Shown: positions 1 through 64,000 of the stretch, piece after piece
Layout: each line of letters starts with the position of its first letter
How positions within the stretch are numbered: the stretch's first letter is position 1
NCBI GenBank assembly: GCA_963813535.1
Contig: CAWEZH010000003.1
Location: 672,001 to 736,000 of the forward strand
Source of the DNA: an uncultured Chloroflexia bacterium
GTDB lineage: Bacteria; Chloroflexota; Limnocylindria; Limnocylindrales; CSP1-4
Reading direction: 5' to 3'
DNA length: 64,000 nt
Notes under the pieces: generated by a model
What the model saw: only the letters and a program-made list of their open reading frames with translations
Database searches by the model: none
What the model was told of the DNA's origin: nothing
Translations under genes and position numbers: made by a program

Positions 1-90
1 CGTGATCGCCCCCGACGGGAGCTCGCCGTCGGAAAGCAGTTCGAGGATCCGCCGTCGGACGGGGTCACCGAGGACGTCGAACGCGTGCAT
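1..90 (-). CDS. ArsR-family transcriptional regulator (N-terminal part; runs off the window edge)
   Basis: Hand translation from ATG at 90: MHAFDVLGDPVRRRILELLSDGELPSGAIT, a typical ArsR N-terminus. Confidence 0.85.
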   Translation of the reverse strand, partial: MHAFDVLGDPVRRRILELLSDGELPSGAIT

Positions 91-99
91 CGAGTCCGC

Positions 100-129
100 A
101 ATGTACAAGGTACGACTTATATAAGTCAA
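100..129 (-). promoter_or_regulatory. Sigma70-like promoter with palindromic operator
   Basis: TTGACT-18nt-TACATT on the minus strand; perfect 14-bp palindrome GACTTATATAAGTC at 114-127. Confidence 0.75.
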
Positions 130-198
130 GCCTGCCCTTTGGCGGTCAGGGCTGTCGCGCGGCGATGCAGGTGGGAGTCGCGGGTCCCGGGAATCGGA

Positions 199-226
199 GG
201 CCCGCCGGGCGGATGCCCGACGGGCC
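199..226 (-). terminator. Hairpin downstream of the SRPBCC gene
   Basis: GGCCCGTCGGGC-ATCC-GCCCGGCGGGCC on the minus strand; weak U tract. Confidence 0.45.
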
Positions 227-248
227 GAGTGGTGCAAGAGGGGGTAGG

Positions 249-761
249 TCAGCGCTTGGCGGCCTCATCGATGAGCTCGCCAAGGCGGTCGTAGGACTCG
301 AGCGCGCCACCGATCATGCCCGTCGCCAGCGCGCCATCGAGGACGTCGACCGATGGGAACCGGGTCCGTGCGACGACCTTGGTCCGGTCGCCGAGGTCCT
401 CGTAGGTGATGGTGTTGATGGCTGCGGCGTCGGGGCCGCCCTCGTTGAACGGCGGCACGTCGAAGATCTCGGTGTAGACAAGCCGCGCCGGCGGATCGAC
501 TTCCAAGTACTCACCCTTGAACGGGGTGTCACGGCCGTCCGGGGTATGCCCGACCCAGCGCCACCTCCCACCGACGCGGAGGTCCATCTCCTCGACGGTC
601 GCACCGTGCCCTCGTGGACCCCACCAGTTCGTGACCTGGGCGGGGTCATTCATGACCTTCCAGACGAGCTCCCGCGGGGCATCGAAGACCCGCTCCATCA
701 CGAGCTCCGGGCCATCGGTGTAGGCGGTCGTCCGTTCGTTGCCGAGCTGTTGCACAGCCAT
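249..761 (-). CDS. SRPBCC/AHSA1-domain protein
   Basis: ELVMERVFDAPRELVW..WWGP..DLRVGGRW..GEYLEVDPPARLVYT; GGAG RBS before MAVQQ. Confidence 0.9.
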   Translation of the reverse strand: MAVQQLGNERTTAYTDGPELVMERVFDAPRELVWKVMNDPAQVTNWWGPRGHGATVEEMDLRVGGRWRWVGHTPDGRDTPFKGEYLEVDPPARLVYTEIFDVPPFNEGGPDAAAINTITYEDLGDRTKVVARTRFPSVDVLDGALATGMIGGALESYDRLGELIDEAAKR

Positions 762-789
762 CGCTCCTGCTCCTTCCCGTGTCGTCGAG

Positions 790-1149
790 CTATCGAGAGT
801 CAGCGTCATCGCGCTCCTCCTCCTTCTGCAGCTCCTTGAGGTACTCGTCGAGTCGATCGAAGCTGACCTCCCAGTGCCGCTTGTACTGGCCGACCCAGTC
901 GGCAAGGTCCCGAAGCGGCTCCGGCGTCAGCCGGCAGGGCCGCCACTGGGCCTGCCGGCCCTGTTCGATGAGGCCGGCCCGCTGGAGCACCTTCAGGTGC
1001 TTCGAGATCGCGGGGAGGCTGATAACGAACGGGGCGGCGAGCTCCGTGACCGTCGCCTCCCCGGATGCCAGCCGGGCGAGGATCGCCCGGCGGGTCGGAT
1101 CGGCCAGGGCCGCGAACGTGGTGCTGAGTGGGTCGGTCGAGGTGGTCAT
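790..1149 (-). CDS. ArsR-family transcriptional regulator
   Basis: FAALADPTRRAILARL..SLPAISKHLKVL..GRQAQWRPC. Confidence 0.95.
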   Translation of the reverse strand: MTTSTDPLSTTFAALADPTRRAILARLASGEATVTELAAPFVISLPAISKHLKVLQRAGLIEQGRQAQWRPCRLTPEPLRDLADWVGQYKRHWEVSFDRLDEYLKELQKEEERDDADSR

Positions 1150-1159
1150 TTCGCCTTCT

Positions 1160-1206
1160 GGTTAATTAACCTATCGGTATAATACGAGGCGACGGCCAGT
1201 TGTCAA
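1160..1206 (-). promoter_or_regulatory. Promoter and palindromic operator of arsR-SRPBCC
   Basis: TTGACA-16nt-TATTAT on the minus strand; palindrome GGTTAATTAACC at 1160-1171. Confidence 0.75.
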
Positions 1207-1236
1207 GCCCTGCCAGGTCCCAGAACGGGCACCGAC

Positions 1237-1752
1237 TCAGCAGTCGAACGCGAACCAGCACAGCTCGTTGCGCAGCCGCTGGTCGTCGAGCACGAGGTCC
1301 CGGATCTGGTCGGGCAGTCGGTGGCGCTGCCACTGGCATTCCACGCGGCCAGCCGCATCGCTCTCGTCGTCGGGCGCGGCCGCTCGCGCCGCCCTGACCG
1401 CGTAGGCCGCGGCGCCGAGCTCGTGGGCCGCGACATGGCCGACGGCCGCTGCCTGACCGGCAGCGTACGCGGCATGACGAGCTGCCCCACGCAGGTCTCT
1501 GGCTGCGGCATTGGCATGGCCGGCCGCCGTGCGGGCCTCGGCCCACGGGATCTCGCCCCGAGCCCAGGCGCGCGCCAGCTCGATCGCCCGTCGCGGACGG
1601 TCGTCCCCCGGTCGCGCCTGCTCGAAGTAGTGCAGCACGTGCTCGGCGCAGTCGGCGGCCCACACCGCGAGCAGGTGGTGGTCCGTGTCCTCGAGGCTGC
1701 CGCCGCGACGGACGGTGATGAACCTCGGATCGCGGACCTTGGGGAGGATCAT
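1237..1752 (-). CDS. Imm5-like putative immunity protein
   Basis: HLLAVWAADCAEHVL..DDRPRRAIELARAWARGE..AAGQAAAVGHVAAHELGAAAYA. Confidence 0.65.
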   Translation of the reverse strand: MILPKVRDPRFITVRRGGSLEDTDHHLLAVWAADCAEHVLHYFEQARPGDDRPRRAIELARAWARGEIPWAEARTAAGHANAAARDLRGAARHAAYAAGQAAAVGHVAAHELGAAAYAVRAARAAAPDDESDAAGRVECQWQRHRLPDQIRDLVLDDQRLRNELCWFAFDC

Positions 1753-1905
1753 TCGCGCTCCTTCGTCCGCCGCAGGCTTGGCCGGGGCCAACCGTACCCC
1801 CCAACGCCGCCGACCATCGCGGACCCGCGTGATCGACACGCGCCTGCAAGCCCCTCGTTCGTGCATCCCGATCCCGCGAGGGGGCGAAGCCACCATCATC
1901 GGGCG

Positions 1906-3044
1906 ATGGCGATCCTCGGCTCGCTCTTCGCGGTGGTCGGCCGGTTCGCCGGCCGCTTGCTCAACGCCGTGCTCGGCTGGGCGACGCTCCTGCTGTTCGG
2001 GAAGGTCGCGGGGTCGAAGCAGACGATCCTGCTCGTGGTCGCCCTTGGGTCGCTGCTCTGGGTCGTGACCCTGGTCGGCATCCTCGTGCCGGACATCGGC
2101 ACATTCATGCTCGCGTTCGTCCCTGTGCCCGACTTCATCGATGAGAACTGGGTGCGGCTCGCGATGCTTGCCCTGGCCTTGCTCATCCCGCTCGTCATCG
2201 GCGCGGCGGCGGTCTATCTCACGGAGGCAACGCAGCGACCGAAGGGGACAGGGCTCGTCCTTGGCGTCCTGCGTGGGTACCCGTTCACGTTCGTGCTGGC
2301 CGTGACGATCGTGGTGCTCGCCGGCGTCGCGCTGGCCAGGAAGCTGCGCAGTCTGTCCAAGCGCTGGGAGGACGCCCACGTCCCGGTCATCGTCAAGCCG
2401 GGCGCATACGACCAAGTGCTCGGACAGCTTCGCGACGTCCTGGACGCCGCCGACCTTCCGGTCCGCGTCCGGCCGGCACCGGCGATCGTGTCGCTGCCGC
2501 CCCGGCTGCTCGATGCCGTCGCGGGGCGGCGGTTGGGCGGTCTCGTGCCCGACCGCTTGATGCTGCTCGTGGGCGATGAGCTCGAGGTCCTGGTCTACCC
2601 GTCGGACGTCGCGATCTCCGGCACCAAGATCGCCACGGCACGAGCCAGGGCGGCCATCTCCAGCACGCTCACGCGCGCACCTGCCTACATGACGACGTCG
2701 GCCGAGGCGCAGCGGGTCGAGGACGCGATCCTCGAAGCGGCCGGCGACCCCGCCGACCGGGACCCGGCGTCGGTCCGCGGGCGGATCGCGCGAGTCCGCT
2801 CACTCGATCGCGCATCGCGCGACTGACGGTGCCCTTCGACGAGTGGGAGACGGTCTATCGCGAGCGGCTGCAGGTGGAGCGTGACCTCGTCGCGCTGGAG
2901 ATCGACACCTCCCCCGGCACCACCGCTGTCGAGCGGAAGCCCTCCGTCGGCGCACAGGTGGTGGCCCTCGGGACGGCCGCCTTGATCGCCGCGGACGCGA
3001 TGCTGCTCGCGGCGAACCTCATGCGGCCGCGTCGGCGGCGGTGA
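1906..3044 (+). CDS. Membrane protein of unknown function (frameshift near 2815)
   Basis: Several TM helices; adding one base joins ORF 1906-2826 to ..LARLTVPFDEWETVYRERLQVERDL. Confidence 0.7.
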
Positions 3045-4107
3045 CCGCCGGCCCGCCGAACGCGCCCGTGATCAGGCCGATGACGAAGATCAGGTAGCCG
3101 AGGTAGAAGAGCCCGCCGACCAGCAGGTGACGGGCCCCGAGGCCGCCCCGACGACGAGCCGGGATGAAGATCACCGCCGTCGCGATGAGCGCGATCGCCG
3201 CCGACGCGAACGCCGTGTAGGAGCCTTCGCCGACCACCCACGTGTCCGCTGCAAGCGTCAGGCCGACGACCGTCGGGATCGTCGACTGGAAGACCATCGC
3301 GCCGGTGATGTTGCCCAGCGCGAGGGTGTCCTTGTTCTGGCGCACCCAGATGATCGAGTTGAACTTCTCGGGCAGCTCGGTGGCGATCGGTGCGATGACG
3401 AGCGCGAGGAGCACTTCGCTGACACCCAGCGCATGGGCGACGTTGTTGACGGCGTCGATGAAGAACACCGCGCCGACGATGATCAGGCCGATCGCGGCGA
3501 TCACCTGGAGCGCGATGACACGCAGTCGCGGGTCGCTCGGATCGAGCCGGTGGGCGCCCCGGTCCAGAGGATGCATCCGCAACGGGGCGAGGTCATCGGA
3601 GTGCTCGCCGGCCTCACCCGACAGGTGGCCCTTCACGTACCAGGCGTACAGCCCGATGAGCACGATGGCGACCGCCCAGCGCCCCGCCGACAGGTCCGGC
3701 GGCAGGAAGGCTGCCCCGACCGCCAGCCCGTAGCCGACGAAGAAGTAGCGCAGGTCGTGCGACAGGACGCCGGTATCGACCGCCATCGTCGTGCCGGTCG
3801 CGCGCCGCGCTCGGAACGCGAAGACCCCGACGCCGGTCACGAACATCGCCAGCGTCGAGAGCATGAACGGGGCGCCGAGGATGGCGCCGACACCGACCTC
3901 GTGTGCACCCTCGGCCGTCGCGAACACGATCGCGATGATCGGGATGAGCGTTTCGGGCAGGGCGGTGCCGACCGCTGCGAGCACGGAACCGACCGCGCCC
4001 TCGCCGAGACCGAGCTTGCGCCCCATCCACTCGATGCCGTTCGTGAAGAGCTCGGCTGCGAACAGGATGAGGACGAGACTGAGAAGGAGGACGACGGCAT
4101 CCGTCAT
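3019..4107 (-). CDS. Sodium:calcium antiporter (CaCA family)
   Basis: Alpha repeats GTALPE and ATELPE; about 10 TM helices. Confidence 0.9.
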   Translation of the reverse strand: MTDAVVLLLSLVLILFAAELFTNGIEWMGRKLGLGEGAVGSVLAAVGTALPETLIPIIAIVFATAEGAHEVGVGAILGAPFMLSTLAMFVTGVGVFAFRARRATGTTMAVDTGVLSHDLRYFFVGYGLAVGAAFLPPDLSAGRWAVAIVLIGLYAWYVKGHLSGEAGEHSDDLAPLRMHPLDRGAHRLDPSDPRLRVIALQVIAAIGLIIVGAVFFIDAVNNVAHALGVSEVLLALVIAPIATELPEKFNSIIWVRQNKDTLALGNITGAMVFQSTIPTVVGLTLAADTWVVGEGSYTAFASAAIALIATAVIFIPARRRGGLGARHLLVGGLFYLGYLIFVIGLITGAFGGPAVTAADAAA

Positions 4108-4173
4108 CGAGGACGCCTCGGGGGCATGGGGATCATGGCTTCGAGGATGGCATATCGGCGGCCAGAAGGCCGG

Positions 4174-4905
4174 TCAGCCCCGTCGACGACCGAGCCAGGC
4201 GACCAGCGGGAGGGCCAGCATCGGGGCCTCCAGGGCCGAATACAGGACCCCGGCACCGCGCGCGTTCAGGACGGTGGCGAGCCAGTCCGCCCACATCTGC
4301 CCGAAGGGGATGGACATCGCGACGAACACCGCCAACCCCACCCACCACGACCGCTCGCGGATCCCGAAGAGCGCGAACGGGAAGAGGCTCGGCTTGAGCA
4401 ATGCGAACGGCGCGCCGCCACGCCAGACGATGGCGACGGCCATCGCTGCCACGCACCAGATGACCGGGTTGCCCGTCCAGATCTTCAGTGGCGTCGTCGG
4501 CCAGGCGAGGCACAGCGCGATCAACGGCCAGACGGCCGGTCGTGGTGCGACGCGATGGATCGCCAGCACGGTGATCGCCGCCGGGATGCCCCACCACAGC
4601 ACGAGCGCCAGCGGCATCGGCAGCAACGCGGCCGGCACGAACAACCACAGCCCGACCGGCGGGTAGAGGATGTCGCCGTGGACGACCTCGTACGGTCCGG
4701 CAAGCTGCCGCGGCTCGTAGAACGGGCCGCCGGCGAGCCATCGATCGGCGGCATCGATATAGAGCTGGACGTCCTTGGCGAACGGCTGGTCCAGCGGCGC
4801 GGCGGTGACCAGCACGAACAGGACCGGTAGCAGGATCGTGGCGAGGGCGAGGGCGAGGGCGACCGGTCGTCGATCGAGGGTCGCGACGAGCCGGGCAGCC
4901 GTCAC
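4174..4905 (-). CDS. GT87-like membrane glycosyltransferase (putative)
   Basis: D..LYIDAADRWLAGGPFY..LYPP, GN, LLKP motifs; multi-TM. Confidence 0.55.
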   Translation of the reverse strand: MTAARLVATLDRRPVALALALATILLPVLFVLVTAAPLDQPFAKDVQLYIDAADRWLAGGPFYEPRQLAGPYEVVHGDILYPPVGLWLFVPAALLPMPLALVLWWGIPAAITVLAIHRVAPRPAVWPLIALCLAWPTTPLKIWTGNPVIWCVAAMAVAIVWRGGAPFALLKPSLFPFALFGIRERSWWVGLAVFVAMSIPFGQMWADWLATVLNARGAGVLYSALEAPMLALPLVAWLGRRRG

Positions 4906-6200
4906 GTGAGCCGCCCGCGAACCTCGTCAGGATCAGGGAGCGCGGCGAGGCGGCGCTCGAGGTACGCGCGTTCCGTGCGGTTGGTGGTGAGTGCCAGCGC
5001 ACGACGGTACGCCATCGCTGCCTCCGACCACCGTTCGAGCCGCCGCAACAGGTCCGCGCGGGCGGCATGGAGGTACAGGTAGTCGTCGAGCGCGCCATCC
5101 TGGGCGATGCCATCGATCATGGCCAGGCCGACGGCGGGTCCCTCCGCCATCGCCACGGCGACCCCGAGGTTGAGCTCGACGACCGGTGAGGGCTCCATGG
5201 CCATGAGCGCGCGATACAGCTCGACGATCTGTGGCCAGTCCGTCTCCGCCCAGGACCGTGCCTCGTCGTGGAGCGCCGCGATCGCCGCCTGCACCTGATA
5301 GGGCCCGGGTCGGTGGGACACGAGCGCGCGCCCGACGAGCTCCCTGCCCTCCTCGATGCGCGCGAGATCCCAGCGGGAGCGGTCCTGGTCCTCGAGAAGC
5401 ACGAGGTCGCCGGCCGCGTCGACGCGCGCCTCGCGTCGGGCGTCGTGGAGCAGCATCAGGGCCAGCAGCCCGATCGCCTCGGGCTCGTCGGGCAGCAGGG
5501 AGACGACGACGCGTGTCAGCCGGATCGCCTCGGCGCTCAGCTCGCGTCGGACCAGCGCGTCACCCGAGGTCGCGGCATAGCCCTCGTTGTAGACGAGGTA
5601 CAGCACCTTGAGCACCCCGCCGAGGCGTTCAGGCAGGACCTCCCGCGGCGGCACGCGATACGGGATGCCGGCAGCACGGATCTTCCGCTTGGCACGGACC
5701 AGGCGCTGCGCGAGCGTCGATTCGGGAACGAGGAACGCGCGGGCGATCTCCGGGGTCGTGAGCCCACCGAGCGTACGCAACGTCAAGGCGACCCGGCCAT
5801 CCATCGGCAGGGCCGGGTGACAGCAGGTGAAGATCAGCCGTAGTCGATCGTCGGGGATGGGCATCTCGCCCTCGGCGTCGGGCCCGGGCTCGATCGCCAC
5901 CAGCTCAGCCTCGATCGCGGCATCCCGGGCGAGCTCCTCGGTCTTGTCGCGCAGCCGCCGGCGGCGGCGCAACCGGTCGATCGCCCGGTTCCGGGCGGTC
6001 GTCGTGATCCACGCGCCGGGGTTGGCGGGCACGCCCCGCTCCGGCCAGACCTCGAGAGCCGCGATGAAGGCGTCCTGGACCGCCTCCTCGGCGAGATCGA
6101 AGTCGCCGAGGACGCGGATCAGTGTCGCGACCGCCCGCCCCTGCTCCTCGCGGAAGAGGCGGTCGACGACGTCGTGGGTGGCGGCGTCGGTCCGGCTCAG
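4902..6200 (-). CDS. ECF sigma factor with C-terminal TPR/DUF6596 extension (ECF42-like)
   Basis: DLAEEAVQDAF..WITTTARNRAIDRLRR; DDRLRLIFTCCHPAL; GPYQVQAAIAALH; start uncertain (CTG at 6200). Confidence 0.9.
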   Translation of the reverse strand: MSRTDAATHDVVDRLFREEQGRAVATLIRVLGDFDLAEEAVQDAFIAALEVWPERGVPANPGAWITTTARNRAIDRLRRRRRLRDKTEELARDAAIEAELVAIEPGPDAEGEMPIPDDRLRLIFTCCHPALPMDGRVALTLRTLGGLTTPEIARAFLVPESTLAQRLVRAKRKIRAAGIPYRVPPREVLPERLGGVLKVLYLVYNEGYAATSGDALVRRELSAEAIRLTRVVVSLLPDEPEAIGLLALMLLHDARREARVDAAGDLVLLEDQDRSRWDLARIEEGRELVGRALVSHRPGPYQVQAAIAALHDEARSWAETDWPQIVELYRALMAMEPSPVVELNLGVAVAMAEGPAVGLAMIDGIAQDGALDDYLYLHAARADLLRRLERWSEAAMAYRRALALTTNRTERAYLERRLAALPDPDEVRGRLT

Positions 6201-6606
6201 CCCGCGGCCGCTCCGACCGACTCCTGGGCGGACTCCGTCGGGTAGTCGAACACCCATCACCGGCCGGACCTCGATCGTCGCGCCGAAGAGCGCGCCGGGG
6301 CACTGCGCGCCATAGGCGAGTGCCTCATCGAGATCCTTGGCCTCGATGATGTAGAAGCCGCCGAGCCCTTCCTTCGTCTCCGCGAAGGGGCCGTCGGTCG
6401 TGATGGTCTGACCGTCCTTGATCCGGACCGATGTCGCGGTCGTGACCGGCTGGAGCGCCTCGCCAGCCTCGTAGACGCCCTTGTCCTTGAGCATCTGCGT
6501 GTAGCCGTTGTAGGCGCTCATGACCTCGCCGAAGACCTCCGGGTTCGGCGGTTCGGGCGACGGGTTCGCGGTGTTCGTTGTCGTAGATGAGGATCGCGTA
6601 GCGCAT
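6197..6606 (-). CDS. YciI/DGPF-family protein (frameshifts near 6575 and 6255)
   Basis: MRYAILIY.. then TDGPFAETKEGLGGFYIIEAKDLDEAL..IEVRPV; usual partner of ECF42. Confidence 0.85.
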
Positions 6607-6754
6607 CTCGATCTGCCTCCTGACGTGCGTGGCCATCCTCTGTGTGGCCGTCATGCTCACGACGAACGGCCGACGTCCGAATCGACAGCGCCGCTACCGG
6701 TCGCCGCATCATCCGTCGGCGTCAGGTCGCCTGTCGAGGGGTATCGTGTCGGTC

Positions 6755-8221
6755 ATGGCGACGCCCAAGGAGATCCTGGAGATCGACGGTCGCGACGTCA
6801 CGATCTCGAACCCCCAGAAGATCTACTTCCCAGACGCCGGCTACACCAAGCTCGACCTCGTCCAGTACTACCTCGCCGTCGCGGACGGCGCGCTTGCCGG
6901 CGTCCGCGGCCGGCCGATGGCGCTCAAGCGCTTCGTCGACGGCATCACGAAGGAGCCGTTCTTCCAGAAGCGCGCGCCCGACAACACGCCCGACTGGATC
7001 CGCACTGCCGAGCTCACGTTCCCGTCCGGCAGGACCGCCGACGAGATCGTCGTCGACGACGCCGCCGCCCTGGCTTGGGTCGTCAACCTCGGCTGCATCG
7101 ACCTCAATCCCCATCCCGTGCGCGCCGACGACCTCGATCATCCCGACGAGCTGCGCGTGGACCTCGATCCGATCCCGGGCATCGAGTGGCCGCAGATCCG
7201 CGACGTCGCCATGGCCTGCAAGGCGGCGCTCGAGGATGTCGGCCTGGTCGGCTGGCCGAAGACATCCGGCTCGCGCGGGATCCACATCAACGTCCGCATC
7301 GAGCGACGCTGGACCTACCCGGAGGTCCGCCGCGCCGCCTTGGCGCTGGCCCGCGACGTCGAACGCCGGATGCCGGGCAAGGCGACGTCGAAGTGGTGGA
7401 AGGAGGAGCGCCAGGGCGTGTTCCTCGACTACAACCAGAACGCGAAGGACCGCACCGTCGCGTCGGCGTATTCGGTCCGCCCGCTGCCCGATGCGCGCGT
7501 CTCGACCCCGCTGGCGTGGGACGAGGTGCCGGATTGCCGACCCGAGGCCTACACGATCGCGACGGTACCGGAGCGGTTCGCGACGATCAGCGATCCCGGC
7601 GCCGGTATCGACGAGGCCGTCGGATCGCTCGACGCGCTGCTCGAGCTTTCGCAGCGCCACGAGACCGAGGGCATGGGTGACGCGCCCTGGCCACCGAACT
7701 ACGCGAAACAGGCCGGCGAACCGCCACGCGTCCAGCCGTCGCGCAAGCGGCGGCCCGACTCTGAATACGAGCCCGGCCAGGGCAAGGCCGGCGGTCCGCC
7801 ACCCGAGGTCGCGGCAGAACGGGCTGCGGCGGTCGCGGCCGGCGATCGGAACGCCGGGCTCCCGACCGAGTGGGAGGGCTCCCGTCCCACTCCGACCGGC
7901 AGGCGCAAGACGAACGTCCCGGTCATCGAGATCTCACGAGCGGCGTCGAAGGCCGAGGCGCTCGAAGGCTTCGAGCGCTGGAAGACCCGTCATCCGGTGG
8001 CCGCGAAAGAGCTCGAACCTGCGGATGTGCTGGTCGACGGGATGCGCGGGCGCTCGTCGCTGTGGTATCGCGTGCGGGTCAACCTGACACACGTGCCGGA
8101 AGCCGATCGGCCGCCCCAGGAGCAACTCGATCCCGACTACGACCCGTGGGCCGGCTACGAATGGCCGGACCGGGCCGGCCAGCTCGAGCGGGCGCCGCGG
8201 AAGAAGTCCTCGGCGTCCTGA
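6755..8221 (+). CDS. LigD-type primase-polymerase domain protein with C-terminal extension
   Basis: TKLDLVQYY, FFQKRAP, PDELRVDLDP, KTSGSRGIH, DYNQNAKDRTVASAYSVR. Confidence 0.92.
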   Translation: MATPKEILEIDGRDVTISNPQKIYFPDAGYTKLDLVQYYLAVADGALAGVRGRPMALKRFVDGITKEPFFQKRAPDNTPDWIRTAELTFPSGRTADEIVVDDAAALAWVVNLGCIDLNPHPVRADDLDHPDELRVDLDPIPGIEWPQIRDVAMACKAALEDVGLVGWPKTSGSRGIHINVRIERRWTYPEVRRAALALARDVERRMPGKATSKWWKEERQGVFLDYNQNAKDRTVASAYSVRPLPDARVSTPLAWDEVPDCRPEAYTIATVPERFATISDPGAGIDEAVGSLDALLELSQRHETEGMGDAPWPPNYAKQAGEPPRVQPSRKRRPDSEYEPGQGKAGGPPPEVAAERAAAVAAGDRNAGLPTEWEGSRPTPTGRRKTNVPVIEISRAASKAEALEGFERWKTRHPVAAKELEPADVLVDGMRGRSSLWYRVRVNLTHVPEADRPPQEQLDPDYDPWAGYEWPDRAGQLERAPRKKSSAS

Positions 8222-8249
8222 CGCTCCGGGTGTGTCTCGTGACCGCGGG

Positions 8250-9487
8250 CTAGCGCGAGCCGGCCACGGCGGTCGCGGTTCGACGCCGACGGTCGCCGCC
8301 GAGCCAGCGCCGCGCCACCGGCAGCCACGCAAGACCGATCATGGTTTGCACCAGCACGGCGATCACGATGAGGATCCCGGGCACCGTGAGGACGAGCGCA
8401 GGGACCGCCCACTCGAAGTTGCCGAACGAGACCGCTCGGGTGTCGAAGTCCAATTGGGCCCCATCACCGATCGACGGGAGCGTGAACGGCGCCTCGGCTG
8501 GGAGCGCCGATGCGGCCGGGGCCCGCGGTGGGTCGCTCGGGTCCGTCCTCGCGCTGGCCACCGGGCCTCCGGGAGCGCCTGGGACAGCGAGGGTCGCGGT
8601 CGGCGAAGCCGATGGTGAGGCCGATGGCGTCGCGCCGGTCGTTCCGAGGCAGTGGCCGACGGTCGCGGCGTCGGACTCGGGGTTTGCCCTGGCCCGATCG
8701 ACGGCAACGGCGGGAGGGTCGGCAATGGCGGGAGCGTCGGGATGGGCAGGACGCTCGGTCGCGGCGTCGGTCGTGGCGTCGGTGCCGGTGTCGGATGCGG
8801 CGTCGGATCCGGCGTCGGCGCAGGCGTGGCGGGTGGTCCGGACACCGTCATGGTCACGGTTACCGTATTCGACCAGGCGAACCCGTCGGAGACCCGGTAG
8901 CGCCACGTGTCGGTGCCGGCGAAGTCGTCGTCGGCCTTGTACCGGAAGCTGCCGTCGTCGTCCTCGTTGAGGTTGCCGTGGGCGGGCTCCTGGACGACGT
9001 CGACGGTCATGTCGTCGCCGTCGGCGTCGTCATCGTTGCCGAGCACACCCGGCGCGCCGACGGACTTCTCGACGTCGGCGACGGCGCTATACGAATCGGC
9101 ATGTGCCACCGGGGCGTCGTTCGTGACGGTGATCGTGACGGTCGCGTTGTTCGACAGCCCGAGCAGCCCGCCGTTCACGCGGTATGTGAAGCGGTCGGTC
9201 CCGACGTACGAGGCGTCGGACCTGTAGGTGAATCCGCCATCAGGGTCCAGATCCAAGGTCCCGTGGTCGACATCGTTTCGCACCTGAGCCGTGAATCCAC
9301 CGCCGAGTTGGAGGTCGTTCCCGAGGACACCGGGGGCGGCAACGGTCTTCAACTTCCCGTGGACCGCCGTGTAGCTATCGGGGATGGCCACGGGCAGCAA
9401 GCCGGCAGACGTCGACGACGGCAACGCGAGCCCGACCATGGCGAGGCCGACCGCCAGGCCGATCGCGGCGGCGCCTCGAACCGTCAT
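8250..9487 (-). CDS. Secreted Ig-like (Big_9/cadherin-like) repeat protein with Pro/Thr linker and C-terminal TM anchor (frameshift near 8640)
   Basis: Signal peptide; two repeats DSY..APGVLGND..HG.L....DG.F.Y....GTD.F.Y; TM plus basic tail in the next frame. Confidence 0.8.
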
Positions 9488-11316
9488 GCCACCCATCGGC
9501 GCAGCGCGACCGCGGCGGGCGATCCGGCCTCGCCGGGCAGCGGCGGGTCGGCATCGCGCTCGATGCCATCGATGAACGTGATCACGAGGTCTTCGTCGAG
9601 CTGCGTTCCTGCCGCGTCGCCGAGGCGGACGAGAGCCTCGCGCATGTCGAGCGCCTTGCGGTACGGACGCGTCGTCGTCATCGCGGAGAACGCATCGGCG
9701 ACCGCCAGGATCCGCGCGATCTTCGGGATCTCCTCGCCGGCCAGGCGGTCCAGGTAGCCCTGGCCGTCCCAGCGCTCGTGGTGATGACGGATGCCCGCAC
9801 GCACGGCGTCGATGTCGGGCAGGTCGCGGACGATCATGTCGCCAAGGGCGACATGCTGCTGGACGATCGCGTACTCGGCATCCGTCAGGTGCCCGGGCTT
9901 GCGCAGGATCGCGTCCGGGATGCCGATCTTGCCGATGTCATGGAGTCGGCCGGCCAGTTCGATCGTCCGGATCTCCTCGGGCGACAGACCGATCCGACGG
10001 GCGATGAACGTGGCGTAGCGCGCCACATCCTCCGAATGCCGCTTCGTATAGCGGTCCTTGGTGTCGACGGCGATGACGAGACCCTGCAACACGTCGAAGC
10101 TGGTGTTGGCCGCGGGGTCCTCGCCGATGCGGTCGGCGGCATGGCGGACGGTATCGCCACCGCTCGCCTTGGCCTCCTCCAGCATCCGGGCGGCAACGGC
10201 GAGCAGCGCCGTGACCGACGACGCGTGCTCGGGATACGTGGCGAGTCCGACGCTCACGGTGATGGGCAGCCGCTCGGTCTCGTCGAACCGGAGGCTCAGG
10301 TCGACGAGCGCGGTCCGCAGGCGGGTCACGACGGGCTCCAGATGGGTCACGGCCGTCGGATCCGCGACGAGCAGGAACTCGTCGGGTCCGTAGCGACCGA
10401 ACTCCATCCCGGGCTCGATGTGCTCGCGAAGCGTCGCAGCGACCGCCAGGAGCGCCTCGTCTCCGGCGGCATGACCGTGGTTGTCGTTGAGGAGCCGGAA
10501 GTTGTCGATGTCGATGAGGGCGATGCCGATCGGCCGGACCTCCGCACGGCCACGCTCGATCTCCTGGGCGAGATAGCCGACGAGCGCGCCGTGGTTGAGC
10601 GTTTCCGTCAGCGGGTCGCGGTGCGTCGCCTCGAGGAGGGCCTCCGTCTGGCGCGTGAGCCGCGCCTGCGCGGACCGGAACACCAGGAACAGCAACCCCG
10701 CCGCGACGATGCCGGCAGACAGCGTGACGATGACGATCTCGCGCCGCATCGCTTCGAGCCGCTCGACGATCGGCACGCCGTCGCGCCAGATGCCGACCAC
10801 GCCGAGGACCTCGCCATCGACGCTGAGTGGCAGGAACTCGCGCAGCAGTGTCGGCGAGGTGAACGCCCCGGGGCCGGCGCCTGCCTCGCTGGCCGGCCCG
10901 ATGGCCGCCTGCGGCTTTCCGCCCAAGGCCAGACCGAACTCGGCGGTCCCGGGGGCGGCGACGCCGCTCATCCCAGGTTCGCTCGCGGCGACGATCGTCC
11001 CATCGGCGCGGCGAAGCTCCACCCGAAGGATCTCGCCCGCTCGGGGCAACGTGGCGAGCTGCGCCTCGAGCCGCTCGATCTCGGTCGCGGCCGGGGACCG
11101 TATCGAGGAGAGGTCGTCAGGCGTGATGTAGGCGTTGACGAACGAGCGGATCGTCGCCGCGTCGCTCCCGACCAGCCCGGTCAAGGTCGCGGTCGAGAAA
11201 TGGGCTCCTGCCAGGACCGACTGGGCGGTCGCGGCGGCACCCACGATGGCCAGGAAGGCGCCGTAGACCAGGATCAGGAGGACCGGGCGCGGCGGCCGGG
11301 CGCGAGTGCCGAACAA
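9484..11316 (-). CDS. Membrane-bound GGDEF (degenerate GPDEF) plus HD-GYP protein
   Basis: Two TMs; DIDNF..NDNHGHAAGD..RYGPDEF; HDIGK..HHERWDGQGY; start uncertain. Confidence 0.9.
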   Translation of the reverse strand: MFGTRARPPRPVLLILVYGAFLAIVGAAATAQSVLAGAHFSTATLTGLVGSDAATIRSFVNAYITPDDLSSIRSPAATEIERLEAQLATLPRAGEILRVELRRADGTIVAASEPGMSGVAAPGTAEFGLALGGKPQAAIGPASEAGAGPGAFTSPTLLREFLPLSVDGEVLGVVGIWRDGVPIVERLEAMRREIVIVTLSAGIVAAGLLFLVFRSAQARLTRQTEALLEATHRDPLTETLNHGALVGYLAQEIERGRAEVRPIGIALIDIDNFRLLNDNHGHAAGDEALLAVAATLREHIEPGMEFGRYGPDEFLLVADPTAVTHLEPVVTRLRTALVDLSLRFDETERLPITVSVGLATYPEHASSVTALLAVAARMLEEAKASGGDTVRHAADRIGEDPAANTSFDVLQGLVIAVDTKDRYTKRHSEDVARYATFIARRIGLSPEEIRTIELAGRLHDIGKIGIPDAILRKPGHLTDAEYAIVQQHVALGDMIVRDLPDIDAVRAGIRHHHERWDGQGYLDRLAGEEIPKIARILAVADAFSAMTTTRPYRKALDMREALVRLGDAAGTQLDEDLVITFIDGIERDADPPLPGEAGSPAAVALRRWVA

Positions 11317-11530
11317 CCTCGATGATCCCTCGACTGCGTGGCCCTCGTGGGTACGCCCGACTGTAGGCACGGGGATCGTGGGACCCGCATGGGACGATGG
11401 TCCCGGTGGGGACCGGTGGGGACCGGCGGCGAGCGTGGACGTGGCGCGCACGCACCACGAAGCGCGCGCGAGCCGCCCTTCTGCCGTGTCGATCAGTGGC
11501 GCTCATGCGCCGACGGTCACGCGGCGGCGA

Positions 11531-12184
11531 TCAGGCGGAGGCGGTCCCACGCTCGTAGAGGACGACCCGCCAGACGAATGTCCGCGCCTCGCGCACGGGT
11601 CGAAGCCCGGCATCCGCGACCACCGCGTCCACCCGCGCATTCGAGTGGACGAACGACCGATACGCGAACCCGCGAAGCCGGAACCAGATGTTCGCGAGGC
11701 GCAGGCCCCAGCGGACGATCGCGCGGTCGCGCGGGAGCACGAGGCCGTACAGCGAGCGCGCCCGTGCGGCCGACAGCCCGACCAGCGCGTCCATGTCGGG
11801 ATAGCAGCAGACGACGCGATCGAGCGTGACGATATCGGCCGTATCGATGGTGGGCGCGCGCGCGACGAAGTCGCCGTCGACGAAGTCGATCCGGTCGAGA
11901 TGCCCGCGTCGCCGCGCCTCCGACCGGGCGGCTTCGAGCGACGGCGGCGAGGCGTCGACGAGCACCGCGTGGCCCACTCCCGCGCGCATCAGCTCGTGGT
12001 CGATCACGCCGATCCCCGCACCGATATCGAGGACGGTCGCGCCGCGGACGCCGCGAGCCTGGATCATGTCGAGCAGCATCCGCGTCGTCGTGTCGGGTCC
12101 GGCACGCCGGTATCGCTCGACGTCATGTTTGGCGGTCGAGCCGTCGAAGATCTCGAACCCTTCGTCGCAACCGCACGCGTCCAT
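11531..12184 (-). CDS. Class I SAM methyltransferase (BchM-like)
   Basis: VLDIGAGIG; DIVTLDRVVCCYPD. Confidence 0.85.
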   Translation of the reverse strand: MDACGCDEGFEIFDGSTAKHDVERYRRAGPDTTTRMLLDMIQARGVRGATVLDIGAGIGVIDHELMRAGVGHAVLVDASPPSLEAARSEARRRGHLDRIDFVDGDFVARAPTIDTADIVTLDRVVCCYPDMDALVGLSAARARSLYGLVLPRDRAIVRWGLRLANIWFRLRGFAYRSFVHSNARVDAVVADAGLRPVREARTFVWRVVLYERGTASA

Positions 12185-12203
12185 CGAGGTCCTCGCTCGC
12201 GGG

Positions 12204-13298
12204 TCAGCTGCCGAAGATGGACTCGAGCTCGAACGGGATCGTCGTCTCGAGCTGGTCGTAGCGGCAGGCATCTGGTGGCTTGTCCGGACGCCAGCGCTTG
12301 AACGTCGTGGCGTGGCGGAAGCGGCTGCCCTGGAGGTGATCGTAGGCCACCTCGACGACGCGCTCGATGCGGAGCGGCTCCCAGGAGAGGTCCTTGCCGC
12401 GGTTCCAGCGAGACGTCGCCCCGGGCAGCCGCTGACCGGACGCCTCGGCGTCGCCGGCGCTGGCCCACTCGGCCCATTCCTGCCACGGGTGGCCCTCGAC
12501 CGCGTTCTCGCGGAGCGGTGCGAGCTCCTCGACGAGCTCGGCCCGGCGGTCCCATGAGAACGATGAGGTGATGCCGACATGGTTGAGCTTGCCCGAGTCG
12601 TCGTACAGGCCCAGGAGCAGCGATCCGATATGGGTGCCCGGCCCGTTCTTGTGCCAACGGAACCCGGCGACGACGCAGTCGGCCGTCCGCTGATGCTTGA
12701 TCTTGAGCATCGCTCGCTTGCCCGGCTGGTACGGGGCGTCGAGCCGCTTCGCGATGACGCCGTCGAGACCGGCGCCCTCGAAGCGATCGAACCAGTCGGC
12801 CGCCATCGACCGGTCCTTCGTCGCGGGCGTCAGGTGGACGGGCGGCTGTACGCCTCTGAGCGCCGACTCGAGCTTCGCCCGACGCTCCGCCTGCGGCATG
12901 TCCCGCAGATCCTCGTCCCCGAGCGCGAGGAGGTCCCAGGCCACGAAACTTGACGGCGACTCTGCCGCAAGCATGTTGACCCGCGACGCGGCCGGGTGGA
13001 TCCGCAGGAGCAGCGCCTCGAAGTCGAGCGCGCCGTCACGGGCGATGACCACCTCGCCGTCGACGATGCACCGATCCGGCAGGGCGGCACGGAGCGGCTC
13101 GGCCAACTCGGGGAAGTACCGGTCCAGGGGCTTCAGGTCACGCGACTGCGTGTACACCTCGTCGCCGTCGCGGAACACGATGGCCCGGAACCCGTCCCAC
13201 TTCGGTTCGAACAGCCAGCCGTCGCCCTCGGGCAGGCCATCGACCGCCTTGGCGAGCATCGGCTCGATCGGCGGAGCGACGGGCAAGTTCACGGCCAT
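12204..13298 (-). CDS. ligC: ATP-dependent DNA ligase, LigC type
   Basis: EPKWDGFR, DGE, GLDGVIAK, KIKHQRTADCVV, RFRHATTFKRWRPDK. Confidence 0.92.
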   Translation of the reverse strand: MAVNLPVAPPIEPMLAKAVDGLPEGDGWLFEPKWDGFRAIVFRDGDEVYTQSRDLKPLDRYFPELAEPLRAALPDRCIVDGEVVIARDGALDFEALLLRIHPAASRVNMLAAESPSSFVAWDLLALGDEDLRDMPQAERRAKLESALRGVQPPVHLTPATKDRSMAADWFDRFEGAGLDGVIAKRLDAPYQPGKRAMLKIKHQRTADCVVAGFRWHKNGPGTHIGSLLLGLYDDSGKLNHVGITSSFSWDRRAELVEELAPLRENAVEGHPWQEWAEWASAGDAEASGQRLPGATSRWNRGKDLSWEPLRIERVVEVAYDHLQGSRFRHATTFKRWRPDKPPDACRYDQLETTIPFELESIFGS

Positions 13299-13454
13299 GC
13301 CCCGAGTGTAGGCGAGGCGCTGCGTCGGGGGAGGCTTGCGACGTGGGGACGGCCGTCGCGATGCGGCCGTGGCGGAACCATGGTCGAGGCGCCAGCGTCC
13401 CCGTGGTGCCGCGCGCGACCATCCCGGCCGCGAGGCGCCTACGGAGGACGCGCG

Positions 13455-14393
13455 ATGCGTGCCAACCGATCATCACTGCCGTTCGCGGCGCTCATCATCC
13501 TGTCCGTCGTCGCCATCGTCGGATGCGCCGGCGCCTCGTCAGCGCTTGCCCCTGTCGGCGCACCGGTCGATGGAGGCGCGGCCTACGGCGGCGCCAGCGC
13601 CGCGCCGAGCGCGGCCGCCGCTCCGGACGGCGAGCCGACCTCGCCGGACCAGGTCGGCAACCTCGTCGACGACGCCAAGATCGTCCGGACCGGATCGATG
13701 GAGGTGGAGGTCGGCGACGTGCCCGCGGCACTGCTCACCGTCCGTGACGGGATCCGGGCGATGGGCGGCTACATCGGGGCGTCGGAGACGCAGACCCTCG
13801 ACGATCGGCCCGTCGCGACGATCACGTATCGCATCCCGGTCGACCGCTGGGAAGACGCGCTCGACCTGTTGCGCGGGATCGCCGGCGACGCCAAGAACGT
13901 GTTGAACGAGCGGACCCAGTCCGTCGAGGTGACCGGCGCGGTCGTCGACCTCGAGGCGAGGATCAGGAACCTGCGCTCCAGCGAGATCGCCCTGCAGGAC
14001 ATCTCGGCGAAGGCTGCCCGCGTGTCGGACGTGCTCGAGGTGCAGGCCCAGCTCACCGCGGTGCGCGGCCAGATCGAGCAGCTCACGGCCCAGCTGACCC
14101 AGCTCAACGACCAGGCGTCCTACGCCACACTCGACGTCACGTTCAGCACGCCCGTCGTGGCGGTCCAGGTCGCCGCCGAAGGGTGGCAGCCGGCGGTCGT
14201 CGTCGACGAGGCGACCGCGAGCCTGGTGGAGATCCTGCAGTCGCTCACGACCGCCGGCATCTGGTTCGCGATCGTGTGGCTGCCGGTCCTGTTGCTGATC
14301 GGCGGTGTCGCGCTCGTGGTCGCGATGATCCTGCGCCGGCTCGGCGTGGTCCGGCTCGGGGGACGTCCGGGAGGCGCACCGGCCGCCGGATAG
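13455..14393 (+). CDS. DUF4349 lipoprotein
   Basis: Lipobox IVGC; KIVRTGSM.., VVDLEARIRNL, VRGQIEQL; C-terminal TM; GGAGG RBS. Confidence 0.85.
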   Translation: MRANRSSLPFAALIILSVVAIVGCAGASSALAPVGAPVDGGAAYGGASAAPSAAAAPDGEPTSPDQVGNLVDDAKIVRTGSMEVEVGDVPAALLTVRDGIRAMGGYIGASETQTLDDRPVATITYRIPVDRWEDALDLLRGIAGDAKNVLNERTQSVEVTGAVVDLEARIRNLRSSEIALQDISAKAARVSDVLEVQAQLTAVRGQIEQLTAQLTQLNDQASYATLDVTFSTPVVAVQVAAEGWQPAVVVDEATASLVEILQSLTTAGIWFAIVWLPVLLLIGGVALVVAMILRRLGVVRLGGRPGGAPAAG

Positions 14394-14425
14394 CACAGGC
14401 GGTCGGTCGTGGCACGATGGGGTCC

Positions 14426-15246
14426 ATGACCGACCAGGTCGATCGATTCGACGAGATGGCCGCCGGCTACGAGCGGTGGTGGGCACCCGTGCTCGCTCCG
14501 AGCGCGGTCGCGCTGCTCGACGACCTTGCGCCGCTCGTGGACCGCGGGGCGGTGGAGATCCTCGACGTGGGGGTCGGGACGGGCAACCTTGCCCGTCCCG
14601 CGCTCGCCCGCTGGCCGGGCATCCGGGTGACCGGGGTCGACGCGTCGAGCGAGATGGTCGGTGCTGTCGAAGCGCTCCTCGGGGCGAGCGGTGACGGCTT
14701 CCGGGAGCGCTTCACGGGGACCGTGGCGTTCGCCGCCGAGATGCCGTTCCCCGATCGCACGTTCGATGCCGCGATGTCCTCCTTCGTCCTCCAGCTCGTC
14801 CCGAGCCGAGCAAGGCGCTGCGGGAGATCCGGCGCGTGCTACGACCCGACGGCCACTTCGCCTACGTGACCTGGCTCGTCGATGAGCGGGCATTCCCGCC
14901 TGACCGCGTCTTCGATGCGCTGCTCGACGAGTTCGGGTTCGACGAAGAGGAGGATCGGCCGCGGATCGGCGATGTGCCATCCGTCGACCGGGCGGCCGCG
15001 GAGCTACGTCGCGCCGGGTTCCGCGATGTCACGGCGTCCAGGGCGCTGCTCGACCACGCGTTCAGCGTCGAGAGCTACATCGCCTTCCTGACCGAGTTCG
15101 ACGAGGTGTCGCTCTTCGACGAGATGGACCGGCGTGACCGCCGCCGCTTCCTCGCGCTCCTGCGCGAACGGCTGATGGGGCTCGACCCGGACCAGCTCCA
15201 TTTCAAGGCCGGCATCGTGTACGCGTCTGGCGTCCGCTCCGACTAG
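14426..15246 (+). CDS. Class I SAM methyltransferase (frameshift near 14815)
   Basis: ILDVGVGTG..MPFPDRTFDAAMSSFVLQLV, continuing as ALREIRRVLRPDG in the next frame. Confidence 0.85.
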
Positions 15247-15257
15247 CCGGACGCCGG

Positions 15258-16421
15258 CTAGACGACCTTCTCGTCAGGCAGCGCCTCGACGTACTCGGTC
15301 CCCAGCCGTGCGGCGTCATACGCCTTCCCGACAAGGTGGTGATAGGGCACGCCGCTGAACTGGTGGTGCGAGCGGGTCGGGATGTCGGCCGACGGATCCC
15401 ACTCCTTGCGCTGGAGCTCGATGTAGCCCTGTTCCTGGCGATCCGCCATCGCCGAGAGCAGCGTCGACAGGCCGTGGCCGTTCGCGTGCTGGCCGCCGAG
15501 CGTGATGAAGATGAAGCCGACGCCCATGTCGCCGAGCTCGGCGAAGGTCATCGGCTGCGGGTCGTTGAACCACTTGAACGAGCTCGAATAGTTGAACGCG
15601 AAGCGCGCCTCCGGGAAGCGCTTCCGGATCTCGCTCGTGAACGTCTCGACCGGCTCGCGATCGGACGTCGGGAATTCGCACCACAACAGGTCCGGGATGC
15701 CGCTGTCGAGGTAGCGGAGACCTCGGTCGACCGCGAGGTCCATGCCACGCTCCGGTTGTGGCGCATCGATCGCGGACAGCCCGTCGGTCCGGGCGATGAC
15801 GACGAAGTCGGCGTTGCCCAGGTCGTCGGCGACAGCCCGCATCATCCGCAGCTTGCCGACCATCTCGGACGTGGGCACGAGCGCTTTTCCGCCGATATGC
15901 CCGCAGCGCTTCGGGAGGACCTGGTCCTCGAGGTGGGCGGCCGCGACCCCCGCCGTCACCAGCAGCTCGGTCTGGCGCTGGACATTGAAGATGTTCCCGT
16001 AGCCAGCGTCCATGTCGACGATGACCGGCGGGATGTCGAAGAGCCGCGGACCGACGCCCTTCTCCGGGTCGCCCACCGCGGCGGTGAGCTGGTACTTGCG
16101 CAGGGCCGAGACGGTGCGGCGCGCGCCGTCGGCGATCTCCGGGCCGCTGTACAGGTCCATGTCGGTCGTGCCGAGGTGGCCGATCGCGAACGAGTAGCCT
16201 GAGAAGTAGACGGCCTTGAACCCGTGGTGCATGACGAGCTGGGCGCCCATGGGGTCGTACACGCCCGGACCGAACAGGTAGGGCTCGGTGCGGAGCAGCT
16301 CGCGCATGCGGACCGACGGGTGGACCCAGCGCGACGGCGGGACACCGTAGCCCTCAGGGAGGAGTGGGGTCGAGACGAGATCCGGAGAGCCCGACGTCGG
16401 GCGCGGTGCGGTGGCGGTCAT
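15258..16421 (-). CDS. aceA: Isocitrate lyase (short type)
   Basis: DMDAGYG, HLEDQVLPKRCGH, IARTD, NYSSSFKW, FITLGGQH. Confidence 0.8.
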   Translation of the reverse strand: MTATAPRPTSGSPDLVSTPLLPEGYGVPPSRWVHPSVRMRELLRTEPYLFGPGVYDPMGAQLVMHHGFKAVYFSGYSFAIGHLGTTDMDLYSGPEIADGARRTVSALRKYQLTAAVGDPEKGVGPRLFDIPPVIVDMDAGYGNIFNVQRQTELLVTAGVAAAHLEDQVLPKRCGHIGGKALVPTSEMVGKLRMMRAVADDLGNADFVVIARTDGLSAIDAPQPERGMDLAVDRGLRYLDSGIPDLLWCEFPTSDREPVETFTSEIRKRFPEARFAFNYSSSFKWFNDPQPMTFAELGDMGVGFIFITLGGQHANGHGLSTLLSAMADRQEQGYIELQRKEWDPSADIPTRSHHQFSGVPYHHLVGKAYDAARLGTEYVEALPDEKVV

Positions 16422-16432
16422 GGTGCGATGGC

Positions 16433-16726
16433 CTATTCGTTCGCGTGGTCGCGTTCGCAGAAGTCCGGGCACGCACAGTCGGCCAGGACGGCTGCGGGAG
16501 CGATGCCCGCCGGTAGGTGGCCCGTCATCGCGGCCATGACGACCGGCATCGGCCGGACGGTTCGTGGCGTCGGCACGCCCTCGGACACCGGCGAGCCACC
16601 GTCGAACGCGATGAGCTCGATGCGCTCCGAGGCGTCCTCGTCGACCCCGAGGATCCATGTGCGTGATGGCAGGGCGGCATCACGGAAGTCGATCGTGATG
16701 CGGCTCGGAACGGCGGTCGGGCTCAT
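16433..16726 (-). CDS. Small hypothetical protein ending in CACPDFCERDHANE
   Basis: GAGGAG RBS before ATG; stop 11 nt upstream of the aceA start. Confidence 0.7.
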   Translation of the reverse strand: MSPTAVPSRITIDFRDAALPSRTWILGVDEDASERIELIAFDGGSPVSEGVPTPRTVRPMPVVMAAMTGHLPAGIAPAAVLADCACPDFCERDHANE

Positions 16727-16821
16727 GGCGGTTCTCCTCGCGTTCGGCGCCATGGGGGTGGCGAGGGAGCTAGGCTAGACCCGTTCCGGTCATCAGTCCA
16801 ATCGAATGATGTGATGCCAAC

Positions 16822-16838
16822 TATCAACATCATTGATA
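16822..16838. promoter_or_regulatory. LysR recognition site
   Basis: Dyad TATCAA-N5-TTGATA containing T-N11-A in the AT-rich divergent intergenic region. Confidence 0.7.
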
Positions 16839-16858
16839 CCTCAGCGTAAGATGCCTGG

Positions 16859-17827
16859 ATGCTGCTCAGCCAGATCGAAGGCTTCCTCGAGACCGCTCGC
16901 CACCGCAACCTGAGCCGGGCCGCCGAGGCGCTGCACGTCACGCAGCCCGCCCTGACGGCCAGGATCCAGACGCTCGAAACCGAGCTTGGGACGCCACTCT
17001 TCGTGCGTGGCAGGCACGGGATGGATCTCACCGACGCCGGCCGGGCATTCATGCCGTACGCCGAACGCGCGATCGGCGCGCTCGACGCGGGAGCCAGCCT
17101 CCTGATCGAGCTGCGTCGGGGCGGCACCGGCGAGCTCGTGCTCGGGGCGGCGCCCGCCGTCAGCACGTACGTCCTGCCGGCACTCCTCGTCCGCTACGCA
17201 CGCCGATACCCGAACGTTCGCCTCGTCGTCCGCACCGGGCACTCGGAGGAGATCCTCGACCTGACCGTGCGCCGCGAGATCGACCTCGGGCTGGTACGCG
17301 AACTGCGACACCCGGACATCGAATCCGTGCCGCTCTACGAGGACGAGCTCGTGCTCGTCGCGGCGGGCACGCACCGCTTCGGCGATCGGACGACCGTCGG
17401 GATCCACGAGCTCGAGGGTGCCCGATTGATCCTGTTCGACCGGACATCGAGCTACTACGAGTTGACGAACGCGTTCTTTCGTGAGGCCGGTGTCGCCCCG
17501 GGCGGGATCATGGAGCTCGACAACATCGACGCGGCCAAGCAGATGGTCGGACAGGGGCTGGGCATCGCTCTCTTGCCCCACACGTCGGTGGCCTCGGAGC
17601 TGGCCGACGGCCGGCTGCGCGCGATCGACATCGAGGGCTCGGCACCGATCCGTCGCCGGATGGTGGCGATCCGTCGGCGGGACATCGGTCCGCCGTCAGG
17701 GCCGGTCGCGGGCTTCCTCGACGTCCTGGGATCCGTGGAGGATGTCCTCCCGGCCAGGCCGGCTCCGGCCGCGGGAACGCCGGGCGATCGACGACGTCGA
17801 CCACCCGGCGACGAGGGACGCGACTAG
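16859..17827 (+). CDS. LysR-family regulator
   Basis: NLSRAAEALHVTQPALTARIQTLETELG; substrate-binding domain. Confidence 0.95.
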   Translation: MLLSQIEGFLETARHRNLSRAAEALHVTQPALTARIQTLETELGTPLFVRGRHGMDLTDAGRAFMPYAERAIGALDAGASLLIELRRGGTGELVLGAAPAVSTYVLPALLVRYARRYPNVRLVVRTGHSEEILDLTVRREIDLGLVRELRHPDIESVPLYEDELVLVAAGTHRFGDRTTVGIHELEGARLILFDRTSSYYELTNAFFREAGVAPGGIMELDNIDAAKQMVGQGLGIALLPHTSVASELADGRLRAIDIEGSAPIRRRMVAIRRRDIGPPSGPVAGFLDVLGSVEDVLPARPAPAAGTPGDRRRRPPGDEGRD

Positions 17828-17916
17828 GTCGCCGGTGTCGGCGAGCTCGGCGACGGGTCGGCCGACTGGCCATCCGAAGCTGATGGTGGGGCATGGAGAA
17901 GACCGGGCGTGAGGGA

Positions 17917-18624
17917 TCAGCCCTCCTCGGAGGAACCCCCCTCGGACGACTCGCCACCCGAGGCCTCGCCTTCGGCAGCACCCTCGCCAGCGGCAGCGGC
18001 CTCGCCCTCCTCGCCTTCGAGCTCCTCGCCCTCGGCGACGACCGGCTCCTCCTCGACCTCGATCCGCGGCTGCTGGACCTTGGCGATGATCTCGTCGGGA
18101 TCGTTGAGCAGCGTCACGTCCGACGGGATCGTCAGGTCGCTCACGTGGAGTGCCACGTCGAAGTCCACCAGCGATTCGACCGAATACTCGATCGACTGTG
18201 GCAGGTGGTCGGGCAGCGCCCGGATCCGGACCGACTCGGTCGGATGGAGCAGGGTCCCGCCGAGCTGGATGACGGCAGGCGAATCGCCGACGGCCACGAG
18301 CGGCACGTCGACCGTCAGCTCCTCGGTCATGCGGACGAGGAACAGGTCCGCGTGCAGCGGACGGCGGTTGACCGGGTGGATCTGGACGCCCTGGATGAGG
18401 ACGGGGTCGGCCTTCTTGCCGTCGACCGAGAGGTCGATCAGGGCGTTCGGCCCGACGTGTTTGCGCAGCAGGTCGAATGCGTGGGCGTCAACCGTCAGAT
18501 TGGCCGAATCCACGCCATGGCCATACACGACGGCCGGTAGGAGGCCGGCCTTGCGGAGCCGGTTGACGGCCTTGCCGGTCACCTCGCGGTGCTCTGCTGC
18601 CAGCGTCGGGCGGGCGGTTGCCAT
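17917..18624 (-). CDS. rplY: 50S ribosomal protein L25/Ctc
   Basis: GKAVNRLRKAGLLPAVVYG..QIHPV..HADLF; acidic tail. Confidence 0.95.
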   Translation of the reverse strand: MATARPTLAAEHREVTGKAVNRLRKAGLLPAVVYGHGVDSANLTVDAHAFDLLRKHVGPNALIDLSVDGKKADPVLIQGVQIHPVNRRPLHADLFLVRMTEELTVDVPLVAVGDSPAVIQLGGTLLHPTESVRIRALPDHLPQSIEYSVESLVDFDVALHVSDLTIPSDVTLLNDPDEIIAKVQQPRIEVEEEPVVAEGEELEGEEGEAAAAGEGAAEGEASGGESSEGGSSEEG

Positions 18625-18790
18625 GGAGTCGGACCTCGAGTTCATTGATCTGGTGATGCGGGCTGCGGCTCGCCGGCGGGCCGGTTGTGGCGAGGCGCCC
18701 GGAGCGGTGCGCAGGATACCACGGAGCGGCGTCGGCGCCGACGCTGCGCATCGGCGCCCAAGATCCTCGGCTCGGAGTAGCATCCCCCGC

Positions 18791-19489
18791 GTGAGTGCGA
18801 CCATCTTGATCGTCGAGGACGAGTACGCGGTCGCGCGAGGGATCCAGTACGCGCTCCAGCAGGAGGGGTACGACGTCGGCGTCGCCCGGTCCGGCGAGGA
18901 GGGGCTTGAGATCGCCACGCGTGAGGCACCGGACCTCGTGGTGCTCGACGTCCGCCTGCCCGGCATCGACGGCTTCGAGGTGCTTCGTCGCATCCGTGCA
19001 GCGAGCGGCAAGATGCCGATCCTCGTCCTGACCGCCCGCGACGACGAGGTCGACAAGGTCATCGGCCTCGAGCTGGGTGCGGACGACTACCTGACCAAGC
19101 CCTACAGCCTGCGCGAGCTGCTGAGCCGCATCAAGGCGCTGCTCCGGCGGTCGTACGGCGACCTGGCCGATGCGGCGGGCGGCCGGGTGCTCCGCCATCG
19201 CGATCTCATCATCGATCTCGAGCGGCGTCGCGTGCAGCGCGGTGACCGGCGGATCAGTCTCACCCCGACCGAGTTCGAGATCCTCCGCCACTTGGCCTCA
19301 CGACCCGGACGCGTGTACACGCGCTCCGAGCTGCTCGAGCTCCTGCGCGACTACGAGGCGCTCGACCAGGACGAGAAGACGATCAACGTCCACGTCAGCC
19401 ACCTCCGCGAGAAGATCGAGGACGATCCGGCGACACCGGCGTTCGTCCTGACCGTGCGGGGCGTCGGGTACGCCTTCGCAGAACGCTGA
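18791..19489 (+). CDS. OmpR/PhoB-family response regulator
   Basis: ILIVEDE..LDVRLP..GADDYLTKP..LTPTEF..TVRGVGY. Confidence 0.95.
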   Translation: MSATILIVEDEYAVARGIQYALQQEGYDVGVARSGEEGLEIATREAPDLVVLDVRLPGIDGFEVLRRIRAASGKMPILVLTARDDEVDKVIGLELGADDYLTKPYSLRELLSRIKALLRRSYGDLADAAGGRVLRHRDLIIDLERRRVQRGDRRISLTPTEFEILRHLASRPGRVYTRSELLELLRDYEALDQDEKTINVHVSHLREKIEDDPATPAFVLTVRGVGYAFAER

Positions 19490-19496
19490 CCGGCCG

Positions 19497-21203
19497 GTGA
19501 TCCGGCGGATCCCCTGGCTGCGCCGCATCCGGCGGCTGATGCCGCGCACGTTCCAGGCGCGGCTGAGCGTGGCCTTCGTCATGGTCATCGCGCTCACCCT
19601 CGGGTTGGTCTCCGTGGTCGTCATCAACCGGCTCGACGACTACTTCACGAGGCAGCAGCGGACCGACCTCGAGGAGCGCCATGCCACCGTCAGGGCCTTC
19701 GTCGAATCGATCGCCGACACGTACTCGGGCGGCCGGCCGGTCGTGAACGTCGATGGGGTGGTCAGCCCGCGCGTCCTGAACGCGCTCGAGACCGACCTCG
19801 TGCGGAACGTCATCGCCGACCAGATCGCCCAGGCCGACGTCATCGTTCGCTTCGGCGTGACGACCACGGGATCGGGCGATCCGCAGTTCGTGCCCGCCTC
19901 GAACGGCACCGTGGTCATGACGCGTCAGGCGCCACCCGCCCCGGGACAGGCCCGCGAACGGACGTCGGTGACCGGCTGGGGGGCGGGTGGCGATGCGGGC
20001 CGCCAGTACACGATGGAGATCACCCTCGCCGACCCATACACGTATCGGGCAACGGCGATCAACAACGTCACCAGCCTGCTGCTCGCCATCGCTCTGCTCG
20101 CCCTCGGGCTTGCCGTCGTGGTCTCGGCGGCGCTCGCCCGGCGCTTCACGACGCCCATCCGCCAGCTCACCGACGCCTCCCGCGGGCTCGCGGAAGGTGA
20201 TCTGACACGTCGCGTGCCGGCGGCGCAGCTCCGTGAAGGGTCCTCGGAGCTCGGCGAACTGGCGGTCCAGTTCAACACCATGGCCGACCGGCTGGCCGAG
20301 AGCGTCGAGCTGATCCGGCGGGACCGCGACCGGAGCCGTGACTTCCTGGCGGACGTGTCGCACGAGCTCAGGACCCCGCTCGCAGCGCTGCGGACCTTCA
20401 ATCAGCTGCTGATGGAACAGGCGGGGAACGATCCCGAAGCGCGCGCCGAGTTCCTCGAATCGAGCCAGGGCCAGATCGAGCGCCTGGACTGGCTTGCGCA
20501 GAACCTGCTCGAGCTGTCCAAGCTCGATTCCGGGCTGGTGCTCCTCGACCTTCGACCCGATGACCTGCGGGCCGCCGTCGAATCGGCGACCCACCAGCAC
20601 GACGCGCTCGCGCAGCGACGTGGCGTGACCGTCGAGCTGGACCTGCCGAGCCGGCCGGTCCGGATCCGGCACGACCCGCCACGCATCGGCCAGGTGGTCG
20701 CGAACCTCGTAGGCAACGCGGTCAAGTTCACGCCACGCGGCGGCGCCGTGCGGGTGTCCGTCGAGCCGACCCCAGATGGGGCTCGGGTCGACGTCGTCGA
20801 CACCGGCGTCGGCATCGACCCCAACGAGCTGCCCCACATCTTCGAGCGGTTCTACCGCGGCTCGCGCGCCAACGAGGCGCGCGGTTCGGGCAGCGGGCTC
20901 GGCCTCGCGATCGTTCGCTCGATCGTCGACATCCACGGCGGGACGGTGACCGTGGAGAGCGGGCCGGGCAGCGGGAGCCGGTTCACCGTCCGGCTGCCGC
21001 AGGATCCGAGGAACGTCGCCGGTACCCCCGCAGCGGAACAGGCCGCCGTCGCGTCCGCCGCGGAAGGCACGCGCCGGATCGCCGCGGCCGGTGCGGCGGA
21101 GGATCAGGATGGGCCCTCAGACGCGTCTCACGAAGACGAGCGCATCGTGACGGAAACTTCACCGTCCGATGCGCCCCATGTGAATCCCGCTTCGGCACCG
21201 TAA
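19497..21203 (+). CDS. HAMP sensor histidine kinase
   Basis: Two TMs, HAMP, DVSHELRTPL, NLVGNAVKF, DTGVG, GSGLGL. Confidence 0.95.
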   Translation: MIRRIPWLRRIRRLMPRTFQARLSVAFVMVIALTLGLVSVVVINRLDDYFTRQQRTDLEERHATVRAFVESIADTYSGGRPVVNVDGVVSPRVLNALETDLVRNVIADQIAQADVIVRFGVTTTGSGDPQFVPASNGTVVMTRQAPPAPGQARERTSVTGWGAGGDAGRQYTMEITLADPYTYRATAINNVTSLLLAIALLALGLAVVVSAALARRFTTPIRQLTDASRGLAEGDLTRRVPAAQLREGSSELGELAVQFNTMADRLAESVELIRRDRDRSRDFLADVSHELRTPLAALRTFNQLLMEQAGNDPEARAEFLESSQGQIERLDWLAQNLLELSKLDSGLVLLDLRPDDLRAAVESATHQHDALAQRRGVTVELDLPSRPVRIRHDPPRIGQVVANLVGNAVKFTPRGGAVRVSVEPTPDGARVDVVDTGVGIDPNELPHIFERFYRGSRANEARGSGSGLGLAIVRSIVDIHGGTVTVESGPGSGSRFTVRLPQDPRNVAGTPAAEQAAVASAAEGTRRIAAAGAAEDQDGPSDASHEDERIVTETSPSDAPHVNPASAP

Positions 21204-21274
21204 GAGGCGACGGCGTTCCCCGACTGGCCGCTCACCGACCGGGGGGACGCCGGACCTGAGGAATACGACGACCC

Positions 21275-22657
21275 ATGAGTGACTCCCGATCCGACGATCC
21301 CGATATGACCACGCGCCACCAGGCTCCGACCGAGCCCCTGCGAGAACCGGTGATCCGCACCTCCGGCGAAGGCGAGCGCTACACGCCGCCGGCGGAACCA
21401 CGTCCCGACTGGACGCGCCAGGACGCCGCACCCGTCGCGGCGCCCACCCCGGAGCGCTGGTATGAGCCGGCCCCGACCGTCCCGGCCGCACCCGTGACCG
21501 AGAGCGCCGTTCGCGGCGCCCGAAGCGGTCGCGGCACCATGGGCACGGTCCTTGGCGCGGCGCTGCTCTCCGCCGTGCTCGCATCGGGCGGCACGGTGGT
21601 GGCGCTCAACGCATCCGGCGCGCTGGATCGACCGGCGACGACCTCGACCGCGCCGACCGGGACCACCGTCGGTGCCAACAACCAGCCGGTGAACATCGAC
21701 GAGTCCTCTGCGACCATCCAGGTGGCCGCCAAGGCCAGCCCCGCCGTCGTTCGGATCACGGTCAACGGCAGCGTCGACACGTCGCAGGGGATCATCCCGG
21801 AGACCGGTGTGGGCTCAGGCGTGATCTACGACTCCGGCGGCTGGATCCTGACCAACCGCCACGTCGTGGACGGCAGCGACCAGCTCTCGGTCGAGCTCAA
21901 CGACGGCCGCGTGTTCGAGGGTCGCGTGTACGGCATCGACACCCTGACAGACCTGGCGATCGTCAAGATCGAGGGCACCGACCTGCCGGTCGCCCAACTG
22001 GGGCGCTCGAGCGAGCTCAAGGTGGGGCAGCTGGTCGTGGCGATCGGCAGTCCGCTGGGCACGTACTCGAACTCCGTCACCAGTGGCATCGTGTCGGCCA
22101 AGGGCCGGACGATCACGACCGATGGCAACCAGAACCTCAACAACCTGATCCAGACCGATGCGGCGATCAACCCGGGCAACTCGGGCGGTCCGCTGCTCGA
22201 CGCCGGCGCCAACGTGGTCGGCATCAACACCGCCATCGCCGCCGACTCGAACGGCATCGGCTTCGCCATCCCGATCGATATCGCCCGGCCGATCATGGAG
22301 CAGGCCGTGGCCGGCAAGGACCTCGCCCGACCGTACATGGGCGTCGTCTACCGGCCGATCGACCGCCAGTTCGCGGACGCCAACAACCTTCCCGTGAACG
22401 AGGGTGCGCTCATCCAGCGTGGCGCCGGCGGCAGCGCGACCAGCCCCGCCGTCGTGTCCGACAGTCCGGCCGACCAGGCCGGCCTGCGAGAGGGCGACAT
22501 CATCGTGAAGGTCAACGACCAGTCGATCGATGGCGACCATCCGCTCGATGCGACGCTCAGCGAGTACGCACCCGGCGACAACGTGACGATCGAACTGCTC
22601 CGGGATGGCCAGTCGTCGACGGTCCAGTTGCAGCTGGGAACCCGCCCGGCCAACTGA
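21275..22657 (+). CDS. htrA: HtrA/DegP-family serine protease with PDZ
   Basis: GSGV, TNRHV, DLAIV, QTDAAINPGNSGGPL; PDZ domain. Confidence 0.93.
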   Translation: MSDSRSDDPDMTTRHQAPTEPLREPVIRTSGEGERYTPPAEPRPDWTRQDAAPVAAPTPERWYEPAPTVPAAPVTESAVRGARSGRGTMGTVLGAALLSAVLASGGTVVALNASGALDRPATTSTAPTGTTVGANNQPVNIDESSATIQVAAKASPAVVRITVNGSVDTSQGIIPETGVGSGVIYDSGGWILTNRHVVDGSDQLSVELNDGRVFEGRVYGIDTLTDLAIVKIEGTDLPVAQLGRSSELKVGQLVVAIGSPLGTYSNSVTSGIVSAKGRTITTDGNQNLNNLIQTDAAINPGNSGGPLLDAGANVVGINTAIAADSNGIGFAIPIDIARPIMEQAVAGKDLARPYMGVVYRPIDRQFADANNLPVNEGALIQRGAGGSATSPAVVSDSPADQAGLREGDIIVKVNDQSIDGDHPLDATLSEYAPGDNVTIELLRDGQSSTVQLQLGTRPAN

Positions 22658-22684
22658 TCCGGGTCAGGCAGCCGGTCCTTGGGC

Positions 22685-23053
22685 CTAGCCCGAGGATCGG
22701 CGCCGCCAGATCTCGACCGATGCGTGGTCGAGCGGCCCACCCAGCTTGACGGCCGGTTTGCGCACGCGGACACCGACCTCCTGGATATCGAACGCCACGA
22801 GCACCTCGTGGCTGATCGCCTCGGCGATCGTCTCGAGCAACCGGAAAGAAGTCGATTCGACGACCTGCCGGGCGATCTCGTACACCCGGCCGTAGTCGAC
22901 CGTCTTGGTGAGGTCGTCGTCGACACCGGCGGGCTGCAGGTTCAGCACGAGGATCACGTCGACCTCGAACGGCTGGGCGGTCTTCAGCTCCCAGTCGTGA
23001 TAGCCGTGCTTCCCCTCGAAGCGCATGTTGGTGAGCACGATCCGATCGCTCAG
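22685..23053 (-). CDS. folB: Dihydroneopterin aldolase
   Basis: SDRIVL..FEGKHG..QPFEVD..DDLTKTVDY..LLE..VRKP; probable CTG start. Confidence 0.93.
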   Translation of the reverse strand: MSDRIVLTNMRFEGKHGYHDWELKTAQPFEVDVILVLNLQPAGVDDDLTKTVDYGRVYEIARQVVESTSFRLLETIAEAISHEVLVAFDIQEVGVRVRKPAVKLGGPLDHASVEIWRRRSSG

Positions 23054-23919
23054 GCGGGGCCTCCCTCTGGTTCGCTCCTCCAGCGACCGCGGACGATCGC
23101 GTCGCTGACGCGCGCGACGCGGACGTTGGCCTCGACATCATGGACCCGGACGATATCGACACCGGCGGCCACGCCGAGCGCCGTGGTCGCAAGCGTGCCC
23201 TCGAGCCGCTCCTCGGCCGGGAGGTCGAGGATCTTCCCGATCGTCGACTTGCGCGAGGTGCCGAGCAGGATCGGCCGACCTAGCGTCGTGAGTTCGGCGA
23301 GGTGACGCAGCACGATCAGGTTGTGATCGGCGGTCTTGCCGAAGCCGATGCCCGGATCGACGAGGAGATCCGTCGGCGGAACACCGGCGCGCTCGGCCCG
23401 TTCCAGCGCCGCACGGAGATCGTCGATCACCTCACGCACCACGTCCCGGTAGTGGGCCTCCGGCCTGTTGTGCATGACCAGCAGGGGGACGTGCGCGCTA
23501 GCGGCGAGCTCAGCGATCGCCGGATCGGGGCCGGTGGCCCACACGTCGTTGAGGAGGTCCGCGCCGGCCGCGACGGCCGCTTCGGCGACCACCACCTTGG
23601 TCGTATCGATGCTGAGCGGCACGCCCGGCAGCGCCGCGCGGATGGCGGCGATGATCGGGATCACGCGGCCGATCTCCTCCGCGGCATCGATCGGGGCATG
23701 CCCCGGCCGCGTCGATTCGCCTCCGACGTCGAGCAGGTCCGCGCCCTCGTCCACCATGCGGCGTGCCTGGCCGACGGCCGCCGTGACCGGATCGCCCCGT
23801 CCGATGAGACCGTCGCCCGAGAACGAATTGGGCGTGATGTTCAGGATGCCCATCACGAACGTCCGTTCGCCCCAGGCGAAGGTCGTCTGTCGGATCCGGG
23901 TCGGTGCCGGGTGGCTCAC
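23050..23919 (-). CDS. folP: Dihydropteroate synthase
   Basis: VMGILNITPNSFSGDG, DVGGESTRPG, DPGIGFGK, SRKS, VRVHDV. Confidence 0.95.
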   Translation of the reverse strand: MSHPAPTRIRQTTFAWGERTFVMGILNITPNSFSGDGLIGRGDPVTAAVGQARRMVDEGADLLDVGGESTRPGHAPIDAAEEIGRVIPIIAAIRAALPGVPLSIDTTKVVVAEAAVAAGADLLNDVWATGPDPAIAELAASAHVPLLVMHNRPEAHYRDVVREVIDDLRAALERAERAGVPPTDLLVDPGIGFGKTADHNLIVLRHLAELTTLGRPILLGTSRKSTIGKILDLPAEERLEGTLATTALGVAAGVDIVRVHDVEANVRVARVSDAIVRGRWRSEPEGGPA

Positions 23920-25256
23920 GAGACCGGCGGGTCGCGCAGTTCCGGATCGTCGACCAGGTGGCCGCGGATCGCGCCGACCAGGTAGAGCGACCCGGCCACG
24001 ACCGTCGGCCCACCCCCGCGCCGTGCCCGGTCGAGGGCAGCGATCGGGTCGGGTTCGGCGACGACCTCCGCGATCGGTGATGTCGTTCGCCGCCAACGGG
24101 CCGCGAGCTCGTCGGCTGGCATCGCGCGCGCGGCGTCCACGCTCGTCGCGATGACGGTCGCACCCCCGAGTGAGGACGAGGCTGCCAGGGCGGCGATGAT
24201 GCCGTCCACGTCCTTGTCCGCCATGGCGCCGACCACGAGCGTTAGCGGTCCCGGCGCCAGGTGCGGGCGCAGATCATCGAGTGCTTCGGCGAGCGCGGCC
24301 GCGCCGGCCGGGTTGTGGGCGCCGTCGAGCAGGATCTCAGCGCCGTCGACCGTCAACAGCTCGAGCCGACCCGGCCAGACCGCCGTCTCATAGCCGCGGC
24401 GCCGGGCGTCTTCGTCAGCCGTCGCGATACCCGCCGCGTCGAGGGCATCGAGGACCGCGTCGGCGACCGCGACGTTGGCGGCCTGGTGACGACCCCGGAG
24501 TCCGACGCGGGTCGGCCCCAGGCGGGGCAACTCGACGGTCAAGCCATCGCGGTCCCAGCCCAGGAGCGGCGCGGTCCCCACCTCCGCAAGCGGCGCCCCC
24601 ACTCGTCTCGCTCGGCGGCGGATGATCGCCAGCGCCTCGCCGTCCGCGCCGGTCACCGCGATGTCCCCACGCTCGATGATGGCGGCCTTCTCCCGGGCGA
24701 TCGCTGCGATCGTCGACCCCAACCGGTCGGTGTGATCCAGGGCCACGTTGGTCACCGCGGCGACGCCGCCATCCCAGGCGTGTGTCGCGTCGAGCCTGCC
24801 ACCCAGCCCGACCTCGACGAGGGCGACGTCGATCCCGGATTCGGCGAAGTGGCGGAACACCAACGCCGTGAGGAGCTCGAACTCCGTTGGTTCATCGTGG
24901 CGACGTGCGACCCGGTCTGCGACAGCGAGGACGGCTTCGACGTGCCGTGTGAAGTCGTCGATGCCGATCGGGTGGCCGTCGATGACGACCCGCTCGCGAT
25001 ACGACACGAGGTGCGGCTTCGGCGTCTCGCCGACGCGGAGACCCGCGGCCCGCAAGACGCTGCCGGCCAGGGCCAGGACGCTGCCCTTGCCGTTCGTCCC
25101 GGCCACGAGCGCACCGCGAACGGCCAGTTGCGGGTCGCCGAGCGCCGCCAGCAGCGCACGTGTCCGCCCGAGCCCGAGCCGGATCCCGAACCGACCGCGC
25201 GCAGCGAGCGCGGCGAGAGCTTCGTGATAGTCGGTCGACGGCGCCGAGGCGGTCAC
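23916..25256 (-). CDS. folC: Folylpolyglutamate synthase/dihydrofolate synthase
   Basis: VAGTNGKGS, PHL..YRER, EVGLGGRLDAT, WPGRLE, LDGAHNP, GSLYLVG. Confidence 0.95.
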   Translation of the reverse strand: MTASAPSTDYHEALAALAARGRFGIRLGLGRTRALLAALGDPQLAVRGALVAGTNGKGSVLALAGSVLRAAGLRVGETPKPHLVSYRERVVIDGHPIGIDDFTRHVEAVLAVADRVARRHDEPTEFELLTALVFRHFAESGIDVALVEVGLGGRLDATHAWDGGVAAVTNVALDHTDRLGSTIAAIAREKAAIIERGDIAVTGADGEALAIIRRRARRVGAPLAEVGTAPLLGWDRDGLTVELPRLGPTRVGLRGRHQAANVAVADAVLDALDAAGIATADEDARRRGYETAVWPGRLELLTVDGAEILLDGAHNPAGAAALAEALDDLRPHLAPGPLTLVVGAMADKDVDGIIAALAASSSLGGATVIATSVDAARAMPADELAARWRRTTSPIAEVVAEPDPIAALDRARRGGGPTVVAGSLYLVGAIRGHLVDDPELRDPPVS

Positions 25257-25711
25257 TCGCGCGTCAGTTCGTCCTCGTAGAAGACGCACTGGTTGAAGCG
25301 CGGCGTCAGGCACACGTCGTTGACGTACCCCTGATCGAGGTGGACACCGCCGCGGAGCTGGCAACGCGACACGTTCGTGTCCTGCCGGATCAGCGCCTTG
25401 AGCAGATGCGGTGCCTGGATGGGGATCGCGCCGCGCGAACCCGTCATGTAGAAGTGCGGGCACACGTTTCGACGCAGGCTCGGCAGTCCGAACCCGGGAT
25501 GGGCGCCCATCGGCAGGGTGACGGCGGGAGCCGGTCGTGCAGTGAGGGGCGAGGGCGTGACCCGGGCGATCGGCCCCAGACCGAACGCTGGACGACCGGA
25601 GGCGGCGCCCGACGATCCGGATCGGCCGGCTGGCGCCCCCGGACGACCCGGTCGATCGGGCTGCCCTGGGCGACTGATCGGTCGTCCCGTCCGTGGATCG
25701 CGAGCCTGCAC
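25253..25711 (-). CDS. Hypothetical protein with a C-terminal Cys-containing domain
   Basis: GGAGG RBS before GTG at 25711; CPHF..C..C..CVFY; stop overlaps the folC start (GTGA). Confidence 0.7.
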   Translation of the reverse strand: MQARDPRTGRPISRPGQPDRPGRPGAPAGRSGSSGAASGRPAFGLGPIARVTPSPLTARPAPAVTLPMGAHPGFGLPSLRRNVCPHFYMTGSRGAIPIQAPHLLKALIRQDTNVSRCQLRGGVHLDQGYVNDVCLTPRFNQCVFYEDELTRE

Positions 25712-25856
25712 GCAACCTCCATCCTGCGCGCACCGACATCGGACACGCGCGACCGGGCCAGAGTACAACGCACCGCCACGCTCCGACATCGCGTGCGGAA
25801 GTGCCGACGAGGCGTTCCATCGTCCCGATGGCGAGGGCGTGCGACAATCGCCTCCG

Positions 25857-27056
25857 ATGGCGACTCGGCGCGGTTCGCGCCCAAATCATGTCCGACCCCG
25901 CCCCCCGTCCGGTGGGCGTCCCACTCCCGTCAAGGTCAGGCCCCGGGCGCCCGCGCCCGGACGCCTCTCCGTGCACGGTCCGGTCCGACGCAGTCGTGGC
26001 ATCCCGCTCATCGGCCAGATGGCCCTCGGGGCAGGTGTCGTGGTGGTCGCCCTGCTGGTCCTGTACATCGGCGCGGGCGGCATCGGCGCGGTCGCCAATG
26101 CGCTCGGCTCGACAGTCTCGTCCTTCGTCCAGGGTGTCACCGCCACGCCGGTCCCGGTCACCACGCCATCGACCGTCGCCGACGCGCCGTCCATCGAATC
26201 GCCCGGCGAGCCCTACACCAACCAGAACCAGGTCGACCTGACGATCACCGTCCCGTCGCGCCTCGCCGGCGACCCCGACTACCTCGTCCGTGTCTACCTC
26301 GCACTCAAGGACCAGGCGCCGGCACCGATCGACGAGAAGCCCCTCTCGCCGACCCCGCGCATGATCATCCCGGTCACGCTGACCAAGGGGATCAACGATT
26401 TCAGCGTGACCCTCGTCGGGCCGGGCGGCGAGTCCGAGTCGTCACCACTGGTGCGCTATGTGCTCGACATCGACCCGCCCGTGATCAAGCTCAGCTCGCC
26501 CAAGGACGGAGCGATGATCAACCGCAAGGCCGTCTCGCTGCAGGGCCGCACGCAGGGCCGCTCGACGCTCAACGCCCGGAACGGCAAGACCGGCGAATCG
26601 ATCGGTGGCACCGCCGCGTCCGACGGGACGTTCTCGCTGAGCCTGCCGATCGCGTCGGGCTCCAACCCGGTCCGGTTCACCGCCACGGACCCGGCGGGGA
26701 ATACGAACACGATGGAGCTCACCGTCCGGCGAGGGTCCGGGCAGCTCCGCGCGTCGCTGAGCGCGTCCTCCTACTCGATCAGCCAGCGGTCGTTGCCGGC
26801 CGAGATCCGCCTGGTGACCCTGGTGGACGACCCCGACGGCCGGCCGCTCGAGGGTGCGCGGGTGACCTTCACGCTGAGCATCCCGGGGATCAAGACGGTC
26901 ACCGGTGACGCCGTGACCGATGCGTCAGGCCAGGCGTCCTTCACGACCCGCATCCCCAAGGGAGCGGACCGTGGTGGCGGCACGGCTGGTGTGCTCGTCC
27001 GGACGACCGATTTCGGAAAGACCACCGACGAGACGGTCATCACGATCCGGAAGTAG
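25857..27056 (+). CDS. Membrane-anchored protein with Ig-like domains
   Basis: Basic N-terminus, TM, LTKGINDF, DIDPPVIKL, GSNPVRFTATDPAGN. Confidence 0.8.
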   Translation: MATRRGSRPNHVRPRPPSGGRPTPVKVRPRAPAPGRLSVHGPVRRSRGIPLIGQMALGAGVVVVALLVLYIGAGGIGAVANALGSTVSSFVQGVTATPVPVTTPSTVADAPSIESPGEPYTNQNQVDLTITVPSRLAGDPDYLVRVYLALKDQAPAPIDEKPLSPTPRMIIPVTLTKGINDFSVTLVGPGGESESSPLVRYVLDIDPPVIKLSSPKDGAMINRKAVSLQGRTQGRSTLNARNGKTGESIGGTAASDGTFSLSLPIASGSNPVRFTATDPAGNTNTMELTVRRGSGQLRASLSASSYSISQRSLPAEIRLVTLVDDPDGRPLEGARVTFTLSIPGIKTVTGDAVTDASGQASFTTRIPKGADRGGGTAGVLVRTTDFGKTTDETVITIRK

Positions 27057-27135
27057 GCCCGAGCGTAGAACCCGAGGCTCGACCAGCCGTCATCCGGCTG
27101 TCGACAGCGGGCGTCGTCGCAGCTACCATCCCGCC

Positions 27136-27570
27136 ATGCCGATGTGGCGGTGTCCGCATTGCGGGACTCCCCAGGCCGAGACGGCGCGGTGCTGGGTGTG
27201 TCGGCGGTCCTCCACCTCCTGCGGCACCTGCCGCCACTACCGACGATCGGTCGCGGGCCAGCTCGGCTACTGCGGCCTCGACGCCCGACGGCAACCGTTG
27301 ACCGGCGAGGAGATCCGGGGCTGCTGGGAAGCCATGCCGGCCGCGCTGCTCCAAGACCCGGTCCCACCCACCATCGGTCCGGCCCGACCGATCGATGACG
27401 TACGGCCGCCGCTGGCGTTCGTCGAGGTCAGCGCGACGGCACCCGTCGCCAGCGCGACGCCAGCGCCGGAAGACGCGAGTGCACTCGGCGCCGAGGATCC
27501 GACCCTCGCCCCCGGCATGCCCGCGGCAAGCGAGCCCGCCTGGAACCTGTGGGGTGACCTCGAGAGCTGA
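27136..27570 (+). CDS. Small multi-CxxC (zinc-ribbon-like) protein
   Basis: CPHC, CWVC, CGTC plus two more Cys; TACCAT 6 nt before ATG. Confidence 0.7.
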   Translation: MPMWRCPHCGTPQAETARCWVCRRSSTSCGTCRHYRRSVAGQLGYCGLDARRQPLTGEEIRGCWEAMPAALLQDPVPPTIGPARPIDDVRPPLAFVEVSATAPVASATPAPEDASALGAEDPTLAPGMPAASEPAWNLWGDLES

Positions 27571-29265
27571 TCAGGACGGCGCGGCGGTCGGCTCGGGGGT
27601 CGGTGTCGGCTCAGGTGTCGGTGTCGGGGTCGGCGGAGGCGTGGGCGTCGGCGTCGGTTCGGGGGTGGGAGTCGGCGTCGGTGCGACCGTCGGCGTCGGT
27701 GTCGGCGTGGGTGTCGGCTCCGGTCCCTTCGAGATCACGTAGTCCACGGCGGTGTCCTTCGCGACCACGACCCCAGGTGCCGGCACCTGCGACACGACCA
27801 GGCCGATCGGCACGACCGGGTCGAACGCCTCGGTCTTGACCCCCGGCCTAAGGCCGGCCGTCACGATCTCCTGCACCGCCAGGGCCTCGGTCTTGTTGCG
27901 GAGGTCGGGCATCGGCACCTGTTCGACACCGGACGCGACGGTGACGCGGACGGTCGACCCGGCCGGGACGATCGTCTCGGCGGGTGGCATCTGTGCGGTG
28001 ATGATGCCGACCGGCTGGTCCGACGGCTGCTCGATGACTTCGAGCTTGATCCCCAGGGACTCGGCCTCCTGGGTCGCGTCGGCGAGGAGCTTGCCGACGA
28101 ATTCCGGCACGGCGACCGGCTGCGCGACAGGCGTCGAGGGACCCGAGAGCAACTGGAACACGATGAAGCCGATCCCCGCGAGGAGCAGGATCGCGGCGAT
28201 CCCGGCGGCCCACACGACCGGGCTCGTTCCGGCACCCTCGTCCTCCACGGGCGGGCGGCCCGATCCTGACGGGGGAGGCGCGACGGGCACGTAGCCGGCG
28301 CCGGCGTAGGCATCCTCCGGGTAGGAGGTGACGGTCGGGTTGGACCGGGCCACGCCCGCAGATGCAGCCAGACCGGCCCCCGCGGCCACACTCGCCGCGG
28401 CGCCCGCTCCGACGGCTGCCGCGGGGATGCCGGGCGCAGCGGCCGCGGTTCGGGACGACTCGAGCGCCTCGGCCATCGAGGTCGCCGAGGCGAACCGGTC
28501 GATCGGCAGGGGCGCCAGTGCCTTGCGGGTGATCGCGGCGAGATCGGTCGGCAGCGACGGCCGGACGAGGACCGGGTCGGGCACCGGGCCGCTGAGCCGA
28601 GCCAGCGCGACGCTGGCAGCGCTGTCGCCTTCCCATGGCCGGGTCCCGGTCAGCATCTCGAACAGGACGATGCCGAGCGCGTAGATGTCGGATTCGTTGG
28701 TAGCTGTCTCGCCACGTGCCTGCTCGGGGCTGAAGTAGTGGACCGACCCGAGCGTCGTACCCGGCAGGGTCATCTGCGCCTCGGCGACCGCTCGGGCGAT
28801 GCCGAAGTCGACCACCTTGACCCGACCATCGCGCCCGATCAGCACGTTGCCGGGCTTCACGTCGCGATGCACGATGCCGCGCGCATGGGCCGCGGCCAGG
28901 GCCCGGGCGACCGCCGCCGCGATCCGCGCCGCCTGCGGCGGCGGCAACGAGCCGTTCCGCCGGAGGATGGTCGCGAGGTCCTCGCCGTCGACGAACTCCA
29001 TGACGATGTACGGCCCGTCCGGGTCCTCGCCATAGTCATAGACGCTCACCACGTTGGGGTGGTTCAGGGAGGCCGCGTTCTGCGCCTCCTGTCGGAACCG
29101 CGACGAGAAGTCAGGGTCGCGCAGGTACTCGGGGCGAAGCAGCTTGACGGCGACGTCGCGTCCGAGCTGGGTATCGACCGCCCGGAAGATCGTGGCCATG
29201 CCGCCCTCTCCGAGCAGCTCCACGAGCCGATATCGGCCGCCCAGGATCGTCCCGATCTCCGCCAA
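27571..29265 (-). CDS. pknB: Ser/Thr protein kinase with PASTA domains (PknB-like)
   Basis: LGEGGMA, VAVK, HRDVKPGN, DFG, TM, two PASTA domains, PT-repeat tail. Confidence 0.92.
   Translation of the reverse strand: MAEIGTILGGRYRLVELLGEGGMATIFRAVDTQLGRDVAVKLLRPEYLRDPDFSSRFRQEAQNAASLNHPNVVSVYDYGEDPDGPYIVMEFVDGEDLATILRRNGSLPPPQAARIAAAVARALAAAHARGIVHRDVKPGNVLIGRDGRVKVVDFGIARAVAEAQMTLPGTTLGSVHYFSPEQARGETATNESDIYALGIVLFEMLTGTRPWEGDSAASVALARLSGPVPDPVLVRPSLPTDLAAITRKALAPLPIDRFASATSMAEALESSRTAAAAPGIPAAAVGAGAAASVAAGAGLAASAGVARSNPTVTSYPEDAYAGAGYVPVAPPPSGSGRPPVEDEGAGTSPVVWAAGIAAILLLAGIGFIVFQLLSGPSTPVAQPVAVPEFVGKLLADATQEAESLGIKLEVIEQPSDQPVGIITAQMPPAETIVPAGSTVRVTVASGVEQVPMPDLRNKTEALAVQEIVTAGLRPGVKTEAFDPVVPIGLVVSQVPAPGVVVAKDTAVDYVISKGPEPTPTPTPTPTVAPTPTPTPEPTPTPTPPPTPTPTPEPTPTPEPTAAPS
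27585..27726. repeat. Coding Pro-Thr tandem repeat
   Basis: (GTCGGN)n hexamer array encoding the PTPTP tail of the kinase. Confidence 0.8.
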
Positions 29266-29373
29266 ACGTGCCCCTCTGACATGGTTCGGCGCGTCGCTGA
29301 CGTCTGCGACGCGCTCGCGCGGCATGGTACCCCATGGCCTCCGGATGGACGCCCATCCGGCGGGCCCGGGCGA

Positions 29374-30252
29374 TCAGAGCTGGAGGCCGGCCAGGTAGCT
29401 CCGGAACTCGCGGGCGAGGTCGGGTCGCTGGAGGGCCAACTCGACCGAGGCCTTCAGCCAGCCCATCGTCGTGCCGGCGTCGTACCGCGTGCCTTCGAAT
29501 TCGTAGGCGTACACGGCCTGCTCCTCCATCATCGCGCCGATCGCGTCGGTGAGCTGGATCTCGCCACCCGCCCCCCGCTGGGTCTGCTCGAGCTTGTCGA
29601 AGATCTTGGGCGTCAGCACGTAGCGACCGATGATCGCGAGGTTGGAGGGAGCATCGGCCGGGTCGGGCTTCTCGACGAGGGCCGTGACACGATGCAACCG
29701 GCCGTGGTCGAGCGGGTCCTCGGACCGCTCGGCGGCGATCACGCCGTAGCGGCTGGTCTCTTCGTTGGGCACCTCCATCACGGCCACGACCGACGCGTGG
29801 GTCTGCTGGTAGGCATGGATGAGCTGCCCGATGCACGGTCGGTCGCCGACCACGACGTCGTCGGGCAGGATCACGGCGAAGGGCTCATGCCCGATCAGGT
29901 CCTTGGCCATCAGGACCGCGTGTCCCAGCCCGAGCTGCTCCTTCTGGCGCACGTAGGCCACCTGGGCCAGGTCGCTGATATGGCGGACCTGGCGGAGCAT
30001 CTCGATGTCGCCCTTCTCCTCGAGGAGGTGCTCGAGCTCATACGACAGGTCGAAGTGGTCCTCGATCGCGCGCTTCTGGCTGGAGGTGACGATGATCACC
30101 TGCTCGATGCCCGCCGCGACGGCCTCTTCGACCGCGTACTGGATGATCGGCTTGTCGACCAGCGGCAGCATCTCCTTGGGCTGCGCCTTGGTCGCGGGCA
30201 GGAAGCGGGTGCCCCAGCCGGCGGCAGGGAATACGGCCTTTCGAACGCGCAT
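29374..30252 (-). CDS. galU: UTP-glucose-1-phosphate uridylyltransferase
   Basis: KAVFPAAGWGTRFLPATKAQPKEMLP, LGLGHAV, GEIQLTDA. Confidence 0.96.
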   Translation of the reverse strand: MRVRKAVFPAAGWGTRFLPATKAQPKEMLPLVDKPIIQYAVEEAVAAGIEQVIIVTSSQKRAIEDHFDLSYELEHLLEEKGDIEMLRQVRHISDLAQVAYVRQKEQLGLGHAVLMAKDLIGHEPFAVILPDDVVVGDRPCIGQLIHAYQQTHASVVAVMEVPNEETSRYGVIAAERSEDPLDHGRLHRVTALVEKPDPADAPSNLAIIGRYVLTPKIFDKLEQTQRGAGGEIQLTDAIGAMMEEQAVYAYEFEGTRYDAGTTMGWLKASVELALQRPDLAREFRSYLAGLQL

Positions 30253-30391
30253 GGAACCTCAACGGACGGAGTCTGGTGGGTCGGGGCAGTCTAGCACCGG
30301 ACCCTTTCAGGGCCCTTCGTCGAGACCCTTCACGACGGTGCGGACCGCTGCCGAGAATGCCGCTCGCCGGCGCGTTCTGCGAGGTCCTCGC

Positions 30392-31066
30392 TCACGGCTC
30401 GCGGTCGAGGCCGTGCTGGACAGCAAGGAGCGCGGCCTGGGTCCGGCTGGCCAGCCCGAGTTTGGCGAGGATGTTCGAGACGTGGGTCCTGGCGGTCCGC
30501 TCGGTGATGCCGAGATCGGCCGCGATCTGCCGGTTCGGGAGTCCCTGGGCGACGCGTGTCAGGACGTCGCGCTCGCGAGCGGTCAAGGTCGCGATCCCGT
30601 CGCCATCGCCCGCACCACCGGGGCTCGCTCGCCCGCCATCCCGCATCCGTCGGGCGACGATCCCCGCGACGGCCGGATCGAGATGGACCTCGCCGGCGGC
30701 GGCCGCCCGGATGGCGCCGGCCAGCTCGTCGGCCTCGGCATCCTTGAGCAGGAACCCGGACGCCCCGGCTTCGATCGCGGCGACGACGCGGGCCTCCTCG
30801 ATGAAGCTGGTGAGCGCGATGACCTCGGTGTCCGGGAGGGCGGCCTTGATACGGCTCGTTGCCTCGATGCCGTCGACCACCGGCATCATCAGGTCCATCA
30901 CGACGATGTCCGGCCGGAGTTCACCGGCTCGTTCGATGGCCTCGGCGCCATCGGCGGCCTCGCCGACGATCACGATGTCGTCGTGGAGCTCGAGGAAATC
31001 GCGCATCCCGCGCCGGACCATCGCGTGGTCGTCGACGAGGAGGACCCGGATCGGGGCGTCGGGCAT
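30392..31066 (-). CDS. NarL/LuxR-family response regulator (no adjacent kinase)
   Basis: VLLVDDH..MDLMMP..GFLLKD..LTARE..NRQIAADLGITERT..HVSNILAKL. Confidence 0.95.
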   Translation of the reverse strand: MPDAPIRVLLVDDHAMVRRGMRDFLELHDDIVIVGEAADGAEAIERAGELRPDIVVMDLMMPVVDGIEATSRIKAALPDTEVIALTSFIEEARVVAAIEAGASGFLLKDAEADELAGAIRAAAAGEVHLDPAVAGIVARRMRDGGRASPGGAGDGDGIATLTARERDVLTRVAQGLPNRQIAADLGITERTARTHVSNILAKLGLASRTQAALLAVQHGLDREP

Positions 31067-31083
31067 CGAGGGTCTGCCGGTCC

Positions 31084-32106
31084 CTAGGGGCCGCCCGGGA
31101 CGACCGACCGCTCGTCGGCGGCGGTCTCCTCGGCGTCCTCGGAGCGCGACGCCCGCTGGAGCAGCACCGCCGCGCCCAGGATCGCGGCGGCCCCGACGAT
31201 CTGGATGGGGGCCAGCGCCTCGGACAGCAGCCACGCCGCAAGGGCGACACCGACGACCGGCTCGAACAGCATGAGGATGCCTGCCCGGGTCCCGCCGATC
31301 AGGCGGATCCCGGTGAGGAACCCCAACGACGGGATGGCTGCGGCCGCGACCCCTGTGAAGATGAGCAGCGGCAGGACGCTCGGGTCGGTCACGGGCTGGA
31401 GCAGCGTGGCCGGCCCGCCGGCGAGGAGCGCGACAAGGATCGCGCCGATGCACGACACGAGCAGCACCGTCGTCATGGCCTGCTCGGTCGGGACCTCGGG
31501 ATAGCCGTCGCGCGCGAGGAGGACGAAGATCGTCTGGCACACGGCTGCGCCGAGCGCGAGGCCGATCCCGATGGCGTCGAGTCGGATCCCGGCGGCCGGG
31601 TCCAGTTGCGACGCGACGACGGCGATCATCCCCGCGATGGCCAGACCGAGCGCGACGACGCGGGCACGGTCGAGCGGCTCACGTCCGAGCGCGACATTGG
31701 CCACCGCGACGAGCGCCGGATACGTGTAGAACCCAAGGAGCGCGAGCGCGATCGTGATCCGATCGAATGCGATGAACATGCACAGGTTCAGGATCGTGCC
31801 GGCCAGCGCGGCCGCCAGCATCGCCGCCCGTGCGCTCACGCGCAGGTCGCCGAAACGGACAAGGCGGGTGGCACCACGTCGGACGCGCCAGCCGACATAG
31901 GCACCGAGTGCCAAGAAGCCGATGACCGCCCGCCATGCGACGAAGGCCGGCGGCTCCATGCCCGCCTCGTAGGCGAACCTCGACAGCGGACCGAGCATTC
32001 CGAAGAGCGACGCCGAGACGATGACGATCCCGAAGCCACGCAGCGGGATCGCGCCACCGACGCCGGCTGCCACCGCAGGTGTGGTCGTCAGGGGCGGGCT
32101 GGACAC
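31084..32106 (-). CDS. EamA/DMT transporter
   Basis: About 10 TMs; YTYPALV, FEPVVGV, SEAL..QIVG. Confidence 0.9.
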   Translation of the reverse strand: MSSPPLTTTPAVAAGVGGAIPLRGFGIVIVSASLFGMLGPLSRFAYEAGMEPPAFVAWRAVIGFLALGAYVGWRVRRGATRLVRFGDLRVSARAAMLAAALAGTILNLCMFIAFDRITIALALLGFYTYPALVAVANVALGREPLDRARVVALGLAIAGMIAVVASQLDPAAGIRLDAIGIGLALGAAVCQTIFVLLARDGYPEVPTEQAMTTVLLVSCIGAILVALLAGGPATLLQPVTDPSVLPLLIFTGVAAAAIPSLGFLTGIRLIGGTRAGILMLFEPVVGVALAAWLLSEALAPIQIVGAAAILGAAVLLQRASRSEDAEETAADERSVVPGGP

Positions 32107-32149
32107 CGGGGCATGGTAGAGCGCAGGACCGCGATCCGCCCGACCACGG

Positions 32150-33226
32150 TCAGCCCGCGGCGACGCGCTCGCCGGGACTCTCTACCGCCGCGGTCTCGCG
32201 TCGACTCCTCGAGAGCCGGATGCCGGTGAATGGGATCCGGATCTCGCGGAAGACCTCGATCGAGACGAGGAACCCGACGAACAGGAACACGACGCCCAGG
32301 AACTTGCCGAGCTGGAACAGATCGGTCGAGCCGAAGCGGTTGAGCGAGTCGGTGAGGGTCGGGATGAACGCCCCGATCGCGATGAGGATCGTGGCTGGCA
32401 CCCGGCTGTGGATCCGTCCCGAGGCGAGCGCCGTGATCGTGCCGGGCAACGACGCGACGAGGTTGACGAGGATCGCCACGGGCGCGATCAGCAGGTTGAA
32501 CAGGAACTGATCGCCCGGCTGGTTCGGGTCGAGCGAGTAGGGCAGGACGCGACGCTTGGGCATGAACATGTACGTGCTGAACACGGCCCCCAGGATCAAG
32601 GCGAATGCGCCAGTGACGTTCAGGAACGGCGTCAGCAGCCGCAGATGTGGCGGGAGCAGCGTCGCGACGGGCATCGTCGTCTCGGGGTCGACCGCGTAGC
32701 CCGGTGCCGGGATCACCGTCGTGGCCATCAACACGAGGCTCAGGATCGTGGCGCCCACGACGGCACCGGCGGCCAGGATCGGCCACCGCTCGTTCTGGAA
32801 GTAGGTCTCGACCGCCACCGCCAGGGCGAGCACGCCGGCAGCCAGGAAGTAGAGCAGCGGCAACGCCCCCGCCCCCGCGTACTCGGGCCGGTTCCGCACG
32901 AGGAACGTGAAGAGGCCGGCCAGGAACAGGCACAGGGCGAAGCTGTAGCCGAACCGGGTGCGTCCCAGCAGGAACGCGGTCCCCAGCCCGAGCCACCCCG
33001 CGGTCCAGACGGCGCCCGTCAGATACCACGTTCGGTAGAGCGGCTCGTTCCAGGCACCCGCGCCGGCCAACGCTTCGCAACCGGCGGCGATGCCGTAGAA
33101 GAGCATCCCGATCGCCCAGATCAGCTGGAACCCGCCGCGCCGTTCGCGCCATTGGTCGAAGAGCGCAGCGCTGAACACGAGCGCGAGGAGGGAGGTGACC
33201 GCCGGAAGGAGGACGTCCAATCGCAT
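32150..33226 (-). CDS. Multi-pass membrane protein of unknown function
   Basis: About 9-10 TMs; WAIGMLFYG, YRTWYLTGA, LGLGT; starts 3 nt after the HTH gene stop. Confidence 0.8.
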   Translation of the reverse strand: MRLDVLLPAVTSLLALVFSAALFDQWRERRGGFQLIWAIGMLFYGIAAGCEALAGAGAWNEPLYRTWYLTGAVWTAGWLGLGTAFLLGRTRFGYSFALCLFLAGLFTFLVRNRPEYAGAGALPLLYFLAAGVLALAVAVETYFQNERWPILAAGAVVGATILSLVLMATTVIPAPGYAVDPETTMPVATLLPPHLRLLTPFLNVTGAFALILGAVFSTYMFMPKRRVLPYSLDPNQPGDQFLFNLLIAPVAILVNLVASLPGTITALASGRIHSRVPATILIAIGAFIPTLTDSLNRFGSTDLFQLGKFLGVVFLFVGFLVSIEVFREIRIPFTGIRLSRSRRETAAVESPGERVAAG

Positions 33227-33229
33227 CGA

Positions 33230-33862
33230 TCAGCCTTCGCGCTGGTGTGCTTCGATGAACCGAAGGAGCAGCCGGTCGAGCAGCGCCCACGCGTCGCCGT
33301 ACAGGCCGGCGAGCCGGTTCGGATCCAACGATCGGCGCCGGCCGACCGCCGCGAGCTCGGCGACGAACGGCTGGCGGGCGACGACGAAGCGCGACACCGA
33401 GTCGGTCAGGCCGCTGCCGCCCAGCGCGAGACGAACCGCCTGGTCGGCGACGATGGATCCGGCCTGGGTCTCGAGCCGGCGCCGACGCCGAACATCATCC
33501 GGTCCTGCGTCGAGGTACGCGACGAGCGTCGTGATGAGTTGCCGGCCATCGCGTCGGAACGCATCGCGCTCGGCATCATCGGGCGCGCCATCCGCCGCGT
33601 AATGGCGCCGGTAGGCCCTGGTCATGCGCTCCGGCGACGCCCCCAGACTCGCGAGCGGGCGGTGTGTGGTCGACCGACGCTCGGTGACAAGCCGCTCGAG
33701 CGCGCGTCGGTCGAAACGGCGGTGGCCGCCGGGCGTGACCCACGCCGGCACACGGCCGTTGTCGGCCCACCGCCGGAGCGTGTCGGGATCGATGCCCAGG
33801 AGCTGGCTCGCCGGCCCGAGCGACAGCCAACTCCGCCGAGACGCCGTTGCCGGTTCGCGCAC
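33230..33862 (-). CDS. MerR/excisionase-like (HTH_17/BldC-type) regulator with a helical C-terminal domain
   Basis: WLSLGPASQLLGIDPDTLRRWADNG..TPGGHRRF; start may be 33946. Confidence 0.85.
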   Translation of the reverse strand: MREPATASRRSWLSLGPASQLLGIDPDTLRRWADNGRVPAWVTPGGHRRFDRRALERLVTERRSTTHRPLASLGASPERMTRAYRRHYAADGAPDDAERDAFRRDGRQLITTLVAYLDAGPDDVRRRRRLETQAGSIVADQAVRLALGGSGLTDSVSRFVVARQPFVAELAAVGRRRSLDPNRLAGLYGDAWALLDRLLLRFIEAHQREG

Positions 33863-34055
33863 TCGAGGCCCTCGCTGGACGACCGAGATCGGGCGCCGAC
33901 GGGCCAGCACAGTCGTGGGGGGAAACGACCGGCGACCCGTCGGCATGGAAACCTGGGTAAATCTGGGTACCAGACTCCGCCCGGGCCAACAGAGGATAGG
34001 GCGGCCCCTCGGGGGGCGTCAAACCGGCGCCGACGCAGACCTCAGACCGAGTCCG

Positions 34056-34424
34056 TCAGGCAGGCACGAACTCGTGATCGTCGCGGTGGATGCCGTCGCA
34101 CAGGCCCCACCGACCGGCGTCCGGCGGACCCTCGGGATCCGGGATCGGAACGGGCCGCATGATCTCGCGGACCTCGCCCTTGCGGCAGAAGTAGTAGCCG
34201 CGAGTGGCCATCCAATCACGCACGCAGGCCGGGTCCCCGTGGAACTGGAACGGACCCGGATTGATGACCGGCTGCTCGGCCCAGCCGACCGCGGTCTCCG
34301 GCGCCACGATGTCGAGGAGGTTCACCCGCCAGGGGGTCCCGTCGATGATCTGCCCGCAGCCGGCGCATCGCTTCGCGACGTTGTCGGTGATGATGGTCCG
34401 GATCTTGACACCCATGATCTCCAT
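34056..34424 (-). CDS. Small Cys/His-containing hypothetical protein
   Basis: CAGC..H...C; C..CDGIH...H; TG-TACCAT 7 nt before ATG. Confidence 0.75.
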   Translation of the reverse strand: MEIMGVKIRTIITDNVAKRCAGCGQIIDGTPWRVNLLDIVAPETAVGWAEQPVINPGPFQFHGDPACVRDWMATRGYYFCRKGEVREIMRPVPIPDPEGPPDAGRWGLCDGIHRDDHEFVPA

Positions 34425-34478
34425 CGACTCGATGGTAGCAGGGGCCTCGGGGGCGCCGCGGATGCTAGGGTCGAGGGG

Positions 34479-35384
34479 ATGGACGTCGCGCTCATCGGGG
34501 TCCCATTCGACTCGGCCGGAACCGCGACCGGCGTTGCCCGGGCACCCGCCGCCCTCAGAGGCGCGGGTCTGCTGACGGCGCTGCAGAAGGCCGGCAGCTC
34601 CGTGGTCGACAGAGGCGATGTCCCGCTCACGCCTGGTGACGCGACCCGCGATGCCGGCAGCGGGATCATCTCCCCTGCGGCGCTCCTCGCCATGGTCCAC
34701 GACGTTCGGGACGCGGTGAGCGCCGCCGTCGGTGCCGGTGCCGTACCCCTGGTCATCGGTGGCGATTGTCCGGTCCTGCTCGGCTGCCTGGCCGCGATCC
34801 GCGAGGAGCCCCTCGGTCTGTTGTTCGTGGACGGCCACGAGGACGCGTGGCCGCCGCAGATGTCGACGACCGGTGAGGCCGCCGACATGGAACTCGGCCT
34901 TCTCCTGGGGCGGTTCGTCGACGACTTGCCCGACCCATTGCGATCCGCACTGCCCCGTATCCAGCCCGAGCGCGTCGTCGTCGTCGGAGCACGCGACCAG
35001 CTGGAACTCGCGGACGCCGGCGTGGAGTCGATCGACGGCGTCGTCGACGTCATCAGGACCGGGGGCCTGACGCAGGCCGCGATCGAGGCGCTCGTCGCCG
35101 AACGGATCGATCGCCTTGATGCGCTCGGTCGTTGGTGGCTGCACGTCGACCTCGACGTGCTCTCGAGCGTGAGCCTGTCGGCGGTCGACTATCGACAGGA
35201 CGGCGGGCTGGAGTGGGCGACACTCACGGCCCTGACGGAGCGAGCGCTCGGTGCGCGCGGCGTGGCCGGTTGGACGGTGACGATCTACAACCCGGACCTC
35301 GACCCTGATGGGCGTCAGGCCGAGACGATCGTCCGCTACATCGCTCGAAGCGCGAACGTTTTGGGATCCCGGACGCCCGACTAG
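34479..35384 (+). CDS. Arginase/ureohydrolase-family protein
   Basis: IGVPFD, GGDC, FVDGHED, HVDLDVL, YNPDLD. Confidence 0.85.
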   Translation: MDVALIGVPFDSAGTATGVARAPAALRGAGLLTALQKAGSSVVDRGDVPLTPGDATRDAGSGIISPAALLAMVHDVRDAVSAAVGAGAVPLVIGGDCPVLLGCLAAIREEPLGLLFVDGHEDAWPPQMSTTGEAADMELGLLLGRFVDDLPDPLRSALPRIQPERVVVVGARDQLELADAGVESIDGVVDVIRTGGLTQAAIEALVAERIDRLDALGRWWLHVDLDVLSSVSLSAVDYRQDGGLEWATLTALTERALGARGVAGWTVTIYNPDLDPDGRQAETIVRYIARSANVLGSRTPD

Positions 35385-35400
35385 TGGGCGGGCGCTGCCG

Positions 35401-35598
35401 TCAGCTGGCGCGGGCGACCGCGAGGACCTCGGCCGGGACGATCATCCCGTGGGCCCCTTCCATTGCCGTCTCGATGCGCGAGGCGAGCGACGGGTCGGCG
35501 AACGTCGCCTCCAGGACGACCATCTGGACCTCGCCGCTCTCGCTCAGGACGCGCCGCAGCGCGTAGCGGATGTCGGCGTCGGACACGGACGCCATCAA
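35401..35598 (-). CDS. Small hypothetical protein (frame open upstream to 35664)
   Basis: Protein-like composition and GC3 bias; start unresolved. Confidence 0.5.
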   Translation of the reverse strand: MMASVSDADIRYALRRVLSESGEVQMVVLEATFADPSLASRIETAMEGAHGMIVPAEVLAVARAS

Positions 35599-35926
35599 GC
35601 GAACGGCGTAGCTCGCGTCGCGCTCCTGGGCGAAGGCGGCGGCGACCGAGTTGCCTGCGACGTCTCACCTGGGCAGCATCCGGTCGTCAGGAGCGCGAGG
35701 CAAGACCGGCTTGGGGCATACGCCGTGGTGTCGATGGTCCTGTGCGCCTGAGCACCGGTCGCCGGCCCCGCCCTCCCGACACCAGCCGGGACGCGCCTCC
35801 CATGTCGTGGAACCGCGTGGTACGACTGGGTCGCTCCAAGGCGGATGCGCCGGTGGGTATCCTTCGATGCCGCGGGGGTCGCGGGAACGTCGCGTTCTCG
35901 CGGCGCGAAGACCGACGAGGGTGTGC

Positions 35927-36886
35927 GTGCCCGATCAGCCTGGTCCACACGAAAGTCGCTTCGACGATCTGGTCGGTTCGCTCGACGCGGTCGTCTGGGA
36001 AGCCGACGGCGACGACTACCGGATGACGTTCGTGTCGCCGCGTTGCAGCGAGATCGTCGGGTACCCGCCCGAGAAATGGCTGACCGAGCCCGAATTCTGG
36101 GAGCGACACCTCCACCCGGACGATCGGGATCGTGCGATCACGGCCACCGACGCCGCGATCCGGGAGCTGCGCAGCCTGCGCATCGAGTACCGCTTCCTCG
36201 TCTCCAGCGGCGAATATCGCTGGTTCTCCGACGTCATCCGTGTCCTGCGCAAGCACGATGGTTCAGGCCACCGGGTGGTCGGCGTGATGATCGATATCAC
36301 CGACCAGAAACGGCTGGAGGAGGCGCTCGCCTACCGCGCGACACACGACACGCTCACCGGGCTGCTCAACCGCGAGCAGCTGAACATCGAGCTGGTCCGC
36401 GTGCACCAGCTGCCCGAACCGTGGGCGCTCCTCTTCCTCGACCTCAACGGCTTCAAGGACATCAACGACGCCCTCGGCCACTCGGTCGGGGACGATGTCC
36501 TGCGGATGGTCGCCGATCGACTGAGCGGCACGGCGCGGGGGACCGATGTCGTGGCCCGCTTCGGTGGCGACGAGTTCTGTGTCCTCGCCTCGGTCACCGA
36601 GAACGAGGCCTCCCTGCACCTCGCCCGCCGGCTTCGGGATGCGATCGCCAAGCCGACCATCGTCGGCGAGCACGCTCTGCGACTCAGCACATCCGTCGGC
36701 ATCGCGTATGTCGAGGCGGAGGGCGCTCCGGAGACGCTGGTCCGCCAGGCGGATGCGGCGATGTACGGAGCCAAGGGCACCGCCGAGGGCATCGCCGTGT
36801 ACGAACCCTGGATGCGCGAGGCCGCCCTCCGGCGGCTCGATGGCAAGGTCTCCGCCGGCGGATCGCCGGGTGCCGAGTCGGGCTGA
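35927..36886 (+). CDS. PAS-GGDEF diguanylate cyclase
   Basis: PAS (LHPDDR, EYRF, DITDQK); HDTLTGLLNR, RGTD I-site, GGDEF. Confidence 0.92.
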   Translation: MPDQPGPHESRFDDLVGSLDAVVWEADGDDYRMTFVSPRCSEIVGYPPEKWLTEPEFWERHLHPDDRDRAITATDAAIRELRSLRIEYRFLVSSGEYRWFSDVIRVLRKHDGSGHRVVGVMIDITDQKRLEEALAYRATHDTLTGLLNREQLNIELVRVHQLPEPWALLFLDLNGFKDINDALGHSVGDDVLRMVADRLSGTARGTDVVARFGGDEFCVLASVTENEASLHLARRLRDAIAKPTIVGEHALRLSTSVGIAYVEAEGAPETLVRQADAAMYGAKGTAEGIAVYEPWMREAALRRLDGKVSAGGSPGAESG

Positions 36887-36911
36887 CCGACACGGACGCG
36901 CTGCCCGAAGG

Positions 36912-36988
36912 TGGTGCCCCCAAGGGGATTCGAACCCCTGATCTCCACCTTGAAAGGGTGGCGTCCTAGGCCTCTAGACGATGGGGGC
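36912..36988 (-). tRNA. tRNA-Glu (TTC)
   Basis: GCCCCCA..CCACC-CTTTCAA-GGTGG..GGTTCGAATCC..TGGGGGCACCA; CCA encoded. Confidence 0.97.
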
Positions 36989-37031
36989 GGGAAGGGCCCG
37001 ACCGGTGCCCGAGTCTAGCAGAGGGCCCCGA

Positions 37032-37457
37032 TCAGCCTGACCCGAGTGCCAGCTGGAACAGGATGATCGCACCGGCCGCGGCACCCGCCGCCGCGATGGC
37101 CGCGAACCCGCCCACGAGCGCCGCCAGCAGCATCCGACCGCCATTGCCGCGCTCCACGCCGCCGCGCCAGATCGATCGAAGGCAGTACACGGCGAGGGCC
37201 GCGAACACGATCGCCAACACGACTGAAGCGGAGGCCAGGAGGGGGATCTGCGTCGCCTCGCGGACGGTCAGGAAGTACGCAGCGAACGCGATGGAACCGA
37301 TGACGGCGATGGCGAAGAAGATCACGCCGGGTGAGACGCGACGTCCACCACTCGGCGGGTCGTAGCGGTCGTCGTACCCACTGTCGTCGTATGGATCGCG
37401 AGACCGCGGCGGTGGGGCCGTGGGGTAGGGGTCGCGTGTGGCGCGGCGGTCGGTCAT
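37032..37457 (-). CDS. Small membrane protein
   Basis: Three TMs; ATGA overlap with the upstream gene. Confidence 0.75.
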   Translation of the reverse strand: MTDRRATRDPYPTAPPPRSRDPYDDSGYDDRYDPPSGGRRVSPGVIFFAIAVIGSIAFAAYFLTVREATQIPLLASASVVLAIVFAALAVYCLRSIWRGGVERGNGGRMLLAALVGGFAAIAAAGAAAGAIILFQLALGSG

Positions 37458-38065
37458 CCGGGCTCCTCTCCGAGCGTCCGATGGTAGACCGCCACGTTGT
37501 ATGACAACCGCGGCCGGGTCATCCGTGCGGCGACCGCACGTCCGGACTCGCCGAATGCCGCCTCGAGGAAGGTCTGCGCCGCCTCGAGCGATTCGAACGT
37601 CCACCAACAGTGCAGCACGCGGATCTTGAAGCCGTTGCCCAGGAACGGCCCATCACGTCGGGTCCACTCGCCGTACTCGGGTCGCGGTCCTTGCAGCTCG
37701 GCCACATCGTCGCGTCCGTAGTCGTGGACGGCCAGCAGGCGGCCGCCGGGGCGCAGTAGCCGGGCAGCCTCGGTCATGTCGGGCGAGCCGGCTCCACGGA
37801 ACGCCGACCACAGCCCGACGACGACATCGGCCGACGCGTCGGGCGCATCGAATGTCCCGGGCAGCGGATCCACGACAGATACGCGGGCGCCGAGTTCAGC
37901 AAGTTGACGAGCGCGCAGTCCCGCGGATCCATCGATGACGACGACGTCTCGCCCCACCACCGGACCTAGCGCCTCGATCGCCCGCGGGATCTTGCCCTCG
38001 ACATCCAGGACCCGGGCCAGTTGTTCGTCGAGCCCGGCCCCCAGTTGGACGGGGAGATCAGCCAC
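37454..38065 (-). CDS. Methyltransferase-like protein (degenerate motif I)
   Basis: DASADVVVGLWS..EAARLLRPGGRLL; SAM-binding glycine loop is weak. Confidence 0.65.
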   Translation of the reverse strand: MADLPVQLGAGLDEQLARVLDVEGKIPRAIEALGPVVGRDVVVIDGSAGLRARQLAELGARVSVVDPLPGTFDAPDASADVVVGLWSAFRGAGSPDMTEAARLLRPGGRLLAVHDYGRDDVAELQGPRPEYGEWTRRDGPFLGNGFKIRVLHCWWTFESLEAAQTFLEAAFGESGRAVAARMTRPRLSYNVAVYHRTLGEEPG

Positions 38066-38103
38066 AGGCCGCGAAGTATATGCGGCGCCCGACGCTCCGA
38101 CGG

Positions 38104-39612
38104 TCAGGCGGCGTCGGGCGCGACGCGCAGCACGCGGCCGGTCCGTGGCGGGAGCGGGATCCAGGCTCGACCGTCCGTGACGACGACCGCGTCACCACCC
38201 TCGCCGCCGGGCAGCGCGACCGGCGCCAGCCACCCTGACCCGACATCGTCCACGGTGACCTGCAGATCCATAGCTCCGTCACCGGGATTGAGGGCGAGGA
38301 TCAGCCGGCCATCGTCGAGCCGCCGCTCGATCGCCATCGCCGGCCCGTCGGCCCCGATCGCTGTCGTCGAACCGTGCCGGAGTGCCGGTTCAGCGGCCCG
38401 CAGCGCCAGGACACCGCGGATGAACGCCCGCAGTTCCCCATCCCAGACGCCGGCATCCCACGGGAAGCCGCCGCGGTTCTGTGGGTCGTTGCCGCCCGTG
38501 AGGCCGACCTCATCGCCGTAGTAGATGCACGGAGCGCCGGGCAGGACACATTGCAGAAGGACCGCCATGCGCATCGCCGCGCGGTCGCCGCCGAGCACGG
38601 TCAGGGCGCGTGGCGCGTCATGGGAGGAGAGCAGGTTTAGCTGGACGGCGACCACATCCGGGTCGTACACGCCGAGCAATTCGACGAGCCGCGCCGCGAA
38701 TGCCGGTCCATCGAGCGGATGGAGATGGTCGCGGTACTCGTGGTGGGCGGTCACCGCTCCCATGTCCAGGCTGGAACCGCCGACGTACCCGAGGATCGCC
38801 TCGGCCAGCGGGTAATCCATCAGCGCATCGAACCGATCACCGGCCACCCACTCCGGCGCGGTCTCCCAGATCTCGCCGACGAGATAGGCATCGGCACGGA
38901 TGGCCCGACAGCGCTGGCGAAAGGCGGCCCAGAACGCCGGGTCGTCGATCTCATCGGGGACGTCGAGCCGCCATCCGTCGATGCCGAAGCGCAGCCAGTG
39001 CTCGGCGACCGAGAGCAGGTACTCGCGGACGTCCGGGTGGTCGGTGTTCAGCTTGGGCAGCGCTGGCAGACCCCACCACGCCTCGTATCCGAGCCACGTC
39101 CCGGACGGGGCGTCCCGCGGGGGGTACGGCATGAACTCCCGGCGCCCTTCCAGCACGTCATGGTCGATATGGAACCAGTCGCGATAGGGCGACGCCGCGC
39201 CGTTCTCGAGGATGTGATGGAAGGGCCAGAACCCGCGTCCGGTGTGGTTGAAGACGCCATCGAGGACCACCCGCATCCCGCGGGCATGGGCAATGTCGAG
39301 AAGCTCGCGGAGTGCGTCGTCCCCGCCGAGCAGCGGGTCGACATGGAAGTAGTCGTAGGTGTGGTAGCGATGGTTCGACCCCGACTGGAAGATCGGCGTC
39401 AGGTAGATCGCGGTGACCCCGAGCTCCTGGAGATGGTCGAGCCGTTCGGCGATGCCGAGCAGGTCGCCGCCCTTGAACCCGTGGTTCGTCGGTGGGCTGT
39501 CCCACGGTTCGAGCGGGCCGGGCTTGGGGACCCGCTCGCTCTGGGCGAACCGGTCGGGGAAGATCTGGTAGAAGACCGCATCGCGGACCCATGCCGGCGT
39601 GTCGACGGTCAC
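38104..39612 (-). CDS. GH13 cyclomaltodextrinase/neopullulanase-like
   Basis: FYQIFPDRF, DGVFNH, GWRLDVP, GEIW, SSHD, YYGDE. Confidence 0.93.
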   Translation of the reverse strand: MTVDTPAWVRDAVFYQIFPDRFAQSERVPKPGPLEPWDSPPTNHGFKGGDLLGIAERLDHLQELGVTAIYLTPIFQSGSNHRYHTYDYFHVDPLLGGDDALRELLDIAHARGMRVVLDGVFNHTGRGFWPFHHILENGAASPYRDWFHIDHDVLEGRREFMPYPPRDAPSGTWLGYEAWWGLPALPKLNTDHPDVREYLLSVAEHWLRFGIDGWRLDVPDEIDDPAFWAAFRQRCRAIRADAYLVGEIWETAPEWVAGDRFDALMDYPLAEAILGYVGGSSLDMGAVTAHHEYRDHLHPLDGPAFAARLVELLGVYDPDVVAVQLNLLSSHDAPRALTVLGGDRAAMRMAVLLQCVLPGAPCIYYGDEVGLTGGNDPQNRGGFPWDAGVWDGELRAFIRGVLALRAAEPALRHGSTTAIGADGPAMAIERRLDDGRLILALNPGDGAMDLQVTVDDVGSGWLAPVALPGGEGGDAVVVTDGRAWIPLPPRTGRVLRVAPDAA

Positions 39613-39651
39613 GGGCGTCCGTCCGCGGACCCGATGCGATACTCCACCGCG

Positions 39652-41358
39652 ATGTCCTCCCGCTCTCCCTGGCTGGCCACGACCGTGGCCGCGCTCCTCG
39701 TGGCAGCCTGTGCCGGTACCACCTCGCCGTCGCCTGCCGGGCGGACCGATCCGACGATCAGCGCGAGTCCGCCAAGCTCGGCATCTCCCGACTGCATCGC
39801 TGCGTCTCCGGACGCGTCGACCGCGGGGTGGTGGCGCGAGCGCGTCTTCTACGAGGTGTTCGTCCGCAGTTTCGCCGACTCGGACGGCGACGGCATCGGC
39901 GACCTGCGCGGTCTCACCCAGCGACTCGACGAGCTGAACGACGGGGATCCGGCAACGACCGACGATCTCGGCGTCACCGGCCTATGGCTGATGCCGATCG
40001 CCGAGTCACCCAGCTATCACGGCTACGACGTGGTCGACTACCGCGCGGTCGAGCAGGACTACGGCTCGACGGCCGACCTGGCTGCGCTGGTCGGCGCCGC
40101 ACACCAACGAGGGATCGCGGTCATCGTCGACCTCGTCATCAACCACACGTCGCGCGAGCATCCCTGGTTCCAGGACGCGCGGACACCCGGCTCGGACCAC
40201 GACGATTGGTACATGTGGGCCGACGAGCACCCGGCGATCGCGCGCTCGGACGGGTCGCGCGTCTGGCATCCCGATGGCGAGCGCTTCTACTACGGCTACT
40301 TCTGGGAGGGCATGCCGGACCTGAACCTCGCGAACCCCGAGGTGACCGCGGAGCTGGACTCGATCGCGGACGCCTGGCTCGACGCCGGCATCGACGGCTT
40401 CCGCATCGACGCCGCCCGGCACCTGTTCGAGGACGGCGCGACGCTCGAGAACGTCGATGCCACGTTCGAGTGGCTCGCGGCGTTCCGCGACCGGATCAAG
40501 CAGCAGCATCCCGATGCGCTCGTCCTCGGCGAGGTCTGGGACGCGTCGTCGATGTCGGCCCGGTACGTGCGCGAGGGCGCGCTCGATGTGACCTTCGATT
40601 TCGGCCTGGCCAGCGCGATCGTCGATTCCGTCCGGTCCGGAGACGGCGGGGCGGTCCAGGCGGCACTCGACGAGGTGGCGCAGCTGTACGAGCCGGGCTG
40701 GCTTGCGACATTCCTGACCAACCACGACCAGGACCGGGTCATGACCGAGCTCGGCGGCGATGTCGAGTCGGCGAAGCTCGCGGCAACGCTGCTGCTGACC
40801 GGTGGCGGGACGCCGTTCCTGTACTACGGCGAGGAGATCGGCCTGACCGGCCAGAAGCCGGATGAGCGCATCCGTACGCCGATGCGCTGGGACGCCAGCG
40901 GACCGGCGGCCGGGTTCACCACCGGCACGCCTTGGGAGCCGCTCGGCGACGATCCGCCGGGGGCCGACGTCCGGACCGAGCGCGCCGACCCGAGCTCGCT
41001 CTACTCGACCTACCGCGAGCTGATCGCGATGCGGGCCGGTGAGCCCGCACTGCGTTCCGGTGCGATCTGGCCGGTAGGCGCGAGCGAAGCGTCGGTCGTG
41101 GCGTTCCTCAGGGCCGATCCCGACCCGGCTCGTGGTGCTGTCCTCGTCATAGCCAACCTCGCGGATTCGCCGGTCCCGTCGTTCGCCCTGACGGCAGAGA
41201 CGGGCCCGCTCTGTGGCTCGCCGAAGCCCGAGGTCCTGCGTGGACCGGAGAGCGTCCAGCCGCCGTCGGTCAGTGCCTCCGGGGGCTTCGACGACTACGT
41301 GCCCCTCGCGGACGGCCTCGCGGCCCGCGAGGTCCTCATCGTTCGGCTCCACCCGTGA
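39652..41358 (+). CDS. GH13 alpha-amylase, lipoprotein
   Basis: Lipobox VAAC; DSDGDGIGDL, DLVINH, GFRIDAARH, GEVW, TNHDQ. Confidence 0.92.
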   Translation: MSSRSPWLATTVAALLVAACAGTTSPSPAGRTDPTISASPPSSASPDCIAASPDASTAGWWRERVFYEVFVRSFADSDGDGIGDLRGLTQRLDELNDGDPATTDDLGVTGLWLMPIAESPSYHGYDVVDYRAVEQDYGSTADLAALVGAAHQRGIAVIVDLVINHTSREHPWFQDARTPGSDHDDWYMWADEHPAIARSDGSRVWHPDGERFYYGYFWEGMPDLNLANPEVTAELDSIADAWLDAGIDGFRIDAARHLFEDGATLENVDATFEWLAAFRDRIKQQHPDALVLGEVWDASSMSARYVREGALDVTFDFGLASAIVDSVRSGDGGAVQAALDEVAQLYEPGWLATFLTNHDQDRVMTELGGDVESAKLAATLLLTGGGTPFLYYGEEIGLTGQKPDERIRTPMRWDASGPAAGFTTGTPWEPLGDDPPGADVRTERADPSSLYSTYRELIAMRAGEPALRSGAIWPVGASEASVVAFLRADPDPARGAVLVIANLADSPVPSFALTAETGPLCGSPKPEVLRGPESVQPPSVSASGGFDDYVPLADGLAAREVLIVRLHP

Positions 41359-41789
41359 CCGGGACGGAGGGCGACATCGGCCCCGAGAGCCCCGATGACG
41401 TCGAGGTCAACCGTCCGTCGCGACCGGCACTCGTGGAGCTCGCGGCCGCCATCCTCATCGTCGGCGGGGCGATGCAGCTCATCGTCACGATCGCAACGCT
41501 CTCGGGAGTGCCGCCAGGTGCGGAGCCCTTCCTGGCTGTCGCACTCGCGCTCAACGTGGCGTCCATCACGCTGGGCGCCCTCGTGCGCACGGGCCGGGCG
41601 TGGCTCCTCGCCATCAACTTCGCGGCCGTGGTGGCGTTCCTCGATCTCCTCGGCTCGGGCGGGAGCCCCCTCTCCCTCATGCTCGGAGCGGCCGAGGTCC
41701 TCGTCGTTGCGATCCTCGTGGCGCGCAAGCCGTGGTTCGACGCGATGCGAGCGTGGCGGGGGGCGATGGCCGCTGCGACCCGACCCTGA
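41355..41789 (+). CDS. Small membrane protein
   Basis: Four TMs; GTGA overlap. Confidence 0.7.
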   Translation: MTGTEGDIGPESPDDVEVNRPSRPALVELAAAILIVGGAMQLIVTIATLSGVPPGAEPFLAVALALNVASITLGALVRTGRAWLLAINFAAVVAFLDLLGSGGSPLSLMLGAAEVLVVAILVARKPWFDAMRAWRGAMAAATRP

Positions 41790-41792
41790 ACG

Positions 41793-42749
41793 TCAGCCCT
41801 TGACGCCGCCGACTGCCAGGCCACCCACCAGGTAGCGCTGGAAGACGAAGAAGACGATCGACACCGGCAAGGCGAACAGGATCGCGAATGCCGCGAACTG
41901 CGACCAGTTCGTCGTCCGTGCGAACTGCCCGACCATGCTGTTGAGAGCCAGCGACAACGTCCAGTCGTGGACCTCGCTGATGAACATCGCGACCGTCAGG
42001 TACTCGCTCCAGCCGCCGAGGAAACCGAGGAACCCCGTTACCGCGATCGCTGGCACGGACAGCGGCACGATGATCTTGCGGAAGACTTGGTTCTGCGACG
42101 CACCGTCCACGGAAGCCGCTTCCTCGAGGTCCCTTGGGATCGTGTCGAGGTAGCCCTTGAGGTTCCAGATCGCGAACGGCAACTGCGCTGAGATGACGGC
42201 GAGCGTGACGCCCATCAGCGAGTTGCGCAGGTTGAACGACAGCTCGCCGAAGTTGATCTGGAACTGGTTGAGGAAGATGAACAGCGGGATGATCGTCGCC
42301 ACCGACGGCAGCATCAGCACGCCGAGGACCGCGATCATCAGCGCTGCCCGGCCCCGGAACTTGAGCCGCGAGAAGGCGTAGGCGGCGAGCAGCCCGATCG
42401 CGACCGCCACGGCCGCGCTGGCAAGGGCGATCTTCATGCTGTTGAGGGCCAAGTCGATGAAGCCGATCGGGTTGCTCGTCGGCTGCGCGATGACCTTGGC
42501 GAACGAGTCGAGCGATGCGCCCGGCGGGATCAGGTTGAGGCCATCCGGTCGGGCGAGATTGCGCGGGTCGAGCGCCATGCTGACGATCCAGATCAGCGGG
42601 AAGAGAACGGTGAACGTGATCAACAGCAGGATCGCCTGCAGGACGAGCTGTCGGCCAAGCGGCAACCGCCGCTCGCCAGACGTCCTCCCCAGGCTGAGAC
42701 CGCGGGTCAGCAAGCGTCGGGTCGTATCGGTGGTCGCGGGCGCCGTCAT
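41793..42749 (-). CDS. malG: Maltodextrin ABC permease (MalG-like)
   Basis: KGYLDTIPRDLEEAASVDGA EAA loop. Confidence 0.88.
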   Translation of the reverse strand: MTAPATTDTTRRLLTRGLSLGRTSGERRLPLGRQLVLQAILLLITFTVLFPLIWIVSMALDPRNLARPDGLNLIPPGASLDSFAKVIAQPTSNPIGFIDLALNSMKIALASAAVAVAIGLLAAYAFSRLKFRGRAALMIAVLGVLMLPSVATIIPLFIFLNQFQINFGELSFNLRNSLMGVTLAVISAQLPFAIWNLKGYLDTIPRDLEEAASVDGASQNQVFRKIIVPLSVPAIAVTGFLGFLGGWSEYLTVAMFISEVHDWTLSLALNSMVGQFARTTNWSQFAAFAILFALPVSIVFFVFQRYLVGGLAVGGVKG

Positions 42750-42776
42750 CGAATCGTCTCCCGTGCGGGTCGGCCG

Positions 42777-43790
42777 TCAGTCGGCATAGCTCTTCGTCGC
42801 CTTCGCCATCCGGTTGGTGATGAGCGTGATGATGAGGAGCAGGAAGAAGAGATACACCGCAAAGGCCGCGGCGACACCGAACAGGCGGCGCTCGTATGCG
42901 AGGCGATAGGCCTGCGTGACGAGGATCTCGGTGCGACCGAACGGTTCACCCTGGGTCATGAAGAACGGCAGGAAGAACAGGTTGAACGTGATCACGAAGC
43001 CGTAGATGGCGTACGGCAGCATCGCGGGTCTGAGGAATGGGACCGTGACGTTGCGGAACTTCTGCCACCAGCTCGCGCCGTCCATCTCGGCGGCCTCGTA
43101 CAGCTCGCCCGGGATCGACTGGAGGGCACCCGTCGCGACGACCGCATTGAGCGGCCAGCCCAGCCAGGTATTGGCGGTGATCATCGCGAAGAACGCCAGT
43201 GACAGCGGGATCCACGATATCGGATCGTTGGGCTGGCGGATCCAGTCGAGGTGGAAGGCCGGATTATCCGGGGAGATCCCGAACAGGCCACCCAGGCCCT
43301 GGAGGCCGAGGTTCACGGCACCCGCATCGGGATCGAACATGTTCCGCCAGACCGTGGCCACGATGATCTGCGGGATCACGACCGGCAGGATGAAGATCGC
43401 CCGATAGATGCCCTTCAACCACAGGCCCTTCGTGTTGAGGATCACCGCCACGAAGACGCCGATGATGACGTGCACCACGACGTTGCTGAAGGCCCAGAAC
43501 AGGTTGAACAGCACCAGCCGGGCGAACTCGAAGTTGGGGATCTGGAGCTTCGATGTCGCAATGCGGATGTAGTTGTCGAGCCCGACGAACTCGGCCGGCA
43601 CGGGGTTGCGGACCCGGAAGTTGATCTGGCCGAAGTCGTGGAACGACATCCAGACCTGGAAGAAAAGTGGATAGAACGTGATGACCGCCATCACGGCGAA
43701 CGCTGGTACCAGGTAGAGGTACGGCTGCAGGTTGCGTCGGACCCTGGCACCCCGGCTGCGTCGGGGTAACGCGGCTGTCGCGGTCGCCAT
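42777..43790 (-). CDS. malF: Maltodextrin ABC permease (MalF-like)
   Basis: GALQSIPGELYEAAEMDGA EAA loop. Confidence 0.88.
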   Translation of the reverse strand: MATATAALPRRSRGARVRRNLQPYLYLVPAFAVMAVITFYPLFFQVWMSFHDFGQINFRVRNPVPAEFVGLDNYIRIATSKLQIPNFEFARLVLFNLFWAFSNVVVHVIIGVFVAVILNTKGLWLKGIYRAIFILPVVIPQIIVATVWRNMFDPDAGAVNLGLQGLGGLFGISPDNPAFHLDWIRQPNDPISWIPLSLAFFAMITANTWLGWPLNAVVATGALQSIPGELYEAAEMDGASWWQKFRNVTVPFLRPAMLPYAIYGFVITFNLFFLPFFMTQGEPFGRTEILVTQAYRLAYERRLFGVAAAFAVYLFFLLLIITLITNRMAKATKSYAD

Positions 43791-43839
43791 GAACGAGTCT
43801 CCCTCTTGTGGGTGACGGCGGTCGTGGTGGCGAGAGTAT

Positions 43840-43871
43840 GACGAGGGCGCCGGCGGACCGGCGCCCTCGTC
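43840..43871 (-). terminator. 14-bp stem-loop between malE and malF
   Basis: GACGAGGGCGCCGG-4nt-CCGGCGCCCTCGTC; probable stabiliser or partial terminator. Confidence 0.7.
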
Positions 43872-43886
43872 GCTCGAGGGAAGGGC

Positions 43887-45143
43887 CTAGAGGCCGCTCG
43901 CCTCGTTCATCAGCGCGCAGGCGTCCTTGACGGCCGTGGCAGGATCGGCGCCCGTGTCGATGACCTTGTTCAGCGCATCGCCGAACGGCCCCCACCAGTT
44001 GCCGAACTGTGCGTTCTGGGGTCGCGGCAATCCGGCTTCGGCCGCGTCGGCGAAGCCCTGCGTGATCGAGTCGGTGATCTGGACCGTCGGGTTCGCCGGA
44101 ACATGGCCGGCGTCGTCGACGAAGGTCTGCATCGCGGTGGGCGACGTGAGCGCGAGCGCCACATCGACCGCCAGCTTTGCCTGGTCCGTCTCGAGGTTGG
44201 GGTTGATATACCAGCCGTCGGTACCGGTGAACGGATTGGCGGCGGCCGCCGGACCCTTGGGGATCGTCGTGACCGCGAGGTTGTCACCGAGAGCGGTGCG
44301 GAAGTCCGCCGTCTGCCATGGCCCGTCGATGATCGCGTTGATCTCGCCGGTCTGGAAGGCGGCCTTGAGAGCGTTGCCGTCCGTATTGAACGTCGCGCCG
44401 GCGTCCTTGAGCTCCTTCAGGTAGCCGAAGGCTTCGGCGAAGCCGCCCGCGTCCGCCGTGCACTTGCCGGCGTCGTCCATCAGCGTGCCGCCGAACGCGC
44501 CCGTCCAGCCGAACTGGTGGTAGACGCCCTGGTTGATGCCGACCTTCACCGACCCGTCCTTGACGGCGGCAAGGAGCTCGTCAGAGGTCGTCGGCGGCGT
44601 CGCGACCTTGCTCTTGTCATACCAGAGGGCGACGGCCTTGAGCGACTCGGGGACCATGTAGAACGAGCCGTCGACCTTCGAACCATCGAGGGCGACAGGC
44701 AGGTAGCCCTCGAGCGCGGGGTTGCCGGTGAGGAACTCGTCGAGGTTCATCAACGATTCCTCGCGAGCGTCCTTGCCCAGGTCGTCGTTCGGGGCGATGA
44801 ACATGTCGGCGCCGGCGCCTGCAGCGACCTCGGTCCGCCACTTGGTGAAGATCTGGTCGAACGGCTGCTCGACGACATTGATGGTCAGATCGGGATTGTC
44901 AGCGCGGACCTTCTCGAGGACCGTGTTGAGCGCGCCGGTCTCGCCGCCGCCCGAGCCGTAGGAATGCCACAGCGTGACCTCACCGGCGAGCGCCGCCGGC
45001 GCCGCCGATCCCGCTGCGGGCGACTCGGGGGCGGCCGACTCGGGGGCCGTGCTGGGAGCGGAACTCGTCGTCGGGCTCGCGCAGGCGCTGGCGATGATCG
45101 CCATCCCTGCCACGATCGACGCGAGCCGAAGCTGCTTCTTCAT
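43887..45143 (-). CDS. malE: Maltodextrin-binding lipoprotein
   Basis: Lipobox ASAC; TLWH, AIIDGPW; AGAGGAG RBS. Confidence 0.85.
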   Translation of the reverse strand: MKKQLRLASIVAGMAIIASACASPTTSSAPSTAPESAAPESPAAGSAAPAALAGEVTLWHSYGSGGGETGALNTVLEKVRADNPDLTINVVEQPFDQIFTKWRTEVAAGAGADMFIAPNDDLGKDAREESLMNLDEFLTGNPALEGYLPVALDGSKVDGSFYMVPESLKAVALWYDKSKVATPPTTSDELLAAVKDGSVKVGINQGVYHQFGWTGAFGGTLMDDAGKCTADAGGFAEAFGYLKELKDAGATFNTDGNALKAAFQTGEINAIIDGPWQTADFRTALGDNLAVTTIPKGPAAAANPFTGTDGWYINPNLETDQAKLAVDVALALTSPTAMQTFVDDAGHVPANPTVQITDSITQGFADAAEAGLPRPQNAQFGNWWGPFGDALNKVIDTGADPATAVKDACALMNEASGL

Positions 45144-45270
45144 CGTGCCTGTGGTCTCCTCTCTTATCTCGCCTGGCCGGTCGTGCCGGCCGGGATCGCC
45201 GCGCTCGGCGGCCGTGTCGGTACGTCGTGTGGCGGAGCGCACCTGACGCGGACGTCGCTCGCCGTGGATC

Positions 45271-46344
45271 TCAGCCTGCTTCCCCGGCCACCTCCCTTCG
45301 GTCCATAGGCACCGGCCCGGTCGAGCCGCGGATGATGAGCCGCGTCTCGAGCCGGCGATGCTCGGGCTTGGATTGACCCCGTCGTTCGATGACGGTCAGG
45401 AGGGCACGGACCGCTTCCTCGCCCTTCCGACGGATCGGCTGGTGGACCGTCGTGAGCGGGGGGTCGACGTGCGGGGCGAGGTCGATGTCATCGAAGCCGA
45501 CGACGCTCACGTCGCCCGGGATGTCGAGTCGAAGGTCGCGCAGGGCGCGCATGGCGCCGATGGCCATCGCATCCGACATCGCCAGGATGGCGGTCGGCCG
45601 GAGGCCGTCCGCCCAGGCACCCGTGGTCGCCGCGATGCCGCCATCGATGCTCGCGGGTCCGACGACCACCCGGTCGTCGGGGATCTCGACGCCGACAGCG
45701 CGAAACGCCTCCCGGTAGCCCCGCAGGCGGCGGCTGGTGACGCCGTCGGGATCGAGTCCACCGGGTGCCGGCGGCTCGACGCCCAGCACGAGCACGTCCC
45801 GGTGGCCGAGGCTGGCGATGTACGCCGCAGCCGCCTGCGCGCCACCCACGTCATCGATCTCGACCGAGCCGTGCTCTGGCAGCGCGAGCGAGTCGACCAG
45901 GACGATCGGCAGGCCGGCCCGGCGGATCTGCTCCACCTCGGGATGGCCATCGGCCAGACCGATCGCCACCACCCCATCGACGGTCGCGCGGGTCATCGCC
46001 CGGATAAGGCTGCCGTGCAACGGCGAGATGAAGTGGAGCCCGTACCCGTACTCCTCGGCCACCAGCGCGACGCCCTCGCTGAACGCCCCGAAGAACGGAT
46101 TGCTGAAGATGACGCTGAGGGCCTGCGGTGTGAGCACGCCGATGGTCATCGTCTGGCGCTGGGTGAGCATCCGGGCGACGGGGTGCGGCGTGTAGCCGAG
46201 CTGGAGCGCGATCTCGCGGATGCGCACCGCGGTCTCGGGTGCGAGGCGGTCGGGCGAATTGAACGCGAAGGACACGGCCGTCTTGCTCACGCCCGCTTCG
46301 CGGGCGACGTCGGCGATGCGCGGGCGCTGGGTCCTTGGCTCCAC
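45271..46344 (-). CDS. LacI-family regulator
   Basis: IADVAREAGVSKTAVSFAFN; SVVGFDD..PPLTTVHQP. Confidence 0.95.
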   Translation of the reverse strand: MEPRTQRPRIADVAREAGVSKTAVSFAFNSPDRLAPETAVRIREIALQLGYTPHPVARMLTQRQTMTIGVLTPQALSVIFSNPFFGAFSEGVALVAEEYGYGLHFISPLHGSLIRAMTRATVDGVVAIGLADGHPEVEQIRRAGLPIVLVDSLALPEHGSVEIDDVGGAQAAAAYIASLGHRDVLVLGVEPPAPGGLDPDGVTSRRLRGYREAFRAVGVEIPDDRVVVGPASIDGGIAATTGAWADGLRPTAILAMSDAMAIGAMRALRDLRLDIPGDVSVVGFDDIDLAPHVDPPLTTVHQPIRRKGEEAVRALLTVIERRGQSKPEHRRLETRLIIRGSTGPVPMDRREVAGEAG

Positions 46345-46464
46345 CAGGGTCTCGACTCCGCTTGCTTGCTTCGCTCTGAGCGCCGACCGGTCGACGAGTC
46401 GACCGGCCCGTCGAGGCGATGCGGGGCCGCCGCAGGAGGAGGAGAGCGCGGGGCCCGGCATCGT

Positions 46465-46523
46465 GCAAACCGGTTTAGCAAACCGGTTTAGCCGAATGTA
46501 GGCGTGCGTCCCGATGGTGTCAA
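46465..46523 (-). promoter_or_regulatory. Promoter with tandem LacI-type operators
   Basis: TTGACA-17nt-TACATT on the minus strand; GCAAACCGGTTTAGC at 46465-46479 and 46478-46492. Confidence 0.85.
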
Positions 46524-46553
46524 GACCCACGCGGCAGGAGGTCGTACCATCGG

Positions 46554-47009
46554 ATGGCCGTGACCGTTCCTGCCGACTCGACCTCGACCCCGACCTCGAC
46601 CCCGCGCCCGGATGGCGCCGCACCGCCGACGGGCACCGACCATCCGCCACGGATGCCCTCGGGCCTCCGGCTGTTCCTGGTCTACGCGGCACTGATCCTC
46701 GTCGGGATCGCCCTGAGCATGCGCACCGTGGTCGACTCGGCGCTGGGCGCGATGCCGATCACCCCGCTCGGCATCGTCGTCATGATCCTGCTCGCCTACA
46801 CGATCTTCACGATGACCCTCGTCCTGCAACGAAAGCAGGCCGGTTTCGCCCTCGCCATCGTCCTCGCCAGCCTGACCATCCCGCTGGTGCTGCTGCTCGC
46901 CGTCAGTCCGGTCCACCCGGCGGCGCCGGTATTCGCCGCAGCCTTCGGGCTCCTGCTCTTCCGCGGCTTGCTCCGACCGGAGGTCCGAACGTACCTCTCG
47001 GAGGCGTGA
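46554..47009 (+). CDS. Small membrane protein
   Basis: Four TMs. Confidence 0.75.
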   Translation: MAVTVPADSTSTPTSTPRPDGAAPPTGTDHPPRMPSGLRLFLVYAALILVGIALSMRTVVDSALGAMPITPLGIVVMILLAYTIFTMTLVLQRKQAGFALAIVLASLTIPLVLLLAVSPVHPAAPVFAAAFGLLLFRGLLRPEVRTYLSEA

Positions 47010-47126
47010 TCCGGACGTCGAACGCGGGAACCGACCGGGCCGGGTACCCTCTGCGGGCGCGGCCTTCGTCGCCGCCGGGTCCGATACCGACCCGGCGACC
47101 CCTTCGACCGCACCGAGGCATCTTCT

Positions 47127-47984
47127 GTGAGCAAGGAATCCCGCCGGCGTCAGCGCATGGCCGGCCAGCCATCCGGGACCGGTCCCGAAGCGACAGCGCG
47201 AGGATCGGCGAGCGCCCCGGCCGGGACGACCAGCCCCTCCCCCGCCCGACCCTCGACGAGCTCGCGTGGGACGGCGCGAGCGGGACGGCGCGAGCGCGCT
47301 CGGCCCGCACCGAGGGGGTCGTTCCTCCAGCGCTATCGGCGCTGGCTGTTCGCCGCCGGCGTCGTCGGCGTCGTGGCGATCGTGGGTGCGGGCGTCTTCG
47401 CAGCCGCGACCCAACCCGCGTTCGCGTGCTCGAACATCTGGGAACCATCGGCGACACCGAGCCCGGTGGCCGACGCCTCCCCCCAGCCCGGTTACGTGCA
47501 GCCCGATATGGGCAACTCCCACGTCGCACCCGGCACCGTGGTCAAGTACACCTACTGCCCGCCCGCATCGGGTCGGCACTACAACCAGCCGGGCGTCGGC
47601 GGTCCGATCCCTGCCCGGCCGTATGGTCCCAACGACGCCGTCATCCCCGAGGGCTGGGTCCACAACCTCGAGCACGGCGGTCTCGTGATCCTGTACCGCG
47701 GTGCCGAAGCGGACCAGGCGCCGCTCCGCGCGCTGTACGACGCGGTGCCGGTCAGCCCGGTCTGCGGCTTCGAGCCCGGCGGGAACTCACCCGGGCCGGT
47801 CGTCGCCCGGTTCGATGACATGGCCTGGCCGTACGCGGCCCTCGTGTGGGACCGGGTGCTCCCTATGCAGACGCTCGATCAGGCGGCCGTCCTCGACTTC
47901 TATGCCCGCTACGGCGAGAGGACGAACCCCGAGAAGTTCTGCGACCCGTCGGGGAGCCCGGTGCCGTCCGCGTCGCCGAGCTGA
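47127..47984 (+). CDS. DUF3105-family protein
   Basis: GNSHV..PPASGRHY..VHNLEHGGLVILY. Confidence 0.85.
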   Translation: MSKESRRRQRMAGQPSGTGPEATARGSASAPAGTTSPSPARPSTSSRGTARAGRRERARPAPRGSFLQRYRRWLFAAGVVGVVAIVGAGVFAAATQPAFACSNIWEPSATPSPVADASPQPGYVQPDMGNSHVAPGTVVKYTYCPPASGRHYNQPGVGGPIPARPYGPNDAVIPEGWVHNLEHGGLVILYRGAEADQAPLRALYDAVPVSPVCGFEPGGNSPGPVVARFDDMAWPYAALVWDRVLPMQTLDQAAVLDFYARYGERTNPEKFCDPSGSPVPSASPS

Positions 47985-47996
47985 TCGGCCCGGCGA

Positions 47997-48896
47997 GTGA
48001 GGCTGTACGCCTTCGCCGGCGATACCGGCGTCGAGTGCGGTCGGCTCGACGGCGAGTCTGTCGTGATCGACGCTGACCGGCGTGACGATATCTCTGCTGC
48101 CGCCGCCGACGGCAGCCTCATGGACTTCCTCGGACACCTCCAGAGCGTGCAGGCCGGCCAGCGTCGGCCGATCGCGTCCCTCGCCCCGGCCCCAGCGGTC
48201 CCTCGTCCCCGGAAGATCGTCTGTGTCGGGTTGAACTATCGAGACCACGTCGCCGAAGGTGGCCGCCCGAGCCCCGATCGGCCACTGCTCTTCTCGAAGT
48301 TCGCCAACACGGTCATCGGCGACGGTGAACCGATCGTCCGCCCGGAGGGCACCCACGCCCTCGATCTCGAGGTCGAGCTCGGTGTCGTCATCGGCAAGGA
48401 GGCTCGCCGCGTCGCGGCCGCCGACGCGACCGACCACGTCGCCGGGTACGTGGTCGTGAACGACGTCAGCGCGCGCGATTGGCAGGGTGTCCCAGCCGCG
48501 CTGCGCGACGGCGAGAAGGGCGACGGCCAATGGCTGCGCGCCAAGGGCAGCGATACCTTCCTCCCGATGGGGCCCGTGTTCGTCACGCCGGACGACATGG
48601 ACCCTGCGCCGGGGTTGCGGCTCCGGAGCTGGCGCATCACGGCCGACGGCGAGGAGCACCTCATGCAGGACGGCTCGACCGCGGACATGATCTGGGGCGT
48701 CCCGGCGCTGATCGAGTTCATCACGGCCGCCATCACGCTCGATGCGGGCGACGTGATCGCGACCGGCACGCCGTCCGGCGTCGGCGTCTTCCGGGATCCG
48801 CCGGTCTTCCTCGAGCCGGGCGACCGCGTCCGCTGCGAGATCGAGGGCATCGGCACCGTCGAGAACCCCGTCATCGACTGGTCGGCAACGCCCTAG
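47997..48896 (+). CDS. Fumarylacetoacetate hydrolase-family protein
   Basis: [37 protein letters not shown]. Confidence 0.93.
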
Positions 48897-48943
48897 CCGC
48901 CCGCGCGCCCGCCGGCTCGTTCCCCGCGCGCTACGCTCCCGGC

Positions 48944-49969
48944 ATGCAGGCCCTCGTCAAGACTGCGGCCGGACCCGGGGTCGAGCTGCGCGACGTGCCG
49001 GAACCCGAGATGACCATCAACGACGTCCGCATCCGCGTCCGCAAGACCGGGATCTGCGGCACGGACCTGCACATCGTCGACTGGGACGCGTGGGCACAGA
49101 AGACCATCACGCCGCCCCTCATCGTCGGGCACGAGTTCGTCGGCGAGGTGCTCGAGGTCGGCAGCAACGTCCACGACATCGCGCCCGGCGACCTCGTCAG
49201 CGGCGAGGGACATGTCGTCTGCGGTCGATGCCGCCATTGCCGGGCCGGCCGCTGGCACCTGTGCGCCAATACGGTCGGCCTTGGCGTGCAGCGCGACGGT
49301 GCCTTCGCCGAGCAGGTGGTCCTGCCGGTGACGAACGTCTGGCACCACTGGCCGGGCATCGACGAGGAGGTCGCCGCGATCTTCGATCCGTTCGGCAACG
49401 CGGTCCACACCGCGCTCGCCTTCCCGGTCCTTGGCGAGGACGTCCTGGTCGTCGGGGCCGGCCCGATCGGGCTGATGGCCACAGCCGTCGCCCGACACGC
49501 CGGGGCTCGTCACATCGTCGTCAGCGAGCCGAACGAGACCCGCCGTGAGCTCGCGACACGGATGGGTGCGAGCCTCGTCGTGGACCCGCAGCGGCGTGAC
49601 CTCAAGGACGCTCAACGCGAGCTCGGGATGGTCGAGGGGTTCGACGTCGTCTTCGAGATGTCGGGCAACCCGGCGGCCCTGCGCGATGCGTTGGCGAGCA
49701 TGGCCCACGGCGCCGGGATGGCCATCCTCGGCATCCCGACAGAGGAGATCCCCATCGACATCAGCCGGATCGTGTTCGACCAGCTCCGGCTCCAGGGGAT
49801 CTACGGCCGGGAGATGTACGAGACGTGGTACAAGATGTCGGTGATGCTCCAGTCGGGCCTCGACATCCGGCCCGTGATCACGCATCGATTCGGCTACCGG
49901 GACCACGAGGCTGCGTTCGCGGCAGCCCGGAGCGGAGCGTCCGGCAAAGTGGTGATGGACTGGGCATGA
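48944..49969 (+). CDS. tdh: L-threonine 3-dehydrogenase
   Basis: [39 protein letters not shown]. Confidence 0.95.
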
Positions 49970-49976
49970 CGGCGTC

Positions 49977-51203
49977 ATGACGACGACACCTCGCCCCGAC
50001 CCGCTGGCCTTCCTGGGCGATGAGGTCGCTGCCCTCCGCGAACGCCATCTGTACCGGGCGCTGCGGGTCATGTCGTCGGCCCAGGGCCCGATCGTGTCGA
50101 TCGATGGCGAGCGGCTGGTCAGCCTCTCATCGAACGACTACCTGGGCCTGACCCACCATCCACGGCTGCGCGAGGCCGCGCTCGCCGCGGTCCGCGAATT
50201 CGGCGTCGGGTCGGGCGCCGTCCGCACGATCGCCGGGACGATGTCGATGCACGAGGCGCTCGAATCGGAGCTCGCCGAGTTCAAGGGCACACCGGCCGTC
50301 CTCACGTTCCAGTCAGGCTTCACGGCCAACACCGGCGTGATCCCGACCATCACCGGCGAGACCGACCTGATCGTCAGCGACGGTCTCAACCACGCGTCGA
50401 TCATCGACGGCATGCGCCTGTCCAAGGCGCCCCGGAAGGTCTTCCCGCATGCCGACATCGAGGCGCTCAAGGCGATCCTGGACGAGGCGGTCGAGCACGG
50501 CCGCGAGGGGACCGGCGAGCCCTATCGGCTGATCCTCGTCGTCACCGACGGCGTCTTCTCGATGGACGGCGACATCGCGCCCTTGCCGGCCATCGTCGAG
50601 GCGGCGGAGTCGGTCGGCGCAGGTGTCTTCGTCGACGACGCCCACGCATCGGGAGTGCTGGGTCGCGACGGCCGAGGGACGGTCGACCACTTCGGTCTGC
50701 ACGGCCGGGTCGCGATCCAGGTGGGGACGCTCAGCAAGGCCGTCGGAGCGATGGGCGGCTATGTCGCGGGGAGCACCGCGCTGCGCGAGATCCTCACGCA
50801 GCGGGCGCGACCCTTCCTGTTCTCGACCTCCCACCCGCCGGCGGTCGTGGCCGCCTGCCGCGAAGCCATCAGGGTGATGCAGGAGGAACCCGAGCTTCTC
50901 GAACGCCTGTGGGTGAACACGCGTCGGTTCAAGTCGGAGCTGGCCCGCCTGGGCTTCGACACCGGTCGATCCGAAACGCCGATCACGCCGGTGATGATGG
51001 GCGACCCGGAGACCGCGATGCGGTTCAGCGACCGATTGATGGGCCAGGGCGTCTTCGCCCAGCCGGTGGTCTTCCCGACCGTGGCCCTCGATCAGGCTCG
51101 CATCCGGACGATCGTCACCGCGGCCCACGACGACGCGCAACTCGACCGGGCCCTCGACGCGTTCTCGACGGTCGGCCGCGAGCTCGGCGTGATCGCCGGG
51201 TGA
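49977..51203 (+). CDS. kbl: Glycine C-acetyltransferase
   Basis: SSNDYLGL, LNHASIIDG, DGVFSMDGD, DDAH, GTLSKA; adjacent to tdh. Confidence 0.9.
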   Translation: MTTTPRPDPLAFLGDEVAALRERHLYRALRVMSSAQGPIVSIDGERLVSLSSNDYLGLTHHPRLREAALAAVREFGVGSGAVRTIAGTMSMHEALESELAEFKGTPAVLTFQSGFTANTGVIPTITGETDLIVSDGLNHASIIDGMRLSKAPRKVFPHADIEALKAILDEAVEHGREGTGEPYRLILVVTDGVFSMDGDIAPLPAIVEAAESVGAGVFVDDAHASGVLGRDGRGTVDHFGLHGRVAIQVGTLSKAVGAMGGYVAGSTALREILTQRARPFLFSTSHPPAVVAACREAIRVMQEEPELLERLWVNTRRFKSELARLGFDTGRSETPITPVMMGDPETAMRFSDRLMGQGVFAQPVVFPTVALDQARIRTIVTAAHDDAQLDRALDAFSTVGRELGVIAG

Positions 51204-51204
51204 G

Positions 51205-52101
51205 GTGGCCGGGGGACGGCCGTTGACCGATCGACAGGCGCGCGACCTCCCGCTCGATGCGCACCTCCATACCGACCTGTCACCGGACAGCGACGTGCCG
51301 ATCGACGCGTTCGCGGCACAAGCCGTCGAGCGGGGCATCCCCGAGATCGCGATCACCGACCATGTCGACTTCGAGCCCGGCGCGCCGGCGTACCGATTCA
51401 CGACGTTCGAGCAACGCGAGCGGATCGTCCGTGAGGCCGCCGAGCGCTGGGCCGATCGCGGCATCGCGATCCGGTTCGGCGTCGAGTTGACGTACGACCG
51501 CGCATGGGAGGCCGACATCCGCGACCACCTCATGCATCACGCGTATGACTTCACGATCGGGTCGTGGCACGACCGTGTCGGCTCGGTCTACAGCCAGCTG
51601 TCGGTCGCGAGCTGGGTGGCCGGTCGTTCCCTCGCAGAGATCGTCCAGCCGGCGTTCGACGAGGTCGTCGCCGCCGCTCGGTCCCAGCTCTTCGACACGA
51701 TCGGGCACATCGACGTCGTCAAGCGCTATCTCGCGCCGCACGTGACGGCGGACGACCTGGCCGCGGCTCCGGAGCTGTACGAACCGATCCTCGAAGCGCT
51801 CGTCGACAGCGGGACCGCGCTCGAGATCAATACGAGCGGGTTGCGCCAGGAGTCCGGCGAGATGTATCCGCGTCCGGCCATCGTCGCCCGGTACCACGAG
51901 CTCGGCGGCGAGCGCATCACGATCGGCTCGGACGCACATCGAACCCACACATTCGCATGGGCACTCGATGAGGGCTACGCGGCCGCCGTCGCAGCCGGGT
52001 TCGAGACGCTGTCGTTCCGTCGCAAGGGCGGACCGGTCGCCGTTCCGATCGAGCGCTCGGTCGGGTCATCACGTCGTCCGCTACCCTCGGCACATGGCTG
52101 A
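51205..52101 (+). CDS. PHP-family histidinol-phosphatase-like protein
   Basis: DAHLHT, ITDH, GVE, GSWH, GHID, EINTSG, GSDAH. Confidence 0.88.
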   Translation: MAGGRPLTDRQARDLPLDAHLHTDLSPDSDVPIDAFAAQAVERGIPEIAITDHVDFEPGAPAYRFTTFEQRERIVREAAERWADRGIAIRFGVELTYDRAWEADIRDHLMHHAYDFTIGSWHDRVGSVYSQLSVASWVAGRSLAEIVQPAFDEVVAAARSQLFDTIGHIDVVKRYLAPHVTADDLAAAPELYEPILEALVDSGTALEINTSGLRQESGEMYPRPAIVARYHELGGERITIGSDAHRTHTFAWALDEGYAAAVAAGFETLSFRRKGGPVAVPIERSVGSSRRPLPSAHG

Positions 52102-52867
52102 CGGAGGGACCCGACTCGAGGTCGACGTGCTCGGCGCGGGCCCGGCCTACTCGGATCAGGTGGGCTCCGCGGGCGCCTCCTACCTGGTCAGATCCGGCTC
52201 GACGGCCATGGTGCTGGACCTCGGTCAGGGATCGTTCCCTCGCCTCGCGGCGACCATCGAGCCGAGCACCCTCGATGCCGTCGTCATCAGTCACCTCCAC
52301 CCGGACCACTTCGTCGATCTCGTGGCGCTGCGTCACTACCTCCAGTGGCAGTTCCGGCCGGAGCGTCACGTCCGGGTGCTCGCGCCGGGCGGTCTGGAGC
52401 AACGCCTCGACGCGCTCCATGACGAACCGGGGTTCACCGCGGCCACGCTCGACGTCGAGTCGATCGACGCGTCGGTCGGCGGACCGGTCGAGATCGGCGA
52501 CATCCGACTCGAGGCCGTCCGGGTGACCCACACGGATGACAGTCACGCCTTCCGCGTGTCGCTGGCTGATGGGGTGGGGCTCGTCTATTCCGGCGATTGC
52601 GGACGCGCCGACGATCTGGCGCCGCTCATCCGACGCGGGGACGTCCTGCTCTCCGAGGTGTCGTTCGGGCCAGGACCCGTGCCGTACGACGCCCTCCACC
52701 TCGACGGCCCATCGGTCGGGACGCTGGCTGCGCGGACGGGTGTCGCTCGCGTCCTGCTCACGCATCTCCAGATGGGCTACGACCCGGACGCGACGTTGGC
52801 GGCGGTCGCGTCGCGATACGACGGCTCGATCGAGTTCGTCGAGCCGGGCACGCGTCTCGTGATCTAG
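52094..52867 (+). CDS. MBL-fold metallo-hydrolase
   Basis: SHLHPDH, YSGD, LLTH. Confidence 0.9.
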   Translation: MADGGTRLEVDVLGAGPAYSDQVGSAGASYLVRSGSTAMVLDLGQGSFPRLAATIEPSTLDAVVISHLHPDHFVDLVALRHYLQWQFRPERHVRVLAPGGLEQRLDALHDEPGFTAATLDVESIDASVGGPVEIGDIRLEAVRVTHTDDSHAFRVSLADGVGLVYSGDCGRADDLAPLIRRGDVLLSEVSFGPGPVPYDALHLDGPSVGTLAARTGVARVLLTHLQMGYDPDATLAAVASRYDGSIEFVEPGTRLVI

Positions 52868-53058
52868 CCCCCAGTCCCTCCGGACGCCGGGAACGGCCCC
52901 GGACATGGATCGACCGGGCAGCCAGGTGAGTGGCAGACCCGGTCGAGTCGGATTCGAGACGGTGGACGGAGCACCGCACGGACAGCGCGGCGCTCCGTCC
53001 GGGTCTCGGGGACCCCAACTGAAGCTCGAGCGCGGGATGTGATCCCACATTGCCCGAG
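52868..53058 (-). ncRNA. Candidate structured ncRNA
   Basis: Three consecutive long hairpins, G-U pairs favouring the minus strand, upstream promoter-like element. Confidence 0.5.
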
Positions 53059-53164
53059 GCCGCGGATGGTCCCATGGGTCAGGGGTCCACGTCTAGTACT
53101 TTCGACCCCCTCCGGTGCCGTCGGGCACCGCGCCCTCTGGTGACCGATCCCTTCGTGACATGGT

Positions 53165-53196
53165 GACGACCGCCGCCCGATCGGGCGGCGGTCGTC
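53165..53196 (-). terminator. 32-bp perfect palindrome downstream of the surface-protein gene
   Basis: GACGACCGCCGCCCGA|TCGGGCGGCGGTCGTC. Confidence 0.7.
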
Positions 53197-53231
53197 GGGT
53201 GCTCGGACCGGTGCGGCTCGGACGCCCCGGG

Positions 53232-54344
53232 TCAGCGAGCGCTGTCCCCCTTGCGAACCCGAGCTGGCGTCAGCACCAGCGCGGCGGTCAGCAGGCCGGC
53301 CATCCCGAGGAGGATGAGCCGCCAGGGGTCACCAGCGGGCGCCGAGGAGGCGACGCCCGTGGTGTCGGTGGCCGGCAGGGTTGCCCTCGAGGTCGCGGCC
53401 GGTGTACCGGTCGCTGGCCCGACGCCCCCCGTCGGCTCTTCTGCGGGGCTGTTGTTGACGATGACGATGGTGAGGCTGAGCTCCTGCTCGCCCTCGTTGG
53501 GCATGCACTCGACGAGCCCGCTCACATCCCAGATGCAGGTGAGCGACGGATCGACGTTCAGCTCGACGAGGATCGGCTCGCTGCCGTCGAAGCCAGCAGG
53601 CACGGTCGACTCGACGATCCAGTACATGCCCTCATCGAGCAGGTCCGTGTCGAGCAGGCCGCCGGTGGCCGCCGCGGGTCCGAACACCTTGGTGTCCGCG
53701 CCGGACTCGAAGACCTCGTCTCCATCGTCGGCCCAGACCTCGAACGACGCTCCGTCGAGGAGCACGTCGTCGGCCTCGGTCGCGGTTCCCTTGTCATCGA
53801 GCTTCGCGATCAGGATGCTCGCCTGATCGGTCTCCTCGGACGGCGGGGGCGTGGGCGTCGGGACGGGCGTGGGGGTCGGGGTCGGGACAGGTGTCGGGGT
53901 CGGCGTCGGGACAGGTGTCGGCGTAGGCGTCGGCACCGGTGTCGGCGTGGGCGTGGGCTGCACGCAGGCGCCGATCTGGAGCTCGAACTCCCTGGTCCAC
54001 CCGCGGTTGCCCGTCGGGTCGTCCCAGGCGGTGATCTCGACCGTCGCCGTGTGCGCCTGCGTCGCCGGCGTCACCGCGATGGTCTTCGAGAACGACGCAC
54101 CGAACGAGAACGGCGAACCCGCCACATCGACGTCGTCGATCGACACGTCGACCGAGTTCGTGCCATTGCTGTTGTACTGGGTGAGGTTGATGACCAGTCC
54201 GCCCTGGCAGGTGAGTGACACGTTGGGCGTGTGCGCCGAGACGGCCGTGGGCGCCAGGAGCGCGACGGCGGTCAGCGCGGCGACGGCCAGCCACGACACA
54301 CGTCGGGCCAGGCGCGAGCGGACACGCGCAGGAGCTGATGTCAT
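53232..54344 (-). CDS. Secreted Pro/Thr-rich surface protein with a prealbumin/SpaA-like domain and LPATD-TM-basic tail
   Basis: Signal peptide; PTPTPV repeats; IAKLD..LDGASFEV..GMYWIVESTVPAGF; TLPATDT..TM..RVRK. Confidence 0.8.
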   Translation of the reverse strand: MTSAPARVRSRLARRVSWLAVAALTAVALLAPTAVSAHTPNVSLTCQGGLVINLTQYNSNGTNSVDVSIDDVDVAGSPFSFGASFSKTIAVTPATQAHTATVEITAWDDPTGNRGWTREFELQIGACVQPTPTPTPVPTPTPTPVPTPTPTPVPTPTPTPVPTPTPPPSEETDQASILIAKLDDKGTATEADDVLLDGASFEVWADDGDEVFESGADTKVFGPAAATGGLLDTDLLDEGMYWIVESTVPAGFDGSEPILVELNVDPSLTCIWDVSGLVECMPNEGEQELSLTIVIVNNSPAEEPTGGVGPATGTPAATSRATLPATDTTGVASSAPAGDPWRLILLGMAGLLTAALVLTPARVRKGDSAR

Positions 54345-54610
54345 GTGACGGTTCCCCGAGCAGAGGCCGGAGCCTCGGTTGGATGGATCTCGCGTCGGTG
54401 GCTTCCCCCGGTGGTGTCCGTGCACCGGCGCGAGAGGCCGGATATTCCCATGAGGGTCCTGGCCGGTCTAGTACCTCTGGCGGCCGACCACCACACCAGT
54501 CCCTCCCCCACCGCCCAGGGGACGGCGAATTCGTTGCTGCCCAGCAACGAACGGTCCTGCCGGCGGCCTGGTACCTCCGGTGTCCGACCGACCCAAGTAC
54601 GATGCAGCGC

Positions 54611-56294
54611 GTGATCCCACCCGCGCTCCGCACCCAGATCCGCCGCGCCGTCCAGGACGCCTGGGAGCGCGCGATCGCGGAGGGTGCGCTCTCGACCCTC
54701 GATGACGCAGCACGTCCCGTCGTGGAGGTCGAACGACCGGCCAAACCGGAGCACGGGGACTTCGCGACGAACCTGGCGATGAAGCTCGCCCGACCGTACA
54801 GACGGGCGCCGCTCGAGCTCGCCACGTTGCTGGCGGCCAAGATGGTCCGAGACGGCTCCGCGCCGGCGGCGACGTCGCCGGTCGAAGCGGTCGAGGTCGC
54901 CCCGCCCGGCTTTCTCAACGTCCGCGTGCGCGCCGGGGCGCTCGAGGCCATGGTCGACGGCATCCTTGCCGAGCCCGATGCGTGGGGACACGTGGATGCG
55001 CTCTCGACGCGGTCGGTCAACGTCGAGTTCGTATCGGCCAACCCGACCGGGCCGCTGACCATCGGCAATGCCCGAGGCGCGTTCATCGGCGATCTGCTCA
55101 GCCGTGTGCTCGAGGCGGGCGGCCAGCGTGTGACGCGCGAGTACTACTTCAACGACTCAGGCGCGCAGATCGACAACCTCGGTGCGTCTGTCGTCGCCAT
55201 CCGGCGAGGCGATCCGATCCCGGAGGAGGGCTACCAGGGCGCGTATGTCAGCGACCTCGCCGCCGAGCGTGCCGGACGATGTGTGGGCTGCGGCCAACGC
55301 GTCGGGCGCCGATCCGGCAGCGGAGATCGGGCACTGGGCCGCGGGCGAGATCCGCGCCCAGATCGAAGCGAGCCTGGAACGGCTCGGTGTCCATTTCGAT
55401 GTCTGGACGAGCGAGGGCCGCTTGCACGCCGAGGGCTGGGTCGGGCGCGCCGTCGAGCGACTCCGCGAGCGTGGCCACGTCTACGAAGAGGACGAGGCGA
55501 CGTGGTTCCGATCGACCGCATTCGGGGACGACAAGGATCGGGTCATCTACCGGGCTGATGGCCGTCCGACCTACTTCGCGGCCGACATCGGCTACGTCAC
55601 CGAGAAGTTCAGCCGCGGGTTCGACCACCTCATCTACGTCTGGGGGGCGGATCACCACGGGACGGTCGCGCGGGTCCGCAATGCGGCCGAGGCGATGGGC
55701 TACGACCCCGCGGCTGTGCAGGTGCTTCTCTATTCATGGGTCCGCTTCGTGCGCGACGGCGTCGAGGTGTCGATGTCGAAGCGGGCGGGGGAGTTCATCA
55801 CCCTCGACGAACTGCTGGCCGAGGTCGGGGTCGACGCCGCTCGCTGGTTCTTCGCCTCACGCGCAGCCACGACAGCCATCGATTTCGACATCGAGCTTGC
55901 CAAGAAGCAGTCGAACGAGAACCCGGTCTTCTACGTGCAGTACGCACACGCCCGCATCGCATCGATCCTGCGCAAGGCCGCGGACGCCGGCCTGACGCCG
56001 GCCACGACCGTCGCCGGCACGCTGTCGACCGGGCCCGAGGCCGCCCTGGCGCGGGCCATCGTGCGTCTGCCCGAGGTCATCGAGGACGCCGTCGCCGACG
56101 AGGAGACCCACGGCATCACGGCCTACGCGACCGAGCTCGCGACGGCGTTCCATGCCTTCTACCGCGATGCCCGCGTCGTCGACCCGGACAACCCGGAGCG
56201 GTCGGCATCGCGCCTCGCACTCGCGCGTGCCGCACAGCTCACGCTCGCGCGCACGCTCGGGCTCCTCGGGATCTCGGCGCCCGAGTCGATGTGA
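54611..56294 (+). CDS. argS: Arginyl-tRNA synthetase (frameshift near 55265)
   Basis: HGDFATN, EFVSANPTGPL.IG, GDDKDRV, GADHHG, MSKRAG, YVQYAHAR. Confidence 0.95.
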
Positions 56295-56328
56295 TGATCG
56301 ACGCGGGCCGCGGCCCGCGGGTCGGGAG

Positions 56329-57606
56329 CTAGCCCGCCAGACCGAGGACGCCGGCGACCTTCTGCAGGGCGGCGTCGTCGCTGCCGATGACCACCCAGCG
56401 GGTCGTGCCGCCGGCACCGGGCAGGACCGACCCCGGACCGCCGGCCTTCTCGACCGCGCTCTTGGCGGTGACCTCGAACTCGGCAGCGTCATCTTCGGTA
56501 TCCCACACCGTGTGCCAGGCGACCGCCCAGGCATCGCTGGGACCGCCAAGCAGCGTGATGCGGTCGCCGCCCCAACCGGCGGCGGCGTCGGTGGCAGCCG
56601 CGATCGTCCCCGATCCGAGCCAGATGGCCGTCTGGTGCTCGCCCATCGTCTCCTCGTCGACGACCGACCAGCCAGTGCCCATCTTGCTCGCCAGGTCGTC
56701 CGCAAGGTCGACCGCCATCGGCGCTTCCCGGCTCTGGTACTTCTCGGGGTGGAGGACCTGCTCGGTCGACTTTGGCGGGTCCCCGAACGCCGCGTCGACG
56801 GCCTCCCAGCCACCGGCCACCTGCATGCCGGCGACGAACTGGGTGCCCTGCAACGCAGAGAACATCAGTTGCGCGGCGACGATCGGTGGGATCTTGTCGA
56901 GGGCGGCCTGTGCCTCCGGGTCTGCCGAGGCCTCCAGCACTTCCGTTAGCTCCGCAGGCGTCAGGTTCTGCTGGAGCCAGTAGGTCATGAGCACGTACGC
57001 ATCGCCCTCCACGAGGGATTGACGCCCGAGCGCTTCGTCCGTCTGGTCGTCGAGTCCCTCGGTGATCGCCTCGAGGTCGTAGTTCTGGTCCTGGAGGGCG
57101 TGGTCGTACTCGTGTGAGTAGTAGACCTTCTCGACCGCTCCGACCCCACCCGCCTTCGACACGACGTAGAGCCGCTCCTCGACCGGGTCGTACAGGCCGG
57201 CGACCTGGCTCGACAGCAGCTCGATGTAGACGTCGGCGAGCTTGTCGTCCTTCGGCAGCAGCCCGAGTGCGTGGTACATGCGCTCGTCGGCGGCGACCTG
57301 GTCGGGCGGGTAGTCCTTTTGGAACGACGTGCGCAGCACCTCGGTCATCTCCTCGGGTGAGACGACGGTCGGTTCGACGGGCTTCTTTTCCTCGAGGCCG
57401 CGGATGGCCCGGACCTGCTCGTTGATCTCGGCGTACACGGTGGCGAGGTCCGGCGAGCCGGATGGGCTCGGCGTCGCGCCGGAGCCCGACGGTGTCGGCG
57501 GCGCGGAGGGACTGGCTGACGGGGATGGGGCGGCGTTGCCGCACGCCACGACGATGAGGGCGAGGACGGCGATCGACACGATCGACCGGGGAAAGATTCG
57601 ATCCAT
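56329..57606 (-). CDS. Lipoprotein with HExxH motif (putative zinc metallopeptidase-like surface protein)
   Basis: Lipobox VVAC; AGLYDP, HEYDHALQDQ, EGDA, PKSTEQVLHP, GWGGD. Confidence 0.8.
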   Translation of the reverse strand: MDRIFPRSIVSIAVLALIVVACGNAAPSPSASPSAPPTPSGSGATPSPSGSPDLATVYAEINEQVRAIRGLEEKKPVEPTVVSPEEMTEVLRTSFQKDYPPDQVAADERMYHALGLLPKDDKLADVYIELLSSQVAGLYDPVEERLYVVSKAGGVGAVEKVYYSHEYDHALQDQNYDLEAITEGLDDQTDEALGRQSLVEGDAYVLMTYWLQQNLTPAELTEVLEASADPEAQAALDKIPPIVAAQLMFSALQGTQFVAGMQVAGGWEAVDAAFGDPPKSTEQVLHPEKYQSREAPMAVDLADDLASKMGTGWSVVDEETMGEHQTAIWLGSGTIAAATDAAAGWGGDRITLLGGPSDAWAVAWHTVWDTEDDAAEFEVTAKSAVEKAGGPGSVLPGAGGTTRWVVIGSDDAALQKVAGVLGLAG

Positions 57607-57712
57607 GACCCGATCGTACACGCGGCCGAGATAGCGCCCGGACGCACGGTCGGTATCGCTTTCTTAACCGGTTGCCGTCTCGACCGTGAATCAGGGCGCC
57701 GTAGCGTAGCGA

Positions 57713-57791
57713 TCGGACGAACCCTCAGGGTTCCATCCTCCCTCCCTCCGACCGGGGGCGCCGATTGGGCAGGCGCTCCCGGTCTTTCTCT
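57713..57791 (+). ncRNA. Candidate sRNA with a C-rich anti-SD tract
   Basis: TCGACC/TAGCGT promoter-like hexamers, short hairpin, CCTCCCTCCCTCC, intrinsic terminator. Confidence 0.55.
57750..57791 (+). terminator. Intrinsic terminator
   Basis: GACCGGGGGCGCC-9nt-GGCGCTCCCGGTC followed by TTTCTCT. Confidence 0.8.
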
Positions 57792-57874
57792 GTCCGGCAT
57801 TTGCTCCACCGAGGTCCGAGGGGGAGCTCCGCGACCCCATCGGCCCGAGGTCCGCTGTGTCAGAATCGGGCCTC

Positions 57875-58555
57875 ATGGAACTGACCTGGTACGGCCGGAC
57901 GTGCGTCCGTCTGCGCGGCAAGGACGCCGTCGTCGTCGCCGACCCCTATCAATCCGTGGTCGGCCCGACCGGCCGCGGGATCACCGGCGACATCGTGACG
58001 TTCAGCCACCCCGATGACGCGCCCGTCGCTCGCGGCAAGCCCAAGGGCAAGCTGTCACGCGACGGGTCGACACTCATCCCCTCGAGCCTGGATGCGGCGT
58101 TCGTGCTCGACGGGCCCGGTGAATACGAGGTCAAGGAGGTGCTGGTCACCGGCGTCCGCACCTACCGCGACGACGCCAAGGGTGCCGAGCACGGCAAGGG
58201 CGTTTCGTTCGTCGTCGAGGTCGACGGGGTCCATACGATCCACCTCGGCGAGATCGGCCATCTCCTCTCGGAGGAGAAGCTCGGCGACATCGGCCAGGTT
58301 GATATCGCGTGCGTGCCCCTCGGGGGAACCCTCAGTCCGACCAAGGCCGCGGCACTGATGGCCCAGCTCGACCCCAAGATCGTCGTGCCCATGACCCTGT
58401 GCGACGACGACGCCGACTGCGCCGAGGCGCTCGCCAAGTTCTTCCACGAGATGGGCGCCGAGCCCGTCACGCAGCCGAAGCTGTCCGTGACGTCGTCGAG
58501 CCTGCCGGGGGAGACGATGACCGTCCTCCTGGAGTCGCGCGGCAAGCAGCCCTAG
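57875..58555 (+). CDS. MBL-fold hydrolase (Lactamase_B_3-like)
   Basis: LTWYGRTC, DPY, SH, DGPGEYEV, HLGE, PKIVVPM. Confidence 0.85.
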   Translation: MELTWYGRTCVRLRGKDAVVVADPYQSVVGPTGRGITGDIVTFSHPDDAPVARGKPKGKLSRDGSTLIPSSLDAAFVLDGPGEYEVKEVLVTGVRTYRDDAKGAEHGKGVSFVVEVDGVHTIHLGEIGHLLSEEKLGDIGQVDIACVPLGGTLSPTKAAALMAQLDPKIVVPMTLCDDDADCAEALAKFFHEMGAEPVTQPKLSVTSSSLPGETMTVLLESRGKQP

Positions 58556-58582
58556 CCGTCGAACGCAGGCCCCGGGCACGGC

Positions 58583-59947
58583 TCAGGGCCGGTCGAGCAC
58601 CACGCGTCCGCGCTTGATGACGGTGCGGACGAGGTCGGCACCCGGGTGGTATGGGATCCGCTTGCTGGTCGGGACCCGCCAGATCACCAGGTCCGCGGCC
58701 TTGCCCGGTTCGATCGACCCGATCTCGTCCTCGAGGGCCAGCGCGCGGGCCGCGTTGATGGTCACGGCCGCGAGGGCTTCGTCGGGGGTCATGCGCAGGT
58801 TGACGCAGGCGAACGACATCGCAAGGGTCAGGTTCGGTGTCGGCGACGTCCCGGGGTTGAAGTCCGACCCGATGGCGACCGGGACGCCCGCCTCGATGAA
58901 CGCCCGAGCCGGCGCGTGGTGATCCTTCATCAGGAACCACGTCGTGACCGGCAGGAGGGTCGCGACCACAGGATCGTCGGCATCCGCGGCGGCGCCCATC
59001 GCCGCGATCCCCTCGAGCGACGGGGAGGCGAGGTGGTCGGCCGAGGCCGCCCCGATCTCCGCCGCGAGCTCGGCGCCGCCGGACGGTGCCAGCTCGTCGG
59101 CATGCAGTCGAGGCAACAGCCCATAGGCGCGGGCCGCCTCGAGGATGCGTCGCGAATGGTCGGCGCTGAAGACGCCCTCCTCGCAGAAGACGTCCGCGAA
59201 CCGCGCTCGACCATGGGCGGCGATGCCCGGCAGCTGTTCGTCGAGCAGGTGCCGGATATAGGCGTCGACGCCGTCCGGGCGCGATCGGAACTCGGGCGGC
59301 ACGGCATGGGCACCCAGCCACGTCGGGACGACCTCGATGGGGCCCTCTCGCCCGAGCCGGTAGGCGACCTCGATGAGCCGGAGCTCCGTCTCCAGGTCGA
59401 GGCCGTACCCGGACTTCGCCTCCACCGTGGTGACGCCGTGGGTGAGCATCTCGTCGAGCCAGCGCCGGCCATGGATCAACAGATCGGATTCCGATGCGGC
59501 GCGGGTCGCCGCGACGGTCGACAGGATCCCGCCGCCCGCCGCGAGGATGTCGAGATATGACGCCCCCTGCTGGCGGAGGACCAACTCGTCCTCGCGGGAC
59601 CCCGCGAAGAGCAGATGGGTGTGCGGGTCGATCAGGCCGGGTGTCACCGATCCACCGGCTGCGTCGACCCGTGCGAACCGGGCGAGCGGCAGGCCATCCG
59701 CCTCGAGCTCGGCCTCCACGCCGTCTCGCGGGCCGACGGCGGCGATGCGCCCCTCCCAGACGGCGACGACGGGTGCATCGGGCGATGCCGGGTCCTCGGC
59801 GGGCAACCGCGCCACATCGCCCTGCAACGGTCCGCGGCGGATCCCGCCGGCGAGGGTGACGACCTCGCTTGCCCCGACGATGAGCAGACCGGGCGTGACC
59901 TCGCCCGTCCGCCCGCCTTCGATGACGCGGAACGGACCGCCGCTCAT
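58583..59947 (-). CDS. hutI: Imidazolonepropionase
   Basis: PGLIDPHTH, EAKSGYGL, DVFCE, HADE, SDFNPG. Confidence 0.95.
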   Translation of the reverse strand: MSGGPFRVIEGGRTGEVTPGLLIVGASEVVTLAGGIRRGPLQGDVARLPAEDPASPDAPVVAVWEGRIAAVGPRDGVEAELEADGLPLARFARVDAAGGSVTPGLIDPHTHLLFAGSREDELVLRQQGASYLDILAAGGGILSTVAATRAASESDLLIHGRRWLDEMLTHGVTTVEAKSGYGLDLETELRLIEVAYRLGREGPIEVVPTWLGAHAVPPEFRSRPDGVDAYIRHLLDEQLPGIAAHGRARFADVFCEEGVFSADHSRRILEAARAYGLLPRLHADELAPSGGAELAAEIGAASADHLASPSLEGIAAMGAAADADDPVVATLLPVTTWFLMKDHHAPARAFIEAGVPVAIGSDFNPGTSPTPNLTLAMSFACVNLRMTPDEALAAVTINAARALALEDEIGSIEPGKAADLVIWRVPTSKRIPYHPGADLVRTVIKRGRVVLDRP

Positions 59948-60948
59948 GACGATCCGGGGCCGTCGCCCGGGCTCGCGGTGCTCATGCCGGCCCGGGCAGC
60001 CTCGAGTCGTCGCTCGAGGATCTGCATCGGCGAGTGATCGCGGAGACGGATGTACTCGGCAGCGGCGGCAAGCCGTTCGTCGATGCCGCCAACGGCCTCG
60101 GCATGTGCGGCGATCGCCTCGAACGCCGCTTGCGGCGCCAGCCCGATGAGCTCCGACTCCGCCGGCCGGACGCCGTCCTCCGCGGCGAGCTCGCGCACGA
60201 CGTCCCAGACCAGCCACAGGGGGGTGACCTCGAAGTCGAGGAGGTTCATCGAGACCTGGGCACGGGGCGGATGGCCTCGTTCGGGCTCGTGGACCTCGAA
60301 GCCGTTCGCCTGGAGCTTCGGTAGTCCCCCGCCGGATTCGCGGACCCGGCGTGCGATCCTCTTGGCGAGATCGACATCGTCGGAGTCGAGGTTGATGTTG
60401 TAGGCGATGAGGAACGGGCGCGCGCCGACCGCTACAGCACCGGCGGATGGATGGAGTCGTGTCGGCCCGAAGTCCGGCTCGCGGCCGCGCTGACCGATCT
60501 CCTCCTTGAGCCCCTCGTACTGACCGCGCCGAACGTCGGCCAGGCGCTCGCGGTCGGGGCGTCGAGCGGCGCGAGCGTAGAGGTAGACGGGCAGGTCGAA
60601 GCGCGTCGCGACCCGCTCCCCGAAGCGTCGGGCGAGGTCGATCACCTCGTCCATGGTCGACGACCCGAGCGGGATGAAGGGGATGACGTCGACCGAGCCG
60701 ATGCGCGGATGCTCACCCTCGTGGGCGTCCATGTCGATCTCGTGGATCGCCCCTGCAAGGAGCCGCTCGAGGGCCTCGCTGACCGCGGCGTCGTCGCCGG
60801 CCATCGTGAAGACCGAGCGGTTGTGGCTCGCGTCGCTCGTGCGGTCGAGGAGGGCGACCTCGGGGACGGACGTGATCGCATCGGCAAGCCGGTCGACCAC
60901 GTCGATCCGGCGCCCCTCGGAGACGTTCGGGACCGACTCGACGAGCAC
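59944..60948 (-). CDS. ftcD: Glutamate formimidoyltransferase
   Basis: ESVPNVSEGR, HNRSV, HPRIGSVDV, LIAYNINL, QVSMNL, SELIGL. Confidence 0.9.
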   Translation of the reverse strand: MLVESVPNVSEGRRIDVVDRLADAITSVPEVALLDRTSDASHNRSVFTMAGDDAAVSEALERLLAGAIHEIDMDAHEGEHPRIGSVDVIPFIPLGSSTMDEVIDLARRFGERVATRFDLPVYLYARAARRPDRERLADVRRGQYEGLKEEIGQRGREPDFGPTRLHPSAGAVAVGARPFLIAYNINLDSDDVDLAKRIARRVRESGGGLPKLQANGFEVHEPERGHPPRAQVSMNLLDFEVTPLWLVWDVVRELAAEDGVRPAESELIGLAPQAAFEAIAAHAEAVGGIDERLAAAAEYIRLRDHSPMQILERRLEAARAGMSTASPGDGPGSS

Positions 60949-60992
60949 CCGCTGATGCTACTCGGCGCCGCGCGCCGCCGATGGCCGACCGC

Positions 60993-62663
60993 TCAGCGGT
61001 CCTCGAGCATCGGGACGTGGACGCCTCGCTCACGGGCGACCTCGATCGCCCGGTCATAGCCGGCATCGACGTGGCGCAGGACCCCCATCGCCGGATCCGT
61101 CGTGAGCACGCGCTCGAGCTTCTGGGCCGCGAGCGGGGAGCCATCCGCGACCACGACCATGCCGGCATGCTGCGAGAAGCCGATGCCCACGCCGCCACCG
61201 TGGTGGATCGACACCCATGACGCTCCGGCGGCCGTGTTGACGAGCGCGTTCAGCAGCGGCCAGTCAGCCACGGCGTCGGTGCCATCCGCCATCGCCTCGG
61301 TCTCCCGGTTCGGCGAGGCGACCGAACCGGCGTCGAGATGGTCGCGGCCGATGACGATCGGAGCGCTGACCTCACCCGATGCGACGAGCTCGTTGAAGGC
61401 TAGGCCGGCGCGTGACCGTTCCCCATACCCGAGCCAGCAGATGCGGGCCGGCAGGCCCTGGAACGGGACACGGGCCTCGGCAATCTCGATCCAGCGCCGG
61501 AGCCCGGCATCGTCGGGGAAGAGCTCGAGGACGGCGCGGTCGGTCCGAGCGATGTCGGCAGGATCGCCCGACAGCGCCGCCCAGCGGAACGGGCCCCGGC
61601 CCTCGCAGAACTGCGGCCGGATGAACGCCGGGACGAACCCCGGGTAGTCGAACGCGTCGGCGACGCCAGCGTCCTTGGCTTGCGCCCTGAGGTTGTTGCC
61701 GTAGTCGAAGACGATCGCGCCTGCACGCTGGAACTCGAGCATCGCCCTGACATGGGCGGCCATCGCGGCCGTCGACCGTCGCTCGTACTCGGCCGGCTGG
61801 GTCCTGCGGAGGGTGAGCGCGTCATCCAGCGAGATCTCGGCCGGCACGTAGCCGGCCAGCGCGTCATGGGCGGATGTCTGGTCCGTCACCAGGTCGAAGC
61901 GCTCCCCCGCCGCGGCCCAGCCAGGTTCGATCTCGGCGGCATTGCCGACCAGCGCGATCGAAGTCGCTTCACCTGCGCCGGCGCCGGCACGCGCCCAGGC
62001 GAGGGCCTCCGCCGGCTCGTGCGTCAACCGGTCGACGTACCCGATGTCGAGGCGGCGCTGGGCCCGTGCCGGGTCGACCTCGATGGCGAGACACACCCCC
62101 TCGTTCATCGTCACGGCCAGGGGCTGTGCACCGCCCATCCCGCCCAGTCCCGCCGTGAGGGTGATCGTCCCGCGCAGTGTCCCACCGAAATGCTGGCGAG
62201 CGGCCTCGGCGAAGGTCTCGTACGTTCCCTGCAGGATCCCCTGGGTCCCGATGTAGATCCAGGAGCCGGCGGTCATCTGGCCGTACATCATCAAGCCGGC
62301 GCGCTCGAGCTCGCGGAAATGCTCCCAGGTCGCCCAGCGACCGACGAGGTTCGAGTTGGCGATCAGGACCCGGGGTGCCCACTCGTGGGTGCGGAGCACC
62401 CCGACGGGCTTGCCGCTCTGGACGAGTAGCGTCTCGTCGTCGGCAAGGACCCGCAACTCGCGGACGATGGCGTCGAACGCGTCCCAGTCGCGTGCCGCCT
62501 TGCCGGTCCCGCCATAGACGACGAGGTGGTCGGGGTCCTCGGCGACCTCCGGGTCGAGGTTGTTCATCAGCATCCGCAACGCGGCTTCCTGCGCCCAACC
62601 ACGGCACGTCAACTCGGGGCCACGCGGCGCGCGGACGGGACGCGGGCCGGCGCTGGTCGTCAT
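60993..62663 (-). CDS. hutU: Urocanate hydratase
   Basis: [42 protein letters not shown]. Confidence 0.97.
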
Positions 62664-62672
62664 GCGGTCAGG

Positions 62673-63290
62673 CTACTCGGTCAATCCGGCGACGACTCGC
62701 TCGCCGAAACCCCCGTCCCCGGCGCCCTGCATCGAGACGATGACGTCGCTGTCGGGGAGGTGGACGTGGTACGTGCGGACGCCGCCGGCACACGTCCCGA
62801 CGTATGTCCGGCGTCCACCGATGTCGACCTCGGCCCGGCCGTCGACCCCGCCGGCCTGCTCGCACACGGCGGTGTCGAAGGTGTCGCGCCAACCTCGGTA
62901 GAACAGGTCGCCGAACTGCCCGGGTTTCAGCCGAGCCACGGTGACGACGACATAGTCGGTGTTCGCATCCGTGGCGAGCGGAGCGAAGGCGGCCGCGATG
63001 GCGATGGCGGAGACGAACGGCGCGATCGACGGCTCGGCGGCGATCTCGGCAGCCGTGGCCGCATCGGGCTGCAGCGGGACACCGGCAACGTCGCGCGGCA
63101 GCAACTCGAGGAGTGACGGGTCGACGACGACCGCCGCGCCGGGTGACGCCGGGGACGAGCTCGCGTCCCCCGTGGGCGCGGTGGTGGGCGACGGCGTCAC
63201 AGTCGGCGGGGGCGGGGAGGGACGTGGCGGGATGCACGCGGCCAGACTCATGAGGACGACGAGAAGGATCGTGAGACGCCGACCCGTCAC
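62673..63290 (-). CDS. Lipoprotein of unknown function
   Basis: Lipobox LAAC; GTGA overlap with the upstream gene. Confidence 0.75.
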   Translation of the reverse strand: MTGRRLTILLVVLMSLAACIPPRPSPPPPTVTPSPTTAPTGDASSSPASPGAAVVVDPSLLELLPRDVAGVPLQPDAATAAEIAAEPSIAPFVSAIAIAAAFAPLATDANTDYVVVTVARLKPGQFGDLFYRGWRDTFDTAVCEQAGGVDGRAEVDIGGRRTYVGTCAGGVRTYHVHLPDSDVIVSMQGAGDGGFGERVVAGLTE

Positions 63291-64000
63291 GCGAGCTCGC
63301 GACGCATGACCGGGAAGCGCTCGTCGGGGGCCGCGACCCGAAACCCGACCGACTCCCAGAAACCCGGGGTCGCTGCGCTCGTCGCGTCCGGTCGCGCGCC
63401 GAGCGCAGGGTAGGTCTCGACGGCGGCGAACCCACGCCGGCCGAGGTCCTCGCACACGTCTTCGACCATCGACCGGGCAAGCCCCCGGTCCCGCGCTGCG
63501 GACGTCGAGGCGATGCAGGTGATGACGGCGGGCAGCGGCGCCTCGGGCAGGGCCGGGTACAGGTCGCGCGTGCGCTGGGCTCGCGGATACGCCGTCAGCG
63601 GGCCGAACTGGCAGTACACCGCCGGCACGTCATCGAGCAGGAGCACCTTCGCGTAGCTCCCCGACACTGCCAGCCCCCGCGCGAGGAGGCGGAGCTTCGG
63701 CGGGGCCCCAGCGGCGACGGTCGGCTGCGGAGCACGCTCCGGCGCGAATGGGTTGTCGTCCGCTTCGTCATCACCGCTCAGGAACGGATTGATCGATCCA
63801 CCGCCGGCGCCGGGCGGAGCGAACGGGTTCGAGGATCGCTCCTCGAGATCGGCGAGGAACGGGTTGGCCGCCTTGGGCCGCGGTGGCGGGTCGGACTCGG
63901 TGGCGGGAGGCTCCAGCCAGGCGAGTCGGATCGCCTTCGACCCGCGGTCGGCGTCCTCCCAGTAGTCGCACGAGCGATGGTCGAAGGTCGGATCGGCGCA
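63287..64000 (-). CDS. GNAT-like acetyltransferase with an NPF-repeat insert (5' end beyond the window)
   Basis: Frame open from 64000: CDYWE..YCQFGP..ITCI..RDRGLA..AVETYP..FWESVGF. Confidence 0.75.
   Translation of the reverse strand, partial: CADPTFDHRSCDYWEDADRGSKAIRLAWLEPPATESDPPPRPKAANPFLADLEERSSNPFAPPGAGGGSINPFLSGDDEADDNPFAPERAPQPTVAAGAPPKLRLLARGLAVSGSYAKVLLLDDVPAVYCQFGPLTAYPRAQRTRDLYPALPEAPLPAVITCIASTSAARDRGLARSMVEDVCEDLGRRGFAAVETYPALGARPDATSAATPGFWESVGFRVAAPDERFPVMRRELA

Follow-up and report, generated by a model that had tools for sequence, protein, structure and literature searches.

The gap between a surface-protein gene and a convergent hydrolase gene in the window (the whole 64,000-nt stretch of DNA analyzed, from the genome labeled G000 below) holds, on its minus strand, a structured element whose counterparts in related genomes close arrays of surface-protein genes. 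The element is conserved and covaries, folds on an identifiable strand, and is syntenic; it shows loss of the coding sequence in front of it, retention of a promoter-like motif, and complementarity to array mRNAs. The part of it that varies least matches the sites at which ribosomes load on the surface-protein messages, so the element probably controls their translation. With middling confidence, we read the element as a 3′-end riboregulator similar to icaR/IcaZ that would now be a free-standing small RNA (sRNA) gene of ~165 nt. A broader version can be offered only tentatively: a family-wide, undescribed Chloroflexota riboregulator would close every surface array and act on all array genes through a seed and a kissing loop, and in G000 it would be turning into an sRNA gene, its host coding sequence deleted and the promoter retained.

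Table 1. Features of the element and its surroundings (window coordinates)
Feature	Position	Strand	Description
MBL-fold hydrolase gene	51968..52867	+	Convergent, constant neighbor; Pfam Lactamase_B_2
Hairpin 3	52910..52946	-	GACCGGG..CCCGGUC, variable top; likely terminator between convergent genes
Outer helix of hairpin 2		-	CGAGAC (53008-53003) with GUCUCG (52955..52960); doubtful
Hairpin 2 (core)	52964..53000	-	16-bp helix, 53000-52985 with 52979-52964; apical GCUGUCCGUG invariant
Invariant stretch	53001..53016	-	GGGGUCCCCGAGACCC; proposed seed (anti-ribosome-binding-site), from conservation and complementarity
Hairpin 1	53025..53058	-	Putatively what is left of P1, the first hairpin in the leader of a lost B-type gene
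Promoter-like motif P2	53058..53099	-	GTACTAGAC (53099-53091), -35-like TAGACG (53095-53090), 18-nt spacer, TGG plus -10-like GACCAT (53071-53066)
Palindrome	53165..53196	no strand	Perfect, 32 bp; terminator-like, after the LPATD gene
A-type surface-protein gene	53232..54344	-	370 aa; proposed target
Putative P1 promoter with the structured A-type leader	54345..54474	-	

Structure and conservation of the element

A preliminary description had proposed three hairpins for this stretch, and all three lie where it placed them on the minus strand, which folds better than the plus strand: for the 233-nt stretch, the minus-strand fold has -135.3 kcal/mol (z -5.36), a value matched by 0 of 200 shuffles, and the plus-strand fold has -122.3 kcal/mol (z -2.82), matched by 2 of 200. 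For the 163 nt between the predicted start and the end of hairpin 3, the corresponding values are -97.8 kcal/mol (z -6.59) and -85.5 kcal/mol (z -4.05). Among 70 distinct sequences of the element, there are 89 G-U pairs versus 14 A-C mispairs, which identifies the minus strand of the window as the one that folds; together with covariation in helix 2 (the 16-bp helix of hairpin 2), this bears out the suggestion of a conserved, strand-specific structured RNA. The notion of a multi-hairpin element survives in part: hairpin 3 is variable, and of hairpin 1 only the outer stem (CUCGGGC/GCUCGAG), around a variable inner part, is kept in G000, G024, and G060, the three genomes with the form lacking a coding sequence (the orphan form, below). 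Wide conservation is limited to hairpin 2 with its 5′ flank, and the conserved RNA motif is the core hairpin plus the 16 nt immediately 5′ of it. The closing helices suggested earlier had to be abandoned: the 3′ arm of CTTCAGTT/GACTGGGG is lost in the 96%-identical G024 and in G060, and neither genome retains the others.

Across the 70 distinct sequences, helix 2 is paired in 98.2% of cells, with two-sided changes at 7 pairs (113 cells). Its covariation score is 0.261, versus 0.129 in shuffles (0 of 500 as high), and sliding the partners gives no more than 0.089, in an alignment that was fitted to the model and is composed of non-independent relatives. Two whole-structure measures are no better than shuffles, namely, the number of pairs changed on both sides (7, versus 5.8 in shuffles; equalled in 103 of 500) and the number of further pair types (23, versus 23.1; equalled in 336 of 500). 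The outer helix of hairpin 2 is 89.4% paired within the genus, but it has compensatory changes at 0 pairs and is lost in other genera, which retain the seed; on both grounds, we regard it as doubtful. The seed itself is at least 97% conserved in the same 70 sequences, and other genera keep GGGUCCCCGAGACCC.

The search for homologues recovered the element from 38 of the 131 genomes of the genus (58 to 102 bits), and a metagenome pattern scan returned 60 loci, 48 of which contain it. Other genera of the family have a weaker form of the motif, and five pattern matches outside the Chloroflexota were set aside as chance hits (top score, 16.4 bits). The element has no Rfam match: a search of positions 52000-55000 against Rfam 15 at E ≤ 10 gave four weak matches, none within 52868-53100, and the whole loci of G006 and G094 gave none at E ≤ 1. 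ARAGORN detected no tRNA or tmRNA genes. We dismissed a coding role for the stretch as a 105-aa open reading frame (52758..53075, minus strand), inside which G060 has 10-nt and 1-nt gaps and where the stem variation is compensatory. A repeat or mobile element was likewise dismissed, given a single copy in the genome (next-best match, 19 nt; E 0.015).

Surface-protein arrays and the origin of the orphan form

The setting is a genus-level lineage of uncultured soil Chloroflexota. In the usual layout, argS points away from an A-type gene, which is followed in the same direction by one or more B-type genes (where present) and a giant C-type gene (where present), and one and the same module always closes the array, directly ahead of a convergent MBL-fold gene. 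The neighbors of the element are argS, his-type genes, and the MBL hydrolase gene. The number and type of surface genes in front of it vary (one to three genes), and the module runs from the unpaired invariant stretch through the 16-bp covarying hairpin to a variable terminator-like hairpin. Most copies (31 of 40) lie 6 to 65 nt past the stop codon of a gene whose product ends in TLPxT[DS], a transmembrane segment, and a basic tail. The A-type protein itself has a signal peptide, a Pro/Thr linker, a SpaA-like domain, and a C-terminal TLPATD followed by a membrane segment and basic tail; for the sorting signal, NCBIfam and Pfam gave only low-complexity matches and one SpaA domain, and we use "sortase-type" for these proteins to denote a resemblance. 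In relatives, the element appears to occupy a 3′UTR, with hairpin 3 as its terminator-like end, and two genomes (G094 and G124) carry a tandem pair of gene-plus-element units. In G000, the coding sequence before the element is missing.

The reported resemblance between the promoters of the element and the LPATD (A-type) gene stands. The combination GTACTAGAC..CATGGGA..ATCC is present in two copies in the 3.28-Mb genome, at P2 and at the promoter-like motif of the LPATD gene only, and the same motif lies ~125 nt upstream of surface-protein start codons in all relatives read. Transcription from P2 is predicted to begin at about 53060-53058. A search for RNA runs that contain positions 51500-55500 listed none, and the independent transcription and co-regulation put forward in the preliminary description would be predictions. 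TAGACG and GACCAT match the sigma-70 consensus at four of six and three of six positions, and a consensus scanner detected no sigma-70-like promoters in 52500-54700; the word "promoter" is therefore applied on grounds of conservation and position only. The 32-bp palindrome described upstream of the element is also present, and G024, G060, and G006 have a comparable palindrome at the equivalent site.

In G006, G021, G094, G124, and others, a second surface-protein gene still lies between the promoter-like motif and the module; a blastn map places a gene of ~0.8 to 1 kb there in G006 and G021 that is missing from G000. In the orphan form (G000, G024, and G060), there is no coding sequence, and the motif, which is orthologous to that of the lost gene, runs directly into the element. 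We infer that the B-type coding sequence was deleted in these three genomes. The proposal of a free-standing RNA thus receives a qualified answer: the motif is indeed kept without a coding sequence, but the element is no new invention; on present comparisons, what G000 has is the 3′-end module of the lost gene, joined to that gene's promoter-like motif and the first hairpin of its leader. G000 and G060 also share a derived GCUCGAGCU arm, and the three orphans may have a single origin. On a tree of MBL proteins bearing on loss versus gain (without G011; G075 has no open reading frame), whose deep nodes are not resolved, the orphans need one or two changes. Contigs from two soil studies span the region from the promoter-like motif to the core free of insertions. 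They differ at 6 positions in 339 nt there, whereas 155 nt of the MBL coding sequence show 13 differences; those within the element are confined to 53033 and 53051 (both in hairpin 1) and one deleted base at 52897.

The orphan could instead be a passive scar of the B-type deletion, consisting of a dead promoter and an ordinary terminator or 3′-protecting hairpins whose conservation reflects a stable 3′ stem and recent descent. We consider this improbable. It would suit the position of the element at the 3′ end of an array between convergent genes, its great stability, and the rarity of the orphan form (3 of 38 genomes; 0 of 45 metagenome loci with a core-pattern match), and in G055, G062, and G064 the core directly precedes a U-rich run, with no third hairpin. 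Against it, a separate strong hairpin resembling hairpin 3 follows the core in most relatives, and the 12-nt tail 3′ of the core has a mean of only 2.4 T (38 element copies scored). A U-rich run follows the stem of hairpin 3 in G006 and G011 but not in G000, and a terminator scanner found no canonical intrinsic terminator in 52500-54700. Terminators do not usually maintain their loop, lower stem, and 16 nt of 5′ flank unchanged, as is seen here in 70 distinct sequences and in several genera. Recent descent fits poorly with the comparison of G000 and G060, in which the orphan motif is identical at 45 of 49 nt and the spacer just upstream at 25 to 55%, at protein divergences of 26% (MBL) and 25% (A-type).

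Complementarity to translation-initiation regions

The seed has complements of 10 to 12 nt in the translation-initiation regions of all three gene classes (A, B, and C): it matches the A-type ribosome-binding site (RBS) CUCGGGGACC(C) over 10 to 12 nt, the B-type RBS CUUGGGGACC through nine Watson-Crick pairs and one G-U pair, and the C-type AUG-UCUCGGGGAC over 11 nt in four of four genomes. Complements also occur in other genera: G173 has one of 10 nt at +5, and G213 has two, one of 11 nt at -34 and another of 10 nt at +7. Seed matches of at least 10 nt number 15 in 122.7 kb (12 loci), and 11 of these 15 fall in initiation regions. B- and C-type genes appear to combine a complement at the RBS or start codon with an element in their own 3′UTR, the arrangement known from icaR. 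Both pairing partners are short and invariant, and the GC-rich genome holds 187 matches of at least 10 nt to the seed (20-nt target, both strands). In G055 and G123, RBS sites are imperfect, with no compensating change in the element.

Cognate duplexes range from -18.5 to -26.6 kcal/mol, versus -14.7 ± 3.8 kcal/mol for 487 control windows, whose "genes" are crude open-reading-frame calls. In G000, the A-type RBS CUCGGGGAACC (54360-54350) is complementary to the seed around one bulged A (8+2 bp), with a duplex energy of -20.2 kcal/mol, which 7.6% of the 487 control windows equal. This A-type neighbor is the only candidate target in G000, so the element would act in trans. GGGGACC seldom serves as an RBS in G000, which has 8 candidates, ~2 of them convincing genes. 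Giant genes retain UCU-CGG-GGA at the complementary site, although G000 uses UCU for 2.4% of Ser codons and GGA for 8.8% of Gly codons; such retention of rare codons is a further point against a passive scar.

A second complementarity involves the apical loop. The sequence CACGGACA, at 54422-54415 in the P1-hairpin loop of the A-type leader, is complementary to the element loop UGUCCGUG, and ACGGAC is present in the covarying P1-hairpin loop of all 16 identifiable first-gene leaders and missing from all 16 leaders classed as B-type by protein N-terminus. By energy, the loop-loop duplex is not distinctive (-13.3 kcal/mol, equalled by 16.6% of controls); seed and loop sites summed give -33.5 kcal/mol, equalled by 4.9%.

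From these observations, we propose that a minus-strand RNA of ~165 nt would run from about 53060 to about 52900, its transcription and ends being predicted from the motifs described above. Within it, GGGGUCCCCGAG would stay unpaired, and this C-rich stretch would pair with the translation-initiation region of array mRNAs (here that of the LPATD gene, 54360-54350), the seed part UCCCCGAG contacting the target CUCGGGGA. Such pairing, if it takes place in the cell, would presumably block ribosome loading, and contact between the element loop and the A-type leader loop YACGGACR may assist. As a 3′UTR, the element could act in cis or in trans; as an orphan, it would act in trans.

Invariant sequence within the helix (GGRCGGRRCG/CGYYCCGYCC) and in the loop, beyond what pairing needs, leaves room for a different function, in which flank, lower stem, and loop would dock an RNA-binding protein or RNase and any base pairing at initiation regions would be a by-product. 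Possible roles include RNase III-type processing, mRNA stabilization, and membrane targeting of surface-protein mRNAs. Double-strand RNases accept helices as long as this one (16 bp, perfectly paired), and the constant link of the element to secreted or anchored proteins would also fit. We nevertheless give protein docking a fairly small chance. The element is not accompanied by a gene for a partner protein, the role of the neighboring MBL hydrolase being unclear. Protein docking would leave unexplained both the 10- to 12-nt complements that three gene classes have exactly in their initiation regions and the rare codons there, and in other genera the loop is altered to nGCCUGA but the seed is unchanged.

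Remaining alternatives and known systems

Two further readings are very improbable. As a DNA-level element, the stretch would be an operator, or else a site of recombination or the boundary of a cassette, where a variable surface-gene array ends, in line with the near-palindrome GGGGTCCCC, the GGACC repeats (P2 holds GGACCAT-G-GGACCAT, and its complement GGTCC lies in the core), and the varying gene content of the upstream array; the excess of G-U over A-C, however, indicates selection on one folded strand, compensatory stem changes are unneeded in duplex DNA, and G000 has a single copy. The element might, in turn, serve the convergent MBL gene, as an antisense RNA to its 3′ end or as an insulator of the convergent units: a convergent open reading frame with a closely similar MBL-type C terminus is found downstream in 36 of 38 loci (the Pfam scan of this frame covered G000 and G006), its stop codon lies 57 to 250 nt from the core in these 36, and overlapping 3′UTRs are a known regulatory layout in the passages of PMC7821165 used here. 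Such a role is hard to maintain when hairpin 3 separates the conserved parts from the MBL gene, conservation beside the MBL stop is lacking even between G000 and G024, and the seed matches surface-gene initiation regions, with the MBL gene absent from the hits of a genome-wide 20-nt target scan. The best NCBIfam match of the MBL protein is a cyclic-nucleotide phosphodiesterase, below cut-off; we dismissed an RNase identity, as RNase Z and phosphodiesterase matches were all subthreshold.

To our knowledge, post-transcriptional control in the Chloroflexota is essentially uncharted, and nothing of this sort appears to be in print for the Limnocylindria, for which a full-text literature search on structured RNA found no papers. 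If the preferred reading of an icaR/IcaZ-like riboregulator is true, the element would represent a new, clearly covarying RNA family and would extend the icaR/IcaZ logic (masking of an RBS by a 3′UTR or an adjacent sRNA) to a distant phylum and to the surface proteins of abundant soil bacteria. It would also provide a natural series for the origin of an sRNA, from a gene with a 3′UTR element through tandem copies to an orphan with a promoter. Should the tentative family-wide version hold, it would document a birth route leading from a 3′UTR to a trans-acting sRNA.

Among familiar structures, intrinsic terminators resemble the element in that GC-rich hairpins close a transcription unit, here between convergent genes, and hairpin 3 is probably one; the core differs in that its loop, lower stem, and 5′ flank do not vary and a U-tract is usually absent. 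A closer counterpart is the 3′UTR of icaR mRNA in Staphylococcus aureus, which carries a UCCCCUG anti-Shine-Dalgarno motif (PMC3868564). Both systems have a C-rich UCCCC motif in a 3′UTR that is complementary to the RBS of its own mRNA, and both concern a cell-surface or matrix gene; a block of initiation would likewise be the outcome, here as a proposal. The two are unrelated in sequence and structure and belong to different phyla. The Chloroflexota motif differs in lying directly 5′ of a conserved covarying hairpin, in fitting several array genes at Shine-Dalgarno or start-codon positions, and, in G000, in having no coding sequence in front. An icaR-type interaction also involves demonstrated pairing, a block of the initiation complex, and RNase III cleavage, which for the element would be predictions.

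IcaZ of Staphylococcus epidermidis is an sRNA encoded just downstream of icaR that targets the icaR 5′UTR (PMC7821165). The contrast between a 3′UTR and a separate downstream sRNA gene is paralleled by that between G006 and G021 (3′UTR form) and G000, G024, and G060 (orphan form). The Chloroflexota orphan, however, would derive from the 3′UTR form by loss of the coding sequence and keeps its promoter-like motif, and the passages of PMC7821165 drawn on here give no such derivation for IcaZ. In the same passages, 3′UTR-derived sRNAs are divided into type I (with their own promoter) and type II (processed), and OppZ and CarZ repress their parent operon. The element is similar in placing a conserved seed just 5′ of the 3′ hairpins of an mRNA, and autoregulation of the parent operon would be possible; the orphan with its promoter-like motif is comparable to type I. 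Known 3′UTR-derived sRNAs, as presented there, are mostly dependent on Hfq or RNase E and proteobacterial, whereas the element belongs to an uncultured host, and its promoter-like motif would come from a deleted gene, not from within a coding sequence.

Fold, conservation and distribution of the element

The source genome (G000; 70% GC, 3.28 Mb, three contigs) holds one copy only of the 233-nt stretch for which the preliminary description had proposed three minus-strand hairpins and a promoter resembling that of the neighbouring surface-protein gene. The hairpins lie where they were placed, as borne out by sequence and by folding: the minus strand folds at -135.3 kcal/mol (z -5.36; 0 of 200 shuffles as good) and the plus strand at -122.3 kcal/mol (z -2.82; 2 of 200), with a 163-nt version (53060-52898) giving -97.8 (z -6.59) and -85.5 kcal/mol (z -4.05), respectively. 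The promoter resemblance likewise holds, the full motif having two copies in the genome, at the element and upstream of the LPATD gene, although a simple scanner called no sigma-70 promoter and no intrinsic terminator across 52500-54700.

Features of the locus and of related loci (window coordinates unless a locus is named)
Feature	Position	Strand	Basis or remark
MBL-fold hydrolase gene	51968-52867	+	stop faces surface-protein gene's stop
Surface-protein (LPATD) gene, A-type	54344-53232	-	upstream side of intergenic stretch
A-type 5' leader	54345-54440	-	conserved structured RNA
32-bp perfect palindrome	53196-53165	read on -	sequence
Promoter-like motif GTACTAGAC..CATGGGACCATCC	53099-53064	-	sequence
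Direct repeat GGACCAT-G-GGACCAT	53066-53087	-	overlaps -10 region
Hairpin 1	53058-53025	-	sequence
Proposed seed stretch GGGGUCCCCGAGACCC	53016-53001	-	sequence
Core 16-bp hairpin	53000-52964	-	GUCUCG (52960-52955) may close it
Hairpin 3	52946-52910	-	sequence
UGUCCG-like word	52898-52909	-	AUGUCCGG or CUGUCCGG
Logan contig X2	52902-53239		bridges motif into core
Logan contig X3	52993-53169		bridges motif into core
Giant-gene starts, L191/L192/L193/L190 (genomes G106, G130, G103, G099)	~14.1-14.9 kb
Giant-gene start, L204	10822
Giant-gene starts, L206	11197, 11231

Several smaller features accompany this layout. The 9-mer GTACTAGAC occurs at just five sites in the 3.28-Mb genome, two in the window and three elsewhere (contigs C1:160165(+), C2:123472(+) and C2:316436(+)), and possibly represents a strong -35/upstream promoter element specific to this lineage; the direct repeat within the B-type promoter-like motif could be a regulator binding site common to the array's genes. 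The UGUCCG-like word after hairpin 3 is the second of its kind, repeating the loop sequence of the core, and three relatives (G060, G094 and G124) have one at the corresponding place.

Among 40 relatives, BLAST recovered the whole stretch in G024 (96% identity) and the middle part alone in G006, G021, G007 and G011. A covariance model built from five sequences finds the element in 38 of 131 genus genomes at 58-102 bits, with 49 passing E<=0.01 (a set with many incomplete assemblies), and 48 of 60 metagenome loci from a pattern scan hold it. Across 70 distinct sequences, which are kin and were aligned by fitting to that model, pairing in the 16-bp helix reaches 98.2%, and both sides have changed at 7 pairs (113 cells); the helix has a covariation score of 0.261, versus 0.129 when shuffled (0 of 500 reach 0.261) and at most 0.089 with slid partners. 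Neither the number of pairs changed on both sides (7 versus 5.8 in shuffles, equalled in 103 of 500) nor that of further pair types (23 versus 23.1, equalled in 336 of 500) is in excess, and the outer helix has no compensatory changes among the 70 sequences. Conservation reaches 97% or more in two blocks, GGGGUCCCCGAGACCCGG.CGG and the apical GC.GUCCGUG. G-U pairs number 159 (89 with one invariant pair left out) versus 14 A-C cells, the counterparts of G-U on the opposite strand; this marks the window's minus strand, which is sense for the surface-protein genes, as the one that folds. No Rfam family matches the element, and no tRNA or tmRNA was found. The structure is almost certainly real, conserved and strand-specific.

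When one genome per species was scanned for an exact pattern, the carriers recovered were titled 'Candidatus Limnocylindrales', 'uncultured Chloroflexia' or 'Chloroflexota' MAGs; 5 of 43 exact-pattern loci came from other phyla and were rejected as chance matches (at most 16.4 bits). In a class-wide scan, 10 of the 36 genomes from other genera of the family had weaker copies (29-43 bits); a second family (49 genomes) gave one doubtful match, and two further families (56 genomes) gave none. In these other genera, one giant gene makes up the array, and the copies retain the seed (GGGUCCCCGAGACCC) and lower stem, lack the outer helix and have nGCCUGA as their loop. A contig titled 'Patescibacteria group' (locus L114), on which the element scores 71.8 bits, is one and the same as a contig of genus member G053 (L045); the taxon in its title looks wrong. 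The G011 MAG (59% complete) has one locus twice, nearly identical, on contigs C3 (L012) and C2 (L019), reflecting either a real duplication or redundant assembly.

Surface-protein gene array and the orphan form

For 31 of 40 copies, the distance from the preceding stop codon to the core is 6-65 nt (mostly 15-17), and the gene that ends there encodes a protein with C-terminal TLP[SAP]T[DS], membrane segment and basic tail; outside this count fall two copies at contig ends, a mis-called ORF in G127, and G011 (~74 nt by reading). All array genes end in this way, or with PPTD before the hydrophobic segment and basic tail (e.g., window 53232-54344, minus strand; L010 549-1484). Such C termini resemble a sortase signal with D or S replacing G, and no sorting-signal model of Pfam or NCBIfam matched. 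Longer stretches of the loci are ordered as divergent argS, A-type gene (~370-450 aa), B-type gene(s) (225-311 aa) and/or giant C-type gene (>1,600 aa), then the element, with two gene-plus-element units in tandem in G094 and G124. Downstream, 36 of 38 loci have a convergent ORF whose C-terminal sequence is closely like that of the G000 MBL-fold protein (the Pfam scan of MBL proteins covered G000 and G006 only).

The gene-bearing relatives G006 and G021 explain the window's arrangement: there, the same promoter-like motif is followed by an intact B-type gene and, 16 nt past that gene's stop, by the core, and blastn places ~0.8-1 kb of gene between window ~53054 and ~53016-53037. What had been described as one candidate ncRNA is thus a B-type promoter-like motif and the 5' arm region of the first leader hairpin, joined to a B-type 3' module; its status as a conserved, strand-specific structured RNA stands, and its parts look like remnants of a lost gene. 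The element very probably derives from the 3'UTR module of that B-type gene.

This orphan state, in which the element directly follows the motif, is found in G000, G024 and G060. G000 and G060 share 73.9% (MBL) and 75.1% (A-type) protein identity, G060 being no closer to G000 than gene-bearing genomes are; they have in common 45 of 49 nt of the motif (25-55% identity in the adjacent upstream spacer) and the derived hairpin-1 arm GCUCGAGCU. Judged from these comparisons, the orphan state is old, with its promoter-like motif kept. The junction common to the orphans argues for a single deletion as their origin, despite an MBL tree that does not settle if these genomes are one clade. Logan contigs from two soil or permafrost studies join motif to core with no insertions; their within-element differences are confined to the hairpin-1 interior (53033, 53051) and one base past hairpin 3, compared with 13 differences in 155 nt of MBL coding sequence (depth <5). 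The orphan form was seen at 0 of 45 metagenome loci matching the core pattern, within 700-nt flanks. Independent transcription from the retained motif is somewhat favoured.

Seed complementarity and proposed action

The invariant, unpaired putative seed is the reverse complement of translation-initiation regions of the array genes. The A-type ribosome-binding site (RBS), CUCGGGGACC(C), offers 10-12 complementary nucleotides (in G000 and G024 it reads CUCGGGGAACC, with one bulged A); the B-type RBS CUUGGGGACC offers nine Watson-Crick pairs and one G-U, and C-type AUG-UCUCGGGGAC offers 11 nt in each of four genomes out of four. Over 122.7 kb from 12 loci, 11 of 15 seed matches of at least 10 nt fall in initiation regions, and the GGGGACC RBS is rare in G000. 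Both readable giant-gene starts in other genera (2 of 6) carry the complement, at +5 in G173 (GUCUCGGGGA) and at -34 and +7 in G213 (GGUCUCGGGGA, GGUCUCGGGG). Giant genes encode the site as UCU-CGG-GGA (GGU in the second site of G213); UCU makes up 2.4% of Ser and GGA 8.8% of Gly codons in 300 crude G000 gene calls, applied to the relatives as an approximation, and this points to nucleotide-level constraint. Giant surface-protein genes (1,550-2,020 aa) start M-(K)-S-R-G in these rare codons, with a second in-frame AUG 8-9 codons on, and their opening codons seem to be under RNA-level constraint.

Cognate duplexes reach -18.5 to -26.6 kcal/mol, versus -14.7 ± 3.8 in 487 control windows, as many as 7.6% of which equal G000's own pair. 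The seed would pair with the initiation regions of array mRNAs and mask the translation start, a mode of action for which we consider the case evenly balanced. That the element is instead a passive scar or terminator is unlikely. A protein-binding module, with which the conserved apical block would fit as the seed complementarity would not, is a little less likely still. A DNA-level site and service to the convergent MBL gene are very improbable.

Masking by the seed might be joined by a second contact. In the window and in 12 relatives (alignment A5), the A-type 5' leader forms a conserved RNA structure of its own, one without an Rfam match: of the 16 pairs predicted for its covarying hairpin, 9 show compensatory change, the ~21- to 26-nt loop contains an invariant ACGGAC and a GGGGG run, and a GAGGC/GCCUC hairpin follows before the unusual RBS CUCGGGGACC. 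ACGGAC (mostly YACGGACR), the sole fully invariant block of this leader, is complementary to the element's UGUCCGUG. In unfiltered leader listings, rather than a motif-selected set, it is present in 16 of 16 identifiable first-gene leaders and absent from 16 of 16 leaders classed as B-type by protein N terminus, a split that also put three ACGGAC-less leaders in the A class (two later-position genes and one mis-called start). Pairing between UGUCCGUG and this loop is possible; by energy it is not distinctive, 16.6% of controls being as good (4.9% for both sites together).

In the icaR 3'UTR of Staphylococcus aureus, a UCCCCUG motif pairs with the Shine-Dalgarno region of its own mRNA (PMC3868564). 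Further comparisons are IcaZ of S. epidermidis, an sRNA whose gene lies immediately past icaR and whose target is the icaR 5'UTR, and 3'UTR-derived sRNAs such as OppZ and CarZ, repressors of their operons of origin (PMC7821165). The element has no sequence or family in common with any of them but resembles them, on paper, in its proposed mode of action, and we regard it as a candidate sRNA.

Follow-up and report, generated by a model that had tools for sequence, protein, structure and literature searches.

The small RNA gene and its surroundings

The locus lies in a 64-kb stretch of DNA (hereafter the window) from a CSP1-4 genome (Limnocylindrales, Chloroflexota) that is 93% complete. The intergenic region is flanked by a leaderless minus-strand gene, with a -10 of its own, for a DUF8230-like lipoprotein (56329..57606), which carries an HExxH motif and has no Pfam hit (Atlas clusters 0.97–0.98), and by a leaderless plus-strand gene for an MBL-fold hydrolase (57875..58555) with its own -10 hexamer CAGAAT (57861–57866). 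The MBL gene is in view in 45 of 48 distinct genus loci, and in 8 of these 45 it stands inverted between the RNA and hutI, a small local inversion. Further upstream, at ~54600–56294 on the plus strand, is a gene that we take from its motifs to be arginyl-tRNA synthetase-like; it is split over two frames near 55260 (ORFs 54215–55558 and 55182–56294), possibly by an assembly error. Downstream, a histidine-utilisation cluster (58583–62663, minus strand) comprises an amidohydrolase, identified by Pfam, and what are presumably formiminotransferase and urocanase, named by sequence features. Two of its three genes look leaderless, with a -10 of their own.

The sequence between the flanking genes almost certainly contains a stand-alone, structured small RNA gene with its own promoter. 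The predicted RNA is ~77 nt long (57715..57791, plus strand), its start being placed at the conservation edge 7 nt past the -10 hexamer. The 5′ hairpin P1 (57715..57738) includes the hairpin GAACCC-TCA-GGGTTC, which begins at 57719; P1 varies freely among relatives in both loop and length. It is followed by the C-rich anti-Shine-Dalgarno (SD) tract CCUCCCUCCCUCC (57737..57749), of which positions 57739–57749 are predicted to be unpaired with a probability of ~0.9, and by the 3′ hairpin P2 (57750..57791), which has 13 base pairs and a weak U tail and is a probable intrinsic terminator according to a terminator scan. The P2 stem (57750–57784) is followed by TTTCTCT, and its loop GAUUGGGCA (57763..57771) is conserved, with the core GGGC(A/G). 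Consistent with a structured RNA, the 77-nt sequence folds at −40.9 kcal/mol (z −3.39) and none of 200 shuffles was equally stable, whereas a wider 122-nt stretch folds ordinarily (z −0.91). The motif GAAC..GTTC presumably resembles that of LexA; this reading was dropped because the spacer between the two halves varies in length.

The spaced pair TCGACC and TAGCGT, the first hairpin, the C-rich tract and the 3′ hairpin named in the initial annotation are all present. Its description of the C-rich stretch as unpaired applies to the linker but not to the CAUCC part, which is predicted to pair with the 5′ GGA in this genome, so that the exposed linker comprises 11 nt, UCCCUCCCUCC. Similarly, the terminator was called strong; this suits the stem but not the tail, in which the run of U is broken in this genome and replaced by a C-rich tail in the sister family described below.

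The Rfam search proposed in the initial annotation assigned the RNA to no family; the only gathering hit in the window was a tRNA gene (36915–36988, minus strand), and the RNA locus and seven homologous loci gave matches at chance E-values only. In particular, none of the Rfam models for csRNA, LhrC, RsaE, cuckoo and 6C matched. A 6S RNA match was likewise not found in this 93% complete genome, and in our judgement the RNA is too short and too differently built to be a 6S replacement. A literature search, covering few subscription journals, found no published description of the RNA and showed regulatory small RNAs to be almost undescribed in Chloroflexota. We consider it a previously undescribed RNA family.

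To follow the RNA across genomes, we used a covariance model (R2) and designated the families as follows: f1, the family of the source genome; f2, a streamlined sister family with genomes of 1.0–1.4 Mb; f4, a further RNA-bearing family of the class; f3 and f5, two other families searched. Limnocylindraceae has been described beside CSP1-4 (PMC13212565), and f2 fits that position, its taxonomy being inferred; the main text of PMC13212565 does not contain the term "small rna". R2 identified a single strong copy in the source genome and matched 104 of 108 f1 genomes and, at E 0.05, 1 of 42 f2 genomes; at the syntenic place, examined in 20 f2 genomes, weak R2 matches were present in 16. A pattern for the tract was present in 110 of the 131 genus genomes, and its reversed control in none. 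In the class sample, R2 matched 43/44 f1, 1/6 f2, 44/50 f4 (a tally that includes two unpublished genomes, used for no other result), 5/49 f3 and 0/1 f5 genomes. All 15 of the f4 matches examined were syntenic; the five f3 matches, from five genomes, were all non-syntenic and lacked the promoter. A phylum sample outside f1, f2 and f4 gave a match in 1 of 136 genomes, a plain terminator without the tract; a tract-plus-loop pattern gave 8 matches in five f3/f5 genomes against 12 in the control, and viral contigs gave 0 matches. A GTDB-wide pattern scan was too loose (at least 120 loci), and 80 of its loci were rescanned with R2; the five true RNAs among these 80 were all in Chloroflexi/Chloroflexia records. 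The comparison of relatives called for in the initial annotation thus found the RNA and its C-rich tract conserved across f1, f2 and f4.

Conservation is strongest in the tract and the P2 loop. Supporting the original proposal of a stand-alone small RNA with an exposed anti-SD tract, the core CTCCCTC is present in 128 of 130 homologous copies and CCTCCCTCC in 112 of 130; the loop core GGGC[AG] is kept in 129 of 130, in f1, f2 and f4 alike, though the stem beneath it is rewritten. Among 38 diverse f1 copies, 10 of the 13 P2 pairs show compensatory change and 100% of cells are paired, a level reached by 0/500 shuffles and compared with 38–53% in slid controls. A further alignment was left out of these values, as antisense partial matches and fitting to the model inflated its pair counts. 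P1 shows no covariation within the genus because seven of its eight pairs never vary. Across relatives the RNA measures 77–115 nt. One relative carries five tandem copies (3556699–3557694) with diverged C-rich tracts, four of which were seen to have their own promoter boxes, and two further relatives have two separate copies each. The f2 copies keep the promoter, the tract and the GGGCA loop, the tract being displaced to the loop of the 5′ hairpin; they carry three C-rich stretches. The lipoprotein gene is absent from the f2 locus, where the RNA directly follows the tRNA-synthetase gene. Retention of the RNA in genomes of 1.0–1.4 Mb that have lost the adjoining gene suggests a core function.

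The anti-Shine-Dalgarno tract and its candidate targets

By analogy with known C-rich small RNAs, the RNA probably acts by pairing with SD sequences. The 3′ end of 16S rRNA in this genome is GATCACCTCCTTT, GGAGG-type hexamers dominate upstream of gene starts, and the tract is the exact complement of this SD core, GGAGG. Gene starts (3045 genes) were called with a simple caller that itself used SD and -10 signals, and counts based on them are therefore approximate and partly circular. With this caller, 830 of 3045 genes have an SD match of at least 5 nt, and 670 of 3045 have a -10-like hexamer 5–9 nt before the start. The latter number, rough and without a chance control, agrees with the description of the genome as leaderless-rich in the initial annotation.

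Near the start, 43 of the 3045 genes have at least eight matches to the tract, two control sets giving 4 and 1; this excess is expected because SD sequences alone would produce it. A whole-genome duplex ranking yielded no outlier target. The tract pairs preferentially with mRNAs of exported proteins (odds ratio 2.07); this enrichment is equalled by 59 of 100 permuted C/U 13-mers, and a seed-specific preference was therefore rejected. Seed searches across the families found no recurring start with a long complement except that of acpP, in this genome and in one f2 genome. At least seven matches were present in 13/18 f1, 5/5 f2 and 0/7 f4 acpP orthologues, acpP having been selected for that trait. 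Likewise, acpP and rpsN rank at the top of the 14 genes with enough orthologues, having been selected for pairing, and the pairing is absent in f4. We regard the GGAGGGAG-led mRNAs acpP, rpsN and ftsA as the first target candidates.

Other pairings were set aside. The gene upstream of folC had been put forward as a target in the initial annotation; the AGGATGGA site does exist at 25725 (minus strand), but it is one of 42 such 8-mers in the genome, and the corresponding seed CCATCC, which is partly paired, is found in only 47 of 130 copies. That gene (~25253–25712, minus strand), a short ORF, has a stop codon that overlaps the start of folC, and our caller chose a later start for it. That the P2 loop pairs with gene starts, for instance GTGCCCAAT of corA, was considered and dropped, since TGCCCA at +1 was counted in 13 genes, fewer than the ~20 roughly expected. 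Pairing of GUUCCAU with the MBL start AUGGAAC was also rejected, as relatives with changed RNA letters show no covariation. In RNA-seq data from four of 24 runs with small shares, available as assembled contigs only, no short RNA was seen; one 270-nt contig covers the promoter and the 5′ part of the RNA, a pattern that DNA or read-through would also give.

Alternatively, a stress-induced RNA could act mainly through a protein, with the GGGC(A/G) loop, the UCCC repeats or both sequestering or guiding an RNA-binding protein such as KhpA/KhpB or a nuclease, and SD pairing being secondary. The near-universal loop core on a rewritten stem would suit such a role, as would the lack of a conserved mRNA target in the seed searches and the orthologue comparison and the presence of KhpA/B family genes in five of five genomes. 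Arguing against it, the tract complements the SD sequence exactly and is single-stranded wherever it sits, be it the linker, as in f1 and f4, or a hairpin loop, as in f2; one genus copy and one tandem paralogue lack the GGGCA loop; and UCCC motifs of known small RNAs pair with SD sequences (PMC4132741). We consider a mainly protein-mediated action unlikely, though worth keeping in view. Pairing with SD sequences, the reading we prefer, would have to proceed without Hfq or ProQ, neither of which was found in any of five genomes of the order.

Promoter boxes, htrA and the candidate regulator

The RNA promoter contains more than the hexamers described initially. A half-site (RTRTCG-like) and box 1, CTTTC-TTAACC (consensus C-TT[A/C]A[C/T]C; 57653..57669), are near-invariant in 46 genus sequences. 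Box 2, TGAATC (57687..57692), follows box 1 after 17 nt and is separated by 9 nt from the downstream -10 hexamer TAGCGT (57702..57707), which is conserved as TAnnnT, its T, A and last T being invariant in the 46 sequences. The weak hexamer TCGACC (57680..57685; TTGNCN in other genera), 16 nt from TAGCGT, is -35-like and may function as such. The layout CTTMAYC-17-TKMAY-9-[-10] is gap-free in 108 distinct promoter rows, one of them mis-registered. The upstream site CTTTCTTAA occurs once in the genome, and its f4 counterpart is a clear direct repeat, GTTCA(G/C)-GTTTC-TTAAG. The lipoprotein gene adjoins the same intergenic region as these boxes and might be co-regulated; its HEYDH sequence suggests a surface zinc peptidase.

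The boxes of the RNA promoter recur before htrA, tying the RNA to a regulator–kinase–htrA locus; the initial annotation had overlooked both the boxes and this link. Three consecutive plus-strand genes in the window (18791–22657) encode an OmpR/PhoB-family response regulator (18791..19489), which scores below the cut-off of every named family compared and is the candidate activator, a sensor histidine kinase (19497..21203) and, directly downstream, an HtrA/DegP-family serine protease (21305..22657, start codon approximate). The htrA promoter (21147..21201, plus strand) has the same layout as that of the RNA: GTGACG-GAAAC-TTCACC, 17 nt, TGAATC, 9 nt, CACCGT. In both promoters the boxes end 9–10 nt ahead of a weak -10 of the sigma-70 type. 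In a genome scan with a matrix built from the RNA promoter rows, the RNA ranked first, and weaker sites with intact layout lay before htrA and the gene for an S41 protease. Trained on the RNA alone, the matrix reached at least 12 bits upstream of 20 of 29 htrA orthologues, compared with 3 of 86 control windows, one of which lies only a little further upstream of an htrA and may hold its true site. Flexible box patterns, written after the matrix result on the htrA orthologues had been seen, matched 26 of 29 orthologues (one of 30 loci was too short) and none in the reverse-strand control. On a second htrA set, they matched 13/16 f4, 3/3 f2 and 0/11 f3/f5 loci (control 0/30). Collectively, these sites make it very likely, as far as sequence can tell, that the RNA and htrA are under one regulator.

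A refined matrix scored the RNA at 37.3, htrA at 33.3, secD at 27.2 and ctpA at 24.8 in this genome, the next site (21.6) being intragenic; secD and ctpA were absent from its training set. The leaderless secD-secF operon has a good box layout directly before it in this genome (C2:484092-484150). This site is not conserved, with one weak, misplaced match in 30 orthologous loci, and secD was rejected as a regulon member. The gene for the S41 C-terminal protease (ctpA) is preceded by the same layout (C2:1993241); of 30 loci only 7 have the site, three of them from one genome and some of them paralogues, and its conservation is largely confined to the genus and two other genera.

The adjoining regulator (18791–19489) appears likely to be the common one, an assignment that rests on adjacency and co-occurrence because several OmpR-type regulators exist. 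The kinase gene stands directly upstream of htrA in 15/16 f4, 3/3 f2 and 0/11 f3/f5 loci, and a reciprocal-best orthologue of the regulator is present in 11 of 12 f1/f2/f4 genomes and in 0 of 18 f3/f5 genomes. Indeed, the RNA, the boxes, the regulator and the kinase–htrA adjacency all occur in f1, f2 and f4 and were not found in f3/f5, a co-occurrence that represents one clade and not independent events. If another response regulator or an alternative sigma factor were in control, or if the boxes served repression, the RNA would still be an anti-SD RNA co-regulated with htrA. The genome offers other candidates, with 16 OmpR-type DNA-binding domains (5–6 in streamlined genomes); the regulator's own promoter has no consistent box (1 of 11 orthologues); and box 2 overlaps the spacer between -35 and -10, where repressors may also bind. 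On the other hand, the kinase directly precedes htrA in nearly all f1/f2/f4 loci, the regulator orthologue has the same range as the RNA, a repeat ending ~10 nt before the -10 has the geometry of the activator CiaR (PMC3091779), and the weak htrA -10 (CAnnnT) would fit an activator-dependent promoter. Control by such another factor, or repression, seems improbable to us.

It is highly improbable that the RNA serves the MBL hydrolase gene (57875) as a leader or attenuator, which the initial annotation had named in advance as the reading that would count against a separate RNA. In its favour, the RNA lies upstream on the same strand in f2, in f4 and, within the genus, in 37 of 45 loci, and the U tail is weak and missing in f2. 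Against it, the gene is inverted in the other 8 loci and 125–838 nt away in the 37, a leaderless -10 of its own is conserved in f1 and f2, and the RNA also has additional tandem copies. Equally improbable is the minus-strand mini-ORF (Met-Glu-Pro) offered initially as an alternative, or a purely DNA-level element, since GGAGG-ATG GAA CCC TGA is present here but the ATG is missing in 18 of 48 genus copies and the ORF runs from 3 to over 99 codons in the others, while G-U and compensatory pairs, the promoter and the U tail point to a plus-strand RNA.

The promoter boxes common to the RNA and htrA suggest that envelope stress probably induces the RNA, which would in turn block the ribosome-binding sites of mRNAs. 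The reading we favour overall, with some reserve, is a trans-acting small RNA through which a response to envelope or secretion stress exerts repression. The kinase would sense misfolded exported proteins or envelope damage, and the adjoining OmpR-family regulator would bind the boxes and switch on htrA, the RNA and, in some lineages, ctpA. The unpaired CCUCCCUCC of the RNA would then pair with GGAGG-type ribosome-binding sites and block 30S loading, and leaderless mRNAs would escape, having no such site before the start. The RNA is also a natural case in which to test discrimination between leadered and leaderless mRNAs by an anti-SD RNA. A broader proposal strikes us as rather unlikely: that the RNA, mimicking the 16S 3′ end throughout the lineage, is a general brake on SD-led translation, so that envelope stress shifts the cell to leaderless mRNAs, and that the GGGC loop docks an unknown chaperone or nuclease replacing Hfq. 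On this view, its retention together with the regulator in streamlined freshwater genomes of 1 Mb would mark its importance.

Relation to known systems

The closest parallels are found in Firmicutes. The csRNAs of the CiaRH–csRNA–htrA system of Streptococcus consist of two stem-loops separated by an unpaired anti-SD stretch; CiaR binds the repeat NTTAAG-N5-TTTAAG ~10 nt before the -10 and also controls htrA (PMC3091779), and streptococci lack Hfq (PMC4132741). Similarly, the Chloroflexota RNA has an unpaired anti-SD stretch between two stem-loops, and its promoter has a regulator site in common with htrA. The site differs from that of CiaR in sequence and spacing, with box 2 (TKMAY) 9 nt before the -10 and box 1 23 nt further up. 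Moreover, the RNA is mostly single copy whereas there are several csRNAs; the csRNA-type anti-start CAU beside the tract is found in under half of the copies (CCATCC in 47 of 130; CAC or CAA in some); and, unlike csRNAs, the RNA has a conserved G-rich 3′ loop and a high G+C host with many leaderless genes.

LhrC1–5 of Listeria monocytogenes, controlled by LisRK, are 111–114 nt long, with three redundant CU-rich/UCCC sites spread over both loops and the linker, and do not need Hfq; their single-stranded UCCC motifs pair with SD regions, and they are under envelope-stress two-component control (PMC4132741). The RNA described here shares the single-stranded UCCC, the occurrence of multiple copies, in one relative with five in tandem, and, in f2, three C-rich stretches. 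In contrast to LhrC, its UCCC lies in the linker only, its 3′ loop GAUUGGGCA is G-rich, and the f2 stretches are arranged differently. For the Chloroflexota RNA, csRNA- or LhrC-like control by a two-component system and stress is suggested by adjacency and co-occurrence. Our best reading, by analogy, is that it works like the CiaRH–csRNA and LisRK–LhrC modules while belonging to neither, judging from Rfam, box sequence and motif layout. The GGGC loop and the retention of the RNA in streamlined genomes are features that the known examples do not explain.

Pairs of a regulator and a kinase controlling HtrA proteases also include MprAB, which controls pepD. CssRS and CutRS are further such pairs (PMC12802291); the CutR motif TAWATAAA differs from the boxes found here, the regulator here falls below the named cut-offs, and the main text of PMC12802291 mentions no small RNA ("small rna", 0 occurrences). 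Our findings extend the design of an envelope-stress two-component system with HtrA and a C-rich small RNA beyond Firmicutes, to a distant lineage abundant in soil and freshwater. Because the RNA has a candidate regulator, a binding site and a co-regulated gene, experiments on its signal and mechanism need no culture of the host.

RsaE/RoxS of Firmicutes likewise direct a C-rich UCCC seed against G-rich ribosome-binding sites and are under two-component control. They are longer RNAs with several C-rich loops, and their regulon is redox-related and metabolic, whereas the RNA here is linked to htrA. The cuckoo/CcsR and 6C RNAs consist of repeated hairpins with C-rich anti-SD loops; the Chloroflexota RNA resembles them in its C-rich anti-SD motif, placed in a hairpin loop in f2, and differs in having a single tract, mostly in the linker.
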